From the NCBI GenBank assembly GCA_039630415.1, contig JBCNVB010000025.1, forward strand, positions 1-64,000: a stretch of 64,000 bases of DNA. The letters are read 5' to 3'. The translations under genes were made by a program, and so were the position numbers. This stretch comes from a bacterium (GTDB taxonomy: Bacteria; DRYD01). The notes under the pieces were generated by a model. It was not told the origin of the DNA and made no database searches. It saw nothing but the letters and a program-made list of their open reading frames with translations. Positions 1 through 64,000 of the stretch are shown here, piece by piece; the stretch's first letter is position 1; the number at the start of each line of letters is the position of its first letter.

Positions 1-126
1 GGATAAAAAATAATAGCTACCCTGATCTATTAGTTTTCTAATAAAATGAGTTTTATCAACGTAGTAATAATTGTCGGTTCTGATTTTTTCAAACGAACTT
101 ACACCAATCGGAAGTTTTTTATTCAC
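1..126 (-). CDS. AAA-ATPase-like domain protein (PF09820-type), 5' part only, runs off window
   Basis: Own translation from GTG at 126: VNKKLPIGVSSFEKIRTDNYYYVDKTHFIRKLIDQGSYYFLS. Matches the KKLPIG...YYVDKT...YFLSRPRRFGKS N-terminus of this family. Not in the ORF track. Confidence 0.8.
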   Translation of the reverse strand, partial: MNKKLPIGVSSFEKIRTDNYYYVDKTHFIRKLIDQGSYYFLS

Positions 127-197
127 ATTAATACAATATGTCGTGGGAGTCTAAAAATCCTGGACAGAAGTTTGACACAAAAGAGGAATATAAATGT

Positions 198-1472
198 TTA
201 ATCTTCTACAAAATCCAAGTCTCTACCAAAAGTTTCTTTTATAAAAATCAAAGCAAACAAAGAAAGGCCGAAAAATAAACAAGTCATTAAAATAGCAGAT
301 CCAACAAAACCAATAATAGATTTCAAGTAAATAAAGACTGAACTTATAACAAAAACTGAACCTCTAACGAAATTGGGTAATGTATTGACTACTGTCGATC
401 TTATATTGGTTCCAAAATTCTCTGCACCAACTACCAAAAACAATATCCAATAACCCGAAGCAAATCCCAATAGAAAGTTGTAAAAATAAAACATATAAAC
501 ATTGAAATTTGCAAAAAAGTAAAGGAAAACTAAAATAACTGATAACAAATAGAAAAACACGATAGCTTTTTTTCTACTTCTTAACTTTTGGGTCAATATT
601 CCAGCGAAAATATCACCCATAGACACCCCAAGATAAGCAAACATAATACTATTAGCAGCTATAACAGTTTGCTTTATATTTATTGCCTGAGCAACCTCAG
701 GAGAAAATGTTATCAAGATTGAAAAAACAAACCAAATCGGAACACCTAACAAAAACACTAAAACATATCTCAAAAACCTATCCCATCGATTAAATAACAA
801 CAATATGTTTCCCTTAGAAACATCTTCTTTCTGTTTCTCAAATATGTTGCTCTCGACAGTCTTGGAAATAAACAGTAGAAGAATAAATCCTAAAACACCG
901 CCAATAAGATACATAGTTCTCCAGTGGAAAAGATGAGATATAAGAGAAGCGACAACAGCACCCAACAATCCAAAAGAAGCCATAACAGCATTAGCAAATC
1001 CTCTCTTTTCTTTGTCAACTATTTCAGATATTAAAGTTACAGCAGCACCTAACTCACCAGCTAACCCCATCCCCACAAAAAATCTCAACACCCCATACCA
1101 AAAAGCATCCTGTACAAAAGCATTCAATATATTACCCAAAGAAAACATAAAAATTGATGCAAACAAAATAAATTTTCTACCTATCCTATCACCTAAAATA
1201 CCCCAAACAATTCCCCCTACCAACATTCCAATCATTTGAATATTTAATAGCAAAGCACCTAAAGACATAAAGTCATTAAAACCTATACTCCTAAGAGCAT
1301 CACCTATTATACCTAGACTTTCCAAAAAACTATCGATTTTTGACTGCTCATGATATCCCAAACCTTTCAAACTAGGAACTCTTAAGATACCAAAAAGAGA
1401 TAGATCAAAAATATCTACAAAATATCCAAAAGCTGCTACGAATATTGTGAAATTTATTAGCCTTTTATCCAT
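198..1472 (-). CDS. MFS transporter
   Basis: ~12 hydrophobic segments; MFS motif A GILGDRIGRK. Confidence 0.9.
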   Translation of the reverse strand: MDKRLINFTIFVAAFGYFVDIFDLSLFGILRVPSLKGLGYHEQSKIDSFLESLGIIGDALRSIGFNDFMSLGALLLNIQMIGMLVGGIVWGILGDRIGRKFILFASIFMFSLGNILNAFVQDAFWYGVLRFFVGMGLAGELGAAVTLISEIVDKEKRGFANAVMASFGLLGAVVASLISHLFHWRTMYLIGGVLGFILLLFISKTVESNIFEKQKEDVSKGNILLLFNRWDRFLRYVLVFLLGVPIWFVFSILITFSPEVAQAINIKQTVIAANSIMFAYLGVSMGDIFAGILTQKLRSRKKAIVFFYLLSVILVFLYFFANFNVYMFYFYNFLLGFASGYWILFLVVGAENFGTNIRSTVVNTLPNFVRGSVFVISSVFIYLKSIIGFVGSAILMTCLFFGLSLFALIFIKETFGRDLDFVED

Positions 1473-1486
1473 TAAATTAATGCTTC

Positions 1487-2002
1487 TTAATTATCATCAA
1501 AGAAAAAGTCATCAAAATCATCATCTATCCTGGATTTCGTCTTATTCTTACTCTTATTACTGACAAATTCATCATCTTCAAAATCTTCAAAACTATCAAA
1601 ATCATCTATATCTTTTTGGGTTTTCCTTTCGTACTTATCAAATTTTTCAGATCTTTTTTCTTCTTGCTTTCTGTCAAAATCAGTTTTTTTATCTTGTTCT
1701 GGCTTTTTATCCAACATTCTGAATGATTCTACTACGATTTCATATACTTTTCTTTTAGTTCCGTCCTGAGCTTCGTAGTTTCTGGTTTGTATTCTGCCTT
1801 CTATCATTATAAGTCTACCTTTAGTTAGGTATTTGGATGCTATTTCTGCTTGCTTATCAAAGGCTACGATATCAAAGAAATCGGTTTCTTCATTAGCTCT
1901 GTCAACAGCTAAGGAAAAACTGCTTACTGCTTTTCCCTGCTGAGTATATTTCAGTGTAGGTTCTTTTACAACTCTACCTATCATCAATACTTTGTTGTAC
2001 AT
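1487..2002 (-). CDS. ssb: single-stranded DNA-binding protein
   Basis: MYNKVLMIGR, LAVDR, KGRLIMIEGRIQTRNY OB-fold; acidic C-terminal tail. Confidence 0.95.
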   Translation of the reverse strand: MYNKVLMIGRVVKEPTLKYTQQGKAVSSFSLAVDRANEETDFFDIVAFDKQAEIASKYLTKGRLIMIEGRIQTRNYEAQDGTKRKVYEIVVESFRMLDKKPEQDKKTDFDRKQEEKRSEKFDKYERKTQKDIDDFDSFEDFEDDEFVSNKSKNKTKSRIDDDFDDFFFDDN

Positions 2003-2050
2003 AGTTTCATTTTTTGTGGGATTTATATACCGCTATTACCCACCTAGCGG
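2003..2050 (-). promoter_or_regulatory. putative H-type pseudoknot leader of ssb
   Basis: CCGCTA/TAGCGG stem; loop GTGGG is complementary to downstream CCCAC; linker TATATAAAT; A-rich tract to the ATG; analogous element before recA. Confidence 0.55.
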
Positions 2051-3594
2051 ATGTTTATAACATCTTTTTGTAATATTAAGCTTTCGGTAAGTTTTTCAAA
2101 TAGCTTTCCTCTTTCTTCAGCGGATTGGAATTGATCAAAGCTAGCTCCTCCAGGAGCTAATAAAATAGCTATAGCATCGTAGTAATCTTGCTCTTGAAAA
2201 GCCAAATCCACAGCCTTACCAAAAGCTTTCTCCAAATCATCAAAGGCATACATATACTTCAACCCCAACTTAGCAAAAGGATTGATAAACAAATCAGAGT
2301 ACTTACCAAAACTAATCAATCCTACTAAATCTTTGTAAATATCCACTCCTAATTCATCCAACTCTTTCCAAAATTCCTCTCTATTAGTGTACTTGGGAAC
2401 CCCACCAACAAGAAGTATTATCCCATACCTGTTAACCTTATTTACATTAAATAGTCTCTTAACAGTAAATACACTTGATCTAGTAGCAGCTAAATTAGTA
2501 GCTTTGCTGTCATTATAAAATTGTATTTTTCCGAGTTTACCAACTAATCTTAACCTATAATCTAGTGGTACAAAGTTGTCTATAACCTCTATAACCTTAC
2601 GCATATCTATTTCTATTTTCTTTATTACCCTTGAGTAGATAAAGAATGCAAGCAGAGAAGGTACAAGATTCTCTAAATAAATCCCATCATACCTAAAAAT
2701 CTCGTTACTTATTTTATTCAGGGGCAACGAAAAAACTACATTGGACTTTTTGTAATTTTTTATGTTTATTTGATTAGCGTCGATGCTAGCAACATAACCT
2801 ATTTCAGAATTATTTTTTAACTGTTTAATACTTTCCTCATCAAATGGCCCATTGAAAAAGTAGTTTATAGTTGACTTAAGTCTGTTCTTGTCTAAAGATT
2901 TTATTGTATTGTAGTCGTTTGCATTGATAATGCAGAAATCCTTCTTGAGTTGGAAATATAACAGTTTCAATTTAGATTGTATATAGTCTTGCATATTTTG
3001 GTGTCTATCAAGGTGATCAGGCTTTATGTTAGTTATGACTGATATATGTGGTCTGATATTGTTAGTCATTTTGAGTTGGAAAGAGCTAATTTCCAGAACT
3101 ATGGTGGGATTACTAACGTTCGAGCATTCATAGCAAATTTCAGAAAAAGGATAACCTATGTTACCACCTATAAACACGTTTTTGTTTAGGTGAGAATCAA
3201 TGAATTTGTATATTAGTGTTGTTACAGTACTTTTGCCATTAGTGCCAGTAATACCTATAATAGTTTTGTTTTTGGATAAAGTTTTATAGGCCGCCTCTAT
3301 TTCTGATATAACAGGAACATTTACAGATTTGGCAAACTCGATGATGGGATGATCAAATGGAACACCAGGACTTACTATCAGAAATCTATAGTTTTTTATC
3401 TCATTTATAACATACTGTGGCTGTTTACCCAGGAATATTTCATTAAAATATGGCCTATATTCTTCAGGTATATATAGGTTGTAGTTATCATCAAATCCTT
3501 TTACCTTAAATCCTAGTTGATGGTAAAGTTTAGCGCTACCTAATCCGCTTTTGGATAATCCCAATATTCCGATCGAGTCCTTTTTTACTCTCAC
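2044..3594 (-). CDS. murD: UDP-N-acetylmuramoyl-L-alanine--D-glutamate ligase
   Basis: GITGTNGKST, GNIG, EISSFQL, DHLDRH, NDSKATN, ASFDQF motifs. Confidence 0.93.
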   Translation of the reverse strand: MRVKKDSIGILGLSKSGLGSAKLYHQLGFKVKGFDDNYNLYIPEEYRPYFNEIFLGKQPQYVINEIKNYRFLIVSPGVPFDHPIIEFAKSVNVPVISEIEAAYKTLSKNKTIIGITGTNGKSTVTTLIYKFIDSHLNKNVFIGGNIGYPFSEICYECSNVSNPTIVLEISSFQLKMTNNIRPHISVITNIKPDHLDRHQNMQDYIQSKLKLLYFQLKKDFCIINANDYNTIKSLDKNRLKSTINYFFNGPFDEESIKQLKNNSEIGYVASIDANQINIKNYKKSNVVFSLPLNKISNEIFRYDGIYLENLVPSLLAFFIYSRVIKKIEIDMRKVIEVIDNFVPLDYRLRLVGKLGKIQFYNDSKATNLAATRSSVFTVKRLFNVNKVNRYGIILLVGGVPKYTNREEFWKELDELGVDIYKDLVGLISFGKYSDLFINPFAKLGLKYMYAFDDLEKAFGKAVDLAFQEQDYYDAIAILLAPGGASFDQFQSAEERGKLFEKLTESLILQKDVINIR

Positions 3595-3596
3595 GA

Positions 3597-4310
3597 TTAT
3601 ATCCTCCCCGTAACTGCCATTAAGGTAAATTTGATTATTTTAGTTATTCTCGGTATTCTTTTTAAATCAGTAGCAAATCTATACATCCATTCTAGTCCCA
3701 TTTTTCTAATTATGAATGGTGCTCTTTTAAAAACCCCTGCCCAAACATCAATGCTTCCACCTATACCTATTCCAAGATTAAACTTTAATGCATTCATATT
3801 TTGATATATCCATCTTTCCTGCTTTGGACTACCCATACCAACTAACAATACTTCTGGCTCTAATCTATTTATTTGCTGTATTAATGGCTCAGAGCTTTCA
3901 AAATATCCATCATGAAAACCAACAATATTACTCTGAGGATACTTTTGTTTAAGATTATTAACTGCTTTCACTATGTTCTCTTTCTTTGAACCTACAATAA
4001 AAGTTCTATATCCTTTTTCAATTATCTTTTCTGCTACCTCTATCCCATTTAAAGGACTAACCTTAATACCATTTTTCTTAGAGAAAAGATAACAAATACC
4101 TACTGAATCCAAGATTACCGTAGAATTACTAACTATTTCTCTAAATTCCCGGTCCTTTATCGAATCCATAAACATCTCAGTATTTAAAGTTATCAACATT
4201 TCCTTTTGACCGTTTGATATCAGATTTTTCAGGTTTTCTTCTACTTCTTCAAACGAAAACAAAACTTTTTTAAAAGATAGATGGTTAAGTGTATTCAAAT
4301 TTTTCTGCAT
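3597..4310 (-). CDS. WecB/TagA/CpsF family glycosyltransferase
   Basis: HDGYF, VGMGSPKQERWI, GGSIDV, RAP, GLEW motifs. Confidence 0.9.
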   Translation of the reverse strand: MQKNLNTLNHLSFKKVLFSFEEVEENLKNLISNGQKEMLITLNTEMFMDSIKDREFREIVSNSTVILDSVGICYLFSKKNGIKVSPLNGIEVAEKIIEKGYRTFIVGSKKENIVKAVNNLKQKYPQSNIVGFHDGYFESSEPLIQQINRLEPEVLLVGMGSPKQERWIYQNMNALKFNLGIGIGGSIDVWAGVFKRAPFIIRKMGLEWMYRFATDLKRIPRITKIIKFTLMAVTGRI

Positions 4311-5701
4311 CTAGTTCCCCAGGGAGTATCTTCAAGTATGTATCCCATGTTGTTTATAGTTTGTCTTATTTGATCAGCTAGTTGATAATTTTTTTCTTCC
4401 CTAGCCTTTCTTCTTTGATTTATTAAATCCAGAATATCTTGGGGGATTGGAACTACATTGTCTAAATCTAACCCAAACACACTATCCGCTTTTTTAACCA
4501 GATCAAGCAAATAACTCGCTTCTCCGTACCTAAATAATTTAGGGTTCTTATTTAACAGTGAAAAGAATTCATTGGATAAGTCAAATAAAGAAGCAATAGC
4601 CTTAGGAGTGTTTAAGTCCTCTCTTAGCGAATTTTCAAAATTATCAATAAACTTTTGTCCAATTGTTTTTATTTGAGGGTCTACATACTCTGTAGTCTCA
4701 TGCTGGTAGTAATTTTTTATGTCTATGAGAGTATTTACAAAAGCTTTAAGGGTATTTAAGGCATTTTCAGAACCTTTTAGGTTTTCAAAAGTGAAATTAA
4801 GCTTGTTCCTGTAGTGAGTTTGCAAATATAATAACCTTAATGATAGAGGATTTGGAATATCTTTGATGGTTATGATATTGTTAAGAGATTTACTCATCTT
4901 TTGGTTTTCTACAAGAAGATGATTAACATGGAACCAATAGTTGGCTAACTTTTGTTGGTATGCTGCTTCAGACTGTGCTATTTCGTTTTCATGGTGTGGG
5001 AAGATAAGATCTATCCCTCCGGCATGGATATCAAACGGTTGACCTAGATATTTTCTATTCATTGCACTGCATTCAATATGCCATCCTGGTCTACCTTTAC
5101 CTATCTCACAATCCCAAAAAACACCTCCATCTTCCTTATCATACGCTTTCCACAGGGCAAAATCCGCAGGGTCATCCTTTTCATACTGATCCACTTCTAC
5201 TCTAGCTCCAACTTTCAAACTGCTCTTACTTATTTTACTTAGCTTACCATACTCAGGAAACTTTGTAATCGAAAAATATATACTTCCATCCTCAGCTTTG
5301 TATGCTATGCCTTTTTCCAACAAAATTTTTATCATCTCTACCATCTCTGGTATATGCTCAGTAGCCCGCGGATAGTAATAAGCAGGCTTTATATTTAACC
5401 TTTGTATACTTTCAAAAAAGTATCTCTCATAAACCGAAGTATATTCTTTCAAAGAAACACCCTTTTGACCTATTGCTTTTATTATCTTATCATCAACATC
5501 GGTGATATTGATTATAAGCTTAACCTTATATGAAAAGTATTCCAGTGTTCTTCTAAGTATGTCTACACATGTAAAAGTTCTTAAGTTACCTATGTGGGGA
5601 TAATCATATACAGTAGGCCCACAGGCATAGATACCAACATATTCAGGGTTAATAGGAATGAATTCCTCTATTGTTCCACTTAAGGTGTTATACAGCCTCA
5701 T
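4295..5701 (-). CDS. cysS: cysteine--tRNA ligase
   Basis: [27 protein letters not shown]; likely start MRLYNTL at 5701. Confidence 0.97.
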
Positions 5702-5708
5702 TTGGAGA

Positions 5709-6302
5709 TTATACAAGTTGTAGTAATTCTTCTAGTACTACTAATTCAGATCCTGCATTTACCATTTCTTTTATTGCTTCTTCACTGTCATTAGGTTTCA
5801 AATCTACACCTTTGATAGCATCAACCAGTAGAAAAACTCTATACCCCAGTTTCAGAGCATCCAGAACAGTATTTTTTACACAGTACTCAGTTGCAACTCC
5901 ACAAACATATAAATTTTTTATGTTCATTTCCTGTAACTTTTGATGCAATTCAGTTTGATAGAATCCAGAGTAAGCTTCTAAGTCTTTTTGATAAGCTTTG
6001 GAAATCATTAAGTAGTTAGATCGTGGTATTATAATTGAGGGATGTATTTGAGCACCGAAGGTATTTTGAACACAGTGTCTAGGCCATATTCCTCCGTTTT
6101 CTCTGAAAGAAATATGGTCTTCTGGATGCCAATCTCTAGTGTAAACTACCAACATTTTCTTTTCCGTAAAAAGTTTGATGTATTCATTAATTATGGGTAT
6201 TATGGTGTCGGAGTTGGGTACTTCTAGTGCCCCACCAGGTAAAAAATCATTCTGCATATCTACTACTATTAAACATGCGTTTTCCAGCTTTTCTATTCTC
6301 AT
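5709..6302 (-). CDS. pncA: nicotinamidase/pyrazinamidase
   Basis: VDMQNDF.PGGAL, DWHP.DH, WPRHCV, GVATEYCV. Confidence 0.92.
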   Translation of the reverse strand: MRIEKLENACLIVVDMQNDFLPGGALEVPNSDTIIPIINEYIKLFTEKKMLVVYTRDWHPEDHISFRENGGIWPRHCVQNTFGAQIHPSIIIPRSNYLMISKAYQKDLEAYSGFYQTELHQKLQEMNIKNLYVCGVATEYCVKNTVLDALKLGYRVFLLVDAIKGVDLKPNDSEEAIKEMVNAGSELVVLEELLQLV

Positions 6303-6323
6303 TTATCTCCCTCCTTGGAAAGT

Positions 6324-6776
6324 TCAGGTATTCCATTCAAGAATGAAGGTCACTGGACCATCGTTGACAATGCAAACTTCCATATGAGCCCCGAATACTC
6401 CTACTTTTACTTTATTCCATTTCTTTTCAAACTTTTCCTGCAGCTTATTGAATAGCTCTATTGCTTTTGTATACTCTAAAGCATTATCAAATGAAGGTCT
6501 TCTTCCTCTGGATAGATCACCATACAACGTAAACTGCGAAACTAATAAAATCTCCCCATCAACATCAATTAATGACAAATTCATCTTACCGTTTTCATCC
6601 TCAAATATTCTCATGTTTAGGATTTTATCAACTAGCTTATCATAAGTTTGGGATATATTAGGGTAATCGTTCTTAGTGAACCCAACCAACACGTTTATAC
6701 CTTTTCCTATCTGAGCAACAATGTTCTGATCAACCTTTACATATGAACTAGATACTCTCTGTATTACAGCTCTCAT
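6324..6776 (-). CDS. dtd: D-aminoacyl-tRNA deacylase
   Basis: MRAVIQRV, SQFTL, RPSF, NDGPVT. Confidence 0.96.
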   Translation of the reverse strand: MRAVIQRVSSSYVKVDQNIVAQIGKGINVLVGFTKNDYPNISQTYDKLVDKILNMRIFEDENGKMNLSLIDVDGEILLVSQFTLYGDLSRGRRPSFDNALEYTKAIELFNKLQEKFEKKWNKVKVGVFGAHMEVCIVNDGPVTFILEWNT

Positions 6777-8337
6777 ATATAAACTCCCTACATTCTAGAT
6801 AGTATTTGTAAAAACTCTCACTGTATTTAACTTTATTTTCTGGTATTTTTTCAATAATTCGAAAAGCCTCCTGCTTATTACCATTCAAAAATAACAAATT
6901 AGCTAGACTAATTTTGAGTAGTAAACCAGAGTCTACGTTAAAAAGTAAGTTTTTTTTAGGGAACGGATAGATCGGTATTATTACACCCAGGTATTTGGTC
7001 GAAATAGTACTTATGTTTTGTATTATTTTCAAAGCTTTATCATATTCATTTTGAAGCCAATGCAAACAAGCAAGGTTATAAGATGAGAGAAAATCGTTAG
7101 TTTTGATTTGGTAACTTTTGGTTAGATTTTGTTTTGCTACTTCGTAGTCTCCCTTAACCATTGCAACAAAACCCAAATTATTGTAATAATCATTACTAAC
7201 CGCCATTATGGGTGTTCTAAGAATATTATAGGCTAAATCAATATTGACCCTAATAGCATTAAAAACAACTTCCATAAGCATATCTAAGATTTGTCTAGAA
7301 TCATGCTCAAATATCACCAAGTCACTAATCTTAACACCACTTCTATTTAGAATTGAGATGATTGTTTGCTTAGAGTATATTTGTCTAGAATACGAGCTTG
7401 AACCCCTAATTTCAAATAAAAAATACCTATTATCAACCTTAATACCGATAACCCTTTTATCCATTAATAAAAAAACAAAACAGAGTGGATATATACTAAG
7501 CATATTTTCTGGATTTGTTTCTTCTAAAGAGTAATTTTCCATATCCGGTATTTGACTAACAGAACCTATAAAATAGACCTTGTCGATAATTTTCTCTAGA
7601 GCTTTTAATATCTGATTTACCCTAAGGTAATCCATATCAATGATTGTATTTTCAATTTCCTTGGAAGATAAACCATAAATGATTTTATACTTGTGGTATA
7701 TTCTATCAAAGAGTTCCATCTCGTTAAATATTTTGTAAGGGTTAGAAGAGTTGTAAGGATCCATAAGAAAATATAGGTATGAATTAATCTGATCTTTATC
7801 TGGATAAAAATCAATATTTGGCTCAACATCTAGATTATCCTCTAAGTAGCTTAGAATTGAACCTACAAAAGATTTGTTAAAACTTACTTTTTGCTGATAA
7901 TGTTGACATATTTTGTGCAGGATGTATATTTCGAAGAAGTTGTTAGAAACAAGTTTTAGAGAGTTTACCCAAAAGCCGGAAGAAAATCCCTCTCTTAGGT
8001 TTTGATTCGATAAAACAACAAATGATAGTAGATTAATTCTGTAATGCTCTTCTAATTTATCGAGATTTATAATGTTTATATCAGGATTTAATTCTTTCCA
8101 AACACCCGGATCTATAGTAGAAACTACAATAACATTACCTTGAACATGTTTTACTAAATTTCTACATTCTAAATAATCACTGCAGTTAATCACAACATTT
8201 TGTGACTGTTGATCGATCCTAGAACAGTATTTGTATCCCAGTTGATTTACGATTTCGTTGGTGATGAACTTTGAAGCTTTTTCACTATTGGTATGGAGTA
8301 GCGTTAGTTGGTTACTTTTTATTAGTAACTCGAGCAT
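6748..8337 (-). CDS. hypothetical protein with C-terminal TPR-like repeats
   Basis: YYNNLG...GDYEVA and YNLACL...EYDKAL TPR-like motifs. The ORF-track start lies inside tRNA-Gly, so ATG 8337 (MLELL) is preferred. Confidence 0.6.
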   Translation of the reverse strand: MLELLIKSNQLTLLHTNSEKASKFITNEIVNQLGYKYCSRIDQQSQNVVINCSDYLECRNLVKHVQGNVIVVSTIDPGVWKELNPDINIINLDKLEEHYRINLLSFVVLSNQNLREGFSSGFWVNSLKLVSNNFFEIYILHKICQHYQQKVSFNKSFVGSILSYLEDNLDVEPNIDFYPDKDQINSYLYFLMDPYNSSNPYKIFNEMELFDRIYHKYKIIYGLSSKEIENTIIDMDYLRVNQILKALEKIIDKVYFIGSVSQIPDMENYSLEETNPENMLSIYPLCFVFLLMDKRVIGIKVDNRYFLFEIRGSSSYSRQIYSKQTIISILNRSGVKISDLVIFEHDSRQILDMLMEVVFNAIRVNIDLAYNILRTPIMAVSNDYYNNLGFVAMVKGDYEVAKQNLTKSYQIKTNDFLSSYNLACLHWLQNEYDKALKIIQNISTISTKYLGVIIPIYPFPKKNLLFNVDSGLLLKISLANLLFLNGNKQEAFRIIEKIPENKVKYSESFYKYYLECREFIYESCNTESI

Positions 8338-8363
8338 TGGGTTTGAGATATAGGGGAGGGATA

Positions 8364-8435
8364 AGCGGTAGACGGGACTCGAACCCGCGACCTCCTGCTT
8401 GGAAGGCAGGAGCTCTACCACTGAGCTACTACCGC
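8364..8435 (-). tRNA. tRNA-Gly(TCC), CCA not encoded
   Basis: GCGGTAG acceptor stem, CCTGC-CTTCCAA-GCAGG anticodon arm, GGTTCGAGTCC T-arm. Confidence 0.96.
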
Positions 8436-8619
8436 TCCAACTTATTTATTCTAAAAACCCTACACTACCTCCTCCTATTTCCTTAACATACCCAGGATTT
8501 CATTCGAAATTATCACAATATTATAAATGGAGACAAAATTTAACATTTTTTTCACATATATTTAAAAGATCAACAAAAAACATATAAAAAAAAGATAAGC
8601 GGGGGTAAATGAATAGGTT

Positions 8620-9519
8620 ATGGACAGTACGAATGTAAATAGATTAAAAAATACTCAAGCATCTTTTGTCGGTAAACCTCAAGGAAATCTACTAAAACAG
8701 CAAATAAGTCAAAATAAAGATTCAACCACAATACAACAAGAAATAAAACAAAAGCAAGAAAAAGAGCTTCAACAGGAACAGCAACTAAAAGAACAACAAC
8801 AAAAAGACAAAGTCCAACAATCTCAATTATCCAGAATTAATCTGCTAAAAACACAACAAAAACAATCCTCTCAAACCCAACAACCACTATACAAACAAGA
8901 ACTACAAACACTAAAAGGTGTACTAAGAAACTGGGTAAATGGAATGCTTAATCCATCCTCAAACTTTAATTTAATGCAAACACAAAATCCAACAGAAAAT
9001 ACAACCCAAAGATTCGTCAATGCCTGGCTCAATTCAGATAGTAAAGCAATCCAAAATCTAGAAAGACTGCTTAACCTACAATTGCAACTACAACCCAACA
9101 ATGCCGAAGCATACGTAAAACTACAATTAGTCAAATTAGTCAAAGATGCCAAAAAAATGGTAGAAGAATATTCAGAAACTAGAAACGATCCTCATGTTTC
9201 CTATAAAGATGCAGAAGAAAATCAACACTGTATCATAACCGCAGGTATGATGGCCACCGCAATTAACAGACTAAGACGTAAAAAGAATAAGTCCTATACA
9301 GACATAAGAGAAGAAATGAAAAAAGAACTAAAACTAGAAAACATAAATGAAAATAAATCATACTACGAAAACATATCAAGAGCTAGAAAACTCCTAAAAG
9401 AAGCAGAAAAGGAACTTTTTGAAGCTATCAAAAACGGTGCCGATCAAGAAACCGTAAACAGAATAATAGAAAAAGTATCAGATATATACTCACTCCTATC
9501 AGAACTATACAAACGATGA
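8620..9519 (+). CDS. hypothetical Gln-rich, helical protein
   Basis: 299-aa ORF with a low-complexity Q-rich N-terminus; family not recognised. Confidence 0.7.
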   Translation: MDSTNVNRLKNTQASFVGKPQGNLLKQQISQNKDSTTIQQEIKQKQEKELQQEQQLKEQQQKDKVQQSQLSRINLLKTQQKQSSQTQQPLYKQELQTLKGVLRNWVNGMLNPSSNFNLMQTQNPTENTTQRFVNAWLNSDSKAIQNLERLLNLQLQLQPNNAEAYVKLQLVKLVKDAKKMVEEYSETRNDPHVSYKDAEENQHCIITAGMMATAINRLRRKKNKSYTDIREEMKKELKLENINENKSYYENISRARKLLKEAEKELFEAIKNGADQETVNRIIEKVSDIYSLLSELYKR

Positions 9520-11495
9520 TGAACAAAATTATAAAACTGGTACTTATAATAATCCTTCTGTTTGAATTAGCAACACCCATAAGCTTTCTAACAATACCGG
9601 AAGAAGAAACGCCTCAATCCCAAGAAACAGAATATAAACCCAAAGACTTATCCAATCAAAAAGATAAATCTCAAACACAAAAACCAAGAAAAAATAACAA
9701 AAAATCATACAAACCTGACTCTGTCGACCAATCTCATCAAAACTATCAAATATATCCTCAACCCCCATCGATAAGTAACCAGCAATTCACAATAGACAAT
9801 CAACAATATACTTTGAGATTAAAAACTACGGATCCCAAAGGTATTCTAGTACAATCACAAGTGATCATTCAGACTTCGTCACAAAAACAATATAAACAAG
9901 TTGGACACACCTTTGAATTTAAAAACCTTGAAAAAGGTAAAGTAATAATTTCTGTAATTCCAAATGCCTCATACCTACAGACTATAAACATAAACACTGA
10001 AATTCATCAAGACTCAGACATATCCATAACCTTACCACCCTCAGAATTCAAGGTGTTACTAATCATTTCAGACACTAGTGGTGTTTCCTATCCACCTCTG
10101 AATAAGCTTAATTACAAAATATACTTGAACAATACAGAATACAGTAAGTTCAAATATCAAAACAATACAATCATCATACCAATAATTTCTCAAAAATCTC
10201 AATCCTTGGAAATAGATAAACTTACCCAAGAAGAGATATCAAGAAAGATTAAACTAGTACCAATTCTCCCGACCATAGAAATTGCATTCAAAGATAACAA
10301 AGACTACTATGATTACGTATCAAGAGTAAAATTAACTCCTGAGTTAGTAAGGAATAAATATCCACAGTATAAAAGATTGATAATTTTAGAGAAAAAGCAA
10401 ATATCTGAATATCTGAAACTTATACCTTTGTTTTTAATACTTACAGTACTGTCAATTTTAGCTTTTCTGAGTATGAGACTAATACCAACTTTGATTCAAA
10501 AATTAAGACAAAGTATGGTAAAACCAAGTCCATCAAATAAAAAACTATCATTAAGGTCCATGTTAAAATCATCTACTTCGAATGAATCATCTGTATCAAT
10601 TCCAGTAACAATTCCTGCAACTTTACCATCTCAACAATCACAACCCACTTCCAATTCTAGTTCTATTTCAAATCCGATGGTAGGAGATTATGTTCTTTTG
10701 GAAAGAGTAGGAAGTGGAGCTACTGCAGTAGTATATAAAGCCCAAAATATAAAAAATAAATCAATCGTTGCTCTAAAACTAATACATAAACATCTATTCA
10801 CAGAAAGCTGGTTCAAAGAAAGAATAGAAAACGAAATACAAATAAACAAAATACTTTCTCATCCAAACATAATAAAAATTCTAGACTATAACCTTGAAAA
10901 TGATCAACCCTATTTAGTTTTCGAATTCGTACAGGGTAAAAGTTTGACAAAAATACTAGAAGAAAAGAAAAAATTACCCTTAGATAAAGCCTTAAACATA
11001 TGGATCCAAATTTTGGAAGCTCTAGATTATGCTCATCAAAAAGGAATAGTCCATCGTGACCTTAAACCAGATAATATCCTAATTCAAGACGAAAAAGTAA
11101 AGATAACAGACTTTGGAATATCCAAAAAAATCAATAAAACACTAAATATAACCCAAGAATTTGTAGGTACCCCCTGGTATATGTCACCAGAACAAATAAA
11201 AAATCAGAAAGTAGACAATAGAAGTGACATATACTCTCTTGGAGTAATAGTTTATCAAATGCTAACAGGAAAACTACCTTTCGACGCTTCAGAAAATATT
11301 TACGCTATCTTCAAGGCTCACATGTTTGATACTCCAATAAGTACCAACCTTACCTTCGAAGATACCTATGTACCACCAGATATAGAGAAAATAATAAGAA
11401 AAATGTTAGAAAAAGAGCCCAAAAAAAGATATCAATACTGCCAGGAAATAATTCAAGATTTAACTCCCTACATAATCACTTTCTCTAAAAAATAG
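9516..11495 (+). CDS. membrane Ser/Thr protein kinase with C-terminal kinase domain
   Basis: N-terminal signal-like segment, internal TM (LIPLFLILTVLSILAFL), GSGATAVV, VALK, HRDLKPDN, DFG, YMSPEQ. Confidence 0.92.
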   Translation: MMNKIIKLVLIIILLFELATPISFLTIPEEETPQSQETEYKPKDLSNQKDKSQTQKPRKNNKKSYKPDSVDQSHQNYQIYPQPPSISNQQFTIDNQQYTLRLKTTDPKGILVQSQVIIQTSSQKQYKQVGHTFEFKNLEKGKVIISVIPNASYLQTININTEIHQDSDISITLPPSEFKVLLIISDTSGVSYPPLNKLNYKIYLNNTEYSKFKYQNNTIIIPIISQKSQSLEIDKLTQEEISRKIKLVPILPTIEIAFKDNKDYYDYVSRVKLTPELVRNKYPQYKRLIILEKKQISEYLKLIPLFLILTVLSILAFLSMRLIPTLIQKLRQSMVKPSPSNKKLSLRSMLKSSTSNESSVSIPVTIPATLPSQQSQPTSNSSSISNPMVGDYVLLERVGSGATAVVYKAQNIKNKSIVALKLIHKHLFTESWFKERIENEIQINKILSHPNIIKILDYNLENDQPYLVFEFVQGKSLTKILEEKKKLPLDKALNIWIQILEALDYAHQKGIVHRDLKPDNILIQDEKVKITDFGISKKINKTLNITQEFVGTPWYMSPEQIKNQKVDNRSDIYSLGVIVYQMLTGKLPFDASENIYAIFKAHMFDTPISTNLTFEDTYVPPDIEKIIRKMLEKEPKKRYQYCQEIIQDLTPYIITFSKK

Positions 11496-11497
11496 CA

Positions 11498-12139
11498 ATG
11501 ATGACACCTATCGAAAAAATAGGTTCCAACATTTACAAATTAACATTAGGTCCATTTTGGACTAACAATTATCTAATCATAAAAAATAACCAATCACTGT
11601 TAATAGATTGCACTAGTAGTTATGAAATTTGTGAACTAATAAAAAGCTTGAATTGCCAGCTGATAGGAATTATTCTAACACATGGACATATAGATCATAC
11701 CTCAGCTGTAAAAAAAATATCCCAAAAGTTTAATTTAATTCCCTACATGAATAGCCAGGACGATATACAACTAAAGATAGCTATGGAAACTTACCAGGAA
11801 TATGGGTTTACTGAGTATGAAATGTTTGAATATCAACATATAGATGAAGGTGATTTGATAATTGGAGATTTTAGGATAAAAGTTATACATACTCCTGGTC
11901 ATACACAAGGAAGCTGTTGCTTTCTGTATGAAGATATTCTCTTTTCCGGTGATACAATTTTTAGAGAATCTATAGGAAGAACAGATTTGCCAGGTGGATC
12001 ATTTGAATTAATTTTATCAAGTATACATAGTAAAATACTTCCGCTAGATGATAATATTTTAGTTCTTCCAGGACATGGACCAATTACTTCTATCAAACAC
12101 GAAAAAAAATATAACCCCTTCGTAAATGCTTATTCGTAG
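11498..12139 (+). CDS. MBL-fold metallo-hydrolase (glyoxalase II-like)
   Basis: THGHIDH, TPGHT, SGDTIF, GRTDLPGG, PGHG. Confidence 0.92.
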   Translation: MMTPIEKIGSNIYKLTLGPFWTNNYLIIKNNQSLLIDCTSSYEICELIKSLNCQLIGIILTHGHIDHTSAVKKISQKFNLIPYMNSQDDIQLKIAMETYQEYGFTEYEMFEYQHIDEGDLIIGDFRIKVIHTPGHTQGSCCFLYEDILFSGDTIFRESIGRTDLPGGSFELILSSIHSKILPLDDNILVLPGHGPITSIKHEKKYNPFVNAYS

Positions 12140-12143
12140 ATTA

Positions 12144-14224
12144 CTAGTAAATAGGTATAAACTTACCCGAACGATCTATCCCGATGTTTATACCCACTAT
12201 TGGTAAAGCTTTTAAATAAGCATAAATATAAAACTGTCTAACAGTACTCCTGTAAACCAAGTAACTAACCCAGCAATGATTATCTTTAACCAAAACAAAA
12301 TCGATATAGTCAATCTTATTTGTGAAAGTATTATAGTTTAGCCAAGCAGTAAGTCTAATATCCTTAGTAACATACCAATCCACATTCGTGTTTATATTAC
12401 CCACTTTTCCTCTCCTAAAATCATAACTAGTAATAATACTTGCATAAAATTTTTGGGAAGGAAAATACTTTAAGTTTATGGATATAGGAGAAATTATTCC
12501 CCGGTTAAGGTTGTAGCTAGTAGATAAGTTCAGGTCGAAAGTTTTATTATCAAAGACAGATAAGTTAGCAGTTAAGTTTTGATAAGTTCCCGTAAAATCT
12601 GCAAATATTGGAGCAAAACCTTTACCAAAATTATATGTATAGTTGATACTCAATCTAAATGACTTTTTGTTTATAGATAAATTCGAATTGAACGAATTGA
12701 CATATGAAGCATGAAAATTTCTATCAGCATAGTATTTACCTGTATTGTAAAAATTTTGTTTGAAAAAACCAGTTGTAACCCAAGAAATCCCTTCACCTTT
12801 GATATGATTTATCACATAATTAACCAATATGTGATACTTTGTTGTTTTTCTTTTAAATGAAGGTTCAGTATACTTACCAATAAAAAATGAAGGAGATAAA
12901 GTTACCCTATCTTTGTATTTTATGGGTCTATTGATTACAATTAAAACTTCTGGAAGTTTATTGACTCCAAAAAAACCAAAATTATTCTTAGTGTTGTCTA
13001 TCAATAGTGAAATGTTATACAATTTAGAATTGTAGTAGAGTGAGAAATTTAGATTTTCATTAACCTGATGTGTATTTGTAAGAAAATACGTGTTCGAATT
13101 TTCTACCCAATTCAATGTAAAATTCAAATTTTTAAAATTACCCGCAACATTTAAAAATTGATTGGAAGAACTAAAATATCCCTCAGTAGAAGTTCTATTA
13201 GCATTATAGTTTATATTTATATCCTTAATGGTTGTAGTAATCCCATAAGAAATTGTTTCATTTAAGGGAGACACAAAGTTTCTGTAGATAGACCTGTTAC
13301 TAGAATATCTGAAATAGGCAGTAGTATTTTTGTAGTATAAATTTATGTCAGAATTTATATTTCTGTACCCACTACCGTATTTTTTATTATTGTTAACAAA
13401 CAAGTAATTTCTAGTTTCTATTTTTATATCACGAATATTGAAAGAAAAAAAGTTAGATATACCGTAATACAAGCCAGTTTTCTGAGCATATTTAGATAAA
13501 ATTCTACCATAGTTAGTATTTGAGAAGTAATAATCTATGTTACGGATAATGAAGAATCCATCAACTTCATTGTATCCAACTTGAGGAAAAACTGAAGTAT
13601 CTTCTTGGGGTAATCCCCTGGGTAATTTTTTTCTCTTTAAGGGTATTATCAATTTCCTATATCCCAACACCTTTTTTTTGTATAAAAACAGTTTAGAGCT
13701 TGTTAATATCATTTTATCATCGGGTATAACTTCAACTTCATATGCACCTAACAAGTAATGCTTATCATCGAAGCAATTGTAATGATCCAAATTACACGTA
13801 GAAAACTTAACGTTATTGAATATGTACTTATTAGAAAATATTTTAAAATTAGAATATTCAAAGAAGAGTTTATCAACTAATTCAAATTCTGGTTTAGATG
13901 CTATATATCCTGATCCCTTTTGTCCAGTAATAAACTCTATCTTACCTTGATCGGTGTACTGTGCTTGAGTATTTGAGGATACTAACTCATCTCCAGTAAC
14001 TAGATTTTTTATGTAGGTTTTCTCCGGGAATATTATTTTTTTTTGAACTTTATCAATAATAGCTTTGGAAGATTTTATCCAGTATTGATCAGAATAGATT
14101 TCTATGTATTGACTAGCTACGATTTTTTCTGGATCCGAGGTGATTTCTGGAGAGTATATTATTAAATTGGTTTGACTAGCTTGAGCTTTACATAGTAAGA
14201 TTAATAAGATAAAAAAAAAATCAT
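12144..14224 (-). CDS. LptD-like outer-membrane beta-barrel protein; start separated by a frameshift at a T10 tract
   Basis: FSTC motif, Tyr/Asn/Phe-rich beta-strand pattern, DNHCW near the C-terminus. ATG 14224 joins the signal-peptide frame only if T10 (14211-14220) is T11. Confidence 0.65.
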
Positions 14225-14233
14225 GTTCTAGAG

Positions 14234-14307
14234 CAGGGCGGAGAGGATTTGAACCCCCGACCAATGGATTTGGAGTCCACCGCTCTACCAGACTGAGCTA
14301 CCGCCCT
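14234..14307 (-). tRNA. tRNA-Trp(CCA anticodon), 3' CCA not encoded
   Basis: AGGGCGG acceptor stem, GTGGA-CTCCAAA-TCCAT anticodon arm, GGTTCAAATCC T-arm. Confidence 0.95.
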
Positions 14308-14331
14308 TCCCTTTATCTCTTTGACAACCAC

Positions 14332-14622
14332 CTAACTTATCCTCTTCCTCGTATAATTTGAATACCATCTACTTAACACATACCTCCAAAACAATCCACT
14401 GAATAGTAGGTAAACTAGAAAACCTAAACTATAATAATAAAAGTTCGGAAAAATCCTTATAAACAGTAAAATAAGCAAAACAATTATCGAGTATCTGAAG
14501 AAACTATACATAAAAAAATCTGGCTTACTTTTCATTAGAATATATGCTATTCTACTAACACCATCAATAAAGATTAGTAAAAAAAGGAAGAGAATAAAAA
14601 TAAAAAGCTCAAGCACATTCAT
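14332..14622 (-). CDS. small hypothetical membrane protein
   Basis: 96 aa, about three hydrophobic helices, overlaps the pilT stop. Confidence 0.6.
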   Translation of the reverse strand: MNVLELFIFILFLFLLIFIDGVSRIAYILMKSKPDFFMYSFFRYSIIVLLILLFIRIFPNFYYYSLGFLVYLLFSGLFWRYVLSRWYSNYTRKRIS

Positions 14623-15668
14623 TCAATTAGCCTAGCTATAACCTCCCTGTTTATTGCATATCTGTAAGCAGTTTCCTTAGTTATTATCCCTTTTTTGTAC
14701 AATTCACTTAACCTTGATTCTAAGGATATCATTCCCGCTTCTCTTCCGGTGTATAGAACATTGTATAATTGGTGATGTTCTCCCTTTCTTATTAAGTTTC
14801 TGACAGCAGTATTGGCAACCACCACTTCATAAGCCACTACTAAACCTCCCTCAATCGTAGGGACTAAAATCTGAGATATGGATCCATTGAGAATGTTCGC
14901 TAATTGAGTCCTTACTTGACTCTGTTGAGAAGAGGGAAATACATCTACTATTCTATCTATTGTGTTGACTATTCCAAAAGTATGAAGCGTTGAAAATACT
15001 AAGTGTCCTGTTTCTGCCGCTGTTAAAGCTAGTGATATACTTTCCATGTCCCTCATCTCACCAATTAAAATAACATCAGGATCCTGTCTTAAAACATGTC
15101 TAAGTGCTTCATTAAACGAAAGAGTATCTACACCTATCTCCCTTTGATGTATCACAGACTTTTTGTTTATATGAATGTACTCAATCGGATCCTCAACGGT
15201 AATAATATGTTTAGAGTAGTTATTGTTTATATAATCTATCATAGCAGCTAGTGTAGTTGATTTGCCTACACCAGTTGGACCAGTTACCAAAAAGAATCCT
15301 CTTTCATATGAAGCCATATCGGCAAGTACACTCGGTAGACCTAATTCTTCAATTGTTTTTATTTTTAAGGGTATGGATCTAATAGCAGCTGCTATAGTAC
15401 CTCTTTGAAAATACAGATTTCCCCTAAATCTACCTATCCCTTCCAAAGTATATGAAAAATCAAGTTCCTTTTTCTTTTCAAACTCCTCAATTTGTTCAGA
15501 TGTAAGAATAGCAAAAACCATACTTCTAATCATATCATTAGTCAAGGGTGGGAAATTGAGGGCCTTCAATTTCCCTTTAATCCTAAAAATAGGAGGTGAA
15601 CCTACACCCAAATGTAGGTCACTAGCCTCAAACTTATGCATATTCTCTAACAATTCAAATATTAGCAT
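14619..15668 (-). CDS. pilT: type IV pilus retraction ATPase
   Basis: ASDLHL, GPTGVGKST, TVEDPIE, LRQDPDVILIGEMRD, AETGHLV, AVRNLIR; likely start MLIFELL. Confidence 0.93.
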   Translation of the reverse strand: MLIFELLENMHKFEASDLHLGVGSPPIFRIKGKLKALNFPPLTNDMIRSMVFAILTSEQIEEFEKKKELDFSYTLEGIGRFRGNLYFQRGTIAAAIRSIPLKIKTIEELGLPSVLADMASYERGFFLVTGPTGVGKSTTLAAMIDYINNNYSKHIITVEDPIEYIHINKKSVIHQREIGVDTLSFNEALRHVLRQDPDVILIGEMRDMESISLALTAAETGHLVFSTLHTFGIVNTIDRIVDVFPSSQQSQVRTQLANILNGSISQILVPTIEGGLVVAYEVVVANTAVRNLIRKGEHHQLYNVLYTGREAGMISLESRLSELYKKGIITKETAYRYAINREVIARLIE

Positions 15669-16839
15669 TTTCCAACCACCTACCAATCTCAGTTATCTCC
15701 ACATTCTTGTAATAATATTTTACGATCTCTTTATATGTAAACCCCCTTTTAGCTAGTTCATTAGCTCCAAATTGACACATTCCTACACCGTGCCCAAATC
15801 CTACACCCTCAAATAACACATTTCCTCCCCTTAAAACAGTATGTGTAAAATATGGACTTCTTATTTTACTATATCCTATCATTTTCCTCAATTCCCAGTT
15901 ATACAAACTATAAACTACTCCTTGATTGTAGACGATATATGTTTTAAAACTATTAGTATAAACATTTTCAATCGAATATACTTTGTTTTTTGTAACCTTT
16001 TGTAAAATTTGGGCAAGATTGTAAATTTCTATCTCTAGATTCCATTTTTTCCCCTGATAAGGGCAATCTGTGGAAGAAAGGTAATCTTGTGAAGATTCTA
16101 TTCTATTTTTGAATACGAGTCTACCATCAAGAGTATGTCCACCACAGTTAGAATGGTATAAGGCCCAAATCGGTTGGTTGTCATACAGTATAATTAAGTC
16201 TTTAGTTTCAAGAACCGCCTGATCCGTTCTTGAAGTTTCTTTATCTTTTCCGTAGTAAGCTTGATCTAGCACAGTAGAGTACAAGTCAAAAATTTGTTGT
16301 TTTTTTCTACGTTCAATGGCAACTCTTATTGCATAAGTTCTTGCAGCGATTGCCTGAGCTTTCAAAGCCTCCATATGCCAAGAAGAAGGCATCTCCGAAG
16401 GAACTACAGCCCTAAGATAATCCTCCATACTAACTAGATTTATCAAAAGATAATATCCATTCTCCGGTACTATTAAAAATTTACCCCTATACCTTCTGTC
16501 TTTGTACAGCAAATCCTCACTAGATAAGAGCATCAAATCCTTATAATTTTCAATAGTATTAACACTATCATACATATGATCATAGTAGAATTTTAGAATA
16601 GGATTAAGGGTTATGATAGTTAGTTGATTAGCCAAAGTAAATCCACCTTGGTAGATAGTGGGGAAAGTATATGTAGAATATCTCAAACTTATTCCATTTC
16701 CCTTAAATACTATGTTTGTTTGATCCTTTTCCATCCTTTCTATTAGTACTCTTAAAGTTTCAAGTTCTTGCTTTGTTATACTATAGCATGTAGCCATTAT
16801 TAAACATAGGAGAGCTAATACAAATAAAAATTTTTTCAT
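15655..16839 (-). CDS. SpoIID/LytB domain lytic transglycosylase
   Basis: EDYLRAVVPSEM, EALKAQAIAARTYA, GFGHGVGMCQ; signal peptide. Confidence 0.92.
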   Translation of the reverse strand: MKKFLFVLALLCLIMATCYSITKQELETLRVLIERMEKDQTNIVFKGNGISLRYSTYTFPTIYQGGFTLANQLTIITLNPILKFYYDHMYDSVNTIENYKDLMLLSSEDLLYKDRRYRGKFLIVPENGYYLLINLVSMEDYLRAVVPSEMPSSWHMEALKAQAIAARTYAIRVAIERRKKQQIFDLYSTVLDQAYYGKDKETSRTDQAVLETKDLIILYDNQPIWALYHSNCGGHTLDGRLVFKNRIESSQDYLSSTDCPYQGKKWNLEIEIYNLAQILQKVTKNKVYSIENVYTNSFKTYIVYNQGVVYSLYNWELRKMIGYSKIRSPYFTHTVLRGGNVLFEGVGFGHGVGMCQFGANELAKRGFTYKEIVKYYYKNVEITEIGRWLENANI

Positions 16840-16845
16840 ATTTTG

Positions 16846-17691
16846 TTACCTCCTCAGGAGTTTATATAGGTTTTGCACGGTAGATAAGTTACATAGTAAC
16901 CCTATACCTCCTGGGACAATAGATACTGCTTTTGCTATTCCCTTTACCCTTTCTATATCCACATCACCTTTAATAACACCATTAACAACTTCGAATCCCA
17001 CATCAATTACTACTGAATTTTGATTTACAAATTTTTCATTTATAAGACCTACTTTCCCAGTGGCAGAAATTATTATGTCCGCCTTATTACACTTTTCTTC
17101 AGGATTAACACTATGTTCATTAAGAATTTGAACAGTACAGTTGTATTTCAACATGAAGTTAGCTATAGCCAATCCTGTATATAAACTTTTACCAAGAACC
17201 ACTATATCTTTCCTTTCAAAATCTATCTCATAATGATCAAGCATCAGGTAAACAGCATTTGCAACAGACGGAATAACTAATTCTGATAATTCCTCTTTCA
17301 TAGCTGTTAAGAATCTATAATAATTATAAGGATTCAAACAATCTAAGTCTTTGTATATATTTATTTCCCCTAAACATTCGTTACTAAACCCTTGAGGAAG
17401 AGGTAACTCAACATTTATACCCACAGTTTTCGGATCTTTTGAAAAATATCCGATTAATTCTATAAATTCCTCCTGATTCTGTGGATTAACTAGCTCAACT
17501 TGTAGACCAAGACTAGAAAATATTTTACTCTGATTGATAGAAAAATAGTTATTATTTCTGGTTTTGAAGTAAAAAACAGCTACTCTATAATCTGACGGTT
17601 TATTAAGAATAGAGTGGATTTTATTTTTGTATACTTCAAGATACTCCTTGTAGAATTTTCCACTAAGAAGTATAGTTTTTAAACCTTTCAT
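16846..17691 (-). CDS. folD: methylenetetrahydrofolate dehydrogenase/cyclohydrolase (divergent)
   Basis: ELPLP, KDLD, ADIIISATG, VIDVG, GDVD, VPGGIG. Confidence 0.85.
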   Translation of the reverse strand: MKGLKTILLSGKFYKEYLEVYKNKIHSILNKPSDYRVAVFYFKTRNNNYFSINQSKIFSSLGLQVELVNPQNQEEFIELIGYFSKDPKTVGINVELPLPQGFSNECLGEINIYKDLDCLNPYNYYRFLTAMKEELSELVIPSVANAVYLMLDHYEIDFERKDIVVLGKSLYTGLAIANFMLKYNCTVQILNEHSVNPEEKCNKADIIISATGKVGLINEKFVNQNSVVIDVGFEVVNGVIKGDVDIERVKGIAKAVSIVPGGIGLLCNLSTVQNLYKLLRR

Positions 17692-17692
17692 C

Positions 17693-18349
17693 TTACGGTT
17701 TTGTTAAGTGACCGGGGATAATTTTGATTCTATGCGGTGGGAAAATTATCATAACTGCTTTTGCTTTTATTTGTTTTGAATTTACAAAAGGCTCAGACCA
17801 TAGGTGACTATCATAACTGTTAGGTCTATTATCACCCAAAAAAAAGTAACTATCCGCAGGAACTTTCACAGGACCATAATCATAATAATCCTTATACACT
17901 ACATACTCCTCAGCATAGTAAACATCATTGACATATAATCTACCATCAACTATCATTATTTTATCATTGGGTTTACCAATTAGCCTTTTTATGTACAGCC
18001 TATCGTCTACAGGAGGTTTAAATATGACAATATCCCCTCTTTCAAAGTTCAATACACCATCTTTATAAAACCAGTGTTTATTAAGTCCAATAACAACATC
18101 ACCAGGTTTTAGATAAGGCTCCATTGATGAGGAAGGTATAATATATAGTCTTCCAACTATTAAGATGAACAAAAGTGCAAAAACAGCTGCCGTAAGAATA
18201 CTATCAACCCACTCCAAAACAGTCTTCTTCGTTAATTTTCTAAGAAATGAAGGTAACCAAAATTTAGGAAATGAAAAGATATCCTTGGCTATCCCTATTC
18301 TTATTAAAAGTGTAGTGATTACTAGAACAAATAGCCCCCATTCACTCAT
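17693..18349 (-). CDS. lepB: signal peptidase I
   Basis: IPSSSMEP (Ser), YIKRLIG (Lys), GDNRPNSYDS. Confidence 0.93.
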   Translation of the reverse strand: MSEWGLFVLVITTLLIRIGIAKDIFSFPKFWLPSFLRKLTKKTVLEWVDSILTAAVFALLFILIVGRLYIIPSSSMEPYLKPGDVVIGLNKHWFYKDGVLNFERGDIVIFKPPVDDRLYIKRLIGKPNDKIMIVDGRLYVNDVYYAEEYVVYKDYYDYGPVKVPADSYFFLGDNRPNSYDSHLWSEPFVNSKQIKAKAVMIIFPPHRIKIIPGHLTKP

Positions 18350-19176
18350 TAACTATTGTTTATATTCTTAACTATTTCTTGATAGTCCTCTAGATCCTGC
18401 CTTTTATCTATATTGAAGGCCAAATTAGCAAAAGTGGTTAACAACCCTTGAGGTTTTATACCAAATACTCTTTCAACCTGTTCCTCTAACTGCAAAACCG
18501 TAATCCTACCTAAAATCAGATTTAGCAACCAAAGAAAATTAATCCTAAACAACCTAGCCATTTTTAATGGATTTTTTCTATTTTCTATGATATAAATTAA
18601 ATTGTCCCATATCTTAAGTAAGGACCTTTTATTTACAATAACTATTCCCGTTCCACAAAACTTGTCCCTTGCTAATTTTACAAAAGTTCTGTTTCTTATA
18701 GCTTTTTTACCCAATTGAACTATATATGACTCAATACTTACAAAAGGGTAAAATAAATCACCATCAAGTATGGAAAATCTCATAATGATATCTTCAACAG
18801 CTTCGCTAGTAACCAGAGGTGTATCTGTTGCAATAAAACATATGTAATCATCATCTTGTAGGTAATTTTTAATTGCTTGAAAAGAATTATCGATAGTTTG
18901 GTATAATTTTTGTCCTCCTAAAACCAGCTCAACAGGGTAATTCGTAGTTAACTGCTTAAAATCATTTTCATAATTTAGAGGATAAGTCACAATCGATCTA
19001 TTTATATGTACGTCAAGTTTTTGATAATTTACAGAAAAAAAAGCATTCATAACAGTTTCTAAGATAGTAGTTTTCAGGTGAGTTTGTATCAAAGCTTTGG
19101 GTTTATCATCTAGCAAACCAGAAGCTAAAAAAACTAAGCTTAGATTTCTTTTTTTTGAGCTAGTAATAGTATCCAT
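18349..19176 (-). CDS. MobA-like NTP transferase domain protein
   Basis: LASG...PKAL, ATDTP, RKNPLKMA, NIDK pattern. Confidence 0.65.
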   Translation of the reverse strand: MDTITSSKKRNLSLVFLASGLLDDKPKALIQTHLKTTILETVMNAFFSVNYQKLDVHINRSIVTYPLNYENDFKQLTTNYPVELVLGGQKLYQTIDNSFQAIKNYLQDDDYICFIATDTPLVTSEAVEDIIMRFSILDGDLFYPFVSIESYIVQLGKKAIRNRTFVKLARDKFCGTGIVIVNKRSLLKIWDNLIYIIENRKNPLKMARLFRINFLWLLNLILGRITVLQLEEQVERVFGIKPQGLLTTFANLAFNIDKRQDLEDYQEIVKNINNS

Positions 19177-20045
19177 TCTTGTAAACTATTTGTCTGCCAT
19201 CGATAGTTAGACAAATAATTATCAAAATTTTCTTCATCCATTCTTTTGATAAATAATTCTTCACTTTCGCCTCTTATCTTCCTTATTCCGGACATAATTA
19301 TAAGATCAAAAAAAATATTTTCATTAGCAAAAAACTTAAATACCATACCGAGAACTATTGAAGGCACATTGATTATTAAAATCGCCTTATCAAAATTCGA
19401 AAGCAATTTTTTAAAATTAATCATCTTGGGATTGTTCGAGAGCATACAGCCAACCTCAACTTTATTATAGTTATAATTATTGATAGCTTCTTTTAGATAG
19501 GAAAATTCACAGTCTATAGATATTACATAGCTGTTAGGAACTAGTTTTTTGCAAGCTATGGAAAGAATCCCGCTTCCGGAACCATAATCCAAAATCACTA
19601 CCCTTGAGCTCTGATATTGTTTCAGTATTTTAAGATTATTGAGTATAAGTTTAGTGGTTGGATGAGTTCCAGTTCCTTCTGCAAAACTCAATGACCTTAT
19701 TATTATCGGTATTTTTGAATACTCTCCTAAACGAGGAGTTATTATAAAATCATCTAATTCCACATCCTCCGTTAAATCTATAATTAATTTCTCATACTCT
19801 TCTTGACTAATATATGAATACCAAATCCTAAAATCCAGCCCCTTAAGATTATCGTAAATATAACTGTATAGTTCTCTACAAAAAGAACTAAACTTTTTGG
19901 GAATAATCATCAAAGTTGGCGGATTAATGCTTCTAAAAGCTACTAACTTGACACTTAAAAGAGTAATAAAGCAAACAATTCTGGAAGATACTTGTAAATC
20001 CTTAAAAGCAATATTTACAACCAGTTCCATATGGTGCACTATCAA
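19140..20045 (-). CDS. prmA: PrmA-like ribosomal protein L11 methyltransferase (divergent)
   Basis: GTGTHPTT and LDYGSGSGILSI SAM motif. Confidence 0.75.
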   Translation of the reverse strand: MIVHHMELVVNIAFKDLQVSSRIVCFITLLSVKLVAFRSINPPTLMIIPKKFSSFCRELYSYIYDNLKGLDFRIWYSYISQEEYEKLIIDLTEDVELDDFIITPRLGEYSKIPIIIRSLSFAEGTGTHPTTKLILNNLKILKQYQSSRVVILDYGSGSGILSIACKKLVPNSYVISIDCEFSYLKEAINNYNYNKVEVGCMLSNNPKMINFKKLLSNFDKAILIINVPSIVLGMVFKFFANENIFFDLIIMSGIRKIRGESEELFIKRMDEENFDNYLSNYRWQTNSLQEWILLLAQKKEI

Positions 20046-20051
20046 TTGAAC

Positions 20052-20558
20052 TTATCTTCTAAACTTATGGACCACTATGTAGTAAACAAGCTTTCTAGAT
20101 AGCTTGTTTTGATAATTTACTGATCTTCTGTTGTAAACATAAAAAGCAATTTCATACACCATATATGAATTGAACAAGGGTACTGAGTCTATTTTCCAAT
20201 ATATCATGTCACTTATTTTTCTGACTCTAGTTTTAGTTTCACCGCGTATGAATCTCAAAGTTTCATGTAATTGTTTTGGTTTACTTTTATATAGCACGAA
20301 GGTAGTTTTATCAAGATGAATCTCATCCCTTTCTTGAGTTTGAACAATATTGACATAGTACGAAGAAATAAGTTCATCTTCTATTCTTATGCCTATTTCT
20401 TTGGCTTCAAGCGAGTCAGAACTTAAAAACATCCATTCATTCTTAGCTCTTTGATATACTGCAGTTACTTGAGCTATTATTGTAATTAGGAAAGAAAATA
20501 TCGCTATTACTATTACCAATTCCACCAAAGAAAAAGCAAATTTACTATTAGTTTTCAT
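20052..20558 (-). CDS. prepilin-type N-terminal cleavage/methylation domain protein
   Basis: AFSLVEL class III signal followed by a hydrophobic helix. Confidence 0.8.
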   Translation of the reverse strand: MKTNSKFAFSLVELVIVIAIFSFLITIIAQVTAVYQRAKNEWMFLSSDSLEAKEIGIRIEDELISSYYVNIVQTQERDEIHLDKTTFVLYKSKPKQLHETLRFIRGETKTRVRKISDMIYWKIDSVPLFNSYMVYEIAFYVYNRRSVNYQNKLSRKLVYYIVVHKFRR

Positions 20559-20568
20559 AATTTAATCA

Positions 20569-21144
20569 CTACACTTCATGTTCTGAACTTACTGTTTGGT
20601 CTTGATCATAATTGTTATTCCCTGGTTGAGATGGAGGACGAGGATTATAATAAAGTTCTTGAACAAAATAAACAGGAAAAACGAAATCTGTCTTTGCTCT
20701 TTTTCTAGTGGATAAAATTTTGTAATTTATAATACATTTATAGTATATTTTATAGATCTTCTTATCGTTTGATGGATCTTCATCTTGCTCATCCCCATCA
20801 ATCTGCTTATTTGCCAAATGCAATCTTCGCACCTCTTGTGGTGATAACTTTTCCACTGATATTTCCTCTATCTCTATCTCCCTTAAATCTTGATCACGCT
20901 TTAAATTATTTCTTATAACTTCGTAAACTATAGTAGCTATGTCTTGTCCATAAAGCACATAACCCTGCATACGTGAAAAATACAAATATATTTGAAACTC
21001 AGCTTTTTTAGATATTACATCACCAAACATTGTCTTATATTGAGCGATTTGAATAGAGTAAACCGCAATAAGAAAAACAGTTATAGCCAAAGCTACTATA
21101 CCTATACACGTCATAATCTCAATTAAAGTAAAACCTTTCCTCAT
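20569..21144 (-). CDS. prepilin-type N-terminal cleavage/methylation domain protein
   Basis: MRKGFTLIEI class III signal. Confidence 0.85.
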   Translation of the reverse strand: MRKGFTLIEIMTCIGIVALAITVFLIAVYSIQIAQYKTMFGDVISKKAEFQIYLYFSRMQGYVLYGQDIATIVYEVIRNNLKRDQDLREIEIEEISVEKLSPQEVRRLHLANKQIDGDEQDEDPSNDKKIYKIYYKCIINYKILSTRKRAKTDFVFPVYFVQELYYNPRPPSQPGNNNYDQDQTVSSEHEV

Positions 21145-21146
21145 TA

Positions 21147-22034
21147 CTATTCCTCCCTAATTCCTCTTACCGTAATACCACGAAGATTAGCTTTAACTTT
21201 AGTATTAACATTAATTGAGTAGTTTACTTCAGCACGATAATGATATATGAAGGATTCTGGTTCTTCATCCCCATCCTGATTAATCGCATCCCTTCTAATA
21301 ATTTGACCTGGGTGGACCTTCGGCAAAAAAGTTGTGAGCTTATAGCTTACTGATACATCATACTTTGCTTCTAACTCATACTTTTTCAAAACATCTACAC
21401 CACTTTTTGTCCTTCTAACGTGTATTATGTACTTTATGGTGTATTGGGAATTTGAAGAGGAAAAAGAATTAATATCTTCTTTAGGTCCATATATCGATAT
21501 ATCAAAACTATGAAAAACATCATATGTATATTCTTTCAATTCATCCACAATGGACTGCTTTAAGTGTTGTATAAACATTTCCTGCCTTCTGTTTTTTAAA
21601 TCTTCAACTTGCTGTGAAATCGATTGTGTATAAGTATGCGTACTCCCACCCGCTTTAGCAACTATTCTAATCTCTGCATCGTTAATATCTACATCTTCAA
21701 CTATCAAGTTTGAACTTGAATTATCTCTTTCTTGCCATTCAAAGCTTGCACTTCCTGTTATAGCCGGTAAATTCACATTTGCCGAAAATGATCTTATCTG
21801 ACGAGGCAACCTAAATTTTTTATCAAAATTATTTACCAAGTAGATGGTAGAGAAAGCCTCCCTAAAAGCAAGCGATACCCTACTATAGTTCTGCTTCTCA
21901 TACCTGGATATTAACAGTATCCTTTTGTTATAAGTATACAGTATTCCTACTATAGATGATATAAAAGCCACCATAAAAAGAGCAAGCAGTAAAGCACTAC
22001 CCTTAACCCTAAATCCCATTCTTTTCAAGCTCAT
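21147..22034 (-). CDS. PilX/GspK-like minor pilin
   Basis: KGSALLLALF N-terminus lacking Glu5, typical of PilX; adjacent to two prepilins. Confidence 0.65.
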   Translation of the reverse strand: MSLKRMGFRVKGSALLLALFMVAFISSIVGILYTYNKRILLISRYEKQNYSRVSLAFREAFSTIYLVNNFDKKFRLPRQIRSFSANVNLPAITGSASFEWQERDNSSSNLIVEDVDINDAEIRIVAKAGGSTHTYTQSISQQVEDLKNRRQEMFIQHLKQSIVDELKEYTYDVFHSFDISIYGPKEDINSFSSSNSQYTIKYIIHVRRTKSGVDVLKKYELEAKYDVSVSYKLTTFLPKVHPGQIIRRDAINQDGDEEPESFIYHYRAEVNYSINVNTKVKANLRGITVRGIREE

Positions 22035-22151
22035 TTCTTTTCCTCCACAACTCTTAGATTACCCCAATAATTCAATAGAAATCCTTATTACTAAACACCT
22101 TAGACAATTATTAAAAATTAACATTTTTTTTACTTAATAGCTAAACATAAT

Positions 22152-22493
22152 TTACACTTTTTTAACAATGAAAATAAAATTATAACAAACATCTGCCTTT
22201 TTTAATAAACAAAAGCTCCAATTGCTGAAAAAATAGATAATCGAATTTCTTATTTTCCTTCTAATTAAGTTTCTCAAAAAAGCCTTACCAACTTTTTTGG
22301 ATACTACTATAGCATATTTAATGCAAGGTAAAGCATTGCTTTGAACAAATATTTTAACCTTTATCTTCAAGTTTTGCAATTTGTAAACCCTTAAAATATC
22401 AGGATTACACTTCGTAAGGAAAAACTCCATTTCTTTGGAGTTGAGAGAAAAAATTTTGAGTATTTTGTAGCCAACTTTTATTCTATGTTCCAA
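22152..22493 (-). CDS. rnpA: ribonuclease P protein component (divergent)
   Basis: IVVSKKVGKAFLRNLIRRKIR, an RNR-type motif. Confidence 0.75.
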   Translation of the reverse strand: MEHRIKVGYKILKIFSLNSKEMEFFLTKCNPDILRVYKLQNLKIKVKIFVQSNALPCIKYAIVVSKKVGKAFLRNLIRRKIRNSIIYFFSNWSFCLLKKADVCYNFIFIVKKV

Positions 22494-23506
22494 ATCCTAT
22501 TTCCCTCTTCTTGAGAAGGATAGACATCAAAACTTTGATCTATATTGCAGTTTGATAGAAATAGGAAAGTGGAAGCTATAGCTACCATAGCTGCATTATC
22601 AGTACACAAAGAAACTGGAGGCACCCTAATCCTTAACCCCAAATCTTTCGAAAGTTTATCCAATTCTTGCCTTAGAAAAGAGTTTGCAGCTACACCCCCA
22701 CCAATCAAAATCTCACTAACGCCAAACTCCCTTACCATCATCTGAAGTTTGTTTATAATATGCTTTATAGCAGAGTACCTAAAATAAAAACAAATTTCCT
22801 CTACATCAAAATCTTTCTTATCTTTCAAATACCTCATCACAGCAGTTTTTAATCCACTATAGCTAAAGCTGTAGCCAGATGGATCAGGAACAGGAAAAAG
22901 GGGAGAAAAATTTTTCATCCTTTTTTCATATGAGTTTGCTAGTTTGTCGATAATAGGTCCCCCAGGAAAACCAAGCCCTAACATCCTTGCAACTTTGTCA
23001 AAAGCCTCACCCACAGCATCATCCAATGTACCTGATATAGACCTTATCTTCAAAGGCAATAAACTATCAATCAGGAAAGCATTTGTATGACCCCCAGAAA
23101 TAACCAAACCAAGATATCTAGAACAATCCTCAGGTATCTTTGTAAAGTTTACCAAAATATGAGCCCATAAATGATTTACAGGCATAACCGGCTTATCTAT
23201 TAAGCCAGATATCACTTTTGCCACAGCAACCCCACACGCTAAAGCACCCACCAAACCAGGATATGCACTAACACCCACCAAATCGATTTTCTCAAAATCA
23301 TCTATAACCTCTAAAGCCTTGGATAAAATTGGTACCAAATTTTCTTGATGCTTCCTAAATGCTTGCTCAGGATACACACCACCAAATAACTGATGTATAT
23401 CCTGCGATAAAACAACGTTTGATAATATTTCAAACCTTCTATTACTATACCTTACTAAACTTACTGATGTTTCATCACAAGTAGTTTCTATTCCAAGAAC
23501 TATCAT
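22478..23506 (-). CDS. tsaD: tRNA N6-adenosine threonylcarbamoyltransferase
   Basis: LGIETTCDET, HLWAH, SGGHT, DDAVGEAFDK, GGVAAN, CTDNAAM. Confidence 0.96.
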   Translation of the reverse strand: MIVLGIETTCDETSVSLVRYSNRRFEILSNVVLSQDIHQLFGGVYPEQAFRKHQENLVPILSKALEVIDDFEKIDLVGVSAYPGLVGALACGVAVAKVISGLIDKPVMPVNHLWAHILVNFTKIPEDCSRYLGLVISGGHTNAFLIDSLLPLKIRSISGTLDDAVGEAFDKVARMLGLGFPGGPIIDKLANSYEKRMKNFSPLFPVPDPSGYSFSYSGLKTAVMRYLKDKKDFDVEEICFYFRYSAIKHIINKLQMMVREFGVSEILIGGGVAANSFLRQELDKLSKDLGLRIRVPPVSLCTDNAAMVAIASTFLFLSNCNIDQSFDVYPSQEEGNRIWNIE

Positions 23507-23520
23507 TACCTGTCATAAAA

Positions 23521-24144
23521 TTATCCTATGAATTCGTTCTTCATCTTTATGATTTCAAGAAACTCTTCCCTAGTTTTTGGATCATTTTTGAATTGACCAA
23601 CAAGACAACTCGAAATAGTATGAGAATTTTGTTTCTCAACTCCTCTCATCATCATGCATAAATGATACCCATCTACCACCACAGCTACTCCTATAGGATT
23701 TAATACTTCCTGAATAGCAAAAGCTATCTGACTAGTAAGTCTTTCCTGAATCTGTAATCTTCTTGCATACATGTCAACGATTTTGGCAAACTTGGATAAA
23801 CCCAAAATCTTCTTATCCGGTATATAACCTATATGTACAACACCAAAAAAAGGTAATAAATGATGCTCACATAAAGAGTAAAACTCAATATTCTTAACCA
23901 CAACCATATTACTACTTTCAGCATGGAATATTGCACCATTTACTACTTGTGAAAGAGTTTCGTTATAACCCTTAAGTAAAAAAGCCCAAGATTTTGCAAC
24001 CCTTAAAGGAGTATCCCTTAAACCTTCCCTATTTACGTCCTCACCAATTAAACCCAAAAAATCTGTAAATAAATCCTTTAATTTATCAACATCTATATTC
24101 GTTTGATAATCTATCGTCAATTCCTCATCAAAAACTCTTTTCAT
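23521..24144 (-). CDS. folE: GTP cyclohydrolase I
   Basis: [29 protein letters not shown]. Confidence 0.96.
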
Positions 24145-24340
24145 ATCCTTCTCCTTTATTGTGAAATATTCAAAAATATTCCACTTTTGACAATTCTATA
24201 ATAACACTTATATTACCTCCTACCAAAGTAAATCATTTTTATCAAATTTTAACTATTTTTTAACATCTCCATTTGATAAAACTTTCTTTTTATTAGTACT
24301 TCAATAAATGGTAAATCACAATAACAGGAGGGTAAGTAAA

Positions 24341-25585
24341 ATGATAGGACCCGTATCTATAAGAACATTAGATCAAACATTACCTAACACTCCAACTCCT
24401 AACACTAATCAAACAAATATAAAAGAGCCAGAATCAAACCAACCTGATACTAACTACACAGAAAATCAAGAAGTTGAAAAGAAATGGCTAGTTATTGTAT
24501 ATGCAGCGGGCGACAATGATCTTTCCAGCTACCTTTTTGAAGATATAGATGAATTGGAAACAGTTGGCTCAGATAAAAATACTCACATTATTTCAATTCT
24601 AGATCAAGGTAAATATGGTACACAATTTAAAGGAGCAAGAATATTTTATCTTCAAAAAGATAAACAATTAGGTAAAATAAACTCACCTGTAATACAAAAT
24701 CTTTCACAAATCAATCTAGCAGACCCTAAAACAATGGGTAAACTAATAGGGGAACTCATGAGTAAGTACCCCTCTACCCACGTAGCAGTTATCCTGTCTG
24801 ATCATGGTTCAGGGTGGCAAGGAGCAATTGAAGATGATTTTCCTAAAAAATCATTCATGACACTACAGCAAATAAAAGAAGCTTTATCTACCGCTTTAGA
24901 AATAGCAGGTAGAAAGATAGATGTTTTAGGATGGGATGCATGCTTAATGGCTATGGCAGAAGTAGGCTATGAACTCAAAGATTTTGCAAAATATATGGTA
25001 GCTAGCGAACAACTTGAAGGAGCAGATGGCTGGCCCTACAGCAGAATCTTCGCCTCCACTCTCAAACATATCATATCCACACTCCAAAAAGAAATACAAA
25101 CAAATATCGAACATCAACCCAAAGATCTAGCAGAAACTATAGTTAAAGAGGCTCAGAATTTCAGCCACTCAATAAAAACTTTATCAGCAGTAGACCTTGA
25201 AAAAGCACAACTCGTAGCAACTAAACTAGATGAACTAGCTAAAGAAATTATAAATGATCCTTCATCTTTTTCACAAATAATACGAGCTATGAGAAGAACA
25301 GAAAGATTTTACCAAAACTTTAGAGATCTGGGTCACTTTGCACAACTAATCCAGACTCTTAATGTAAATCCAAACATTAAAACGAAAGCCCAAGAACTAG
25401 AACAAGCTCTAAAAGAATACGTCATAAAAGAATTTCATACCGATGATCATCCCAACGCTACTGGTGTATCCATCGAAATGCCCGTAAACTCTAAACCTAC
25501 TTCCGACTATCTAAAAACTTCACTGGCTCAAAATACTTCATGGGATGAAATGTTAACAGCTATGTTTACCGCCCCGAGAACATAA
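24341..25585 (+). CDS. clostripain-family (C11) cysteine peptidase
   Basis: VYAAGDNDL, SDHGSGW (His), DACLM (Cys), ASE. Start moved to ATG 24341, which follows the SD AGGAGGG. Confidence 0.88.
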   Translation: MIGPVSIRTLDQTLPNTPTPNTNQTNIKEPESNQPDTNYTENQEVEKKWLVIVYAAGDNDLSSYLFEDIDELETVGSDKNTHIISILDQGKYGTQFKGARIFYLQKDKQLGKINSPVIQNLSQINLADPKTMGKLIGELMSKYPSTHVAVILSDHGSGWQGAIEDDFPKKSFMTLQQIKEALSTALEIAGRKIDVLGWDACLMAMAEVGYELKDFAKYMVASEQLEGADGWPYSRIFASTLKHIISTLQKEIQTNIEHQPKDLAETIVKEAQNFSHSIKTLSAVDLEKAQLVATKLDELAKEIINDPSSFSQIIRAMRRTERFYQNFRDLGHFAQLIQTLNVNPNIKTKAQELEQALKEYVIKEFHTDDHPNATGVSIEMPVNSKPTSDYLKTSLAQNTSWDEMLTAMFTAPRT

Positions 25586-26087
25586 ACATTCCCCAAACCG
25601 AATTAGCAAGGCTTAAAACTAAACCAATTATACTTAGAATAATACCGACAAAGGGGAGGAATAAAAAACGCTTATTTCTTGTCATAAATCCGGCAGCAGA
25701 GATAGCTGCTCCCATAAGTGACATGGGACATCCACAAATAGGTAAAATCGCACCACAAATACTAAGAACTCCTATAGCAGTACCCGCTACTGCAAACCAA
25801 AAACCCGTATCGTAATCTTGGTAGGCAGAAGAGGGCAAAGTATTAGGTGCAGGAGGAGTAGTAGCGTAATTTGATTGATAATTTGGAGGATAATTTGGAG
25901 GATAATTCGGAGGCGGAGGGGGATATCCCATTTGTTCAGGAGGTACCGGCATACCAGATCCAGGAACAGTACCAAAACCCGTCGTAGTTCCACCCTGAGG
26001 ATAAGACAAGTTATTACCACAGTAAGGACAGACTTTAGCCGACTGATCAATAAAATTGTTACATCTGGGACAATTTATCATCTTCAA
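25566..26087 (-). CDS. zinc-ribbon, Pro-rich linker, membrane protein (DUF4190-like)
   Basis: CPRC...CPYCG, PPNY repeats, C-terminal TM helices. Confidence 0.75.
   Translation of the reverse strand: MKMINCPRCNNFIDQSAKVCPYCGNNLSYPQGGTTTGFGTVPGSGMPVPPEQMGYPPPPPNYPPNYPPNYQSNYATTPPAPNTLPSSAYQDYDTGFWFAVAGTAIGVLSICGAILPICGCPMSLMGAAISAAGFMTRNKRFLFLPFVGIILSIIGLVLSLANSVWGMFMFSGR
25877..25912. repeat. 12-bp tandem repeat x3 (encodes PPNY)
   Basis: gataatttggag gataatttggag gataattcggag. Confidence 0.8.
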
Positions 26088-26099
26088 CTCCCCTCATAA

Positions 26100-26957
26100 C
26101 TAGTTTCCTACTCCAGGTACCCACATAGTTTTTATCTCCAAGAACTTCTCTATCCAACTTATTCCTTCAGATTTACTATCCTCAAAAAAATCTTCATAGG
26201 ATAAGTTATCAACTTTAATCCTCTTTAGATTCAGTGATCCACCTTGAACTATTTTATCGATTATTTCCTTATCAGAACCTATAAAATGAATCAAATCTAT
26301 ATCCATATGTTTAGATAGGTGATCTATAAGCTCATTATTAGTCTGTGTGAGTATGTTAATTACGCCTGGAGGTACGTCAGAAGCTAATATAATCTCGCTA
26401 AAAGTTAAGACAGGTAAAGGATTATCCGATAAAACAGAAACTACTACATTACCAACAGTAATCGTAGGTATAACCTGAGTGATAAAAGATAGAAGAGGAG
26501 GGTTAGAGGGTGTAATGCAACAAACCACCCCAACTGGTTCAGGAACAGAGTAGTTAATAAAAGGAGTAGATACAGAATTGACAGTGCCGAGAATGTGAGA
26601 GTACTTGTCTGCCCAACCAGCATAATGGATAAGTCTATCAATAACTTTTTGTACTTCTTCAGAGTGATTCTTAACCCCATGTTTTTTTAGCTCATTGGCT
26701 AATTCATACTTTCTATTTTCAGTTTCTTCTGCCATTCTATATATTATTTGTCCTCTATTGTAAGGACTTTTATTTTCCCAAGTTTGTAGGGCATTTTTTG
26801 CAACCCTTACCGCATCCCTTAAATCCTTCTTCGTGCATCTGGGAACATTTGCAATAAATTTACCAGAACTATCAAAAACTTTATAGGTTCTATTACTCTC
26901 ACTTCTTACTAACTGACCATTTATCAAAATTTTGTAAGTCTTATATACTTCCGTCAC
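26100..26957 (-). CDS. short aldehyde dehydrogenase-family protein (Rossmann domain only)
   Basis: KTYKILINGQ.VRSES, YAGWADK, PEPVGV, PPGVINILT, EIKTMW; no Cys catalytic domain in 285 aa. Confidence 0.85.
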   Translation of the reverse strand: MTEVYKTYKILINGQLVRSESNRTYKVFDSSGKFIANVPRCTKKDLRDAVRVAKNALQTWENKSPYNRGQIIYRMAEETENRKYELANELKKHGVKNHSEEVQKVIDRLIHYAGWADKYSHILGTVNSVSTPFINYSVPEPVGVVCCITPSNPPLLSFITQVIPTITVGNVVVSVLSDNPLPVLTFSEIILASDVPPGVINILTQTNNELIDHLSKHMDIDLIHFIGSDKEIIDKIVQGGSLNLKRIKVDNLSYEDFFEDSKSEGISWIEKFLEIKTMWVPGVGN

Positions 26958-27089
26958 TGTTTCTATAATTCTTCAGAAACTTACATACTCCCTTCGTAGA
27001 AAAACTATAAAAAAGGTTTTATGTGAACATTTTAGAATATAGTTTTTAGAAGCAGAACATTTCGATGGCGAAAAATTTCTAAAAAAATT

Positions 27090-27869
27090 ATGATAGATAT
27101 CTCATATTTTCAGGAAAACAATATTCACGGAGATGATAGTTATTTTATTCATAAAACAGATGAATTTTTATTTGTTGGATTATCAGATGGAGTTTCCTCA
27201 AATAGGCTAGGTAAAGTATGTTCCTATCTCGCTATGGAAAAAATACATATGCATATTAGCAGTAAAAACTTTATCGAAAACCTTAGAAGAGAAATAGATA
27301 ATCAAAGAGATGTAAAAGAACTAATCAGTAGTATCTTGGAAATTAGTCTACATGAAGTAATGGAAGACTTTAAGCAAAACAAAATTCCTGCACACTTCAA
27401 AGAAATTGTAAAACAGCATCAATCTGATCCAAAAGGTACAATCCTTATAGGAATAATAGATTTGATAAACCTAAATCTATATACCTATTCTTTGGGGGAT
27501 AGCGAATGTTGGATAATAAGAAATAATTCTCTTCAAAGCCATACAGGATATTTGGTTAGTTCCAGCTCAAACGTCCTAACAACATACTTTAGCCTATCAG
27601 ATGGAATAGTTGGAAATCCCGATATATCGTCCAGGAAAATATACAACAAAGACATTATAGTATTCAACACCGACGGAGCAAAAGTTACATGGACATCAAA
27701 ATTTGGAGTACAAGGAGTTCCTTTCCTTAAAAACTTGTACGCTAACTTCACAGAAAGTGCACCCAATTGGATAAAATTCCTTAAACAAAACAACCTACTA
27801 CAAGATGATGCAACCCTAGTAATAGTCAAAATACAACAAACTATCAACAACCCTACCGATAAATTATGA
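27090..27869 (+). CDS. PP2C-family protein phosphatase
   Basis: DD, SDGVS, LGDS, TDG, QDDATLV motifs. Confidence 0.82.
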   Translation: MIDISYFQENNIHGDDSYFIHKTDEFLFVGLSDGVSSNRLGKVCSYLAMEKIHMHISSKNFIENLRREIDNQRDVKELISSILEISLHEVMEDFKQNKIPAHFKEIVKQHQSDPKGTILIGIIDLINLNLYTYSLGDSECWIIRNNSLQSHTGYLVSSSSNVLTTYFSLSDGIVGNPDISSRKIYNKDIIVFNTDGAKVTWTSKFGVQGVPFLKNLYANFTESAPNWIKFLKQNNLLQDDATLVIVKIQQTINNPTDKL

Positions 27870-29137
27870 AAATACCGCTCGTAATAAGAATATTAATGCA
27901 TACTATAATACCTTACTTCCTTTCCTTATCTATACTCTATCTAATAAACCATCTACAACAAATCATTCCAACAGAAGAAGAAAATATTAACATTCAAACA
28001 GTATATAGCTTACAAAATTACTACTCAAGTTTAGATATATATCAATCTCAATTCTTAACATTAAAACTCCTCCAAAACAATATAATCTCAGTTCTAGAAT
28101 TGCAAAACAACTTATACCTAATAAAACTAGACATATATGGGAACGTAGTCGTCGGAAAAAAAATAGATAATCATAAGTTGATAGAACTCAGCACTGATTC
28201 AAACAAAGTATACTGCAATATAATAACTCAAAATCTAGCACAAGAATCTAAAACCTTAACCTCAATCTTTTTTGATAATAACCTGAATCCTCTTAAATCA
28301 TACAAAATACAGGTTAATGAAGGCATAGAAATAACACCAATAAGCTTGCAAGAATCAGAGCTTATTTTTCTGTCAAATTTAGAAAAAACCTATATAGCCT
28401 TATGTTTACTAACCACCACCGGGATTCAAAAATTAGCTGAGTATAAATCAAACATTAAACTTGAAAAAATACATAATCAAGATCCCAAATTCATAGTCTT
28501 CCCACTAAATACCGAAACAAAAAACTCAGTCCTGATAATAGAAAAACCAAACTTCAACCAGTATACAATCGACCAGAACATAATATTAGAAAGTTACTAT
28601 TCTGACTACTCACACCTTTCCTTCATACTCAAAACACCAGATAACATCCCATACTTCGTAAAAATTCATAAAAAAAACAAATCAATTAAATCATACAAAA
28701 TAAATTCAAATCAGTTTAATATCTACAATCTTGATCACTTCTACGTATACGATATAATACATTTTACCAATCAGGAGGATAAATACATTATCTTTATTAG
28801 TAAAAACGGAGTAGTTTACAGAAAATTGAAGTTATCGGCAGGGGTTTCAGACTATAGAGTTTTCTCCAATTTAGGGGGTATATTTGTTTTATTCACTAAA
28901 GATAATTTTCCTTTCCTAGTCAGATTCTCACAGGATATCCAAGATACACAAACTCCTTACTTTACTGTATACTCAGCTTCAGAACTCGCATTTTCACTAG
29001 AAGAAGTCACAAAAACATTCACATTATCAAGAGTAGGAATTTTACAAAAATCAGATGACTTAAAAGTTAGAATTGAAGAAGAGCAAATAAATATACAAAC
29101 TGAAGAACCTTTTTCACGAACACAAGGAACATTCTAA
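27866..29137 (+). CDS. hypothetical membrane-anchored beta-rich protein
   Basis: N-terminal TM, 423 aa, coupled to the PP2C gene. Confidence 0.6.
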   Translation: MKIPLVIRILMHTIIPYFLSLSILYLINHLQQIIPTEEENINIQTVYSLQNYYSSLDIYQSQFLTLKLLQNNIISVLELQNNLYLIKLDIYGNVVVGKKIDNHKLIELSTDSNKVYCNIITQNLAQESKTLTSIFFDNNLNPLKSYKIQVNEGIEITPISLQESELIFLSNLEKTYIALCLLTTTGIQKLAEYKSNIKLEKIHNQDPKFIVFPLNTETKNSVLIIEKPNFNQYTIDQNIILESYYSDYSHLSFILKTPDNIPYFVKIHKKNKSIKSYKINSNQFNIYNLDHFYVYDIIHFTNQEDKYIIFISKNGVVYRKLKLSAGVSDYRVFSNLGGIFVLFTKDNFPFLVRFSQDIQDTQTPYFTVYSASELAFSLEEVTKTFTLSRVGILQKSDDLKVRIEEEQINIQTEEPFSRTQGTF

Positions 29138-29146
29138 AAATTCCTT

Positions 29147-30250
29147 CTACAAATTTTCAAAAATCTCTTTGATTTTACTCTCCTCAAAATCGAAAATTTG
29201 CAAAGTTTCAATCAATATAGGTTTTCCAAGTATCGGTACCCTATAAATATTAAGATAATCGTTCTCAACTATGAAAAACAATGAAAATTCTAAAGTATCA
29301 AAAAAACGAATAGACATAATATCAATAGATCTTTGAATCTCGTATTCTACAAAAGAATGTGCCTGCTTAATCTCATTCTCTATCTTATCAAATATTTTCT
29401 CTATCTTACTAACCCACTCATTGAATTCTAAAACATAAGAAAAATCAATATCTATCTTCAAAGTAGATAAATATGAAATAATTTCATAGGTGCTCTGAAA
29501 CCTTTTGTAATTATCCACTTCAGCACACTTGAGTATAACCTTCAAAATTTCCTCATCTACTTTCCCTTTGCTAACATCAAAACACTCATTAATGTATTTC
29601 TTGTAAGATTCATAATCAAAATAACTTTCCTGGTTATATGGTTTTATACGAGATATAATTTCAAGAAAAGTTATTCCCAATGAAAAGATATCATTTGAAG
29701 GATGGGGAGGTAAAATCTGATATTGCTCAGGAGGAGAGTAACCAGGACTTACAAATATTACACCCCTCTTTAAAAAGTTCGATATACCAAAATCAATTAC
29801 TTTAACCATATCATTAGTTATATCCACCAAAATATTCGAAGGCTTAATATCCCTGTGAATTATAGATCTCGAATGTAAATAATCTATCGCATTAACAGAC
29901 ATCAAAAAGTATTTTATAAGCTTTTCCTGATTTATATCATCTTCAAAATAGCTCCTTATATCTTTACCCTCTATAAATTCCATCACATAGAAAAAGTTGT
30001 TATTAAAATAAAAGCTATCATAAAATTTTGAAACGTTTGGATGCCTCATAGACTTCAAAATAGATATCTCTGATATAAAGCTCTCTATAAACAAGTCCCT
30101 GTAATTCTCAAATTTCAGTTGTTTAATAGCAAAAATTTTGGGTATTTTCAGATGTCTTACTTTGTAAACATTACCCATACCACCAGAGTTAATGAGCTCT
30201 ATAACCTCGTATGTATTCAGAATAATCTCACCTGGATTAAAAATCTTCAT
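29147..30250 (-). CDS. Ser/Thr protein kinase (soluble)
   Basis: SGGMGNVY, AIK, HRDIKPSN, DFG, GYSPPEQ. Confidence 0.92.
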   Translation of the reverse strand: MKIFNPGEIILNTYEVIELINSGGMGNVYKVRHLKIPKIFAIKQLKFENYRDLFIESFISEISILKSMRHPNVSKFYDSFYFNNNFFYVMEFIEGKDIRSYFEDDINQEKLIKYFLMSVNAIDYLHSRSIIHRDIKPSNILVDITNDMVKVIDFGISNFLKRGVIFVSPGYSPPEQYQILPPHPSNDIFSLGITFLEIISRIKPYNQESYFDYESYKKYINECFDVSKGKVDEEILKVILKCAEVDNYKRFQSTYEIISYLSTLKIDIDFSYVLEFNEWVSKIEKIFDKIENEIKQAHSFVEYEIQRSIDIMSIRFFDTLEFSLFFIVENDYLNIYRVPILGKPILIETLQIFDFEESKIKEIFENL

Positions 30251-30276
30251 AAAATCTCCCTTTCATTCTAAGTACT

Positions 30277-31773
30277 TTACTCCAAATAGCGATTTATAGT
30301 TATTCTAAATGCATTAGCAACAGCTAAATCATTTATCATTTCCTCTAGATTCATATCAGCTATAGTTCTAGAGATTTTTAATATTTTGTGGAGCTTTCTT
30401 ACAGATAACTTTTTTGAATCGTAAATATTTTGCAAAAATTGTTTGGCTTTATCAGTCAAAGTATTAAAGCAAAACTCATTTACCTCTTCTATAGATAGTT
30501 CCGAATTAAACTTTTGCTGATTCCTTTTTCTTCTAGCTATGTATGAATTTTCAACCATAGACAAATAAGTTTGAAAGTTATTCGTTTTCTGACTTACCAC
30601 TTGTTCAAATTTGATATTACCTACTTCTATGAATATATCGAATCTATCAAGTATAGGTCCAGATATTTTAGTCCAGTATTTGGATATGTTAGAAGGGTAG
30701 CAAGAACAAGCTTTAATCTTGGTTTTATAATATCCACAAGGACAGGGATTCATTGCTGCTATTAAGACAAAATCAGACGGATACTCAACTTTATAATCAG
30801 CTCTAGAAATGACTACCTTCCTATTTTCCATCGGTTCTCTTAAACCTTCTATAACATCCCTTCTAAACTCCGGAAACTCATCTAAAAAAAGAATTCCTTT
30901 ATGCGCTAAAGTTATCTCACCTATACTCTTGTGCCCACCAATAATCGAGGCGTATGAAGACGTGTGATGAGGATTTCTATAAGGTCTTACCTTTCTAAAT
31001 CGCTTCCAATATTCATAATCGTAACCAGCTTGGTTATATATCCTTGCTATTTCTATAAATTCTTGGTCATTTGGTGGTTGGAATAAACATAAAGCAGCTT
31101 TTGAAAGAATTGATTTACCAGTACCTGGTGGCCCCACCATAAGAATATTATGCTTACCCGCAGCAGATATTGCAATACAGTATTTTGCCATCTCCTGACC
31201 CCTAATACTCTCAAACAATTCCCTATACTCTCCCAAATTTATCTCCTGACTATCACTAGCTAACTCTTGACAATAATCTTTTTTCTCTATGTCAAAAATC
31301 TCCGCCAAACTACCAATAAATTTGACCATAAAATTGGAGTGTTTCTTTAGAACTAAAACCTCTTGCTTATTTGCACTAGGTAGTATAAGACTATTTTGAG
31401 TATCGATAGATAGCAGATAAGTTAAGATTCCTCTTACTGCTAAAACCTGACCATTTAGAGATAGTTCCCCAGCTATAATCAAGTCCTCAGATAGATCAAT
31501 AACTCCCAAAGCCTTAAGGATTGAAACAGCAATAGGTAAATCAAAATAGTTTCCCGTTTTGACAGTATCAACAGGATTTATATTTACAGTAATTTTCTTA
31601 TTCGGTAGATCTATTCCTAGAGTATTGAGAGCACCTTTGACTCTATCCCTTGATTCTTGAACAGTTTTAGAAGGTAAACCTATTATGTTAAAAGATGGTA
31701 ATCCTTTGGTTATTTTGCATTCAACAGATATGATTGGTGGGGATGTAAAAAAAGTTCGAACTTTTGAGTACAT
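30277..31773 (-). CDS. comM: YifB/ComM Mg-chelatase-like ATPase
   Basis: ESRDRV, FDLPIA, GPPGTGKS, PHHTSS, LFLDEFPEF, AMNPCPCG, SGPILDR. Confidence 0.92.
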   Translation of the reverse strand: MYSKVRTFFTSPPIISVECKITKGLPSFNIIGLPSKTVQESRDRVKGALNTLGIDLPNKKITVNINPVDTVKTGNYFDLPIAVSILKALGVIDLSEDLIIAGELSLNGQVLAVRGILTYLLSIDTQNSLILPSANKQEVLVLKKHSNFMVKFIGSLAEIFDIEKKDYCQELASDSQEINLGEYRELFESIRGQEMAKYCIAISAAGKHNILMVGPPGTGKSILSKAALCLFQPPNDQEFIEIARIYNQAGYDYEYWKRFRKVRPYRNPHHTSSYASIIGGHKSIGEITLAHKGILFLDEFPEFRRDVIEGLREPMENRKVVISRADYKVEYPSDFVLIAAMNPCPCGYYKTKIKACSCYPSNISKYWTKISGPILDRFDIFIEVGNIKFEQVVSQKTNNFQTYLSMVENSYIARRKRNQQKFNSELSIEEVNEFCFNTLTDKAKQFLQNIYDSKKLSVRKLHKILKISRTIADMNLEEMINDLAVANAFRITINRYLE

Positions 31774-31789
31774 TTAAGAAAGTGGAAAT

Positions 31790-32350
31790 TTAAGCGTAGA
31801 ATCCTGTTCCAAAATCTTCTTCTTTCCACTTGGACATGTTTTCTATTGCCATGTCAAGAGCTAGGTTTAGATGTTCAGTAGCTTCCGCTGCCAAACTTAA
31901 ACCCTGTTCTTTTACTCTTTCTATCTCATGTGCTATATTTTCTCTTATTTCTTCATTTGGAGCTGAATTCATTTGATCCAATAACTCTGGTAATGCTCTT
32001 AGTTCATCTATTGCTTGTAAGAACATATCTATTCCAGTTAGTCCTATCTCCAGCTGTTCTTTAAAGTAGGGTACCAGCTCTTCTGGTATTTCCATATTAC
32101 TTACTGCATTTCCAGCTTCTTCTATTTTATAGTATATATTATCAAGAACTTCGTAATATTCTTCGTAGGATATTTCATAGGATAGTAGCTGTTCTACTTT
32201 TAGTCTTACGGTATCATAGTTTCTGGTAACCTTTACTCTTGCTGGCCTGGCTACCGCCTGTGAGATTCTGGGTAAAGGAGCTCCACAACTGGTACAATAA
32301 TTTTCTGAATCTGGATTACTTATTCCACACTTAATACAAATTCTACCCAC
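31790..32350 (-). CDS. zinc-ribbon domain protein
   Basis: CIKCG...YCTSCGAPL followed by an acidic helical domain. Confidence 0.75.
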   Translation of the reverse strand: MGRICIKCGISNPDSENYCTSCGAPLPRISQAVARPARVKVTRNYDTVRLKVEQLLSYEISYEEYYEVLDNIYYKIEEAGNAVSNMEIPEELVPYFKEQLEIGLTGIDMFLQAIDELRALPELLDQMNSAPNEEIRENIAHEIERVKEQGLSLAAEATEHLNLALDMAIENMSKWKEEDFGTGFYA

Positions 32351-32418
32351 CTTACTAAAACCTCTTACTGTACTTTTTATCTACCTTAGAATTCTACTTT
32401 AGCACATTTACTCCTTCT

Positions 32419-32862
32419 TTATAACTTCATCATCATTTTTAGCCATTTACCAACTTTAGTTTGGTAGGTAAATCCAAGATTTTTGTAAAGTTTTTGTGCT
32501 CTATGGTTATCTTTTCCAACCCATAGTATCACTCCATTAACCTTTCTCCCTTGTTTTTTGTTTTTTCTCCTTGAGATAGCTATGAATTCATTTATAAGGT
32601 GGGTAGCTATTCCTAAACCCCTATACTCAGAAATCACTACCAATTCATGAAGATTTATAACATAATCTTCCTCTTGTTTATCGTAGTAATATCTATCTCC
32701 TGCTATAAAGCCTATTACACGGTTATTATGAGTCGCTACTATTATTATACTCGTTTCCTGGTTGTGATTAAAAAGCCATTCTATGTACCTTTCTACATCC
32801 TCCGGATTTTTATAATAATAATCCTCCATATCTTTGTAAGAAGATAGGTAGGTCACTATCAA
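32419..32862 (-). CDS. GNAT N-acetyltransferase
   Basis: V...YRGLGIA and N.RAQKLYKNLGF motifs; start uncertain. Confidence 0.88.
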   Translation of the reverse strand: MIVTYLSSYKDMEDYYYKNPEDVERYIEWLFNHNQETSIIIVATHNNRVIGFIAGDRYYYDKQEEDYVINLHELVVISEYRGLGIATHLINEFIAISRRKNKKQGRKVNGVILWVGKDNHRAQKLYKNLGFTYQTKVGKWLKMMMKL

Positions 32863-32974
32863 GTCTCTCTTGAGATTTACGAAATCCTGAAAATCTTCAA
32901 TTTCACTAAATTTTATTAAGTTTCAAGTAAAATTATCCTTGGAATACAAAGTTTTTCTATTAACTATTAACATA

Positions 32975-33005
32975 AAAACCACCTTCCCAATTTATATTTG
33001 GGAAG
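32975..33005 (-). terminator. putative intrinsic terminator downstream of the TrmH-family gene
   Basis: CTTCCCAA-N7-TTGGGAAG hairpin followed on the minus strand by GTGGTTTTT. Confidence 0.45.
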
Positions 33006-33013
33006 TCTATACT

Positions 33014-33814
33014 CTAAATCCTTAATCTTTGATTTATCAAAAAACAAATGATACTATGAGTTGCAAAAACATTCAAACTATCTATTCTGACATCTATCCT
33101 AATCTCTTGATAATTTTTGAATATTTCGTATAATTCTCTACTAATCCCTTTTTCTTCATTACCCAAAATAAAGAAGTTGGTACAATTAACAAGACCATGA
33201 AAATCCAAAGTTGATATATCCCGACACTCCAATCGATTTTGTAAGAAATAAGCTCTGTAATTTATACCCTGATTAATTAATGTTTTAATGAATTCTGCTA
33301 AGTTTTGATAGTTAGTCATTCTTATTTTTTGCTCAAAAACATATCCTTTAGAAGCTCTTATAACTCTGGGATTATATGGGAAAACGCAATTACCCACTAA
33401 AATAACGTCTAATACCCCAAAAGCACTATTGTTCCTAAACATCCCCCCCAAATTCCAAGGATTCTGAATAGAATCCAAAACCAAACAAACCCTAAGTTTA
33501 CTTAAATCATCACCGTAAGTAAGCTGATTTATTCGATTAATCAAGTCAGATATATCTATAATCGCACATAGAGAAGGATTATCTATCTCCAATATTTTTG
33601 CTAAAATTTGTTTTGAAACAACCTGAACATTTTTGAAATGTTTAATTATTTGAAGCTTTTCAAATTTGGGAGTTACAAAAATCGCTTTTACTAGTCCCCC
33701 AAAACCAAGGTCTAACAAAACTTTGAAAGATTCAAGATCATCTATTAAAGTTAGACATCTTTTTTTTGAAAATCTAGAATCTTCCTTTATCCTGGATATG
33801 ATTGATAGATGCAT
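33014..33814 (-). CDS. TrmH/SpoU family RNA methyltransferase
   Basis: LDSIQNPWNLG, RASKG, LGNEEKGIS, DSLNV. Confidence 0.88.
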   Translation of the reverse strand: MHLSIISRIKEDSRFSKKRCLTLIDDLESFKVLLDLGFGGLVKAIFVTPKFEKLQIIKHFKNVQVVSKQILAKILEIDNPSLCAIIDISDLINRINQLTYGDDLSKLRVCLVLDSIQNPWNLGGMFRNNSAFGVLDVILVGNCVFPYNPRVIRASKGYVFEQKIRMTNYQNLAEFIKTLINQGINYRAYFLQNRLECRDISTLDFHGLVNCTNFFILGNEEKGISRELYEIFKNYQEIRIDVRIDSLNVFATHSIICFLINQRLRI

Positions 33815-34500
33815 TAATCTATTGATTCCGGAATTTGTTGCCAGATTTCTTCAGGGAAAACTAGAATCTTAGGTAACTCGGGTAAAGAATTTATGGTAAC
33901 AAAATAATCATTACAAACCTGTATTGAAGGATAGTTTATTTCATCCCAAGAACTAGCAATCCAAGGAGTATAAGAAGTTTTGTAATGTATAGGTATACAT
34001 ATCATAGCTTTTAACTGCTCCATTAGGATAAGTATTTCAGAAGGTCCAATAGTGTATCCCCCTCCTCCAACAGGAGCAATCAAAACATCTACTATACCAC
34101 CAATCTGATTTATTTGCTGCTCTTTCAAAATATGTCCTAAATCCCCACAGTGCGCTACTCTTATACCATCTACTACAAAAAACCAAATCGTATTGGGACC
34201 ATATTTCTTTCCCTCTAGATTATCATGAAATGAAGGAATAGCTAAAAACTCTATTACCTCCTTGTCAAATTTTATTTCAAATGAAGCTAGAGAGTCCGTA
34301 GTTCTCCTCAGTACCTTTGGATTACCCATAACTAAATGAGGAGCATTATGATCTGGATGTAAATGGGATATTAAAACAACATCGGACTTAACCTTAGGAA
34401 ATGTTTTGTTAACCTTTAAATGATAAGGATCAATAATAATTCTTGATCCATGGTTAGTTGATATCATTACACTAGAGTGTCCCAAGTAAGTTAACTTCAT
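33814..34500 (-). CDS. MBL-fold metallo-hydrolase
   Basis: Start MKLTYLGHSS at 34500; IIDPY, SHLHPDH, HCGDLGH, PIHY. Confidence 0.88.
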   Translation of the reverse strand: MKLTYLGHSSVMISTNHGSRIIIDPYHLKVNKTFPKVKSDVVLISHLHPDHNAPHLVMGNPKVLRRTTDSLASFEIKFDKEVIEFLAIPSFHDNLEGKKYGPNTIWFFVVDGIRVAHCGDLGHILKEQQINQIGGIVDVLIAPVGGGGYTIGPSEILILMEQLKAMICIPIHYKTSYTPWIASSWDEINYPSIQVCNDYFVTINSLPELPKILVFPEEIWQQIPESID

Positions 34501-35087
34501 ATTTTGATTATCCTCCCTCTTAGTAGGATTATTATATACATTCCAAGTACAATAAGCCAAGTCCAATACTCAGTTCTTAAAACAGGAGTCATCCTAAATC
34601 TACCCTTAGAAGGTATTTTCTTAAAATTAATAAACCATCTGGGTACCTGATTTTTGTACTCTATATATTCTTGTCCAAATTTTTTCTCCAAAAACTCTTC
34701 CTCCGCGGGTATTACCAAAAAGTTGTAAAATAGAAAGTATATAGTAGCAGTTAACAAACCTACCAAAACCGATATGTTTAAACCATACCCACCAAAAGAA
34801 AAAATAGCTAACCCAATCGCTATCAATGTGTTTGCTATATAAACCGGATTTCTTGAGTACTGGTAAGGACCTGAAGTAATCAAATTAGCTATGTTAGGCA
34901 CCTCATCTCTACTCTTTACACCCAAATAACCTAAACATACCACTCTAATAATTAAACCAATCAGAACAAGTATACTTCCCAAAAGCAAAGAAATAATCGT
35001 AGGTTTAGCCCAAATAATCGTTATTATAGCAAAGGGTATAGGAAAAAGTGCTCTGTATCTAAAACCAATGTATGAAATCTCTTTCAT
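34497..35087 (-). CDS. isoprenylcysteine carboxyl methyltransferase (ICMT/PEMT) family membrane protein
   Basis: LITSGPYQYSRNPVY, EEEFLEKKFGQEY..Y...VPRW. Confidence 0.87.
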   Translation of the reverse strand: MKEISYIGFRYRALFPIPFAIITIIWAKPTIISLLLGSILVLIGLIIRVVCLGYLGVKSRDEVPNIANLITSGPYQYSRNPVYIANTLIAIGLAIFSFGGYGLNISVLVGLLTATIYFLFYNFLVIPAEEEFLEKKFGQEYIEYKNQVPRWFINFKKIPSKGRFRMTPVLRTEYWTWLIVLGMYIIILLRGRIIKI

Positions 35088-35101
35088 TTAATAATCTCCA
35101 T

Positions 35102-35743
35102 CTATTGGCCAAAATTATTAAGCGGAGTAACAAACAATGATGCACCTATAGTCTGTGTACTATTCTCACCAACAGTTCTCTTCACAAAATTCATCCTTAT
35201 TGTTACCGTATTTTCCATGTTATTCATCAATATATCAAAAGCATAAATGTTGGTTGATAAACCTGATATGATTACTTCACTTGAATTAACTCCTCCAGTG
35301 ATTCGAAGTGTCCGTACATTTGAACTACGTATATTAGTAATATTCTCTACGATAAAAGTCGACGGTTGGGTACTACTACTTACTTTAAACCTAACATAAA
35401 AGAGATGTCCTGTATTTTCAGGTTGTTGTCTATCAATCGTGCAAACTATGCCAACATATTCAAAGTCCCCCTTTTCTGTTTGCAAAGGGAAAAATATGGA
35501 ATCTCTGGGTAAATCATCCAAAGTTGTATTATTTTGATGAAAAATATACCTGTAATCAGTTTGTCTAAGAGTTTTTTGGAGTATAGTAGTAGTTTTTTTC
35601 ATTTCATTTTGAATTGTATTATAGGTCATACCTCTGCCCCAATAACTCTGACCCAATTTAAACAACGCAAACAAACAAATAGAAACAAAAGAGAATATTG
35701 CTGTAGAAAGAAGAACCTCTACCAAAGTCATTCCTTTTTTCAT
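35102..35743 (-). CDS. prepilin-type N-terminal domain protein
   Basis: MKKGMTLVEVL. Confidence 0.85.
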   Translation of the reverse strand: MKKGMTLVEVLLSTAIFSFVSICLFALFKLGQSYWGRGMTYNTIQNEMKKTTTILQKTLRQTDYRYIFHQNNTTLDDLPRDSIFFPLQTEKGDFEYVGIVCTIDRQQPENTGHLFYVRFKVSSSTQPSTFIVENITNIRSSNVRTLRITGGVNSSEVIISGLSTNIYAFDILMNNMENTVTIRMNFVKRTVGENSTQTIGASLFVTPLNNFGQ

Positions 35744-35757
35744 ATGCCTTCCACCTC

Positions 35758-36243
35758 TTATTCAGGGATATTAATTATTCTTTCAAGGGAAATACTTGAT
35801 CTTCCATATCCCCTAATTAATTGACCTTGTCTGGATCGATTCTCAAACCAGCTTACTTCTACTCTAATTATACACATACTGGCTACATCTGATCGACTTA
35901 ACTCAGTAGCTGAAATCATTATAGTATAATTTCTTCTACCAATATATTGTTGCTTGTAAATCTTACCAAATTGAGTCGCTACTCTTGTTGTAAAATTTTG
36001 ATTTTGGTTATTGACTAGAGCACGTGCTCTCTGCTTTAAAAGCTCTTGCTCACTAGATGCATACATACTATACAAATTCAAATACGACAGAGCTATAAAA
36101 TTAGCTATGTTTTCTTCATTTATCTTAGTACTGCTCGTAAAAAACATAGAATACATCCCTATGACAAATATTATTACCAAAGCTAGTATTGCAACCGAGA
36201 AAGCTAACTCTAATATACTAAAGCCCTTCTTAAAACTATTCAT
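35758..36243 (-). CDS. prepilin-type (PilV-like) protein
   Basis: KKGFSILEL and C-terminal IRVEVSW motif. Confidence 0.82.
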   Translation of the reverse strand: MNSFKKGFSILELAFSVAILALVIIFVIGMYSMFFTSSTKINEENIANFIALSYLNLYSMYASSEQELLKQRARALVNNQNQNFTTRVATQFGKIYKQQYIGRRNYTIMISATELSRSDVASMCIIRVEVSWFENRSRQGQLIRGYGRSSISLERIINIPE

Positions 36244-36369
36244 AAAATCCCTCCCGAATATACCAAATTAACACACCAAAACTTCACTCTAATAATTCTA
36301 TTGTACAAAAATCTATAAATTCCTTAATGTTCCTACACTTAACTAAACATAAAGGTGATATTTTGATTT

Positions 36370-36696
36370 TTGTCAAAATATAAAACAATGAAAAGACATA
36401 TCAAAAAAAGAGCACTAGAGCCTAAAAGACTCTTCTGCAAAATCCTTCAAAAAGAAGTTACTGTACTAATCGAACACTTAGACTACAAATCAATCTATTA
36501 CTCAGACAAAATAGGGGAAATATATTGCTCAAACATACTAGAATGCTACCAGAATAACATAAAGTGTAAATATAGTGGGATAAGTAAATTCTTCCCAGAT
36601 CCATTCGATAAAAATTTTAATGACATCTTCTACAAAGAATTTGTCGGAGAAAAAGAATTTAAAAGAATTCAAAAATTAAGAAAACAAAAGGCATAA
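36370..36696 (+). CDS. small Cys-containing hypothetical protein
   Basis: 108-aa ORF with four Cys; start may be ATG 36388. Confidence 0.6.
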   Translation: MSKYKTMKRHIKKRALEPKRLFCKILQKEVTVLIEHLDYKSIYYSDKIGEIYCSNILECYQNNIKCKYSGISKFFPDPFDKNFNDIFYKEFVGEKEFKRIQKLRKQKA

Positions 36697-36704
36697 TCTT
36701 AATT

Positions 36705-37076
36705 ATGCTCGAATCCTTCGGTCAACTCATAAAAAAAATGCTAACTACATACCCACCACTCCTAAAAATAATCCTAACACTCAAAAAAAATAAACTCCTA
36801 CAAAATACAAGAATAAAAAAAATACAAAACAATACACTAATTATCTCTGCAAACAACTACCAAACTTATCAACTACTCCTGCTTAATAGAGAAAAACTAA
36901 ATAAATATATAAACCAAGTTTTCAGAAAAAATGGAGCAAATGTAACCATAAGAAACGTCAAAATAGAATCAACCCCACAAGTAGAAACAAAACCTCATAG
37001 GAAAATTAACCATGAACTAATAAAAAAAATAAGGGAAATAAGGGAAAAACTTTACGGTGATCGACTATGGAAATAA
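36705..37076 (+). CDS. DUF721/DciA-like protein
   Basis: IQNNTLIISA..YQLLLLNREKL..IN...IRNVKI resembles the DciA KH-like domain. Confidence 0.55.
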   Translation: MLESFGQLIKKMLTTYPPLLKIILTLKKNKLLQNTRIKKIQNNTLIISANNYQTYQLLLLNREKLNKYINQVFRKNGANVTIRNVKIESTPQVETKPHRKINHELIKKIREIREKLYGDRLWK

Positions 37077-38137
37077 GTGATTTAACTCCCAGGCAAAAAA
37101 CAGCAATAATACTAACTTCATTACCCCAAGAAGTAGCTAACTCAATTTTAATGGGTTTTAGTCCAGAAGAAAGAAGAGCTATTAACGCAGAATTCCCCCG
37201 CGTAAGAGATATACCCGAAAATATAAAACAACAGGTCCTAAATGAATTTCTTCAAAAAAATAAGCAAACCATATCCTCCGTTCAAAAACAAGAACAACCA
37301 AAAGAAGAACAAGTATCTATTTCACAAAGTTTAGATAAGCTCCTAGGTAAGCCAACTGTCAGTAGTCAACCTTCCGGCCACTCCCCAGTAGCACCCACCT
37401 TCTCCTCAACTATTAAATCCTCAAAACCACTAGATTTCATAGCAGCAATTAACCCCAAAAAAGTATACTGGGTACTGAGAAACGAAAGTAGTGCAACCAT
37501 AGCTTTCGTACTTTCACAACTTGCCCCAGCAGTATCACAAAGAATACTATCCGTATTCCCCACCTCACAACAAACTGAAATAAATAAACACCTAGTCGGC
37601 ATAAGAAAAGTCGATAACAGAGTAATAGAAGCAATCTCAAAATTTATAAAGCAAGAAATAGAAGAAATAGATATACCCATGGTAGGAGAAACCATCTCAG
37701 TTCCACCATCCTCCATGCCCACAGTACCCACCTCAACTAGTCCCCCTACTCCAGTTTCAGCACCTACCACCCCAACCCCAACCGCTCCTCCTATCACACA
37801 AACTACACCACCAATATCTCCACAAACAGTAACTACAGCCTCTATCATCATCTCAAACAAAAAAATGGATTTTACAGACATATCTCTTCTTAAACCAGCA
37901 GATATGGAACATCTACTAAAACTAACTAACAAAAACGACTGGGTAATAGCACTAAAAGGACTACCTCCAGAAATAGTAGATAAAATCCTATCCATAATGC
38001 CACAAGTACAAGCTAAAGTCATCAAAAAAGAAATAGAAACAACACCCGCATCAAAAGAAGATATCATAAAGGCACAAAGAGATATCCTATTTAAAATAAA
38101 AGGTCTAGTAACTATAGGAAAAGTAAAAATAGCTTAA
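37067..38137 (+). CDS. FliG-like protein (divergent, Pro/Thr-rich linker)
   Basis: LTPRQKTAIIL N-domain, E...TIAFVLSQL M-domain, FTDI...IALKG...AQRDI C-domain. Confidence 0.75.
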   Translation: MEISDLTPRQKTAIILTSLPQEVANSILMGFSPEERRAINAEFPRVRDIPENIKQQVLNEFLQKNKQTISSVQKQEQPKEEQVSISQSLDKLLGKPTVSSQPSGHSPVAPTFSSTIKSSKPLDFIAAINPKKVYWVLRNESSATIAFVLSQLAPAVSQRILSVFPTSQQTEINKHLVGIRKVDNRVIEAISKFIKQEIEEIDIPMVGETISVPPSSMPTVPTSTSPPTPVSAPTTPTPTAPPITQTTPPISPQTVTTASIIISNKKMDFTDISLLKPADMEHLLKLTNKNDWVIALKGLPPEIVDKILSIMPQVQAKVIKKEIETTPASKEDIIKAQRDILFKIKGLVTIGKVKIA

Positions 38138-38784
38138 TGAAACTTTTCTTAATTGCTAACGGTAAAATACCTAATTTATTAAAATACTACCAATTACTTT
38201 CCCCAGACCAAATAATAGCAGTTAATGGAGGAACAAACAAAGCACTAAAATACAATATCTACCCACACGTAGTAATCGGAGACTTAGACTCACTCAAAAA
38301 AAAATTTCAAGGCAAACTAATCAAATACCCCAAACAAAAAGATAAAAGTGACCTAGAACTAGCTATCGATTACATCCTATCAATCAAATCCATAACTAAA
38401 CTATTCTGTTTTGGTATACTGGGTAACAGAATAGATCATACACTCGTAAATCTTAATCTCTTATCAAAATTCAATTACTCACCACCTATTATCATATACC
38501 CCAAACAAACAATAACTATTCTAACCTCAAATCAAAGCATTTTGAATATACCCCCAAAAACTAAACTTTCGATAATCTCATTAGATAAAACCTCACAAGT
38601 ACTAATAGAAGGCTTTAAATATCAGGGCAATTACCCAATCCCATTCCTTTCTTCACTAGGAATATCTAACATCTCTAACTCTGAAAATAACCAAATACTA
38701 TGCCAAAATGGTAAAATCATTATCCTAATATACCAAGAATACTATGATTTATTGCACAAAAACTTTTTAATAAACCCTTCATGA
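38137..38784 (+). CDS. thiN: thiamine pyrophosphokinase
   Basis: IANG, GDLDS, KDKSDLELA, GNRIDH, GISN. Confidence 0.9.
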   Translation: MKLFLIANGKIPNLLKYYQLLSPDQIIAVNGGTNKALKYNIYPHVVIGDLDSLKKKFQGKLIKYPKQKDKSDLELAIDYILSIKSITKLFCFGILGNRIDHTLVNLNLLSKFNYSPPIIIYPKQTITILTSNQSILNIPPKTKLSIISLDKTSQVLIEGFKYQGNYPIPFLSSLGISNISNSENNQILCQNGKIIILIYQEYYDLLHKNFLINPS

Positions 38785-39863
38785 CAAAAGATAAGGTAAT
38801 AATAGTAGGGTTAAAAAATAAGCAAAATGAAAGCTATTATCAAGAGAGTTTAGAAGAGCTAAAAGATTTATTAAGCTTTGCAGGAGCTGAACTAAAATTC
38901 ATAGTAACCCAAAACTCAAATACTATAAACCCAGCCACACTCATAGGTAAAGGGAAAATACAAGAAATAAAAAATCTAGCTGAGCACCTTGAAGCAAACA
39001 CCATCCTTTTTTTAAACCACCTAACACCAACTCAATTCAAAAATCTAGAAAGAGAACTTGAAAATTACAAAGTAATCGATAGAGTTGCATTAATACTAGA
39101 TATATTCGCTCAGAGAGCAAAAACAATAGAAGGTAAACTACAAGTAGAATTAGCACAACTAAACTACCTACTACCCAGAACAGTAGGATACGGTAGAATG
39201 CTATCCAGACTAGGAGGAGGAATAGGAACTAGAGGACCAGGTGAAAAAAAATTAACCACCGAAAAAAGAAAAATCCTTAAAAGAATTAACCACATCAAAT
39301 CTAAACTAAAAGAAGTTGAAAAAAATAGAAACATACAAAGAAAAAACCGGCTAAATAGTCCATACCCAATTGTTTCAATCGTAGGATATACAAACGCAGG
39401 TAAATCAACCCTATTCAACGCACTAACAAAATCAAAAGTAGCTGTAGACAGCAGAGCCTTCACCACCCTAGACCCCAAAACACAAATATGCTACATAGAT
39501 AAAAACCTTAAAATCCTTCTAACAGACACCGTGGGATTCGTAAGAAATCTACCTCAAGAACTACTAGATGCATTCCAAGCAACCTTCGAAGAACTAATAT
39601 ACAGCAACCTACATATACTCATTTTTGACGCATCTAACCCAAACTTCAAAACACACATACAAGAAACACTCAAACTACTAGACGAAATAGGAGCAAGTTC
39701 TACACCACAAATCAAAGTCTTTAACAAAATCGATAAAATAGATAAATCAATCCTTGAAAAACTAAAAGAAAAATATCCAGATTTTTTACTCATATCCGCT
39801 AAAACAAAACAAAATCTAGATCTACTGAAAAAACGTATAAAAGAGGTTCTTCAAAATGGGTAA
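38781..39863 (+). CDS. hflX: GTPase HflX
   Basis: ILDIFAQRA, GGGIGTRGPGE, GYTNAGKST, DTVGF, NKID. Confidence 0.97.
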   Translation: MTKDKVIIVGLKNKQNESYYQESLEELKDLLSFAGAELKFIVTQNSNTINPATLIGKGKIQEIKNLAEHLEANTILFLNHLTPTQFKNLERELENYKVIDRVALILDIFAQRAKTIEGKLQVELAQLNYLLPRTVGYGRMLSRLGGGIGTRGPGEKKLTTEKRKILKRINHIKSKLKEVEKNRNIQRKNRLNSPYPIVSIVGYTNAGKSTLFNALTKSKVAVDSRAFTTLDPKTQICYIDKNLKILLTDTVGFVRNLPQELLDAFQATFEELIYSNLHILIFDASNPNFKTHIQETLKLLDEIGASSTPQIKVFNKIDKIDKSILEKLKEKYPDFLLISAKTKQNLDLLKKRIKEVLQNG

Positions 39864-40539
39864 AGTCAAAATAAAATTAAAGAATGTAACAAAATTTTAC
39901 ACCAGTGGACAAGAAAAAATTATGGTTTTAAATAACATTAACATAGAAATCATGGAGGGAGATTTTATAGTTCTAATGGGTCCAAGTGGAGCAGGTAAAA
40001 CTACCCTCCTATTTGTAATCTCAGGTTTGGAAAGACCAACTCTAGGAAATGTATTCTGGGATAATGTACCTATAGATACCCTCAACGATAGCGAAATACA
40101 GAATTATAGATTGCAAAAAATTGGATTTGTATTTCAAAATTATTATCTCATTCCTTCCTTGACAGCTATAGAAAATGTATGTTTACCTATGATGCTTTTA
40201 AACCGACTAAACTATAATCAAATACAAAGGATATCGAAAAATTTGTTAGAAAAAGTAGGTATACCAGCTAGTAGACATAATGATTTGGTATCAAAATTTT
40301 CGGGGGGTCAAATGCAGAGAATAGCTATAGCCAGAGCCTTAGCTAATAACCCCGATATAATTATAGCAGACGAACCCACAGGTAATTTAGATACCAAAAA
40401 TGCTAAGAATATCATGGAACTACTAACCCAAGTAAATAAGGAATTAGGTAAGACAATAATTTTAGCTACTCACGATCCCAAAATAGCCTCCTTCGCAGAC
40501 AAAGTAGCATTTATTCAAGACGGAAAGATATCTTACTAA
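39856..40539 (+). CDS. ABC transporter ATP-binding protein (LolD/MacB-like)
   Basis: GPSGAGKT, FSGGQMQR, ADEPTGNLD, THD. Confidence 0.92.
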   Translation: MGKVKIKLKNVTKFYTSGQEKIMVLNNINIEIMEGDFIVLMGPSGAGKTTLLFVISGLERPTLGNVFWDNVPIDTLNDSEIQNYRLQKIGFVFQNYYLIPSLTAIENVCLPMMLLNRLNYNQIQRISKNLLEKVGIPASRHNDLVSKFSGGQMQRIAIARALANNPDIIIADEPTGNLDTKNAKNIMELLTQVNKELGKTIILATHDPKIASFADKVAFIQDGKISY

Positions 40540-40542
40540 GCA

Positions 40543-42708
40543 ATGAATCAAAACAATATTAATCCAGAAAAAACAATATCAGAGAAAACTATAGTAGCAA
40601 ATCAACCTAAGCAACCTTACCTTACAATACCTGAGCTCAAAAAGTGGAGAAATTATACCGTCGTTAAAAAAATCAAAGAAAACAACCAGTGCTGCCTATT
40701 CCTAATTAAAGATAATAACAAAGATCTAATCTTGAAAGTATTCTATCCATTTTCTCCATTTAATTTGGAAACAATAATGAAAATAGCAGAGATATCAAAA
40801 AAGGCGGATTTCCCACCCTACCTTACGAAAATTATCGACTATGGCTATAGTGAAGAGTTCAAATCCTACTACATCGTAGAAGAATACCTACCAGAAAAAG
40901 ATCTACTTGAGTACTACTCCCAAAACCCCCTTTCCCCAGAGCAAATCAAAGAACTAGCAAAACAAATAAATGAAGCACTCAACTATCTCCATAAAAACGA
41001 AATAATTCACCTAGATATAAAACCATCGAACATCTTAATAAGATCCAAAAATCCTCTGATTTTTTCAATAACCGATTACAATATATCAAGCTATAAACCC
41101 AAAGAAGTAGACATAAAATTAACAACGTTTAAGTTAACCCCTGCATACGCTGCTCCAGAAAGATTTACAAACATACTAACAGAAAAATCTGATTATTGGT
41201 CACTCGGAATAACAATCCTGGAAGTTCTAATCCAGAAAAATCCATTTGAAAATATAGAACCTAATCTAATCCTGTACAGGATCCTTACCCAAGGAGTGGA
41301 AATACCCAAATCAATAGATCCATACTTTCATAGAATGCTTCAGGGCTTACTAAATACAAACCCAGAAAAAAGATGGGGTTACCAAGAACTAAAAGACTAC
41401 TTAGAAGGTAAGCAAGTTAGTGTACAAATACCTCAACCAGAGTATAAAATAAAATATAAAAATAAAGAATATCACTCTATTGAAGAACTTCTACTGAGTT
41501 TCCTAAAAAACTACGAAGAATTCAGAAATGGAGTAAATTTTATTCAATCTCCAGAAATAGATAATCTCCTTCCCCCCCAAGATTCAAAACTTCTTAAAGA
41601 ACTTAAACAAAGAATAAATGATAAAGAAATAGTTCTAAATCTTTTCATTAGTTACAAATTTCCATCATTGCCTCCTTATGTTTGTTCCCAAAAACTAACA
41701 TTTGACACTATCATGAACACTATACGAAAAGTGGCCAACAAAGAATACCTTAACTATGAGGACAAAAAAATTATCCAGTTAATAGCTAATTTTGTTGAAA
41801 ACAAAAGTCCCAACATAAATGAAATATATGATTTCTATAAAGATAAGCACTCTGATAAAGACTTAGAGAGTTTCTTGTTCAACTTAAAAAAATTCATTAC
41901 ACCACCTCATATAGATGAACAATCATTATATAAATTATGTTTTACTATCGTAGCAGTACACGACAAAAAATACTATTTACCTAGCAATTTTGTTAATTTT
42001 AAGATTAATCGAGATTTACTAAATGTTTATCTTCCTATAGTAGAAGACCTACTTACTATAGAGGACTACAATAATTTAAGAACAACGATTACTCCAGAGA
42101 ATCAATATTTTTCCACTTTTCAATTGCTTCCAAACTTACCAATAAACCAATTTTTACCTTTGTCAGAAAATCTTAAAAAAAATCTAAATCAGATTACAAA
42201 GACAGTTAGCCAGCAAAGAAGCCAAAAAGATTATTGGATTAAGATCTTAAAAGTTCTTAACAGATATCTTGTAAGGTACGGAATCCCAAATAGTCAAGTG
42301 GAATACTACTTAAGATTTCCCCAAACACTAAATGATCAAACTTTTAATATGGTTTATGAAAGATCAATCGATATGATATATTACAGAGTTAACTATCAAG
42401 GCAGAAGACAACCTTCTTATACCCTTGCTATAGCTCCAGTGTTTATACTAGTAATATTCTCATTCTTTGTAATGTTTATCTCCATAATTTTATGCTCATT
42501 AATGAGTTATCCACAAAGATACATATACGGAGACTTTCTACTTATTTGCTTTCTATGTGGGTTCTTTAGTTTAGTAGCTTCTCCAATAATTGGTGTTATT
42601 CTAACTACTGTTCAAGCTATTCGCTCTTCACTTGTAAGATCAAATACAATAATAACAAGAGAACAGATTAAACAACGAATAGAATTTGAAGCACAGTATG
42701 AACCATAA
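40543..42708 (+). CDS. atypical Ser/Thr kinase with C-terminal TM helices
   Basis: ILK, HLDIKPSN, YAAPE, DYWSLG present; DFG replaced by DYN; no Gly-rich loop. Confidence 0.82.
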   Translation: MNQNNINPEKTISEKTIVANQPKQPYLTIPELKKWRNYTVVKKIKENNQCCLFLIKDNNKDLILKVFYPFSPFNLETIMKIAEISKKADFPPYLTKIIDYGYSEEFKSYYIVEEYLPEKDLLEYYSQNPLSPEQIKELAKQINEALNYLHKNEIIHLDIKPSNILIRSKNPLIFSITDYNISSYKPKEVDIKLTTFKLTPAYAAPERFTNILTEKSDYWSLGITILEVLIQKNPFENIEPNLILYRILTQGVEIPKSIDPYFHRMLQGLLNTNPEKRWGYQELKDYLEGKQVSVQIPQPEYKIKYKNKEYHSIEELLLSFLKNYEEFRNGVNFIQSPEIDNLLPPQDSKLLKELKQRINDKEIVLNLFISYKFPSLPPYVCSQKLTFDTIMNTIRKVANKEYLNYEDKKIIQLIANFVENKSPNINEIYDFYKDKHSDKDLESFLFNLKKFITPPHIDEQSLYKLCFTIVAVHDKKYYLPSNFVNFKINRDLLNVYLPIVEDLLTIEDYNNLRTTITPENQYFSTFQLLPNLPINQFLPLSENLKKNLNQITKTVSQQRSQKDYWIKILKVLNRYLVRYGIPNSQVEYYLRFPQTLNDQTFNMVYERSIDMIYYRVNYQGRRQPSYTLAIAPVFILVIFSFFVMFISIILCSLMSYPQRYIYGDFLLICFLCGFFSLVASPIIGVILTTVQAIRSSLVRSNTIITREQIKQRIEFEAQYEP

Positions 42709-42713
42709 ATTCT

Positions 42714-43313
42714 TTAGAAAGGGGAATTACCTTGACTATCTCCTCTGCCCCCACCAGAACACACAGAAATAAAATTTATTAAAACTATCAAATCACTAAA
42801 AAGATTATCAAAATTAATATCAAAGAATACTAAAAACTCATCTTTTTGCTTATGCTTAAAAATCATGATATACTTATGATCTATGTTTGAGTTGTATATG
42901 ACATTATCTTGAGCAGTAGAAACTGCAAAATACATACAAAATGGTAGAGGATTAAAAGTTAAGGGATTGGTATCAGTTATGAATTTACTCTCGAAAATCT
43001 TAGTTTTACCCTTGTCAGGTATTTCTGAAAAGAGCTTATAAGCATTTATTGAAGATGAAGAGATATATCTCAAATCCGGAAAAATACCTATCTCTATTCG
43101 CTTATTCTTTAATATATCCGACTTTGATATGATTGGATTAGAGTATACCACTATCAAGGTATACTTACCAGGTGGTATAGAAAGCAGGTAATAATTGTAG
43201 TTTTTCATTTTTGAAGCTATAAAATCTGGTATTCCATTAGGTACAATTTTAAAGGAAGATGTAAGAAAGAGCCAAGGGATTATGAGTAGTAAAATTAACA
43301 AAATGCGTTTCAT
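42714..43313 (-). CDS. hypothetical exported protein
   Basis: Signal-peptide-like N-terminus MKRILLILLLII. Confidence 0.55.
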   Translation of the reverse strand: MKRILLILLLIIPWLFLTSSFKIVPNGIPDFIASKMKNYNYYLLSIPPGKYTLIVVYSNPIISKSDILKNKRIEIGIFPDLRYISSSSINAYKLFSEIPDKGKTKIFESKFITDTNPLTFNPLPFCMYFAVSTAQDNVIYNSNIDHKYIMIFKHKQKDEFLVFFDINFDNLFSDLIVLINFISVCSGGGRGDSQGNSPF

Positions 43314-43314
43314 A

Positions 43315-43653
43315 CTAGTAAAGTCCTATCATTTCTTTTATATAATCTTCCGCCATTATTCTAGGATCATATTCTGGTGTCCAAACAAGGTTTACTGATA
43401 TGTTTTGAAAATCTTTGTAACCCTTCAAAGTATCTTCAATTTGATTAAGCATAATATCTCCCCATGGACAAGCTGGAGTTGTTAATGTAACATCCACTTC
43501 AAGAGCTTTTTTATCCAGATCGTATCTTATATCGTAAACTAGTCCCAAGTCAACTATACTTAGCCCTAGTTCAGGATCCTGAATAGGTGCAAGCAATTCA
43601 AGTATCTCCTTTACTATCGGATCATCAAGCTCTCTCAAGTTTCTCCAAGCCAT
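43315..43653 (-). CDS. metal-sulfur cluster assembly factor (DUF59/SufT)
   Basis: DPELGLSIVDLGLVYDI, TLTTPACP, LVWTP. Confidence 0.92.
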   Translation of the reverse strand: MAWRNLRELDDPIVKEILELLAPIQDPELGLSIVDLGLVYDIRYDLDKKALEVDVTLTTPACPWGDIMLNQIEDTLKGYKDFQNISVNLVWTPEYDPRIMAEDYIKEMIGLY

Positions 43654-43679
43654 TTTGATCTCCTCCCAATTATGGTTTT

Positions 43680-44813
43680 TTACAAAAATATCTTTTTCCC
43701 TACCACTTCCTCATCTCTACTTGAAGATACTATAACTTGTGGATAATTCTGCATAATTCTTATCATCTTTAGCGTGTTCTCTTTATCTAGAAAAACAAAT
43801 GGCTCGTCCAACAAAAGAATAGGATAGTAATTGTATTTTCGTTTTACTTGTTTAACCAAACTAAAGAAAAACAGTAAGATAAACATATTTATTTGACTTT
43901 GAGAAAATATATGCTTAACAAAATATTGTCTACCCTTCATACCAATGATAAACTCAAAGTTATCCCTATTTGAACTCACTATAACCTTTTGTTTTTCCAA
44001 CTCTTGTTCTCTGTACTTTTCCAGACCCATTTGATAATCCTCAGCTAAACTACTAGTCAATACATTTAAATCTAGCCTTGAATTTTCTAGCCCAGAATTC
44101 AGTGATATTCTGAAAGTTCTATTTGAAACAGTACTGTACAAAATAACAATTTCATCTATTTCTTTCCAAATTTTTTTAGATGCAAGGTAAAGATCATTTA
44201 TAATTGTTGACAAGTAAAATATGCGTTTAGCAGAGATATACGAAGAATACTTGATTATTCTTTTGTTTATCGATTCGAGTACCTCTTGATAGGAACCTGT
44301 TTTTAGAATACTTGTCTTTTGTTTAAGCACTTTTTTGTAATCGTTGTAGTATTTAGAATAATCCTCATCAACAGTTAGTATAAATCTATCTATTACCTTT
44401 CTCTTACTTTCTGGGTCGTTGGAAGAAATATCAAATACATTGATGAAATTAGGGACTAAAAATTTTTGTTTGATATCAATTAATCTCTGAATAGCTTTAC
44501 CGTTGTGATATATTTTTTTCTCAAATTGTTCTGAAGAATCATTATTATTTTTTTTTCTTTGTAGAACAATAGAAAGGTTATGAAGTATTTGATTTAGTTC
44601 AATCTGAATAAAAATTGAAGCACTATCCTGATTGAAAGATATTGGATTATAAGGATTGATCAATTCACCAGAAAAGCAAAAAAGGATGGACTCAAGCAAA
44701 GATGTTTTACCAATTGAGTTCTTCCCTATTATCCAGTTTATTCCCCGCTCAAACTCAAAATCACCCTTAGAAAATATCCTATAATTTTCCAAAACTAACT
44801 TCTTTATAATCAT
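43680..44813 (-). CDS. recF: DNA replication/repair protein RecF (divergent)
   Basis: LENYRI, GKNSIGKTSLLE, SQ, PILLLDE. Confidence 0.75.
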   Translation of the reverse strand: MIIKKLVLENYRIFSKGDFEFERGINWIIGKNSIGKTSLLESILFCFSGELINPYNPISFNQDSASIFIQIELNQILHNLSIVLQRKKNNNDSSEQFEKKIYHNGKAIQRLIDIKQKFLVPNFINVFDISSNDPESKRKVIDRFILTVDEDYSKYYNDYKKVLKQKTSILKTGSYQEVLESINKRIIKYSSYISAKRIFYLSTIINDLYLASKKIWKEIDEIVILYSTVSNRTFRISLNSGLENSRLDLNVLTSSLAEDYQMGLEKYREQELEKQKVIVSSNRDNFEFIIGMKGRQYFVKHIFSQSQINMFILLFFFSLVKQVKRKYNYYPILLLDEPFVFLDKENTLKMIRIMQNYPQVIVSSSRDEEVVGKKIFL

Positions 44814-44815
44814 AT

Positions 44816-45610
44816 TTACGAATTTAAAGTAACATGATAGAGTTGAATTATTTGATCGATAGATAGCTCAATAGGTCTTTTTCTTAAAACATCCATATCT
44901 TTGATTTTACTCTTTTCCGAATCAGTCAAAACATTGGATAATATCCTCTTTTTACTTTTAAAAATTCTAAATATAAACTTGTTTAGTTTTTCACAATATA
45001 CTGGATTCCTGAGATTTTTTAGGAATATTATTTGTGAAAAGACTTTTGGTGGAGGATCATATTTAGAAGGATGGATTATTATTCCCTTTTGAATTTCCCA
45101 CCCTATTTTGAAAACTATCCCCAATGGATTATCAGCTTTTGATATTTTATCCACAACTTCCTTTTGTAAATTTAAACAAACACTATCTATTCTAAAATAA
45201 TTCTCCATGATTTTTCTTAAAACCATACCCGTTATATAGAAAGGTATGTTGCCTATTAGATATATGTTTTCATATTGCAGTGATATCTTTTGGAATTCAA
45301 TTGTTTGTATCTCTATTTGCAAATTACTAAGTGTTTTATCAAGTTTTTCTTGCATTTTTTGATTAAGCTTTCTAAGATAACGATAATCTATTTCATTGAG
45401 TATTACTTTTTGGGGTAATTTTTCTGATGGTAAGTTAGCTATTTTATTGAGTAAAGGTATGGTTAGTGTTCCTTCACCTGCGCCTATCTCAAACAAAATA
45501 TATGGTTTATCAGGTATCCTACTTACTACAAAATCTGCTATCTTTTCTATTGTTTCTTTATCCTTTAAGAAGTGTTGAGCTATGCTCTTTCTTTTTCTTA
45601 TTGGTAACAT
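44816..45610 (-). CDS. rsmA: 16S rRNA adenine dimethyltransferase
   Basis: QHFL, EIGAGEGTLT, GNIPFYIT, QKEV, PPPKV.S. Confidence 0.9.
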   Translation of the reverse strand: MLPIRKRKSIAQHFLKDKETIEKIADFVVSRIPDKPYILFEIGAGEGTLTIPLLNKIANLPSEKLPQKVILNEIDYRYLRKLNQKMQEKLDKTLSNLQIEIQTIEFQKISLQYENIYLIGNIPFYITGMVLRKIMENYFRIDSVCLNLQKEVVDKISKADNPLGIVFKIGWEIQKGIIIHPSKYDPPPKVFSQIIFLKNLRNPVYCEKLNKFIFRIFKSKKRILSNVLTDSEKSKIKDMDVLRKRPIELSIDQIIQLYHVTLNS

Positions 45611-47703
45611 TTTATTCTACAATCGACTACAAACACACCCTCTTGATTTATAATTAATGGATTTATCTCAAACTCTTCTATCTCATCAATATTACTAATT
45701 ATGTTCGAGAGCTTATTTACAGTCTCTATAAACTGAGTTTTACTATATTTTTTACCCCTAAAACCTTCAAATATTTTTGATATTTTGATTGATTCTAGCA
45801 TTGAATCTAATTGGAAGTTGTCCAAGGGTAACAAACCAACACCATAGTTCTTATATAGCTCAACAAATATACCGCCTATACCCAGTATTACTAACGTTTT
45901 GCCTATTTTATTACTTTTTCTCATCCCAAGGATTAGTTCTATATCGTTTGGTATCATTTTTTGAATAATCATTTTGGGATAAATTTGGCTAATTTCTTGA
46001 ATTTTTTGGCGTAGGTCTTGCTCATCTTTTATATTAAGATATATGGCTTTACTATCTGTTTTATGAATAATGTAGGGTGAAGCCGTTTTGAGAACAACAG
46101 GATACTCTAACAAATCCAGATTTACTTCCTGAGAATCTGAAATCGTTAAAGTTTGAGGCATTTTCACACCAGCATTTTGAAGTATTTTCACAACATTAAA
46201 GGGATCTAAAAAACCATTTATCTTTTGATCTTGACTTACTATTTGTTTTACGTATTCTATATCAAAACCCAGATCACGCAAAACAAAATTAGTTCTTTCA
46301 AATAATATCTTTGTTCTGTTTTGATTGTAGTCATAGATTAATCTCAAAGTCTTAGCTAAATGCTCAGGATATACAAACACAGGTATTTTTGATAAATGTA
46401 TATATTCATACTCTTTTTGAGATACATCCAAAGCAAACATACAGGATAAAGCAGCTATGTTATTTTGCTCCAATTCCGATGATAGGTTGTATAGAGTTTT
46501 ACATACTTCTTCCATATTTATAGTTGATTGTTGACCTATGTTTATGATCAAATAATCGTATTCATTTTTGAAATCTATAAGGGTTTTAACAGTTTGGTAT
46601 ACTCTGTTGTGGTCAGCATCACCCACTATATCGATTGGATTATTTAAAGCCGCGGGTGCGGGTAAAAATTCCGAAAGCTTACTCTTAAGAGCTTCCGATA
46701 TTCTATTTACCTCAAAACCATTTTTTATTACAAAATCAGTATTTATCACTGCACATCCACCACAATTTGACATTATCAACACTCTTTTACCTCTTTGCTT
46801 CAGAAACTCCGGATTTTTTTCAAGGGTAGAGATAGTAAAATAGAGTTCCTCAATAGTTTGTGTGTATATACAGCCAGTTTTGTTAAACAGGGCTTTGTAA
46901 TAGTCGTTTGTTTCAGTGATTGCTGCGGTGTGGGAAGATGAAGCTACACTTCCCTCTTGTGTTTGTCCCCCCTTAAAAACTACTATCGGTTTTCCTTTTT
47001 CTAGTAACCTATACGCTACATCCTCAAAACCTTCAAAATCTTTTATATCCTCTACATACAAAGCTATTATCCTAGTTGATTCATCATTTTCCAAATACTC
47101 CAAAAAGTGTACTTCATTTAGAACAGCTTTATTTCCAACACTTATAAGCTTACTTATACCCTGCTTAAATTTGATTAAATGTTTAATAATACCAATAGAA
47201 AAGCCTCCACTTTGGGAAATAATCGAGATAGAACCCTTATACGGCATACCTTTAGTAGCAAATGAAGCATTGAGTTTATAGTAGGTATTAATTACTCCTA
47301 CACAGTTTGGTCCTAAAACAGTCAGCCCATACTTTTGAGTGAGTTCTTTAATTTTGATTTCCTGATCAACATTGCCAGTTTCAGCAAACCCACTAGATAT
47401 GATTATAAAATTTTTTATACCTATCTTAGCAGCATCTTCTAATACTTCCATAGCAATGCTGGGTTTTAAAATCAGTATAGCTACATCTACCATATCAGGT
47501 ATATCCTCAATTTTGGGATAACACCTTATTCCCTTAATTGCCTTTATTTTAGGATTTACCGGATAAACTACCCCCTCATAACCATTATCCACTATGTTTT
47601 CCATCAAAGAATAGCTTATATGCTCAGGATTACTTGAAAGACCTATTATAGCTATCTTAGATGGTTTTAGAAGTAGATCTAAGTTGTACAACGTGTTTAT
47701 CAT
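45598..47703 (-). CDS. acetate--CoA ligase (ADP-forming) family, fused CoA-binding and ATP-grasp domains
   Basis: YPVNP, GFAETG, GPNCVG, SQSG, SHTA, NPIDI, HKTD, EINPL. Start MINTL at 47703 follows the SD GGGGAGG. Confidence 0.9.
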   Translation of the reverse strand: MINTLYNLDLLLKPSKIAIIGLSSNPEHISYSLMENIVDNGYEGVVYPVNPKIKAIKGIRCYPKIEDIPDMVDVAILILKPSIAMEVLEDAAKIGIKNFIIISSGFAETGNVDQEIKIKELTQKYGLTVLGPNCVGVINTYYKLNASFATKGMPYKGSISIISQSGGFSIGIIKHLIKFKQGISKLISVGNKAVLNEVHFLEYLENDESTRIIALYVEDIKDFEGFEDVAYRLLEKGKPIVVFKGGQTQEGSVASSSHTAAITETNDYYKALFNKTGCIYTQTIEELYFTISTLEKNPEFLKQRGKRVLIMSNCGGCAVINTDFVIKNGFEVNRISEALKSKLSEFLPAPAALNNPIDIVGDADHNRVYQTVKTLIDFKNEYDYLIINIGQQSTINMEEVCKTLYNLSSELEQNNIAALSCMFALDVSQKEYEYIHLSKIPVFVYPEHLAKTLRLIYDYNQNRTKILFERTNFVLRDLGFDIEYVKQIVSQDQKINGFLDPFNVVKILQNAGVKMPQTLTISDSQEVNLDLLEYPVVLKTASPYIIHKTDSKAIYLNIKDEQDLRQKIQEISQIYPKMIIQKMIPNDIELILGMRKSNKIGKTLVILGIGGIFVELYKNYGVGLLPLDNFQLDSMLESIKISKIFEGFRGKKYSKTQFIETVNKLSNIISNIDEIEEFEINPLIINQEGVFVVDCRIKCYQ

Positions 47704-48471
47704 TTTGACTACCTCCCCTACAGTATTTTTGGTATATTTCTCTTGAAAGAATATTGTTTTTGGTATGGGTTGGATTATGCAAATAAAAGATTCCTTTGAA
47801 GTAGGGAACAGCAGTAGTATATAGATCACCCAAAAAATCTATTATTTTATGATAGTTCAAATGATGGGGATTAGGGTTAGTTTTATTTACACTGAGTATG
47901 ATAGTATTTGTAATATCTGCTCCTTTGGCTAAATTCATCGATTCAAATATGTAGTAATCTTGTAAATACCCAAAGGTTTTTGAAGGTAGTAAAAGTTCAC
48001 CTTCTTGCCAGTAAACTAATGTTTTATTTTTTGTTTTTGGATCTTGCCAAAAACAATAAACACCGAAATTATCAGAAGGATAAACTTTGTAGTCCAATAC
48101 TTCTAAGTACTGGTCTATGTTTACAAAAGGTGCTGGCTCTTGTAAAATTAACTCGTTACCCTCTAGTAAGTTTAGGAAATCTGATATACTTCCGTCCAGA
48201 ATTGGTATTTCTGAGCCTATAACCTCTATTGCAATCCTGTCTATCTTTTTGATAAATAGAGCACATAAAATATGCTCTATTGTTTTGGATATCTCTATGT
48301 CTGTACTTGAAGTGGTATTTATTACCTTATAGGGATCTAGGATGAGATTTTTTTTTTATTCAAAAAGGTTATTGGTTTATCGTAAGGATGCAAGACTACC
48401 TTTGTTTTAAGGTTTGTATGTATTCCTTTGCCTACTATGGTTATTTTATACTTTATAGTTTTCGAATTCAT
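47657..48471 (-). CDS. lpxC: UDP-3-O-acyl-N-acetylglucosamine deacetylase, frameshifted at an A10 tract
   Basis: Own translation: MNSKTIKYKITIVGKGIHT, then after the shift TIEHILCAL, EIPILDGS, HKIIDFLGDL. One extra A at 48348-48357 gives a 271-aa ORF. Confidence 0.88.
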
Positions 48472-48489
48472 TTTGGTGGTGAGCTTTTA

Positions 48490-48789
48490 TTAGAATATGT
48501 TGGGTAGATTCATACTAGACATCATTTTTGCCACGGCATTATTTCCTGCTTCTTTTGATTTATTTAGTGCATCATTTGTAGCTACCAAGATAAGATCCTC
48601 AAGTAGAGATACGTCTTCTTTTATTAGTTCAGGATCTATTTTAACTTGCATGATTTCTTGCAATCCATTGCATACTACTTTAACTTTTCCGTTTGCAGCT
48701 ACTCCTTCGAAGGTTTGGGAGGCCATTTCTTTTTGCATCTTATTCATCATATTTTGTACTTGGTTTAGGAGAGATTTGTTGAATTGCAT
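48490..48789 (-). CDS. YbaB/EbfC nucleoid-associated protein
   Basis: GKVKVVCNG, IDPEL, LEDLILVATNDA; start MQFNK at 48789 (the ORF-track start is inside tRNA-Ser). Confidence 0.9.
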   Translation of the reverse strand: MQFNKSLLNQVQNMMNKMQKEMASQTFEGVAANGKVKVVCNGLQEIMQVKIDPELIKEDVSLLEDLILVATNDALNKSKEAGNNAVAKMMSSMNLPNIF

Positions 48790-48799
48790 TGGACAAGAG

Positions 48800-48891
48800 C
48801 GGAGAGGACGGGATTCGAACCCGTGGTGTCGCCTATTAAGCGACACTCTCGCTTAGCAGGCGAGCGCCTTCGACCACTCGGCCACCTCTCC
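48800..48891 (-). tRNA. tRNA-Ser(GCT), long variable arm, CCA not encoded
   Basis: GGAGAGG acceptor stem, CTCGC-CTGCTAA-GCGAG anticodon arm, GTGTCGC/GCGACAC variable arm, GGTTCGAATCC. Confidence 0.96.
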
Positions 48892-49034
48892 TTTCAACCC
48901 CCTCCCTTTCTTATTCTAAATAACACCCTAAATCCCTCCTACTAACTCAACTCTTCAAAGGATCCTTTACAACAAAACTAGAATAATATAATCAAAAACT
49001 ACCTCTAACAGCAATACTTCGTAGGAGGAAAATT

Positions 49035-49928
49035 ATGGGAATACTAGTAAACAAATCAACCAGAGTGTTGGTACAAGGAATTACCGGCAAAGAAGGAAGC
49101 TTCCATACTCAAAGAATGCTAGAATATGGTACCCAAATAGTTGCTGGAGTTACTCCCTATAAAGGAGGTCAATCATTCCTTGGTATACCTGTTTTCAACA
49201 CTGTTAAAGAAGCAATCGAAAATGTAGGCCATATAGATGCTAGTGTCATATTTGTACCAGCATTACAAGCAGCTTCCAGTATTATTGAAGCGTGTACAGA
49301 AGGAATAAAACTAATCGTAGTTATTACCGAAGGAATACCACAACACGATATGCTTAAAGTTCATTATTATCTTAACAAATATCAATCCAAAATGATAGGT
49401 CCCAACTGCCCGGGAATAGCAACCGCTGGTGAATGTAAAATTGGCATAATCCCTAACAACGTCCTAGAACCAGGAATTGTAGGATTGGCATCAAGAAGTG
49501 GAACTATCTCTTATGAAATTCTCAAATTGCTAAAAGATAATTCCCTTGGTCAAACAACAGTAGTCGGGCTAGGAGGAGATCCTCTTATTGGTCTTAGATT
49601 CAAAGATGTATTGGAAATGTTTTTAGAAGATAATCAAACTCAAGCAGTAGTTATGGTAGGTGAAATTGGAGGTAGTGATGAAGAAGATTCAGTACCCGTA
49701 GTTAAAAAACTAGTTGAAAATAACAAACCCGTAGTAGCATTCATAGCAGGAAGAAATGCACCGGAAGGTAAAAGAATGGGACATGCAGGAGCTATCATCA
49801 TGGGTAAATCAGGTAAACCTGAATACAAAATCCAAAAACTACAAGAAGCAGGAGCAATAGTAGTCGATACAATATCCTCCATCCCTTCTATTCTCAAACA
49901 AAAACTTGTAACACTAAACAAAAGCTAG
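49035..49928 (+). CDS. sucD: succinate--CoA ligase alpha subunit
   Basis: VQGITGKEG, GPNCPG, SRSGT, GGDP, GEIGG, RMGHAGA. Confidence 0.95.
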   Translation: MGILVNKSTRVLVQGITGKEGSFHTQRMLEYGTQIVAGVTPYKGGQSFLGIPVFNTVKEAIENVGHIDASVIFVPALQAASSIIEACTEGIKLIVVITEGIPQHDMLKVHYYLNKYQSKMIGPNCPGIATAGECKIGIIPNNVLEPGIVGLASRSGTISYEILKLLKDNSLGQTTVVGLGGDPLIGLRFKDVLEMFLEDNQTQAVVMVGEIGGSDEEDSVPVVKKLVENNKPVVAFIAGRNAPEGKRMGHAGAIIMGKSGKPEYKIQKLQEAGAIVVDTISSIPSILKQKLVTLNKS

Positions 49929-49943
49929 TGGAGGTGGACAAGT

Positions 49944-50198
49944 ATGGCTCAGAAAAAATCCGGTAGTGCAAGCAAAAACGGGAGAGATAGCAATAGCAAA
50001 AGACTAGGTGTAAAAGCTTTCGATGGACAATTCGTAAAAGCAGGTAACATCATAGTAAGACAAAGAGGTACAAAAATATATCCAGGTATCAACACAGGTC
50101 TGGGATCTGACTATACAATATTCGCACTTTGCGACGGAGTAGTAAAATTCAGAAAAACTAAACATAAAACCTTTGTAGATGTAGTAAGTAGTGTATAA
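49944..50198 (+). CDS. rpmA: 50S ribosomal protein L27
   Basis: [21 protein letters not shown]. Confidence 0.97.
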
Positions 50199-51915
50199 CA
50201 GATTAATTCTCATACAGTCTTTTCTTAAACCTTCTATAGCTGTTATTCTAGACAGCAATGAAATATACAGTGTTTTACTTGACGTAGAAGGCTCAGAAGT
50301 AGGAAATATTTATAAAGGAAGAGTAACAGCTATACAAAAGGGGATAAATGCTTGTTTTGTAAGCTTAGGACAAGGAAAATCAGGTTTCTTGAATTTAGCC
50401 GATGTACCCCCCATAGTAGAAATCAAACCCAACTCGTTTATAATGGTAAAAATAAAAAAAGATCAGGTAAAAGGAAAAGATCCTCAACTATCAGCACAAA
50501 TTACACTCGCAGGTAAATACACTATCCTTCTACCCTTCGAAAATTCAATAAAAGTATCCAACAGAATAGAAGAAAAAGATACCCAAGAAATACTAGTGCA
50601 TAAAATATATCACATAAGAGAAAAATTAAGTCAAAAGTATTCTGAAATAAAAAATATTGGTTTTATAGCAAGGACAAATTCTAAATATTGCGACGCTATA
50701 CAAATGCTTAAAGACATTGAAAATTTATACCAAACCTGGCAAAAAATTCTAGAAGATTATAATAAGTCCAACTATGAAAAACTACTTTATAAAGATGAAA
50801 GCTTTGCAATTAGAGTAATAAGAGAATTTTTCGATTCAAAGACAAAAGTCATAGTAGATAATAAAGATGATTACCTATACATAAAGAACTACTTGTCATT
50901 TTTTGAGCCAGAATATGTTAATTGCGTAGATTATTTTGATCCTCTAAAAGCGAAAAAAAATCTACTGGAATTCTATAACGTAAGAATAGATTTGAATGAT
51001 TTTATAAAAACTAAGATAAATTTACCAATTGGAGGATATTTAAGTATCCAACATACTGAGTTAGGAACAACCATAGATATTAACTCAGGTAGTTACATGG
51101 AACAAACACCACAAGAAACTTACAAAAACTACAATCTAAAGGCTATAAAAGAAATAATAAGGCAGATTAGATTGAGAGACATATCTGGTATAATCCTCAT
51201 AGACTTTCTCAAAATTCATGATGAAATTGAAAAACAAAAAATGTATACCAAAATAATTGAAGAGATTGAAAAAAATTTAAAAGAGGACAAAAAGAAAGTT
51301 AAGATATGGGATTTTACTAAACTTGGTATACTAGAAATAACAAGAGAGAGGACAGAAGAGGAAAATTACAACAAAATATCAACCCCATGCAAATATTGCC
51401 AAGGTTCAGGATATACCCTATCACCCAAATACCAAGCCTATCAAATAATCAACTCCATAAATTCCTACATTGTCAAGCTAGTAAGCTCAAGAGAGAAAAA
51501 CTTATATGTTGAGATTTCTGTAGACATCTTACCTTTTTTCCTCGAAGAGTATGTTTACAACAACTATGACAAATTCTTACACGATTACGGATTTAAATTA
51601 GCGGTAAGAACTTTTAAACACTCATATTATTTACCCAGACAATCGAAATATAAAATAAAAGCTTTGCAGAATTTTAGTAGCTTTGATAGTTCAATAGAAA
51701 TGGACTTTCCCAAAGTGGGTGATATTTTGGAATTAGAAGCCTGGTATCTTCGTGAAACACATTCCAACATAGTTTTCTCAGTTTATAAAAGATTTCCGAT
51801 TATAATACAGCATGAAATTGAACCCATATCTGAAGGAGTAAAAAACATTAAAGTTGAAATAAAAAAAGTGATACCCTTCTATTACATTGAAGGATATAAA
51901 ATAGAAGGAGGTTAA
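50191..51915 (+). CDS. rng: Rne/Rng family ribonuclease
   Basis: GNIYKGRV S1 domain, [38 protein letters not shown]. Confidence 0.88.
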
Positions 51916-51920
51916 AATAA

Positions 51921-53459
51921 ATGATAAATAGCTTATTGGTTAGAATTTATCGTCAAATAGCCATATATATTGCAATTATAATATCGATATTTAACTTTAG
52001 CTATTCTTCCGAAGAAATACAGAAAATAGTTGAGTATAATAAACCTGCAGTAGTTTTAATATACATGCATATTTCGGGTACAGTGACTTTTTTCGAGCCA
52101 TCGTTCAATATGCAAGCATTACAAGAACTGGAATTTGAACTTCGGGAGCTAATCGATACCGGAGTATTTGGAGAAACTGAAGATGAAGCTAGACCTAAAA
52201 TAAAAGAATACATAATAAGCAAAATAGCTTCAAACCCTAAAAAGTATTTCATACCTTCAGCTAAGAAAACAGTCGTAAATGTAAATACTGGAGGAATGGG
52301 AACAGGAGTAATAATTAATTCAAATGGATACATACTAACAGCTACACACGTAGTAGAAATGGAGGAAGAAGAGCTTAGACAAGTAGTGGTTAGTGAATTT
52401 CTCTTAGGTATGATCCTGGATTATTTTATTCCTGGTCTAGAAACTTTATTAGGAGAATCTCTAGACCAAGAAGACTATCCATTAGTTGAAAAAATGGTTC
52501 TTGCTTATGTATCAGCTTACCCTAACAGCTTTGCACTCGAACCCCAGAAAAGGATATATGCAGGATTAGGTGTAGCAGAAAAAGGTAAGTCAAACGTTGG
52601 GGCTTTCTTTAAACCAGCTTCCGTCATAAGACTCGGATCAAGCGAAAAAGTATCAGATATAGTTAACATGGGTAGAGATATCGCAGTTATTAAAATAGAT
52701 CAAACTAACCTACCAGTATCGATAGTTTCAGAACAAGAACCTGCAGAAGGATCAGAAGTAGTAATAGTGGGTTATCCAGGAAATGTTCACTATTTTGCAG
52801 GAGAACTATTTGAACACTTTTCTATTCTTAAACCAACCATTACAAAGGGAATAGTATCAGCAATAAGAACTTCAAACAAAGGAGTAAGAGTTATACAAAC
52901 AGACGCTACGATAAGCAAAGGTAACAGTGGAGGACCAGCATATAGTAAAACCGGTAAGATAATAGGTACAGCAAGCTGGTCAATAAAAGATCCAGTTCTA
53001 CAAACCAGCGTTAAAAACTATGGAATCCTAGTATCCTGTGCAGAAATCAAAAACTTCCTCAAAGAAGTTAATGTAGAAAATAAACTCACTGAAATAGATA
53101 CTAACTATCAAAAAGGGGTGGATGAATATTTTGCACAAAAGTATAGAAACGCTCTAAGATATTTCAAGAAAGTCCAAGAATTGTATCCAGATCATCCATA
53201 CGTGAAGGACTATATCATTAACTGCCAAACTTACATAGATCAAGGAAAAGATAGAAGTGGTATAAGCTTGGATAACAACATGATATTAATACTCATAGGA
53301 TTAGGTGTACTGGCTTGCGGTGGATTAATGTTAATTATAGCAGCTGCAGTAGCTTACTTTGTTTTCTTTAGACCCAAAGCACCAAACATGGCTAGTTACT
53401 CATCAACTCCTACTTATGGTAGATCTAAAAATATACCTCCCAATATAAGACCTGAATAG
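51921..53459 (+). CDS. trypsin-like serine protease with TPR-like segment and C-terminal TM anchor
   Basis: TATHVV, DIAVIKI, GNSGGP catalytic triad motifs; signal peptide; C-terminal TM. Confidence 0.88.
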   Translation: MINSLLVRIYRQIAIYIAIIISIFNFSYSSEEIQKIVEYNKPAVVLIYMHISGTVTFFEPSFNMQALQELEFELRELIDTGVFGETEDEARPKIKEYIISKIASNPKKYFIPSAKKTVVNVNTGGMGTGVIINSNGYILTATHVVEMEEEELRQVVVSEFLLGMILDYFIPGLETLLGESLDQEDYPLVEKMVLAYVSAYPNSFALEPQKRIYAGLGVAEKGKSNVGAFFKPASVIRLGSSEKVSDIVNMGRDIAVIKIDQTNLPVSIVSEQEPAEGSEVVIVGYPGNVHYFAGELFEHFSILKPTITKGIVSAIRTSNKGVRVIQTDATISKGNSGGPAYSKTGKIIGTASWSIKDPVLQTSVKNYGILVSCAEIKNFLKEVNVENKLTEIDTNYQKGVDEYFAQKYRNALRYFKKVQELYPDHPYVKDYIINCQTYIDQGKDRSGISLDNNMILILIGLGVLACGGLMLIIAAAVAYFVFFRPKAPNMASYSSTPTYGRSKNIPPNIRPE

Positions 53460-53481
53460 ATAAAAATAACTTAGTTCATAA

Positions 53482-56400
53482 ATGATTAAAGATCGAGATT
53501 TTGTTCACCTCCATCTCCATTCCTCTTTTAGTATTCTCGATGGAATGATAAAAGTAGATGATTTAGTAGAAAGAGTAAAAGAATTAGGAATGACAAGCGT
53601 AGCAGTAACAGATCACGGATCTTTATCCTGTGCAATCTACTTCTATGATAAAGCAATTGAAAACAATATAAAGCCAATAATTGGGGTTGAAATGTATCTA
53701 ACCGATGATATTAATAACAAACATATACAAAACTCAAAAAACTATCATTTAGTCCTGTTAGCCAAAAACTTTGAAGGTTACAAAAACCTAGTCAAACTAC
53801 TAACAATAGCAAATCTAGATGGATTCTACTATAAGCCTAGAATAGATAAAAAACTTCTCTCTCAGTATAGTAAAGGGCTAATAATGTTAACCTCATGTTT
53901 GGCAGGAGAAATCCCACAGTCTATCTTGTATGATAATATCCCTCAAGCACATAGAATACTCGAAGAATACATATCTATCTTTGGGAAAGAAAATGTTTTC
54001 GCTGAGTTTCAATACCATCATCTAAAAGAGCAACAGAAGGTAAATCAAGAATTAGTTAAACTATGCAAAAAATTCGGAATTAAAAGAGTAATTACCAATG
54101 ACGCACATTATCTAACAAAAGACAATTATTATGCTCATGACGTTTTACTATGCATTCAAACCAAAAAAAGAATAGATGAACCAAATAGGATAAGATTTAG
54201 TACAAATGAATTTTATGTCAAGTCAGCAAAGGAAATGTATGACCTTTGGGGGGATGATTTTAAAGATGCTATCCTTAATACGAGGCTGATAAGTGAAATA
54301 GTAGATATTAAATTTCCTGAAAACATTTACTATTTACCTAAAACTGAAAATAGTAACAAACTCCTAAGGGAACTATGTTACAAGAATCTTCCTACTAGAT
54401 ATCCCAGTTATGATGAAAAAATCATAGATAGACTGGAGTATGAATTATCAGTCATCCAAGAAATGGGATTTTGCGATTATTTCCTGATTGTATGGGATTT
54501 TATCAACTGGGCTAGAATGAATGATATACCTGTTGGACCAGGTAGGGGATCAGTAGGAGGAAGTATAGTTGCTTATATACTCGGTATAACTCAAATAGAT
54601 CCTATAAAGTACGGGCTTCTTTTTGAAAGATTTCTAAATCCAGGTAGAAAATCTCTGCCAGACATAGATACAGACTTTTGTCAAGTCAAGAGAGATAGAG
54701 TAATAGAGTACTGTATAGAAAAGTATGGTAGGAGCAGAGTGTGTAGTATAGGTACTTTTGGAACGATGAAAGCCAGAGCTGCAGTTAGAGATGTAGCTAG
54801 AGTTATGGGTTTCTCTCCTTCTTGGGCTGATAACCTAGCTAAAATGATCCCCATGAATATGTCCCTAAAAGAAGCCATTAAAGAAATACAGGAACTAAAA
54901 AAAGAATACAATAACAACCAAGATGCAAGAAAAGTGATTGATTTAGCAATCGATTTAGAGGGAAACATAAGGAATCAATCAGTACACGCTGCAGGAGTAA
55001 TCATTTCTTCCATAGATATTGATGAGTTAGTACCATTGGTGAAAACAAACGATGCAATATGTACTGGTTACGATATGAACTCTGTAGAAAGATTGGGATT
55101 TGTAAAGATGGATTTTTTAGGACTAAGAACTTTGACACTTATACACGATACAGTAAAAACTATAAAGCAAACTGAAAATATAGAGCTAGATGTATACAAT
55201 TTAGATCTCAATGATAAGAAAACTTTTGATTTACTCTGTAATGGAGATACAGTTGGAGTTTTTCAAGTAGAGAGTGCAGGTTTTAGAAAGCTGTTAAAAG
55301 AACTTAAACCAAGCAGTATAAATGATATAATAAGTGCTTTAGCACTTTATAGGCCGGGACCTCTTGAAAGCGGATTAGTAGCCAAATTCATTGAATGCAA
55401 ACACAATCCCTCAAAAATAGAATATCTTCACCCAGATCTAGAACCCATCCTTAAAGAAACATATGGCGTTATTGTATATCAAGAACAAATAATGATGATA
55501 GCGAACAAATTTGCTAACTTCTCTCTTTCTCAAGCAGACGATCTTAGAAAAGCAATGGGTAAGAAAAAACCAGAAATAATGGAAAAATACAGAAATATTT
55601 TCATAGAAGGATGTATACAGAATGGATACTCAAAAGAGTTAGCAGAACAGCTTTTTGATATAATTGAAAAATTTGCAGGGTATGGATTTAATAAATCCCA
55701 CTCGGCTGCATACGGTCTAATAACTTACATAACTGCTTACTTAAAGGCCAATTATCCACATGAATATCTGTCTTGTTTACTAAAAAGTGTTGAAACTAAT
55801 CCCAAAAAACTCAAAATTTTCCTAAGAGAATGCTTTGATAAGGGAATTGATGTATTACCTCCAGATATCAATAAAAGTCACGAAAGTTTCACGATAGAAA
55901 TAAACAACGATAAAAAATCTATAAGGTATGGATTGATGGGTATAAAGGGATTAGGTGAAGCCGTAGTTAGAGAAATAATATCCAAAAGGAAAAGTGAATT
56001 CAGGGATATTTATGACTTTTACAGCAGGGTTAATCATCAAATAGTTAACAGAAAAGCTCTTGAGATACTTATTTTATCCGGATGCTTTGATAGTCTTCAT
56101 CCCAACAGGATGGAATTGATTCAAAAAATAGATTCCATACTTTCAAGAAAACGATCCACTGCACTTTTGTTCGAAACTAAGCAAGATAAATCTGAAACCA
56201 AGCAAGATAAAGATGTACAACCACTCGATACATTAGAGCTACTGAAACTAGAAAAAGAATACCTAGGAGTATACCTATCTGACCATCCATTAAATAAAAT
56301 CAACCTTAGAATTGATAAAAATATTGAACAGATAAAAGAGGAAAAAATCAAGCAAGTACAAGTTGTCGGAGTTATAAGCAATCTACAAGAAAAAATAACC

Positions 56401-56907
56401 AAAAAAGGTAAAATGGCAGTATTTGAACTAGATGACCCATACGATAGCATAGAAGTAGTTGCATATACCGATGTATTTCAGAAATACAAAGAAAAAATAA
56501 AGGAAGGAAGTATTGTAATCATTCATGGAGAGCTAATACATGAAAGCGACGATGAAACTGAGGAAGAAGACTACAAAATAATTTGCAAAAAAATAAGCTC
56601 CCTTGATGATAATATTATTGAAACCCAAACTACAAAATATAAACTCAATTTCTTTGTAGAACTATCAAATGACTTTCCAGAAGAAGATTACTACAAATTT
56701 ATTGACACTATTAACAGTATGATTGATAATCAAGGAGAGATTAAGATTAATTTTGAAATCTATCAAGCGGAAAAATACGAGTTAATAGATGTAAACAAGT
56801 ATATCACATGGGAAAAATACCAAACTATTTCTACTATTCTCAAAACAGAGTTTAAAGATCTCGAAAAATACGTAAAAATAATACCTGAAATAATTTTGGA
56901 AGGGTAG
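53482..56907 (+). CDS. dnaE: DNA polymerase III alpha subunit
   Basis: HLHLHS.FSILDG PHP domain, GPGRGS, PDIDTDF, KMDFLGL, YGFNKSH; no intein-sized insertion. Confidence 0.97.
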   Translation: MIKDRDFVHLHLHSSFSILDGMIKVDDLVERVKELGMTSVAVTDHGSLSCAIYFYDKAIENNIKPIIGVEMYLTDDINNKHIQNSKNYHLVLLAKNFEGYKNLVKLLTIANLDGFYYKPRIDKKLLSQYSKGLIMLTSCLAGEIPQSILYDNIPQAHRILEEYISIFGKENVFAEFQYHHLKEQQKVNQELVKLCKKFGIKRVITNDAHYLTKDNYYAHDVLLCIQTKKRIDEPNRIRFSTNEFYVKSAKEMYDLWGDDFKDAILNTRLISEIVDIKFPENIYYLPKTENSNKLLRELCYKNLPTRYPSYDEKIIDRLEYELSVIQEMGFCDYFLIVWDFINWARMNDIPVGPGRGSVGGSIVAYILGITQIDPIKYGLLFERFLNPGRKSLPDIDTDFCQVKRDRVIEYCIEKYGRSRVCSIGTFGTMKARAAVRDVARVMGFSPSWADNLAKMIPMNMSLKEAIKEIQELKKEYNNNQDARKVIDLAIDLEGNIRNQSVHAAGVIISSIDIDELVPLVKTNDAICTGYDMNSVERLGFVKMDFLGLRTLTLIHDTVKTIKQTENIELDVYNLDLNDKKTFDLLCNGDTVGVFQVESAGFRKLLKELKPSSINDIISALALYRPGPLESGLVAKFIECKHNPSKIEYLHPDLEPILKETYGVIVYQEQIMMIANKFANFSLSQADDLRKAMGKKKPEIMEKYRNIFIEGCIQNGYSKELAEQLFDIIEKFAGYGFNKSHSAAYGLITYITAYLKANYPHEYLSCLLKSVETNPKKLKIFLRECFDKGIDVLPPDINKSHESFTIEINNDKKSIRYGLMGIKGLGEAVVREIISKRKSEFRDIYDFYSRVNHQIVNRKALEILILSGCFDSLHPNRMELIQKIDSILSRKRSTALLFETKQDKSETKQDKDVQPLDTLELLKLEKEYLGVYLSDHPLNKINLRIDKNIEQIKEEKIKQVQVVGVISNLQEKITKKGKMAVFELDDPYDSIEVVAYTDVFQKYKEKIKEGSIVIIHGELIHESDDETEEEDYKIICKKISSLDDNIIETQTTKYKLNFFVELSNDFPEEDYYKFIDTINSMIDNQGEIKINFEIYQAEKYELIDVNKYITWEKYQTISTILKTEFKDLEKYVKIIPEIILEG

Positions 56908-56943
56908 AAAGATAGGAAAATTGAATTACTAAATAGAACTAGT

Positions 56944-57783
56944 ATGGATATTTATGTAGACATAGGTAATACCCATACAGTTTTTGGTATACTAAGAAAT
57001 CGGCAAGATAAAGAAAGTAAGCAAACTACTGACATAAGAAAAAACATAGAACAAAACTTAAGAGAATTAAGGTTTTCCACCAAGAATATAGAAACTTCTG
57101 AGGACATATACTCTAGTTTATTTCCTTTCTTAAAAGATGAAGTTTTGGAGAATAATAAGCTTAGATTGAATAACTTTATTGTCTCTTCAGTAGTTCCTCA
57201 ACTTAATTTTGCCATAGAAAGATTCATAGAAAAGTACATAGATAGTGCTAATATATATTGGGTTGAAGCAAGAGATGATTTAGGTATAGATTGGCAAACT
57301 GAAGATTATAAAGAAATGGGTGCTGATAGAGTTGCAGATATACTTGGTGCTATTGCTTTGTACGATGACAATTTCATAATAGTTGATTTTGGGACGGCTA
57401 TAACCATTGACATAATTTCAAACAGAAAGTATATTGGAGGATCAATATCACCAGGATTCCTCCTACTTATCAAATCACTATTTCAAGAAACTGCTAAACT
57501 ACCTATGGTAGAAATTAAACCAACGCTCAAAATAGCAGAGAATACAACAATAGGACAAATACAACTTGGAACTGTAGATATTATGTGTAGAGGGATAAAT
57601 AATTTAATCCAAGAAGTCAAAAACCATTATGGCAATTTGAAGGTATTACTAACTGGTGGATTCTCTACCATAGCTCAAAAAGTAATTCACTGCGATGATG
57701 TTGTCCCTATGTTACAGTTTATTGGTATGAACTATTATGCATTAATATGTAAACAAAGAAACAATGTACGTACAGGGGGGTGA
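56944..57783 (+). CDS. coaX: type III pantothenate kinase
   Basis: DIGNT, SSVVP, GADR, VDFGTAITID, GGSISPG, TGG. Confidence 0.93.
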   Translation: MDIYVDIGNTHTVFGILRNRQDKESKQTTDIRKNIEQNLRELRFSTKNIETSEDIYSSLFPFLKDEVLENNKLRLNNFIVSSVVPQLNFAIERFIEKYIDSANIYWVEARDDLGIDWQTEDYKEMGADRVADILGAIALYDDNFIIVDFGTAITIDIISNRKYIGGSISPGFLLLIKSLFQETAKLPMVEIKPTLKIAENTTIGQIQLGTVDIMCRGINNLIQEVKNHYGNLKVLLTGGFSTIAQKVIHCDDVVPMLQFIGMNYYALICKQRNNVRTGG

Positions 57784-57787
57784 AATC

Positions 57788-58408
57788 ATGATGAAAATGA
57801 TAAGAAATCTGGTAATAGTACTAATTACAATCTTAGTAATGACGTATCCAATTATAGCGGAAAATAAGAGTGGTTGTGGTTGTTCATGTGCTCCAAAAGC
57901 AAAAGAAACTACCAAACAAGTATCAACTAAACAAAATCTATCCAAAGTTACCCTAGAAGATCTCGTATCAGGTGAAAAAGTTGATATAGATTTATCTTCA
58001 AATAAACATCTTCTACTATTTCTCGATAGCAACACCATTTCAAATTCTAAACATGTAGAAGAAATTTCAAACTGGATTAAACAAAACAAAATGAAAGTTA
58101 ATGTATACACCATCTTATCAGGTGATCAAAAAGAAAAACTATCTTCCCTAGCAAAAGAAAATAAATTAACATCAGCTCTATGGGATTCAAACAAGAATCT
58201 TGCTAATCATTTTAACGTGACAAAGTATCCCATGGCATTATATGTTGTTGAAGGTAAAATTCAAAACTCTACCACTAATCTGGAAATGTCTAATGTAAAG
58301 AAAATAATTTCGGATAAGAAAATGTCAGGTAAAGAAAAAGAAGGATGTGGTAAAGTTAATTGCCCTTGTGGAGCAAATTGTAACTGCGGACCAAATTGTA
58401 AGTGCTAA
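57788..58408 (+). CDS. exported redoxin-fold-like protein with Cys-rich termini
   Basis: Signal peptide; D.N..LA..FNV..YP TlpA-like motif without CxxC; CGCSC and CGKVNCPCGANCNCGPNCKC. Confidence 0.65.
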   Translation: MMKMIRNLVIVLITILVMTYPIIAENKSGCGCSCAPKAKETTKQVSTKQNLSKVTLEDLVSGEKVDIDLSSNKHLLLFLDSNTISNSKHVEEISNWIKQNKMKVNVYTILSGDQKEKLSSLAKENKLTSALWDSNKNLANHFNVTKYPMALYVVEGKIQNSTTNLEMSNVKKIISDKKMSGKEKEGCGKVNCPCGANCNCGPNCKC

Positions 58409-58416
58409 TTTTTTTA

Positions 58417-58453
58417 ACTACTACCAGTGGTTAAGTTAAACACTGGTAGTAGT
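58417..58453. other. 13-bp perfect inverted repeat (hairpin)
   Basis: ACTACTACCAGTG-N11-CACTGGTAGTAGT; no 3' U-tract on either strand. Confidence 0.7.
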
Positions 58454-58460
58454 ATGCGAG

Positions 58461-58997
58461 ATGGTTGATCTAGGCAAACTTGTTAAAACTGACATATATG
58501 TAAGATACTATGAAACAGACAGGATGAAAGTAGTTCATCACTCCAACTATTTCAGGTATTTCGAATTAGGTAGGTGTGATTTCTTTTCACAAAAAGTAAT
58601 ACCTTATTCTATTCTAGAAGAGAAATACTATGTTTTGAGTCCTTTGATATCTGCTTATTGTAAGTTCTATAGAGCTTTGAAATTTGAAGATATTCTTTGT
58701 TTAGTAACCTTTGTAAATCGGTTTGATGGTATTAAAGTAGAGTTCGGTTATTTGGGATTATATGGTAGGAATAGTATGCAAGAGTGCAGCAGTTTGTTAA
58801 CTAGATATTTTTCGAGTAGGAAAAGGTTTGATAGTTTAGTATGTTTTGGTACTACGGAACATATCTTCGTAGATGCTCAAACATTTAAACCAGTAAGGGC
58901 AAAAGTGTATATAGAGGAGAAAGGGGATAGTTTAGATAGGATAATAATGGATATGAGGGTAGGTGCGGCTGTAGCTCAACTGGATCAGAGCATGTGA
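58461..58997 (+). CDS. acyl-CoA thioesterase (YbgC/4HBT family)
   Basis: VRYYETDRMKVVHHSNYFRYFELGR; 3' end overlaps tRNA-Arg. Confidence 0.88.
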   Translation: MVDLGKLVKTDIYVRYYETDRMKVVHHSNYFRYFELGRCDFFSQKVIPYSILEEKYYVLSPLISAYCKFYRALKFEDILCLVTFVNRFDGIKVEFGYLGLYGRNSMQECSSLLTRYFSSRKRFDSLVCFGTTEHIFVDAQTFKPVRAKVYIEEKGDSLDRIIMDMRVGAAVAQLDQSM

Positions 58998-59039
58998 CTT
59001 CGGATCACAAGGTTGTGGGTTCGAGTCCCACCAGCCGCG
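58965..59039 (+). tRNA. tRNA-Arg(TCG), CCA not encoded
   Basis: GCGGCTG/CAGCCGC acceptor stem, TGTGA-CTTCGGA-TCACA anticodon arm, GGTTCGAGTCC. Confidence 0.95.
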
Positions 59040-59068
59040 CAAACCTACCATCCTAATCTCTAAACCCC

Positions 59069-59335
59069 ATGGAACTTTTCATAGGAATAACAGGTATGAT
59101 TATCCTAGTTTCCTCTTGGATACCACAAACTATAGAAACACTTAAAACTCAAAAATGCCCTATGAATATTAACTTCATAATCCTTTATACCCTTTCCTCA
59201 TTACTACTAACCATATACTCAATCCTAATCAAAGATATAGTATTCACAACTCTCAATCTACTAGCGTTTATTCAAAGCTTTATTAATCTGATTGTAAAGA
59301 TCAAAAATTTGATGACCTTAAAAAATGATAGATAG
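59069..59335 (+). CDS. PQ-loop/SemiSWEET-like three-helix membrane protein
   Basis: WIPQ motif, three TM helices, 88 aa. Confidence 0.75.
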   Translation: MELFIGITGMIILVSSWIPQTIETLKTQKCPMNINFIILYTLSSLLLTIYSILIKDIVFTTLNLLAFIQSFINLIVKIKNLMTLKNDR

Positions 59336-60266
59336 CAAGATTCTTTTCGAAGTTATAACTCCTCCTATAAGATGGAATAAGAAAAGAAAACTAGACTTTA
59401 TTCAAACAATTTGTAATATAGCGTATCAAAATGATATAAAATTTATCAATATTCCACAAATAGTTGATGAGTCAAGGGATGGTGAAAGGGTATTTAAATT
59501 TCTACCTAAAGAACCTAATCATATATTCGCAAAGCAAATAGTAGAATATTCAAAATCTTCATACAACTTTGCACTAGAACCAATTATTAATATAGTCGTC
59601 CCAATAATCAACAAAGCTAATTTCTTAAGCCATTTTAATGATATCTATCAAATGGGATACAAAAATTATATTTTCGTGGGTAAAGATAGATCAGATATTG
59701 AATATCCTGGTTACGAAGTTACTCAAGCAGTTGAAATAGTCAAAAATAAATACTCAGATGTAAAAATCGGAGGTATCGTAATATTTCATAGAGAAAATGA
59801 AATAAAAAGAATGATAAAAAAAATCAATAGTGGTGTCGATTTTTTTGTATCACAAATAGTATATGATATTCAGGATTTTAGAAATTTCATTAAGCAAATA
59901 CAAGAAATATCCATAAACACTCAGATATACGTTTCAGTAGCTCCATTAATAACTTCAAAAGAAATAGAATTTGCAAAATGGCTGGGAGTAAATTTATCGA
60001 ACGTAAATTTTAACCCTCAAACAATTAAAGAAGATTCGATGAGGATAATAAAAAACATTATAAATGAAGTAGCTTATACTGAATATGCTTTTGCTAGGGG
60101 AAATATCCAGGTAAGATGGGGTATAAATATCGAACACATAACATATAGTAACTTAAGCCTTTCAGAAGAAGTTATAAAAATGGCAAAATTAAGGTTAGAA
60201 AACGTTAAATATTTACTTCCGCCACCGGTTAGGCGGAATATAAATCAAACCGGATTAAAAAACTAA
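59325..60266 (+). CDS. methylenetetrahydrofolate reductase-like protein
   Basis: [28 protein letters not shown]. Confidence 0.7.
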
Positions 60267-60279
60267 AAAACTAAAAACT
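60217..60279 (+). promoter_or_regulatory. putative H-type pseudoknot leader of recA
   Basis: TTCCGCC/GGCGGAA stem; loop CCGGTT is complementary to downstream AACCGG; linker TATAAATC; A-rich tract to the ATG. Confidence 0.55.
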
Positions 60280-61293
60280 ATGGAAACTGAATTAAAAAAA
60301 GATCAGAACATAAAAGAACAAATCCTAAAAACAGTTATTTCTCAGATAGAGAAAGAATTTGGAAAAGGTAGCATAATGAAGCTAGGACAGCAAGAAAGAT
60401 TAAATATTGAAGCTATATCTACAGGTAGTTTATCGTTGGATTTGGCAATGGGAGTTGGTGGGTTTCCCAGAGGTAGAATATCCGAAATTTTTGGTCAAGA
60501 GTCATCGGGTAAAACTACTCTAGCTTTAAGTGCGATAGCAAACGCTCAAAAAGCTGGAGGTATAGCCGCTTTTATAGATGCAGAACACGCTCTAGACCCA
60601 GAATATGCTCGAAAAATCGGTGTAGACGTAGATAACTTGTATATTTCGCAACCAGATAGTGGCGAACAAGCACTCTCCATTGTTGAAATGCTAGCTAAAA
60701 GCAATGCTGTAGATATCATTGTTATAGATTCTGTTGCTGCACTCGTTCCTCAAGCAGAAATAGAAGGCAACATAGGTGACCAATTCATAGGCTTACAAGC
60801 AAGATTAATGTCACAAGCTCTACGAAAACTAACATCCATAGTAGGTAAATCAAAAACAGCAGTAATATTCATAAATCAAGTAAGAGAAAAAGTAGGTATA
60901 ATGTTCGGTAATCCAGAAACCACACCAGGCGGTAGAGCACTTAAATTCTACGCAAGCGTAAGAGTAGAACTAAGAAAAATAGATAACATTAAAAAAGGGG
61001 AAGTTAGTATAGGAGCAAGAGTAAAAGCAAAAGTAGTAAAAAATAAACTCTCACCACCTTTCAAAGAAGCTCAATTCTCAATCATCTTTGGTAAAGGTAT
61101 AGATAAAATATCAGAGATAGCTGACCTGGCAACCGAAATGAATCTAATCTCAAAAACTGGTAGCTGGTACTCCATCGGAGATGAAAAAATAGGACAAGGT
61201 AGAGAAAAACTCATCGAATACTTAGAAAACAATCCATCACTACTTATAGAACTAGAAAGAAAAATATATGAACACCTAAAACAAACAGAGTAA
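60280..61293 (+). CDS. recA: recombinase RecA
   Basis: [42 protein letters not shown]. Confidence 0.98.
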
Positions 61294-61296
61294 CCC

Positions 61297-61866
61297 ATGA
61301 GTAACATAAGAGCTTTTATAGCATTAAACCCTCCCTATCAAACTAAAAATTTCATAACCGTACAACTATTTAATCTCAAGCCCAATTTTAATTTTAGTGA
61401 TATCAAATGGACAGAAACAGAGAATTACCATCTAACATTCCTTTTCTTTAAATCCATAGATCAAGCTCAAATACTGTCTTACTTTGAAAAGTTACAAGAA
61501 TACTTAAAAGATCTTGAATCACAAAATCTTTCTATCTGTTCTACACTGGGATTCTTTAAAAATAAAGATGCTATAAAGGTAATTTATTTGAAAGTTGAGC
61601 CTGAAGAATTTGTACAAGAGATTTATCAGAGAATAAAAAAAGTATTTAGTTTTCACAAATTTGAAGAAAAATTTGTTCCGCATATAACAATTGGAAGAGT
61701 AAAAAGAAACCTTAGCTTAGATAAGGTGCAAATTTTAGAGAACTATAGGATTGAACCTGTAATTTTCAAAGCTCAAGAGATAAGCTTATTTAAGAGTACC
61801 CTAACTCCACTTGGACCTATCTACGATATAATAAAAACGATTACTCTAAAGAACAGTACAAAATGA
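61297..61866 (+). CDS. thpR: RNA 2',3'-cyclic phosphodiesterase (2H family)
   Basis: RAFIAL, two HxT motifs (HLT, HIT), STLTPLGPIY; adjacent to recA. Confidence 0.88.
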   Translation: MSNIRAFIALNPPYQTKNFITVQLFNLKPNFNFSDIKWTETENYHLTFLFFKSIDQAQILSYFEKLQEYLKDLESQNLSICSTLGFFKNKDAIKVIYLKVEPEEFVQEIYQRIKKVFSFHKFEEKFVPHITIGRVKRNLSLDKVQILENYRIEPVIFKAQEISLFKSTLTPLGPIYDIIKTITLKNSTK

Positions 61867-62858
61867 ATAAAAAGAGACTATTAGGGATAGTTGATTATCT
61901 GATTAAAAGTTACAAAGCTGGTTCGAGCACTTTGGAAATAGTAGAAAACTTACCAATATCCAATAAAGAGATTGTAAAGGCTGAGTTAGCAAATAGGAAT
62001 TCTTTATCTTCTGCTCTTAAAAAAGCTAACATACTTCCCTCGCATGTAGTTTATCTATTGGAAGCTGGGGAAAAAAGTGGAAAAGTTCCAGAAATACTTC
62101 AATCTTATCAAAAAATCCTTGAAAACCAAATCAAAATCGAAGCACAAATACAAGGTTATAAAAATTACCTCATGTTTATAAGCTTTGTTTTTCTATTTGG
62201 AATAATTATCTTCTACTTCATTTTTAATAATGTTATGTTACCTTTACTTGAAGATAGCCCAACAAAGCAAGGATCCTTGATAGGTATAATAAGAATAGTT
62301 AAAGATTTGCTTAATTCGTTAACCGTGGTTTTTGTTTTCTTATTAGTAATTCTTTTTAATATGCTTCTCAGTTTTAGAAACTTAGTTCTCGATATGTTTG
62401 AGTATTACATTTTAGGTAAACCTTATAGAAATCTTGCTTTTTCACAGATTATGACAGTATGGGGAAATTTGATATCTTCAGGTATATCAATTCCATTGTC
62501 CTTATATGTATCTGTTTCTACTCTGGAAAACTCACTAATAAAAGAGAAAATTAACTCCATCTTTTCTACTTTAACTAACAATTACACCCAGATAAGTAAT
62601 GAGATAATAAAGGAGATAGTTTTACTATTTCCAGAGGGAAATTTTCTAGTAGGTTCAATAACCAAAGGAACCCTAGACCAGGACTTAATATCCCTATCAG
62701 AAAGAGTTGTAGAAGAATCAACAAAAGACCTAGAAAAAAGAATAAGAGCAATAATGAGTATTCTAGTTACTTTAAGCCTAGTAATAGTTGGAGCACTTAT
62801 TGTTATAAGTTTCTTATCCATTTATGCGCCTTTAATAGAACAGCTTACAGGATCATGA
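61863..62858 (+). CDS. type II secretion F / PilC-like platform protein (divergent)
   Basis: SLSSAL, AGEKSGK, SSGISI, IYAPL; TM helices. Confidence 0.75.
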   Translation: MNKKRLLGIVDYLIKSYKAGSSTLEIVENLPISNKEIVKAELANRNSLSSALKKANILPSHVVYLLEAGEKSGKVPEILQSYQKILENQIKIEAQIQGYKNYLMFISFVFLFGIIIFYFIFNNVMLPLLEDSPTKQGSLIGIIRIVKDLLNSLTVVFVFLLVILFNMLLSFRNLVLDMFEYYILGKPYRNLAFSQIMTVWGNLISSGISIPLSLYVSVSTLENSLIKEKINSIFSTLTNNYTQISNEIIKEIVLLFPEGNFLVGSITKGTLDQDLISLSERVVEESTKDLEKRIRAIMSILVTLSLVIVGALIVISFLSIYAPLIEQLTGS

Positions 62859-63679
62859 TTGCAGATATTTTAAGTGATAAAAGATTTATAGTTGTTTTTA
62901 TAATTACCTTCTTTATATACTTTTCTGGCTCTGCAGCTGCTTCCATAAGATTTGCAGGTATAAAAACCAAACTCTTAAATACCTCCTATTCTCTGGCCAA
63001 TGTAATTTTTCTAATAGTTAGACTATCTAACTTACTTCAAACTCCTTTCCTAGGCTCTATGGTTGACATAGCTTACAAAGAAAATTCACTGGATTTACTC
63101 AGGATAAAGATACATTTGATAATACTCGCAAGCACTTTAGGATCAATAATAGGGATATTTTTCTTCTCAACTTCAGAAATAATCTTTCGCAAATGGGTAG
63201 AGTTATTCGATAGGAAAAAAAGTGTACTTTCTACCATCGCCTATGCACTTAGTTTCAAAACTATAATTTTTATAATAAAGTCCCTTACGATACCTAAGTT
63301 TTATTTGAAAAAAGAATATTTAAGAAGAGTTCCGAGAGTTGTTTTCTTTTCGTGTGTTATAATTGGCGCTTTTTGGACTACAGGAGTACTATCAGCAATA
63401 TATGCGAGTGTTATAGTTCCGGAATACGCAAGAACAGCTACTATCCTTTCAGGTATAGTCAATGGAGTAGCAACTATTCTTTTTACAATATTCCTTGATC
63501 CAATAGTAGCAAACATAACAGATAAGGTATACAATAACCAAGAAAACATTGAATATCTATACAACGTCATGTGGGTTAACCTAGTAGGAACAGTATTGGG
63601 AACTATTCTAGCACAAATAGTATTTCTACCAGGAGCAATAGTTATAGCATACATAACTACTTTATTTTCAAAAATATAA
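62855..63679 (+). CDS. lipid II flippase Amj family (DUF2837)
   Basis: RFAGIKT, R.SN..Q.P.LG, GVLSAIYAS, LSGIVNGVATIL...LDP, GTILAQ. Confidence 0.8.
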   Translation: MIADILSDKRFIVVFIITFFIYFSGSAAASIRFAGIKTKLLNTSYSLANVIFLIVRLSNLLQTPFLGSMVDIAYKENSLDLLRIKIHLIILASTLGSIIGIFFFSTSEIIFRKWVELFDRKKSVLSTIAYALSFKTIIFIIKSLTIPKFYLKKEYLRRVPRVVFFSCVIIGAFWTTGVLSAIYASVIVPEYARTATILSGIVNGVATILFTIFLDPIVANITDKVYNNQENIEYLYNVMWVNLVGTVLGTILAQIVFLPGAIVIAYITTLFSKI

Positions 63680-63688
63680 AAAACCAGT

Positions 63689-64000
63689 ATGCTGAGAAGA
63701 TTAAGGAAAAACAGAAAAATAATAAATCTAGTTTCGAATGTATTTATCCATCCTCAGAACTTTATTTATCCCTTTTTTATCATAGAGGGTAAAAAAATTA
63801 AGCAAGAAATCCCTTCTATGAAAGGAATCTATAGGCTATCAATTGATTATGTTCTAAAGGAAATTGAAAAATGTTTAGAACTAGGAATAGGTAACTTTAT
63901 ACTCTTTGGAGTTGAGCATAGGAAAGATGAGAAAGGAAGTTGGGCTTATAAAAGAGAAGGGATAATACCCAAAGCCATTAGGAAAATAAAACAAACATTT
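63689..64000 (+). CDS. hemB: delta-aminolevulinic acid dehydratase, 5' part
   Basis: Own translation MLRRLRKN...FIYPFFI...IPSMKGIYR...ILFGV..KDEKGS; runs off window. Confidence 0.9.
   Translation, partial: MLRRLRKNRKIINLVSNVFIHPQNFIYPFFIIEGKKIKQEIPSMKGIYRLSIDYVLKEIEKCLELGIGNFILFGVEHRKDEKGSWAYKREGIIPKAIRKIKQTF

Follow-up and report, generated by a model that had tools for sequence, protein, structure and literature searches.

Within the window, which is the whole 64,000-nucleotide stretch of contig JBCNVB010000025.1 that was analysed, recA and ssb are each preceded by an A-rich leader and, 5′ of it, by a short sequence able to form two interlocked helices. A sequence-only reading had described this arrangement as an H-type pseudoknot with a compensatory change in stem 2, followed by a tract with no Shine-Dalgarno (SD) site and found before no other gene here. 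Two functions had been offered for it, an ssDNA-sensing translational switch coupling RecA and SSB synthesis or an SD-independent initiation element. The question raised by the locus is what such a leader does and which genes it serves.

Parts of the recA and ssb leaders

Both leader sequences were re-read and were exactly as first written, and the A-rich tract without an SD site was confirmed before each of the two genes (Table 1). The stop of the MTHFR-like ORF at 60266 lies past the knot and 14 nt 5′ of the recA ATG, and the TAG of the Mur-ligase-family ORF falls inside the ssb knot, between the 5′ halves of stem 1 and stem 2. The seven-pair stem 1 of the recA leader is a special case among the copies of the motif.

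Table 1. Positions of the pseudoknot parts and of the adjoining genes in the window
Feature	Position	Strand	Remarks
recA-leader pseudoknot	60215..60253	+	Sequence read; conserved A at 60215 (-4)
recA stem 1	60217-60223 with 60232-60238	+	Core CCGCC/GGCGG, 7 bp
recA loops 1 and 2	60224; 60231	+	
recA stem 2	60225-60230 with 60248-60253	+	CCGGTT with AACCGG
recA loop 3	to 60247	+	AAUAUAAAUCA
recA spacer	60254..60279	+	26 nt, A-rich, without SD site, ACU adjoining ATG
recA	60280..61293	+	ATG at 60280; Pfam RecA, E = 3.9e-134
MTHFR-like ORF, upstream, co-directional	59325..60266	+	Last codons cross the recA pseudoknot
ssb-leader pseudoknot	2016..2054	-	Sequence read; conserved A at 2054 (-4)
ssb stem 1	2050-2045 with 2035-2030	-	CCGCUA/UAGCGG
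ssb loops 1 and 2	2044; 2038-2036	-	
ssb stem 2	2043-2039 with 2020-2016	-	GUGGG with CCCAC
ssb loop 3	2029-2021	-	UAUAUAAAU
ssb spacer	2003..2015	-	13 nt, A-rich, without SD site, ACU adjoining ATG
ssb	1487..2002	-	ATG at 2002; Pfam SSB, E = 5.5e-32
Mur-ligase-family ORF, upstream, co-directional	2044..3594	-	TAG stop at 2046-2044

The recA leader scored 37.7 bits with covariance model R1 and 31.3 bits with the stem-2 covariance model R2, and the ssb leader scored 38.6 and 21.4 bits, respectively. In the window the stem-2 model returned only these two sites, and the next match reached 11.1 bits. The string GCGGWATATAAATC occurred exactly twice in the window, and with at most two mismatches allowed it gave 5 matches against 0.96 expected. 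Single-sequence folding with ViennaRNA, whose model does not include pseudoknots, returned the stem 1 hairpin alone, with z values of -2.87 for recA and -0.40 for ssb, a weak signal; the structural support comes from covariation. An intrinsic terminator was considered and rejected, because neither leader contains a G+C-rich hairpin with a U run; the intervals 59800-60400 and 1800-2400 contained nothing terminator-like, and A-rich sequence follows the stems.

Covariation of the two helices

The instance set comprised 79 instances from 10 genomes. The consensus begins with A-N3-CCGCY, a first loop of 0-4 nt in most instances, a G-rich 5′ half of stem 2 and a second loop of 0-6 nt (up to 34 nt), and continues with RGCGG, the loop W-A-U-A-N-A-A-A-U and a C-rich 3′ half of stem 2, about 40 nt in total. 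Loop 3 measured 8-12 nt in most instances and all long insertions fell in loop 2, where they stretched the usual CCGC-to-GCGG spacing of 9-13 nt to as much as 40 nt.

The best stem 2 helix had a mean length of 7.0 bp, compared with 4.7 bp after the 3′ flanks had been exchanged between instances (200 permutations, with means no higher than 5.03 bp), and it contained at least 5 bp in 78 of the 79 instances. In viral contigs, the negative control, the same pattern gave single matches per contig only, without stem 2 complementarity (mean 4.26 bp, n = 80). All seven stem 2 pairs varied on both sides, and the non-Watson-Crick pairs within the stem were 8 G·U, 0 A·C and 9 others. Because stem 2 allows G·U and never A·C, it is the sense strand that would pair, as RNA, across the TATAAAT-like loop. 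When the pairs of both helices were counted, 96.0% of the cells paired against 76.9% in shuffled data, a value reached by none of 500 shuffles, and the covariation score was 0.433 against 0.141 for shuffled data and at most 0.103 for slid controls. The covariation is unusually clean because there are 15-23 paralogous copies per genome, and their stem 2 sequences are unrelated. The fifth pair of stem 1, which lies outside the aligning model, formed in 73 of the 79 instances (U-A 38, C-G 24, U·G 9, G-C 2). The base 5′ of CCGC paired with the base 3′ of GCGG in 49 of 79, which is about chance, so stem 1 is not extended outward as a rule.

Judged by the covariation of both helices and by loop lengths that sterically allow the fold, the leaders are H-type RNA pseudoknots of about 40 nt that fold in the sense strand. 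Conservation in relatives, with both stems covarying across the 79 instances, made the case for a pseudoknot with a compensatory stem 2 stronger than had been proposed. Almost every copy had the same CCGC/GCGG, all 79 agreed at loop positions A2, U3, A4, A6 and A7, and 77 had the A at -4; these figures are inflated since the instances were found with a model containing the same positions. Stem 2 also had a marked strand polarity: its 5′ half was richer in G than in C in 60 instances and richer in C than in G in 6. The near-invariant stem 1, the A at -4 and this G-rich/C-rich polarity would equally fit recognition by a protein or a ligand.

In the comparison with Rfam that had been suggested earlier, no family reached its gathering score. 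Among the seven motif loci scanned, RF00522 (preQ1-I) was the only family with any signal, and at the recA leader only (21.5 bits, E = 2.1; gathering score 39); the other six loci had none. According to PMC11625349, preQ1-I is a small H-type pseudoknot in which P1 has 5 bp, L1 is short, L2 varies in length, the minor groove of P1 accommodates an A-rich L3 and the 3′ tail pairs to form P2, and its specificity cytosine (UC or AC) stands right before the 3′ strand of P1. The present motif shares this small H-type architecture, but the specificity C is absent: a C preceded GCGG in 2 of 79 copies and was base-paired there, the two nucleotides before GCGG being AA in 25, AG in 18, UG in 9, UA in 8, GG in 7, GA in 6, AU in 3, GC in 2 and GU in 1. 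Moreover, no queuosine genes are served, stem 2 occludes no SD site and no terminator follows. A preQ1-I riboswitch was rejected on these grounds, and the covariation argues very strongly for an undescribed class of structured RNA that is absent from Rfam.

Distribution and placement of the element

The pseudoknot element is confined to one bacterial family. The covariance model found 15 copies in this 1.4-Mb genome and 12-22 copies in each of nine other genomes of the same family, no copy in one sister-family genome, and chance-level single matches only in 390 other genomes. RecA relatives in genome contigs were at most 64% identical and came from many phyla. A relaxed descriptor (any GC-rich stem 1, ATA[TCA]AA, stem 2 of at least 5 bp) was non-specific, with 40 matches against 40 in the reversed genome, and it exposed two true motif variants with a different stem 1. 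A REP/MITE-like intergenic repeat was considered as well and was rejected, because the 79 copies contained 66 distinct 5′ halves of stem 2, all with a matching 3′ half, and their orientation was always that of the downstream ORF.

The statement that the motif preceded no other gene held within the window and failed for the genome, where 13 further copies lie before genes for L5, L7/L12, L31, S4, RpoZ and aldolase, among others, as well as IlvE-like, FabI-like, AcsA-like and PilT-like genes. Across the 10 genomes, the 78 downstream ORFs represented 45 protein families, mostly housekeeping, which include L5, L7/L12, L31, S4, S2, S15, RRF, ACP and trigger factor. At recA, the element was missing from two of the eight relatives with a readable upstream region (G004, G002) and degenerate in one more, and the recA orthologs of the second genus kept the motif with a different stem 2 (GCTGAAG/CTTCAGC). 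At ssb, the motif was kept in all seven genomes of this genus and was missing from the whole second genus (G007, G008, G009, G010). The element is thus not specific to recA and ssb, and it is not a DNA-damage sensor.

A same-strand ORF starts 1-46 nt after stem 2 in 78 of the 79 instances, the remaining one being truncated by the contig end. The distance to the start codon had a median of about 15-16 nt and was 10-22 nt in most instances. Part of the start codons were assigned by rule, and a few of them, such as that of fba in G004, are probably wrong. The spacer is A-rich, a second hairpin follows the knot in some copies, and ACU stood before the start codon in 15 of the 78 motif genes, compared with 3.9% of the first-ATG ORFs across the genome. 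A co-directional ORF preceded the element in 76 of 79 instances and was translated into or through it in 19 of these 76. From this arrangement, the element is taken to be part of a usually polycistronic mRNA, in which it occupies the interval between a co-directional gene and the next one. Upstream of the knot only A(-4) was conserved, and neither a -10 nor a -35 element recurred there at a fixed distance.

Relation to the Shine-Dalgarno site and candidate functions

The genes that carry the element tend to differ from their counterparts in the SD site. In a run of 18 ribosomal-protein ORFs (C3:42162-50585), 17 had a clear SD site, and rplE, the sole ORF without one, has the knot. Among 26 genes that lack the motif here and have motif-bearing orthologs in relatives, an SD site was present in 24, compared with 12 of the 35 motif-bearing orthologs (Fisher p = 4e-6, with the reservation that related genomes are not independent). 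The recA gene had a strong SD site where the motif was absent (two genomes) or decayed (one genome), and ssb, which lacks the motif in both the second genus and the sister family, had a strong SD site in each. The sister-family genome relies on SD sites at rpmE and rplL as well. Element and SD site are not strict alternatives, since 28 of the 78 motif genes keep an SD-like tract (16% in random 15-nt windows). With a narrow SD regular expression, the count was 20 of 78 (26%) against 32% for a crude genome-wide first-ATG proxy, so the contrast rests on orthologs and highly expressed genes and not on the genome average.

Ribosomal protein S1 was not detected in the 10 motif-bearing genomes, in which S1 domains occurred only in PNPase and RNase E/G, and the sister-family genome encodes a protein with four S1 domains. 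The motif-bearing family appears, from its gene content, to have lost ribosomal protein S1; the link between this loss and the motif amounts to a single evolutionary split, seen against one sister genome that is 73% complete. Comparison by eye of the 16S 3′ tail of relatives with the conserved loop or the ACU context revealed no complementarity.

Start sites in bacteria are selected by SD pairing, by binding of S1 to unstructured A/U-rich leaders, or by leaderless initiation. The best-supported reading of the present element, resting on rplE and on the SD contrast between orthologs, is the second function offered for it: we consider the chances about even that it is a cis-acting, SD-independent translation-initiation element in a lineage apparently without S1. 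The pseudoknot would work in cis by holding or positioning the 30S subunit, directly on the platform or via an adaptor protein, and a gene served in this way could dispense with its SD site. A more specific form of this reading is put forward only tentatively, namely that in this S1-less family the 40-nt pseudoknot is a genome-wide, RNA-structure-based alternative to the SD interaction that docks on the 30S subunit. Stem 2 might imitate, in cis, the SD:anti-SD duplex, and the fold, docked on the platform, would bring into the P site an AUG that has no SD and lies about 15 nt further 3′. The element would then be a small cellular counterpart of viral IRESs, swapped gene by gene with SD sites. 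The working analogy is the IGR IRES, in which a fold and not a linear SD sequence recruits the small subunit and which is reported to have some activity in E. coli that depends on S1 (PMC9458429). The IGR IRES, however, comprises three pseudoknots in about 190 nt and takes the place of a tRNA-mRNA complex in the decoding site by mimicry, whereas the present element measures 40 nt and precedes a normal AUG. Standby or S1-binding pseudoknots are exemplified by tisB mRNA, whose 5′ pseudoknot was needed for 30S binding and translation according to compensatory stem 2 mutants (PMC7708055). A 5′ pseudoknot is likewise proposed to serve translation here, but the tisB knot acts through S1, about 100 nt from a sequestered ribosome-binding site in one toxin mRNA, while the present knots stand about 15 nt from open, SD-less starts of 15-23 housekeeping genes in each genome, in a lineage with no detectable S1.

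The features that would suit recognition, i.e., sequence conserved beyond the need of the helices (CCGC/GCGG, the loop positions and A(-4), again inflated by the search model) and the polarity of stem 2, also suit an operator through which a global trans-acting factor, either a translation-regulating protein or a small-molecule or ion ligand, controls a growth-rate regulon of ribosomal and housekeeping genes. The protein logic would be gene-32-like, S15-like or CsrA-like and the ligand version riboswitch-like; the served genes do resemble a translation and growth regulon, and the topology is that of the preQ1-I aptamer, with the sub-threshold Rfam match already given. Such an operator is rather unlikely, because stem 2 ends 10-22 nt from the start in most instances and hides neither an SD site nor the AUG, and no terminator follows, so that there is no expression platform of the classical type; a site for repression alone would also leave the loss of SD sites at element-bearing genes unexplained. 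Among ribosomal-protein leaders, the rpsO operator folds as a pseudoknot bound by S15 (PMC3985624), and pseudoknots stand before rpsO, rpsD, rpsB, rpmE and rplL here, but those leaders are gene-specific and mutually different whereas one motif precedes ribosomal and non-ribosomal genes in this family. The narrower switch of the T4 gene 32 type, which would sense ssDNA and couple RecA and SSB synthesis, is scarcely tenable. Both genes do carry the element in this genome. In the gene 32 operator an unstructured A/U-rich leader connects a pseudoknot at the 5′ edge with the start codon, and the present 5′ knot with its A-rich tract resembles it. That operator, however, is a single autoregulatory site bound by its own ssDNA-binding product, whereas the same element precedes 45 families in this group and 13 other genes in this genome, and it is dispensable in relatives, at recA in G004 and G002 and at ssb in G007-G010.

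A role in mRNA processing or stability, in which the compact knot blocks 5′-end-dependent RNase E/G or marks a processing site, would let a highly expressed downstream cistron outlive the upstream one. The intercistronic position in 76 of 79 instances, always 5′ of the served gene, the RNase E/G (window 50191-51915) and PNPase encoded by the lineage, the A/U-rich leaders 3′ of the knot that no SD-bound ribosome protects, and the second hairpin after some copies are all in keeping with it. It is nevertheless unlikely, as neither the inverse relation with the SD site nor the rather narrow spacing to the start codon is explained, and upstream translation into or through the element in 19 of 76 instances would unfold the protective structure. 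A DNA element is yet harder to reconcile with the data and is judged quite improbable: the loop, which holds TATAAA(T), would be the -10 hexamer of a strong internal promoter, and CCGC/GCGG would act as recognition elements upstream. In the loop, N5 is the least conserved position and corresponds to the least conserved one of a -10 element, and overlap with the 3′ end of an upstream ORF would raise no conflict. In model bacteria rpmE, rpsO, rpsB, acpP, recA, ssb, tig and frr head their own transcription units, so many served genes have counterparts that lead such units. On the other side, covarying helices with 8 G·U and 0 A·C pairs span the putative -10, for which a double-stranded promoter gives no reason; the CCGC-to-GCGG spacing is variable; and at the equivalent of -7, 75 of the 79 instances have A, 4 have G and none has T. 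No TTGACA-like -35 is present, and scanning for the sigma-70 consensus gave no call at the recA or the ssb site. The 42 tRNA genes of this genome, none of them preceded by any of the 15 copies, have another signal (GGAGGG/AAGGGA plus TAGAAT). The assembly of this genome contains no 16S rRNA gene and relatives were used instead; the 200 nt upstream of three of their 16S genes contained no copy, and the signal at rRNA operons is TTGATA-N17/18-TATAAT or TAGTAT. Knots that adjoin no upstream gene have a canonical promoter-like site on their 5′ side; in one such case, with no control for chance, TTGAGT-N18-TATAAT stops 15 nt short of CCGC. A promoter, too, leaves the loss of SD sites unexplained.

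For annotation, the element calls for caution in two respects, since its TATAAAT-like loop would pass for a promoter by eye and the genes it serves would be flagged as lacking a ribosome-binding site. Even if it proved to be a global operator or an mRNA stabiliser, it would still be an undescribed and very well supported class of structured RNA. If SD-independent initiation is the correct reading, the element would represent a fourth, structure-based route of initiation and thus a new principle of bacterial translation, as well as a compact, portable expression part. In a deep-branching lineage of hot-spring thermophiles apparently without ribosomal protein S1, this route would serve the genes with the highest expression.

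Anatomy and distribution of the element

The sequence-only reading had proposed an H-type pseudoknot followed by an A-rich leader lacking a Shine-Dalgarno (SD) site upstream of recA and ssb as a candidate cis-regulatory RNA, and both leader sequences were confirmed on re-reading. The products of the two genes were identified as RecA and SSB by Pfam. The 14-mer common to both leaders occurred exactly twice in the window, and 5 matches were found with at most two mismatches, against 0.96 expected. That reading had overlooked the upstream genes: the MTHFR-like ORF 5' of recA stays open across the entire knot to a stop at 60266, and the Mur-ligase ORF 5' of ssb has its TAG stop within the knot.

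The element is a family that extends beyond recA and ssb. In the window's own genome (G000; 1.40 Mb, 32% G+C), 8 sites matched a plain regular expression, all of which combined the CCGC..GCGG stem with a differing yet complementary stem 2. The first covariance model (13 sites) was restricted to stem 1, which left stem 2 as an independent test. With this model, G000 contained 15 sites of at least 26 bits, the next match scoring 18 bits, and the nine other genomes of the family, which spans two genera, contained 12-22 sites each at E <= 0.01, while no site was found in the single sister-family genome (73% complete) or in 20 genomes from other lineages. The pattern CCGCN{7,14}GCGGWATAYAAA agreed with the model, giving 7-18 matches per genome in 10/10 family genomes and none in the sister genome; one or two matches occurred in 21 of 390 other genomes, and a reversed control pattern gave a similar scatter of singles. 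In a weak G000 match of 18 bits, stem 1 was palindromic (AGCGCU/AGCGCU), the loop read AUAGAAAU and a stem 2 may also form. The ortholog in G008, a genome of genus 2, of the gene 3' of this site has a canonical copy, and the site may be a divergent member of the family.

The anatomy was described from 79 instances, comprising all those of G000, G004 and G008 and 21 from the remaining genomes. An A was located 4 nt 5' of stem 1 in 77 of them. Stem 1 consisted of CCGC and a fifth pair that covaries, formed in 73/79 instances (U-A 38, C-G 24, U.G 9, G-C 2), and two variant copies retained pairing (GCACC/GGUGC and CUGCC/GGCGG). In most copies loop 1 was 0-4 nt and stem 2 was 5-10 bp long. Loop 2 measured 0-6 nt, apart from five genus 2 copies with 14-34 nt; long insertions were confined to this loop, which is the sole loop of an H-type knot free to grow. 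Loop 3 followed the consensus W-A-U-A-N-A-A-A-U, with A2, U3, A4, A6 and A7 invariant in 79/79, a figure inflated because the instances were found with a model holding those positions. Stem 2 was polar, its 5' half having 228 G and 78 C (G > C in 60 copies, C > G in 6). A second small hairpin directly 3' of the pseudoknot, for example CAAGCAAUACGCUUG or GCAAGUAAAAACUUGC, was seen in some leaders and was kept between orthologs.

Coordinates of the features (G, genome; C, contig; L, motif locus; G010 is the sister-family genome)
Feature	Location	Strand	Details
recA-leader knot	window, ATG at 60280	+	stem 1 TTCCGCC/GGCGGAA; stem 2 CCGGTT/AACCGG; loop between AAUAUAAAUCA
recA spacer	26 nt up to ATG 60280		A-rich, final ACU
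ssb-leader knot	window, ATG at 2002	-	stem 1 CCGCUA/UAGCGG; stem 2 GUGGG/CCCAC; loop UAUAUAAAU; spacer 13 nt
Weak model match	G000:C5:214430-214482	+	
Long loop 2 copies	G008 L176, L177, L180, L183, L185		A/U-rich insertions
Second hairpin, rplL	G000:C3, just downstream of 57304; G004 L153		
Second hairpin, rpsD	G000:C10, just downstream of 114969; G004 L157		
Second hairpin, aldolase gene	G000:C5, about 2633-2650		also several G004 and G008 copies
Tandem array	G000:C5, about 2420-2540		
tRNA upstream signal, examples	window, tRNA-Arg 58965-59040; tRNA genes 8363-8436, 14233-14307, 48799-48891		
Succinyl-CoA ligase alpha	window 49035-49928		just upstream of RNase E/G homolog
RNase E/G homolog	window 50191-51915	+	574 aa, N-terminal S1 domain
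Four-S1-domain protein	G010:C63:2148-3227		360 aa

A conserved sense-strand pseudoknot

Our results showed that the element is a conserved pseudoknot of the sense strand. The best stem-2 helix had a mean of 7.0 bp, against 4.7 bp after the 3' flanks had been swapped among instances; the 200 permutation means reached at most 5.03. In a control of 80 chance pattern matches in viral contigs, the stem-2 mean was 4.26 bp, 8/80 reached at least 6 bp, and A was present at -4 in 36/80. A second covariance model with stem 2 included aligned 82 hits, in which 96.0% of the cells of both helices were paired versus 76.9% after shuffling (reached by 0/500 shuffles), and 159 cells were changed on both sides versus 39.4. 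The covariation score was 0.433 versus 0.141 for shuffled and at most 0.103 for slid controls, and two-sided changes were found in 7/7 stem-2 pairs. This alignment was fitted to stem 2 and thus leans towards it; the permutation test and the fifth pair of stem 1 are independent of it. An asymmetry between G.U and A.C pairs is predicted for a helix of sense-strand RNA, and none for double-stranded DNA. Stem 2 contained 8 G.U and 0 A.C pairs, and therefore both flanks of the TATAAAT-like loop lie within one transcript.

Genes served and exchange with SD sites

The element adjoins start codons. A same-strand ORF started 1-46 nt 3' of stem 2 in 78/79 copies, the remaining copy being truncated by a contig end. 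A co-directional ORF lay 5' of the knot in 76/79, ending between -191 and +66 nt of stem 1; its stop was often exactly at the 5' edge of stem 1, and in 19 cases the ORF extended into or beyond the stem 1 start. The ORFs 3' of the element belonged to 45 protein families. By Pfam, those in G000 included L31, S4, L5, L7/L12, RpoZ, RecA and SSB, as well as DeoC/LacD aldolase, class-IV aminotransferase, enoyl-ACP reductase, acetyl-CoA synthetase and T2SSE ATPase, and those in relatives included S2, S15, L17, L32, RRF, trigger factor, ACP, malate/lactate dehydrogenase, PRPP synthetase, PPDK, Asp/Asn-tRNA synthetase, ATP synthase a and delta, H+-PPase and CutA, among others. Judging from their identity, the served genes are probably highly expressed. 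In G000, a tandem array of ~13-15-nt units (GCTACGCTAAAAAAA-like) occupied part of the 171-nt gap 5' of the aldolase knot.

The knot has been exchanged with SD sites in evolution. In the ribosomal-protein cluster, where gene names were read from the N-termini and rplE alone was confirmed by Pfam, 17 of 18 consecutive ORFs had a clear SD (e.g. AGGAGG, GAGGUGA), and the only exception, rplE, had a knot instead. Among 26 knot-less G000 genes whose orthologs in relatives have the knot, an SD was present in 24, versus 12/35 of the knot-bearing orthologs (Fisher p = 4e-6, with related genomes not independent). For all knot genes the proportion was 28/78, and random 15-nt windows matched in 16%; some start codons were picked mechanically and a few of these are probably wrong. 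By a crude genome-wide proxy (first ATG of long ORFs), an SD-like 4-mer was present in only 32% of genes, and therefore the contrast holds against orthologs and highly expressed genes, not against the genome average.

The exchange could be followed in single genes. For recA, G000, G007, G008 and G009 had the knot and no SD, G003 had both, and G004 and G002 had a strong SD and no knot. In the recA leader of G006 (L188), stem 1 and the loop were retained (AGUAUAAAAU), the 3' half of stem 2 was gone and a strong SD, AAGGAGGG, was present, so this leader looks like a decaying copy, a snapshot of the exchange. For ssb, the knot was present in 7/7 genomes of genus 1, mostly with no SD, while genus 2 and the sister family had AGGAGG or GGGAGG and no knot; rpmE and rplL of the sister-family genome also used an SD. 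In the 59 SD-less copies, the median spacer between stem 2 and AUG was 15 nt, with most spacers 10-22 nt long. The spacers were 51% A, and at their ends A occupied positions -4 and -3 and U position -1 (44/59). ACU immediately preceded AUG in 15/59 of these copies versus 0/19 SD-bearing copies.

Alternative readings, known systems and ribosomal protein S1

The TATAAAT-like loop could be read as a promoter -10 hexamer, and it may have a secondary promoter role. However, the position of the would-be -7 T was A in 75/79, G in 4/79 and T in 0/79 instances, the spacing between CCGC and the loop varied, and a sigma-70 consensus scan made no call at either window site. None of the 15 G000 copies was placed before any of the 42 tRNA genes, whose upstream signal is of another kind (TAGAAT with a G/A-rich box, GGAGGG/AAGGGA), and three 16S genes from relatives were preceded by TTGATA-N17/18-TATAAT or TAGTAT, with no knot. 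Copies without an abutting gene had a canonical promoter-like site 5' of the knot, as seen in an AT-rich genome with no chance control. The main rival to an SD-independent initiation element is a protein or ligand operator, and the near-invariant CCGC/GCGG, the A at -4 and the polarity of stem 2, which the initiation model leaves without explanation, would suit such an operator equally well. From its sequence, stem 2 with this polarity looks like an intramolecular SD:anti-SD duplex.

The region 5' of the tRNA genes throughout G000 was C-poor and G/A-rich, with the GGAGGG/AAGGGA-like box ~17-20 nt before TAGAAT. TAGAAT occurred 13 times versus 1.85 expected and GGAGGG 7 times versus 0.25. This signal looks like a lineage-specific promoter type, unlike the TTGATA-N17/18-TATAAT of the relatives' rRNA operons.

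As an initiation element, the knot would promote initiation without SD pairing. It might bind the platform directly, a mode known for structured leaders, or be bound by an adaptor protein. tisB is a precedent for pseudoknot-dependent 30S binding, but the tisB knot differs in working via ribosomal protein S1 (PMC7708055).

Rfam 15 had no family for the element; the sole signal was PreQ1 on the recA leader, sub-threshold at 21.5 bits versus a gathering score of 39. No description was found by searching full texts for the lineage names or by literature searches on pseudoknots, S1, translational enhancers, SD, hot springs or candidate structured RNAs, nor was the element found in passages of a 224-motif survey, its motif-listing supplements aside (PMC5737381). 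The fold class is known, since preQ1-I is likewise a small H-type knot whose loop 3 is A-rich (PMC11625349), while the family itself, its use across the genome and its link to SD sites are new with respect to the sources searched.

S1 domains were searched with Pfam in all 11 genomes of the order. The 10 knot-bearing genomes had only two S1-domain ORFs each, with just one of the pair found in two genomes: an ORF of ~700 aa, which is PNPase by NCBIfam comparison, and one of ~575 aa, whose window copy is RNase E/G by Pfam. Ribosomal protein S1 was not found in any of these genomes (71-90% complete), and within the knot-bearing family, searches with the sister-family S1 protein or an S1 family model matched nothing beyond the PNPase domain. 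In the sister-family genome, a protein with four S1 domains had 30S protein S1 models as its best NCBIfam matches, below equivalog cut-offs. Ribosomal protein S1 is thus present in the one close relative without the knot, a single evolutionary contrast and not a statistic. This gene content fits the idea that the knot would serve SD-less starts in a lineage unable to use S1.
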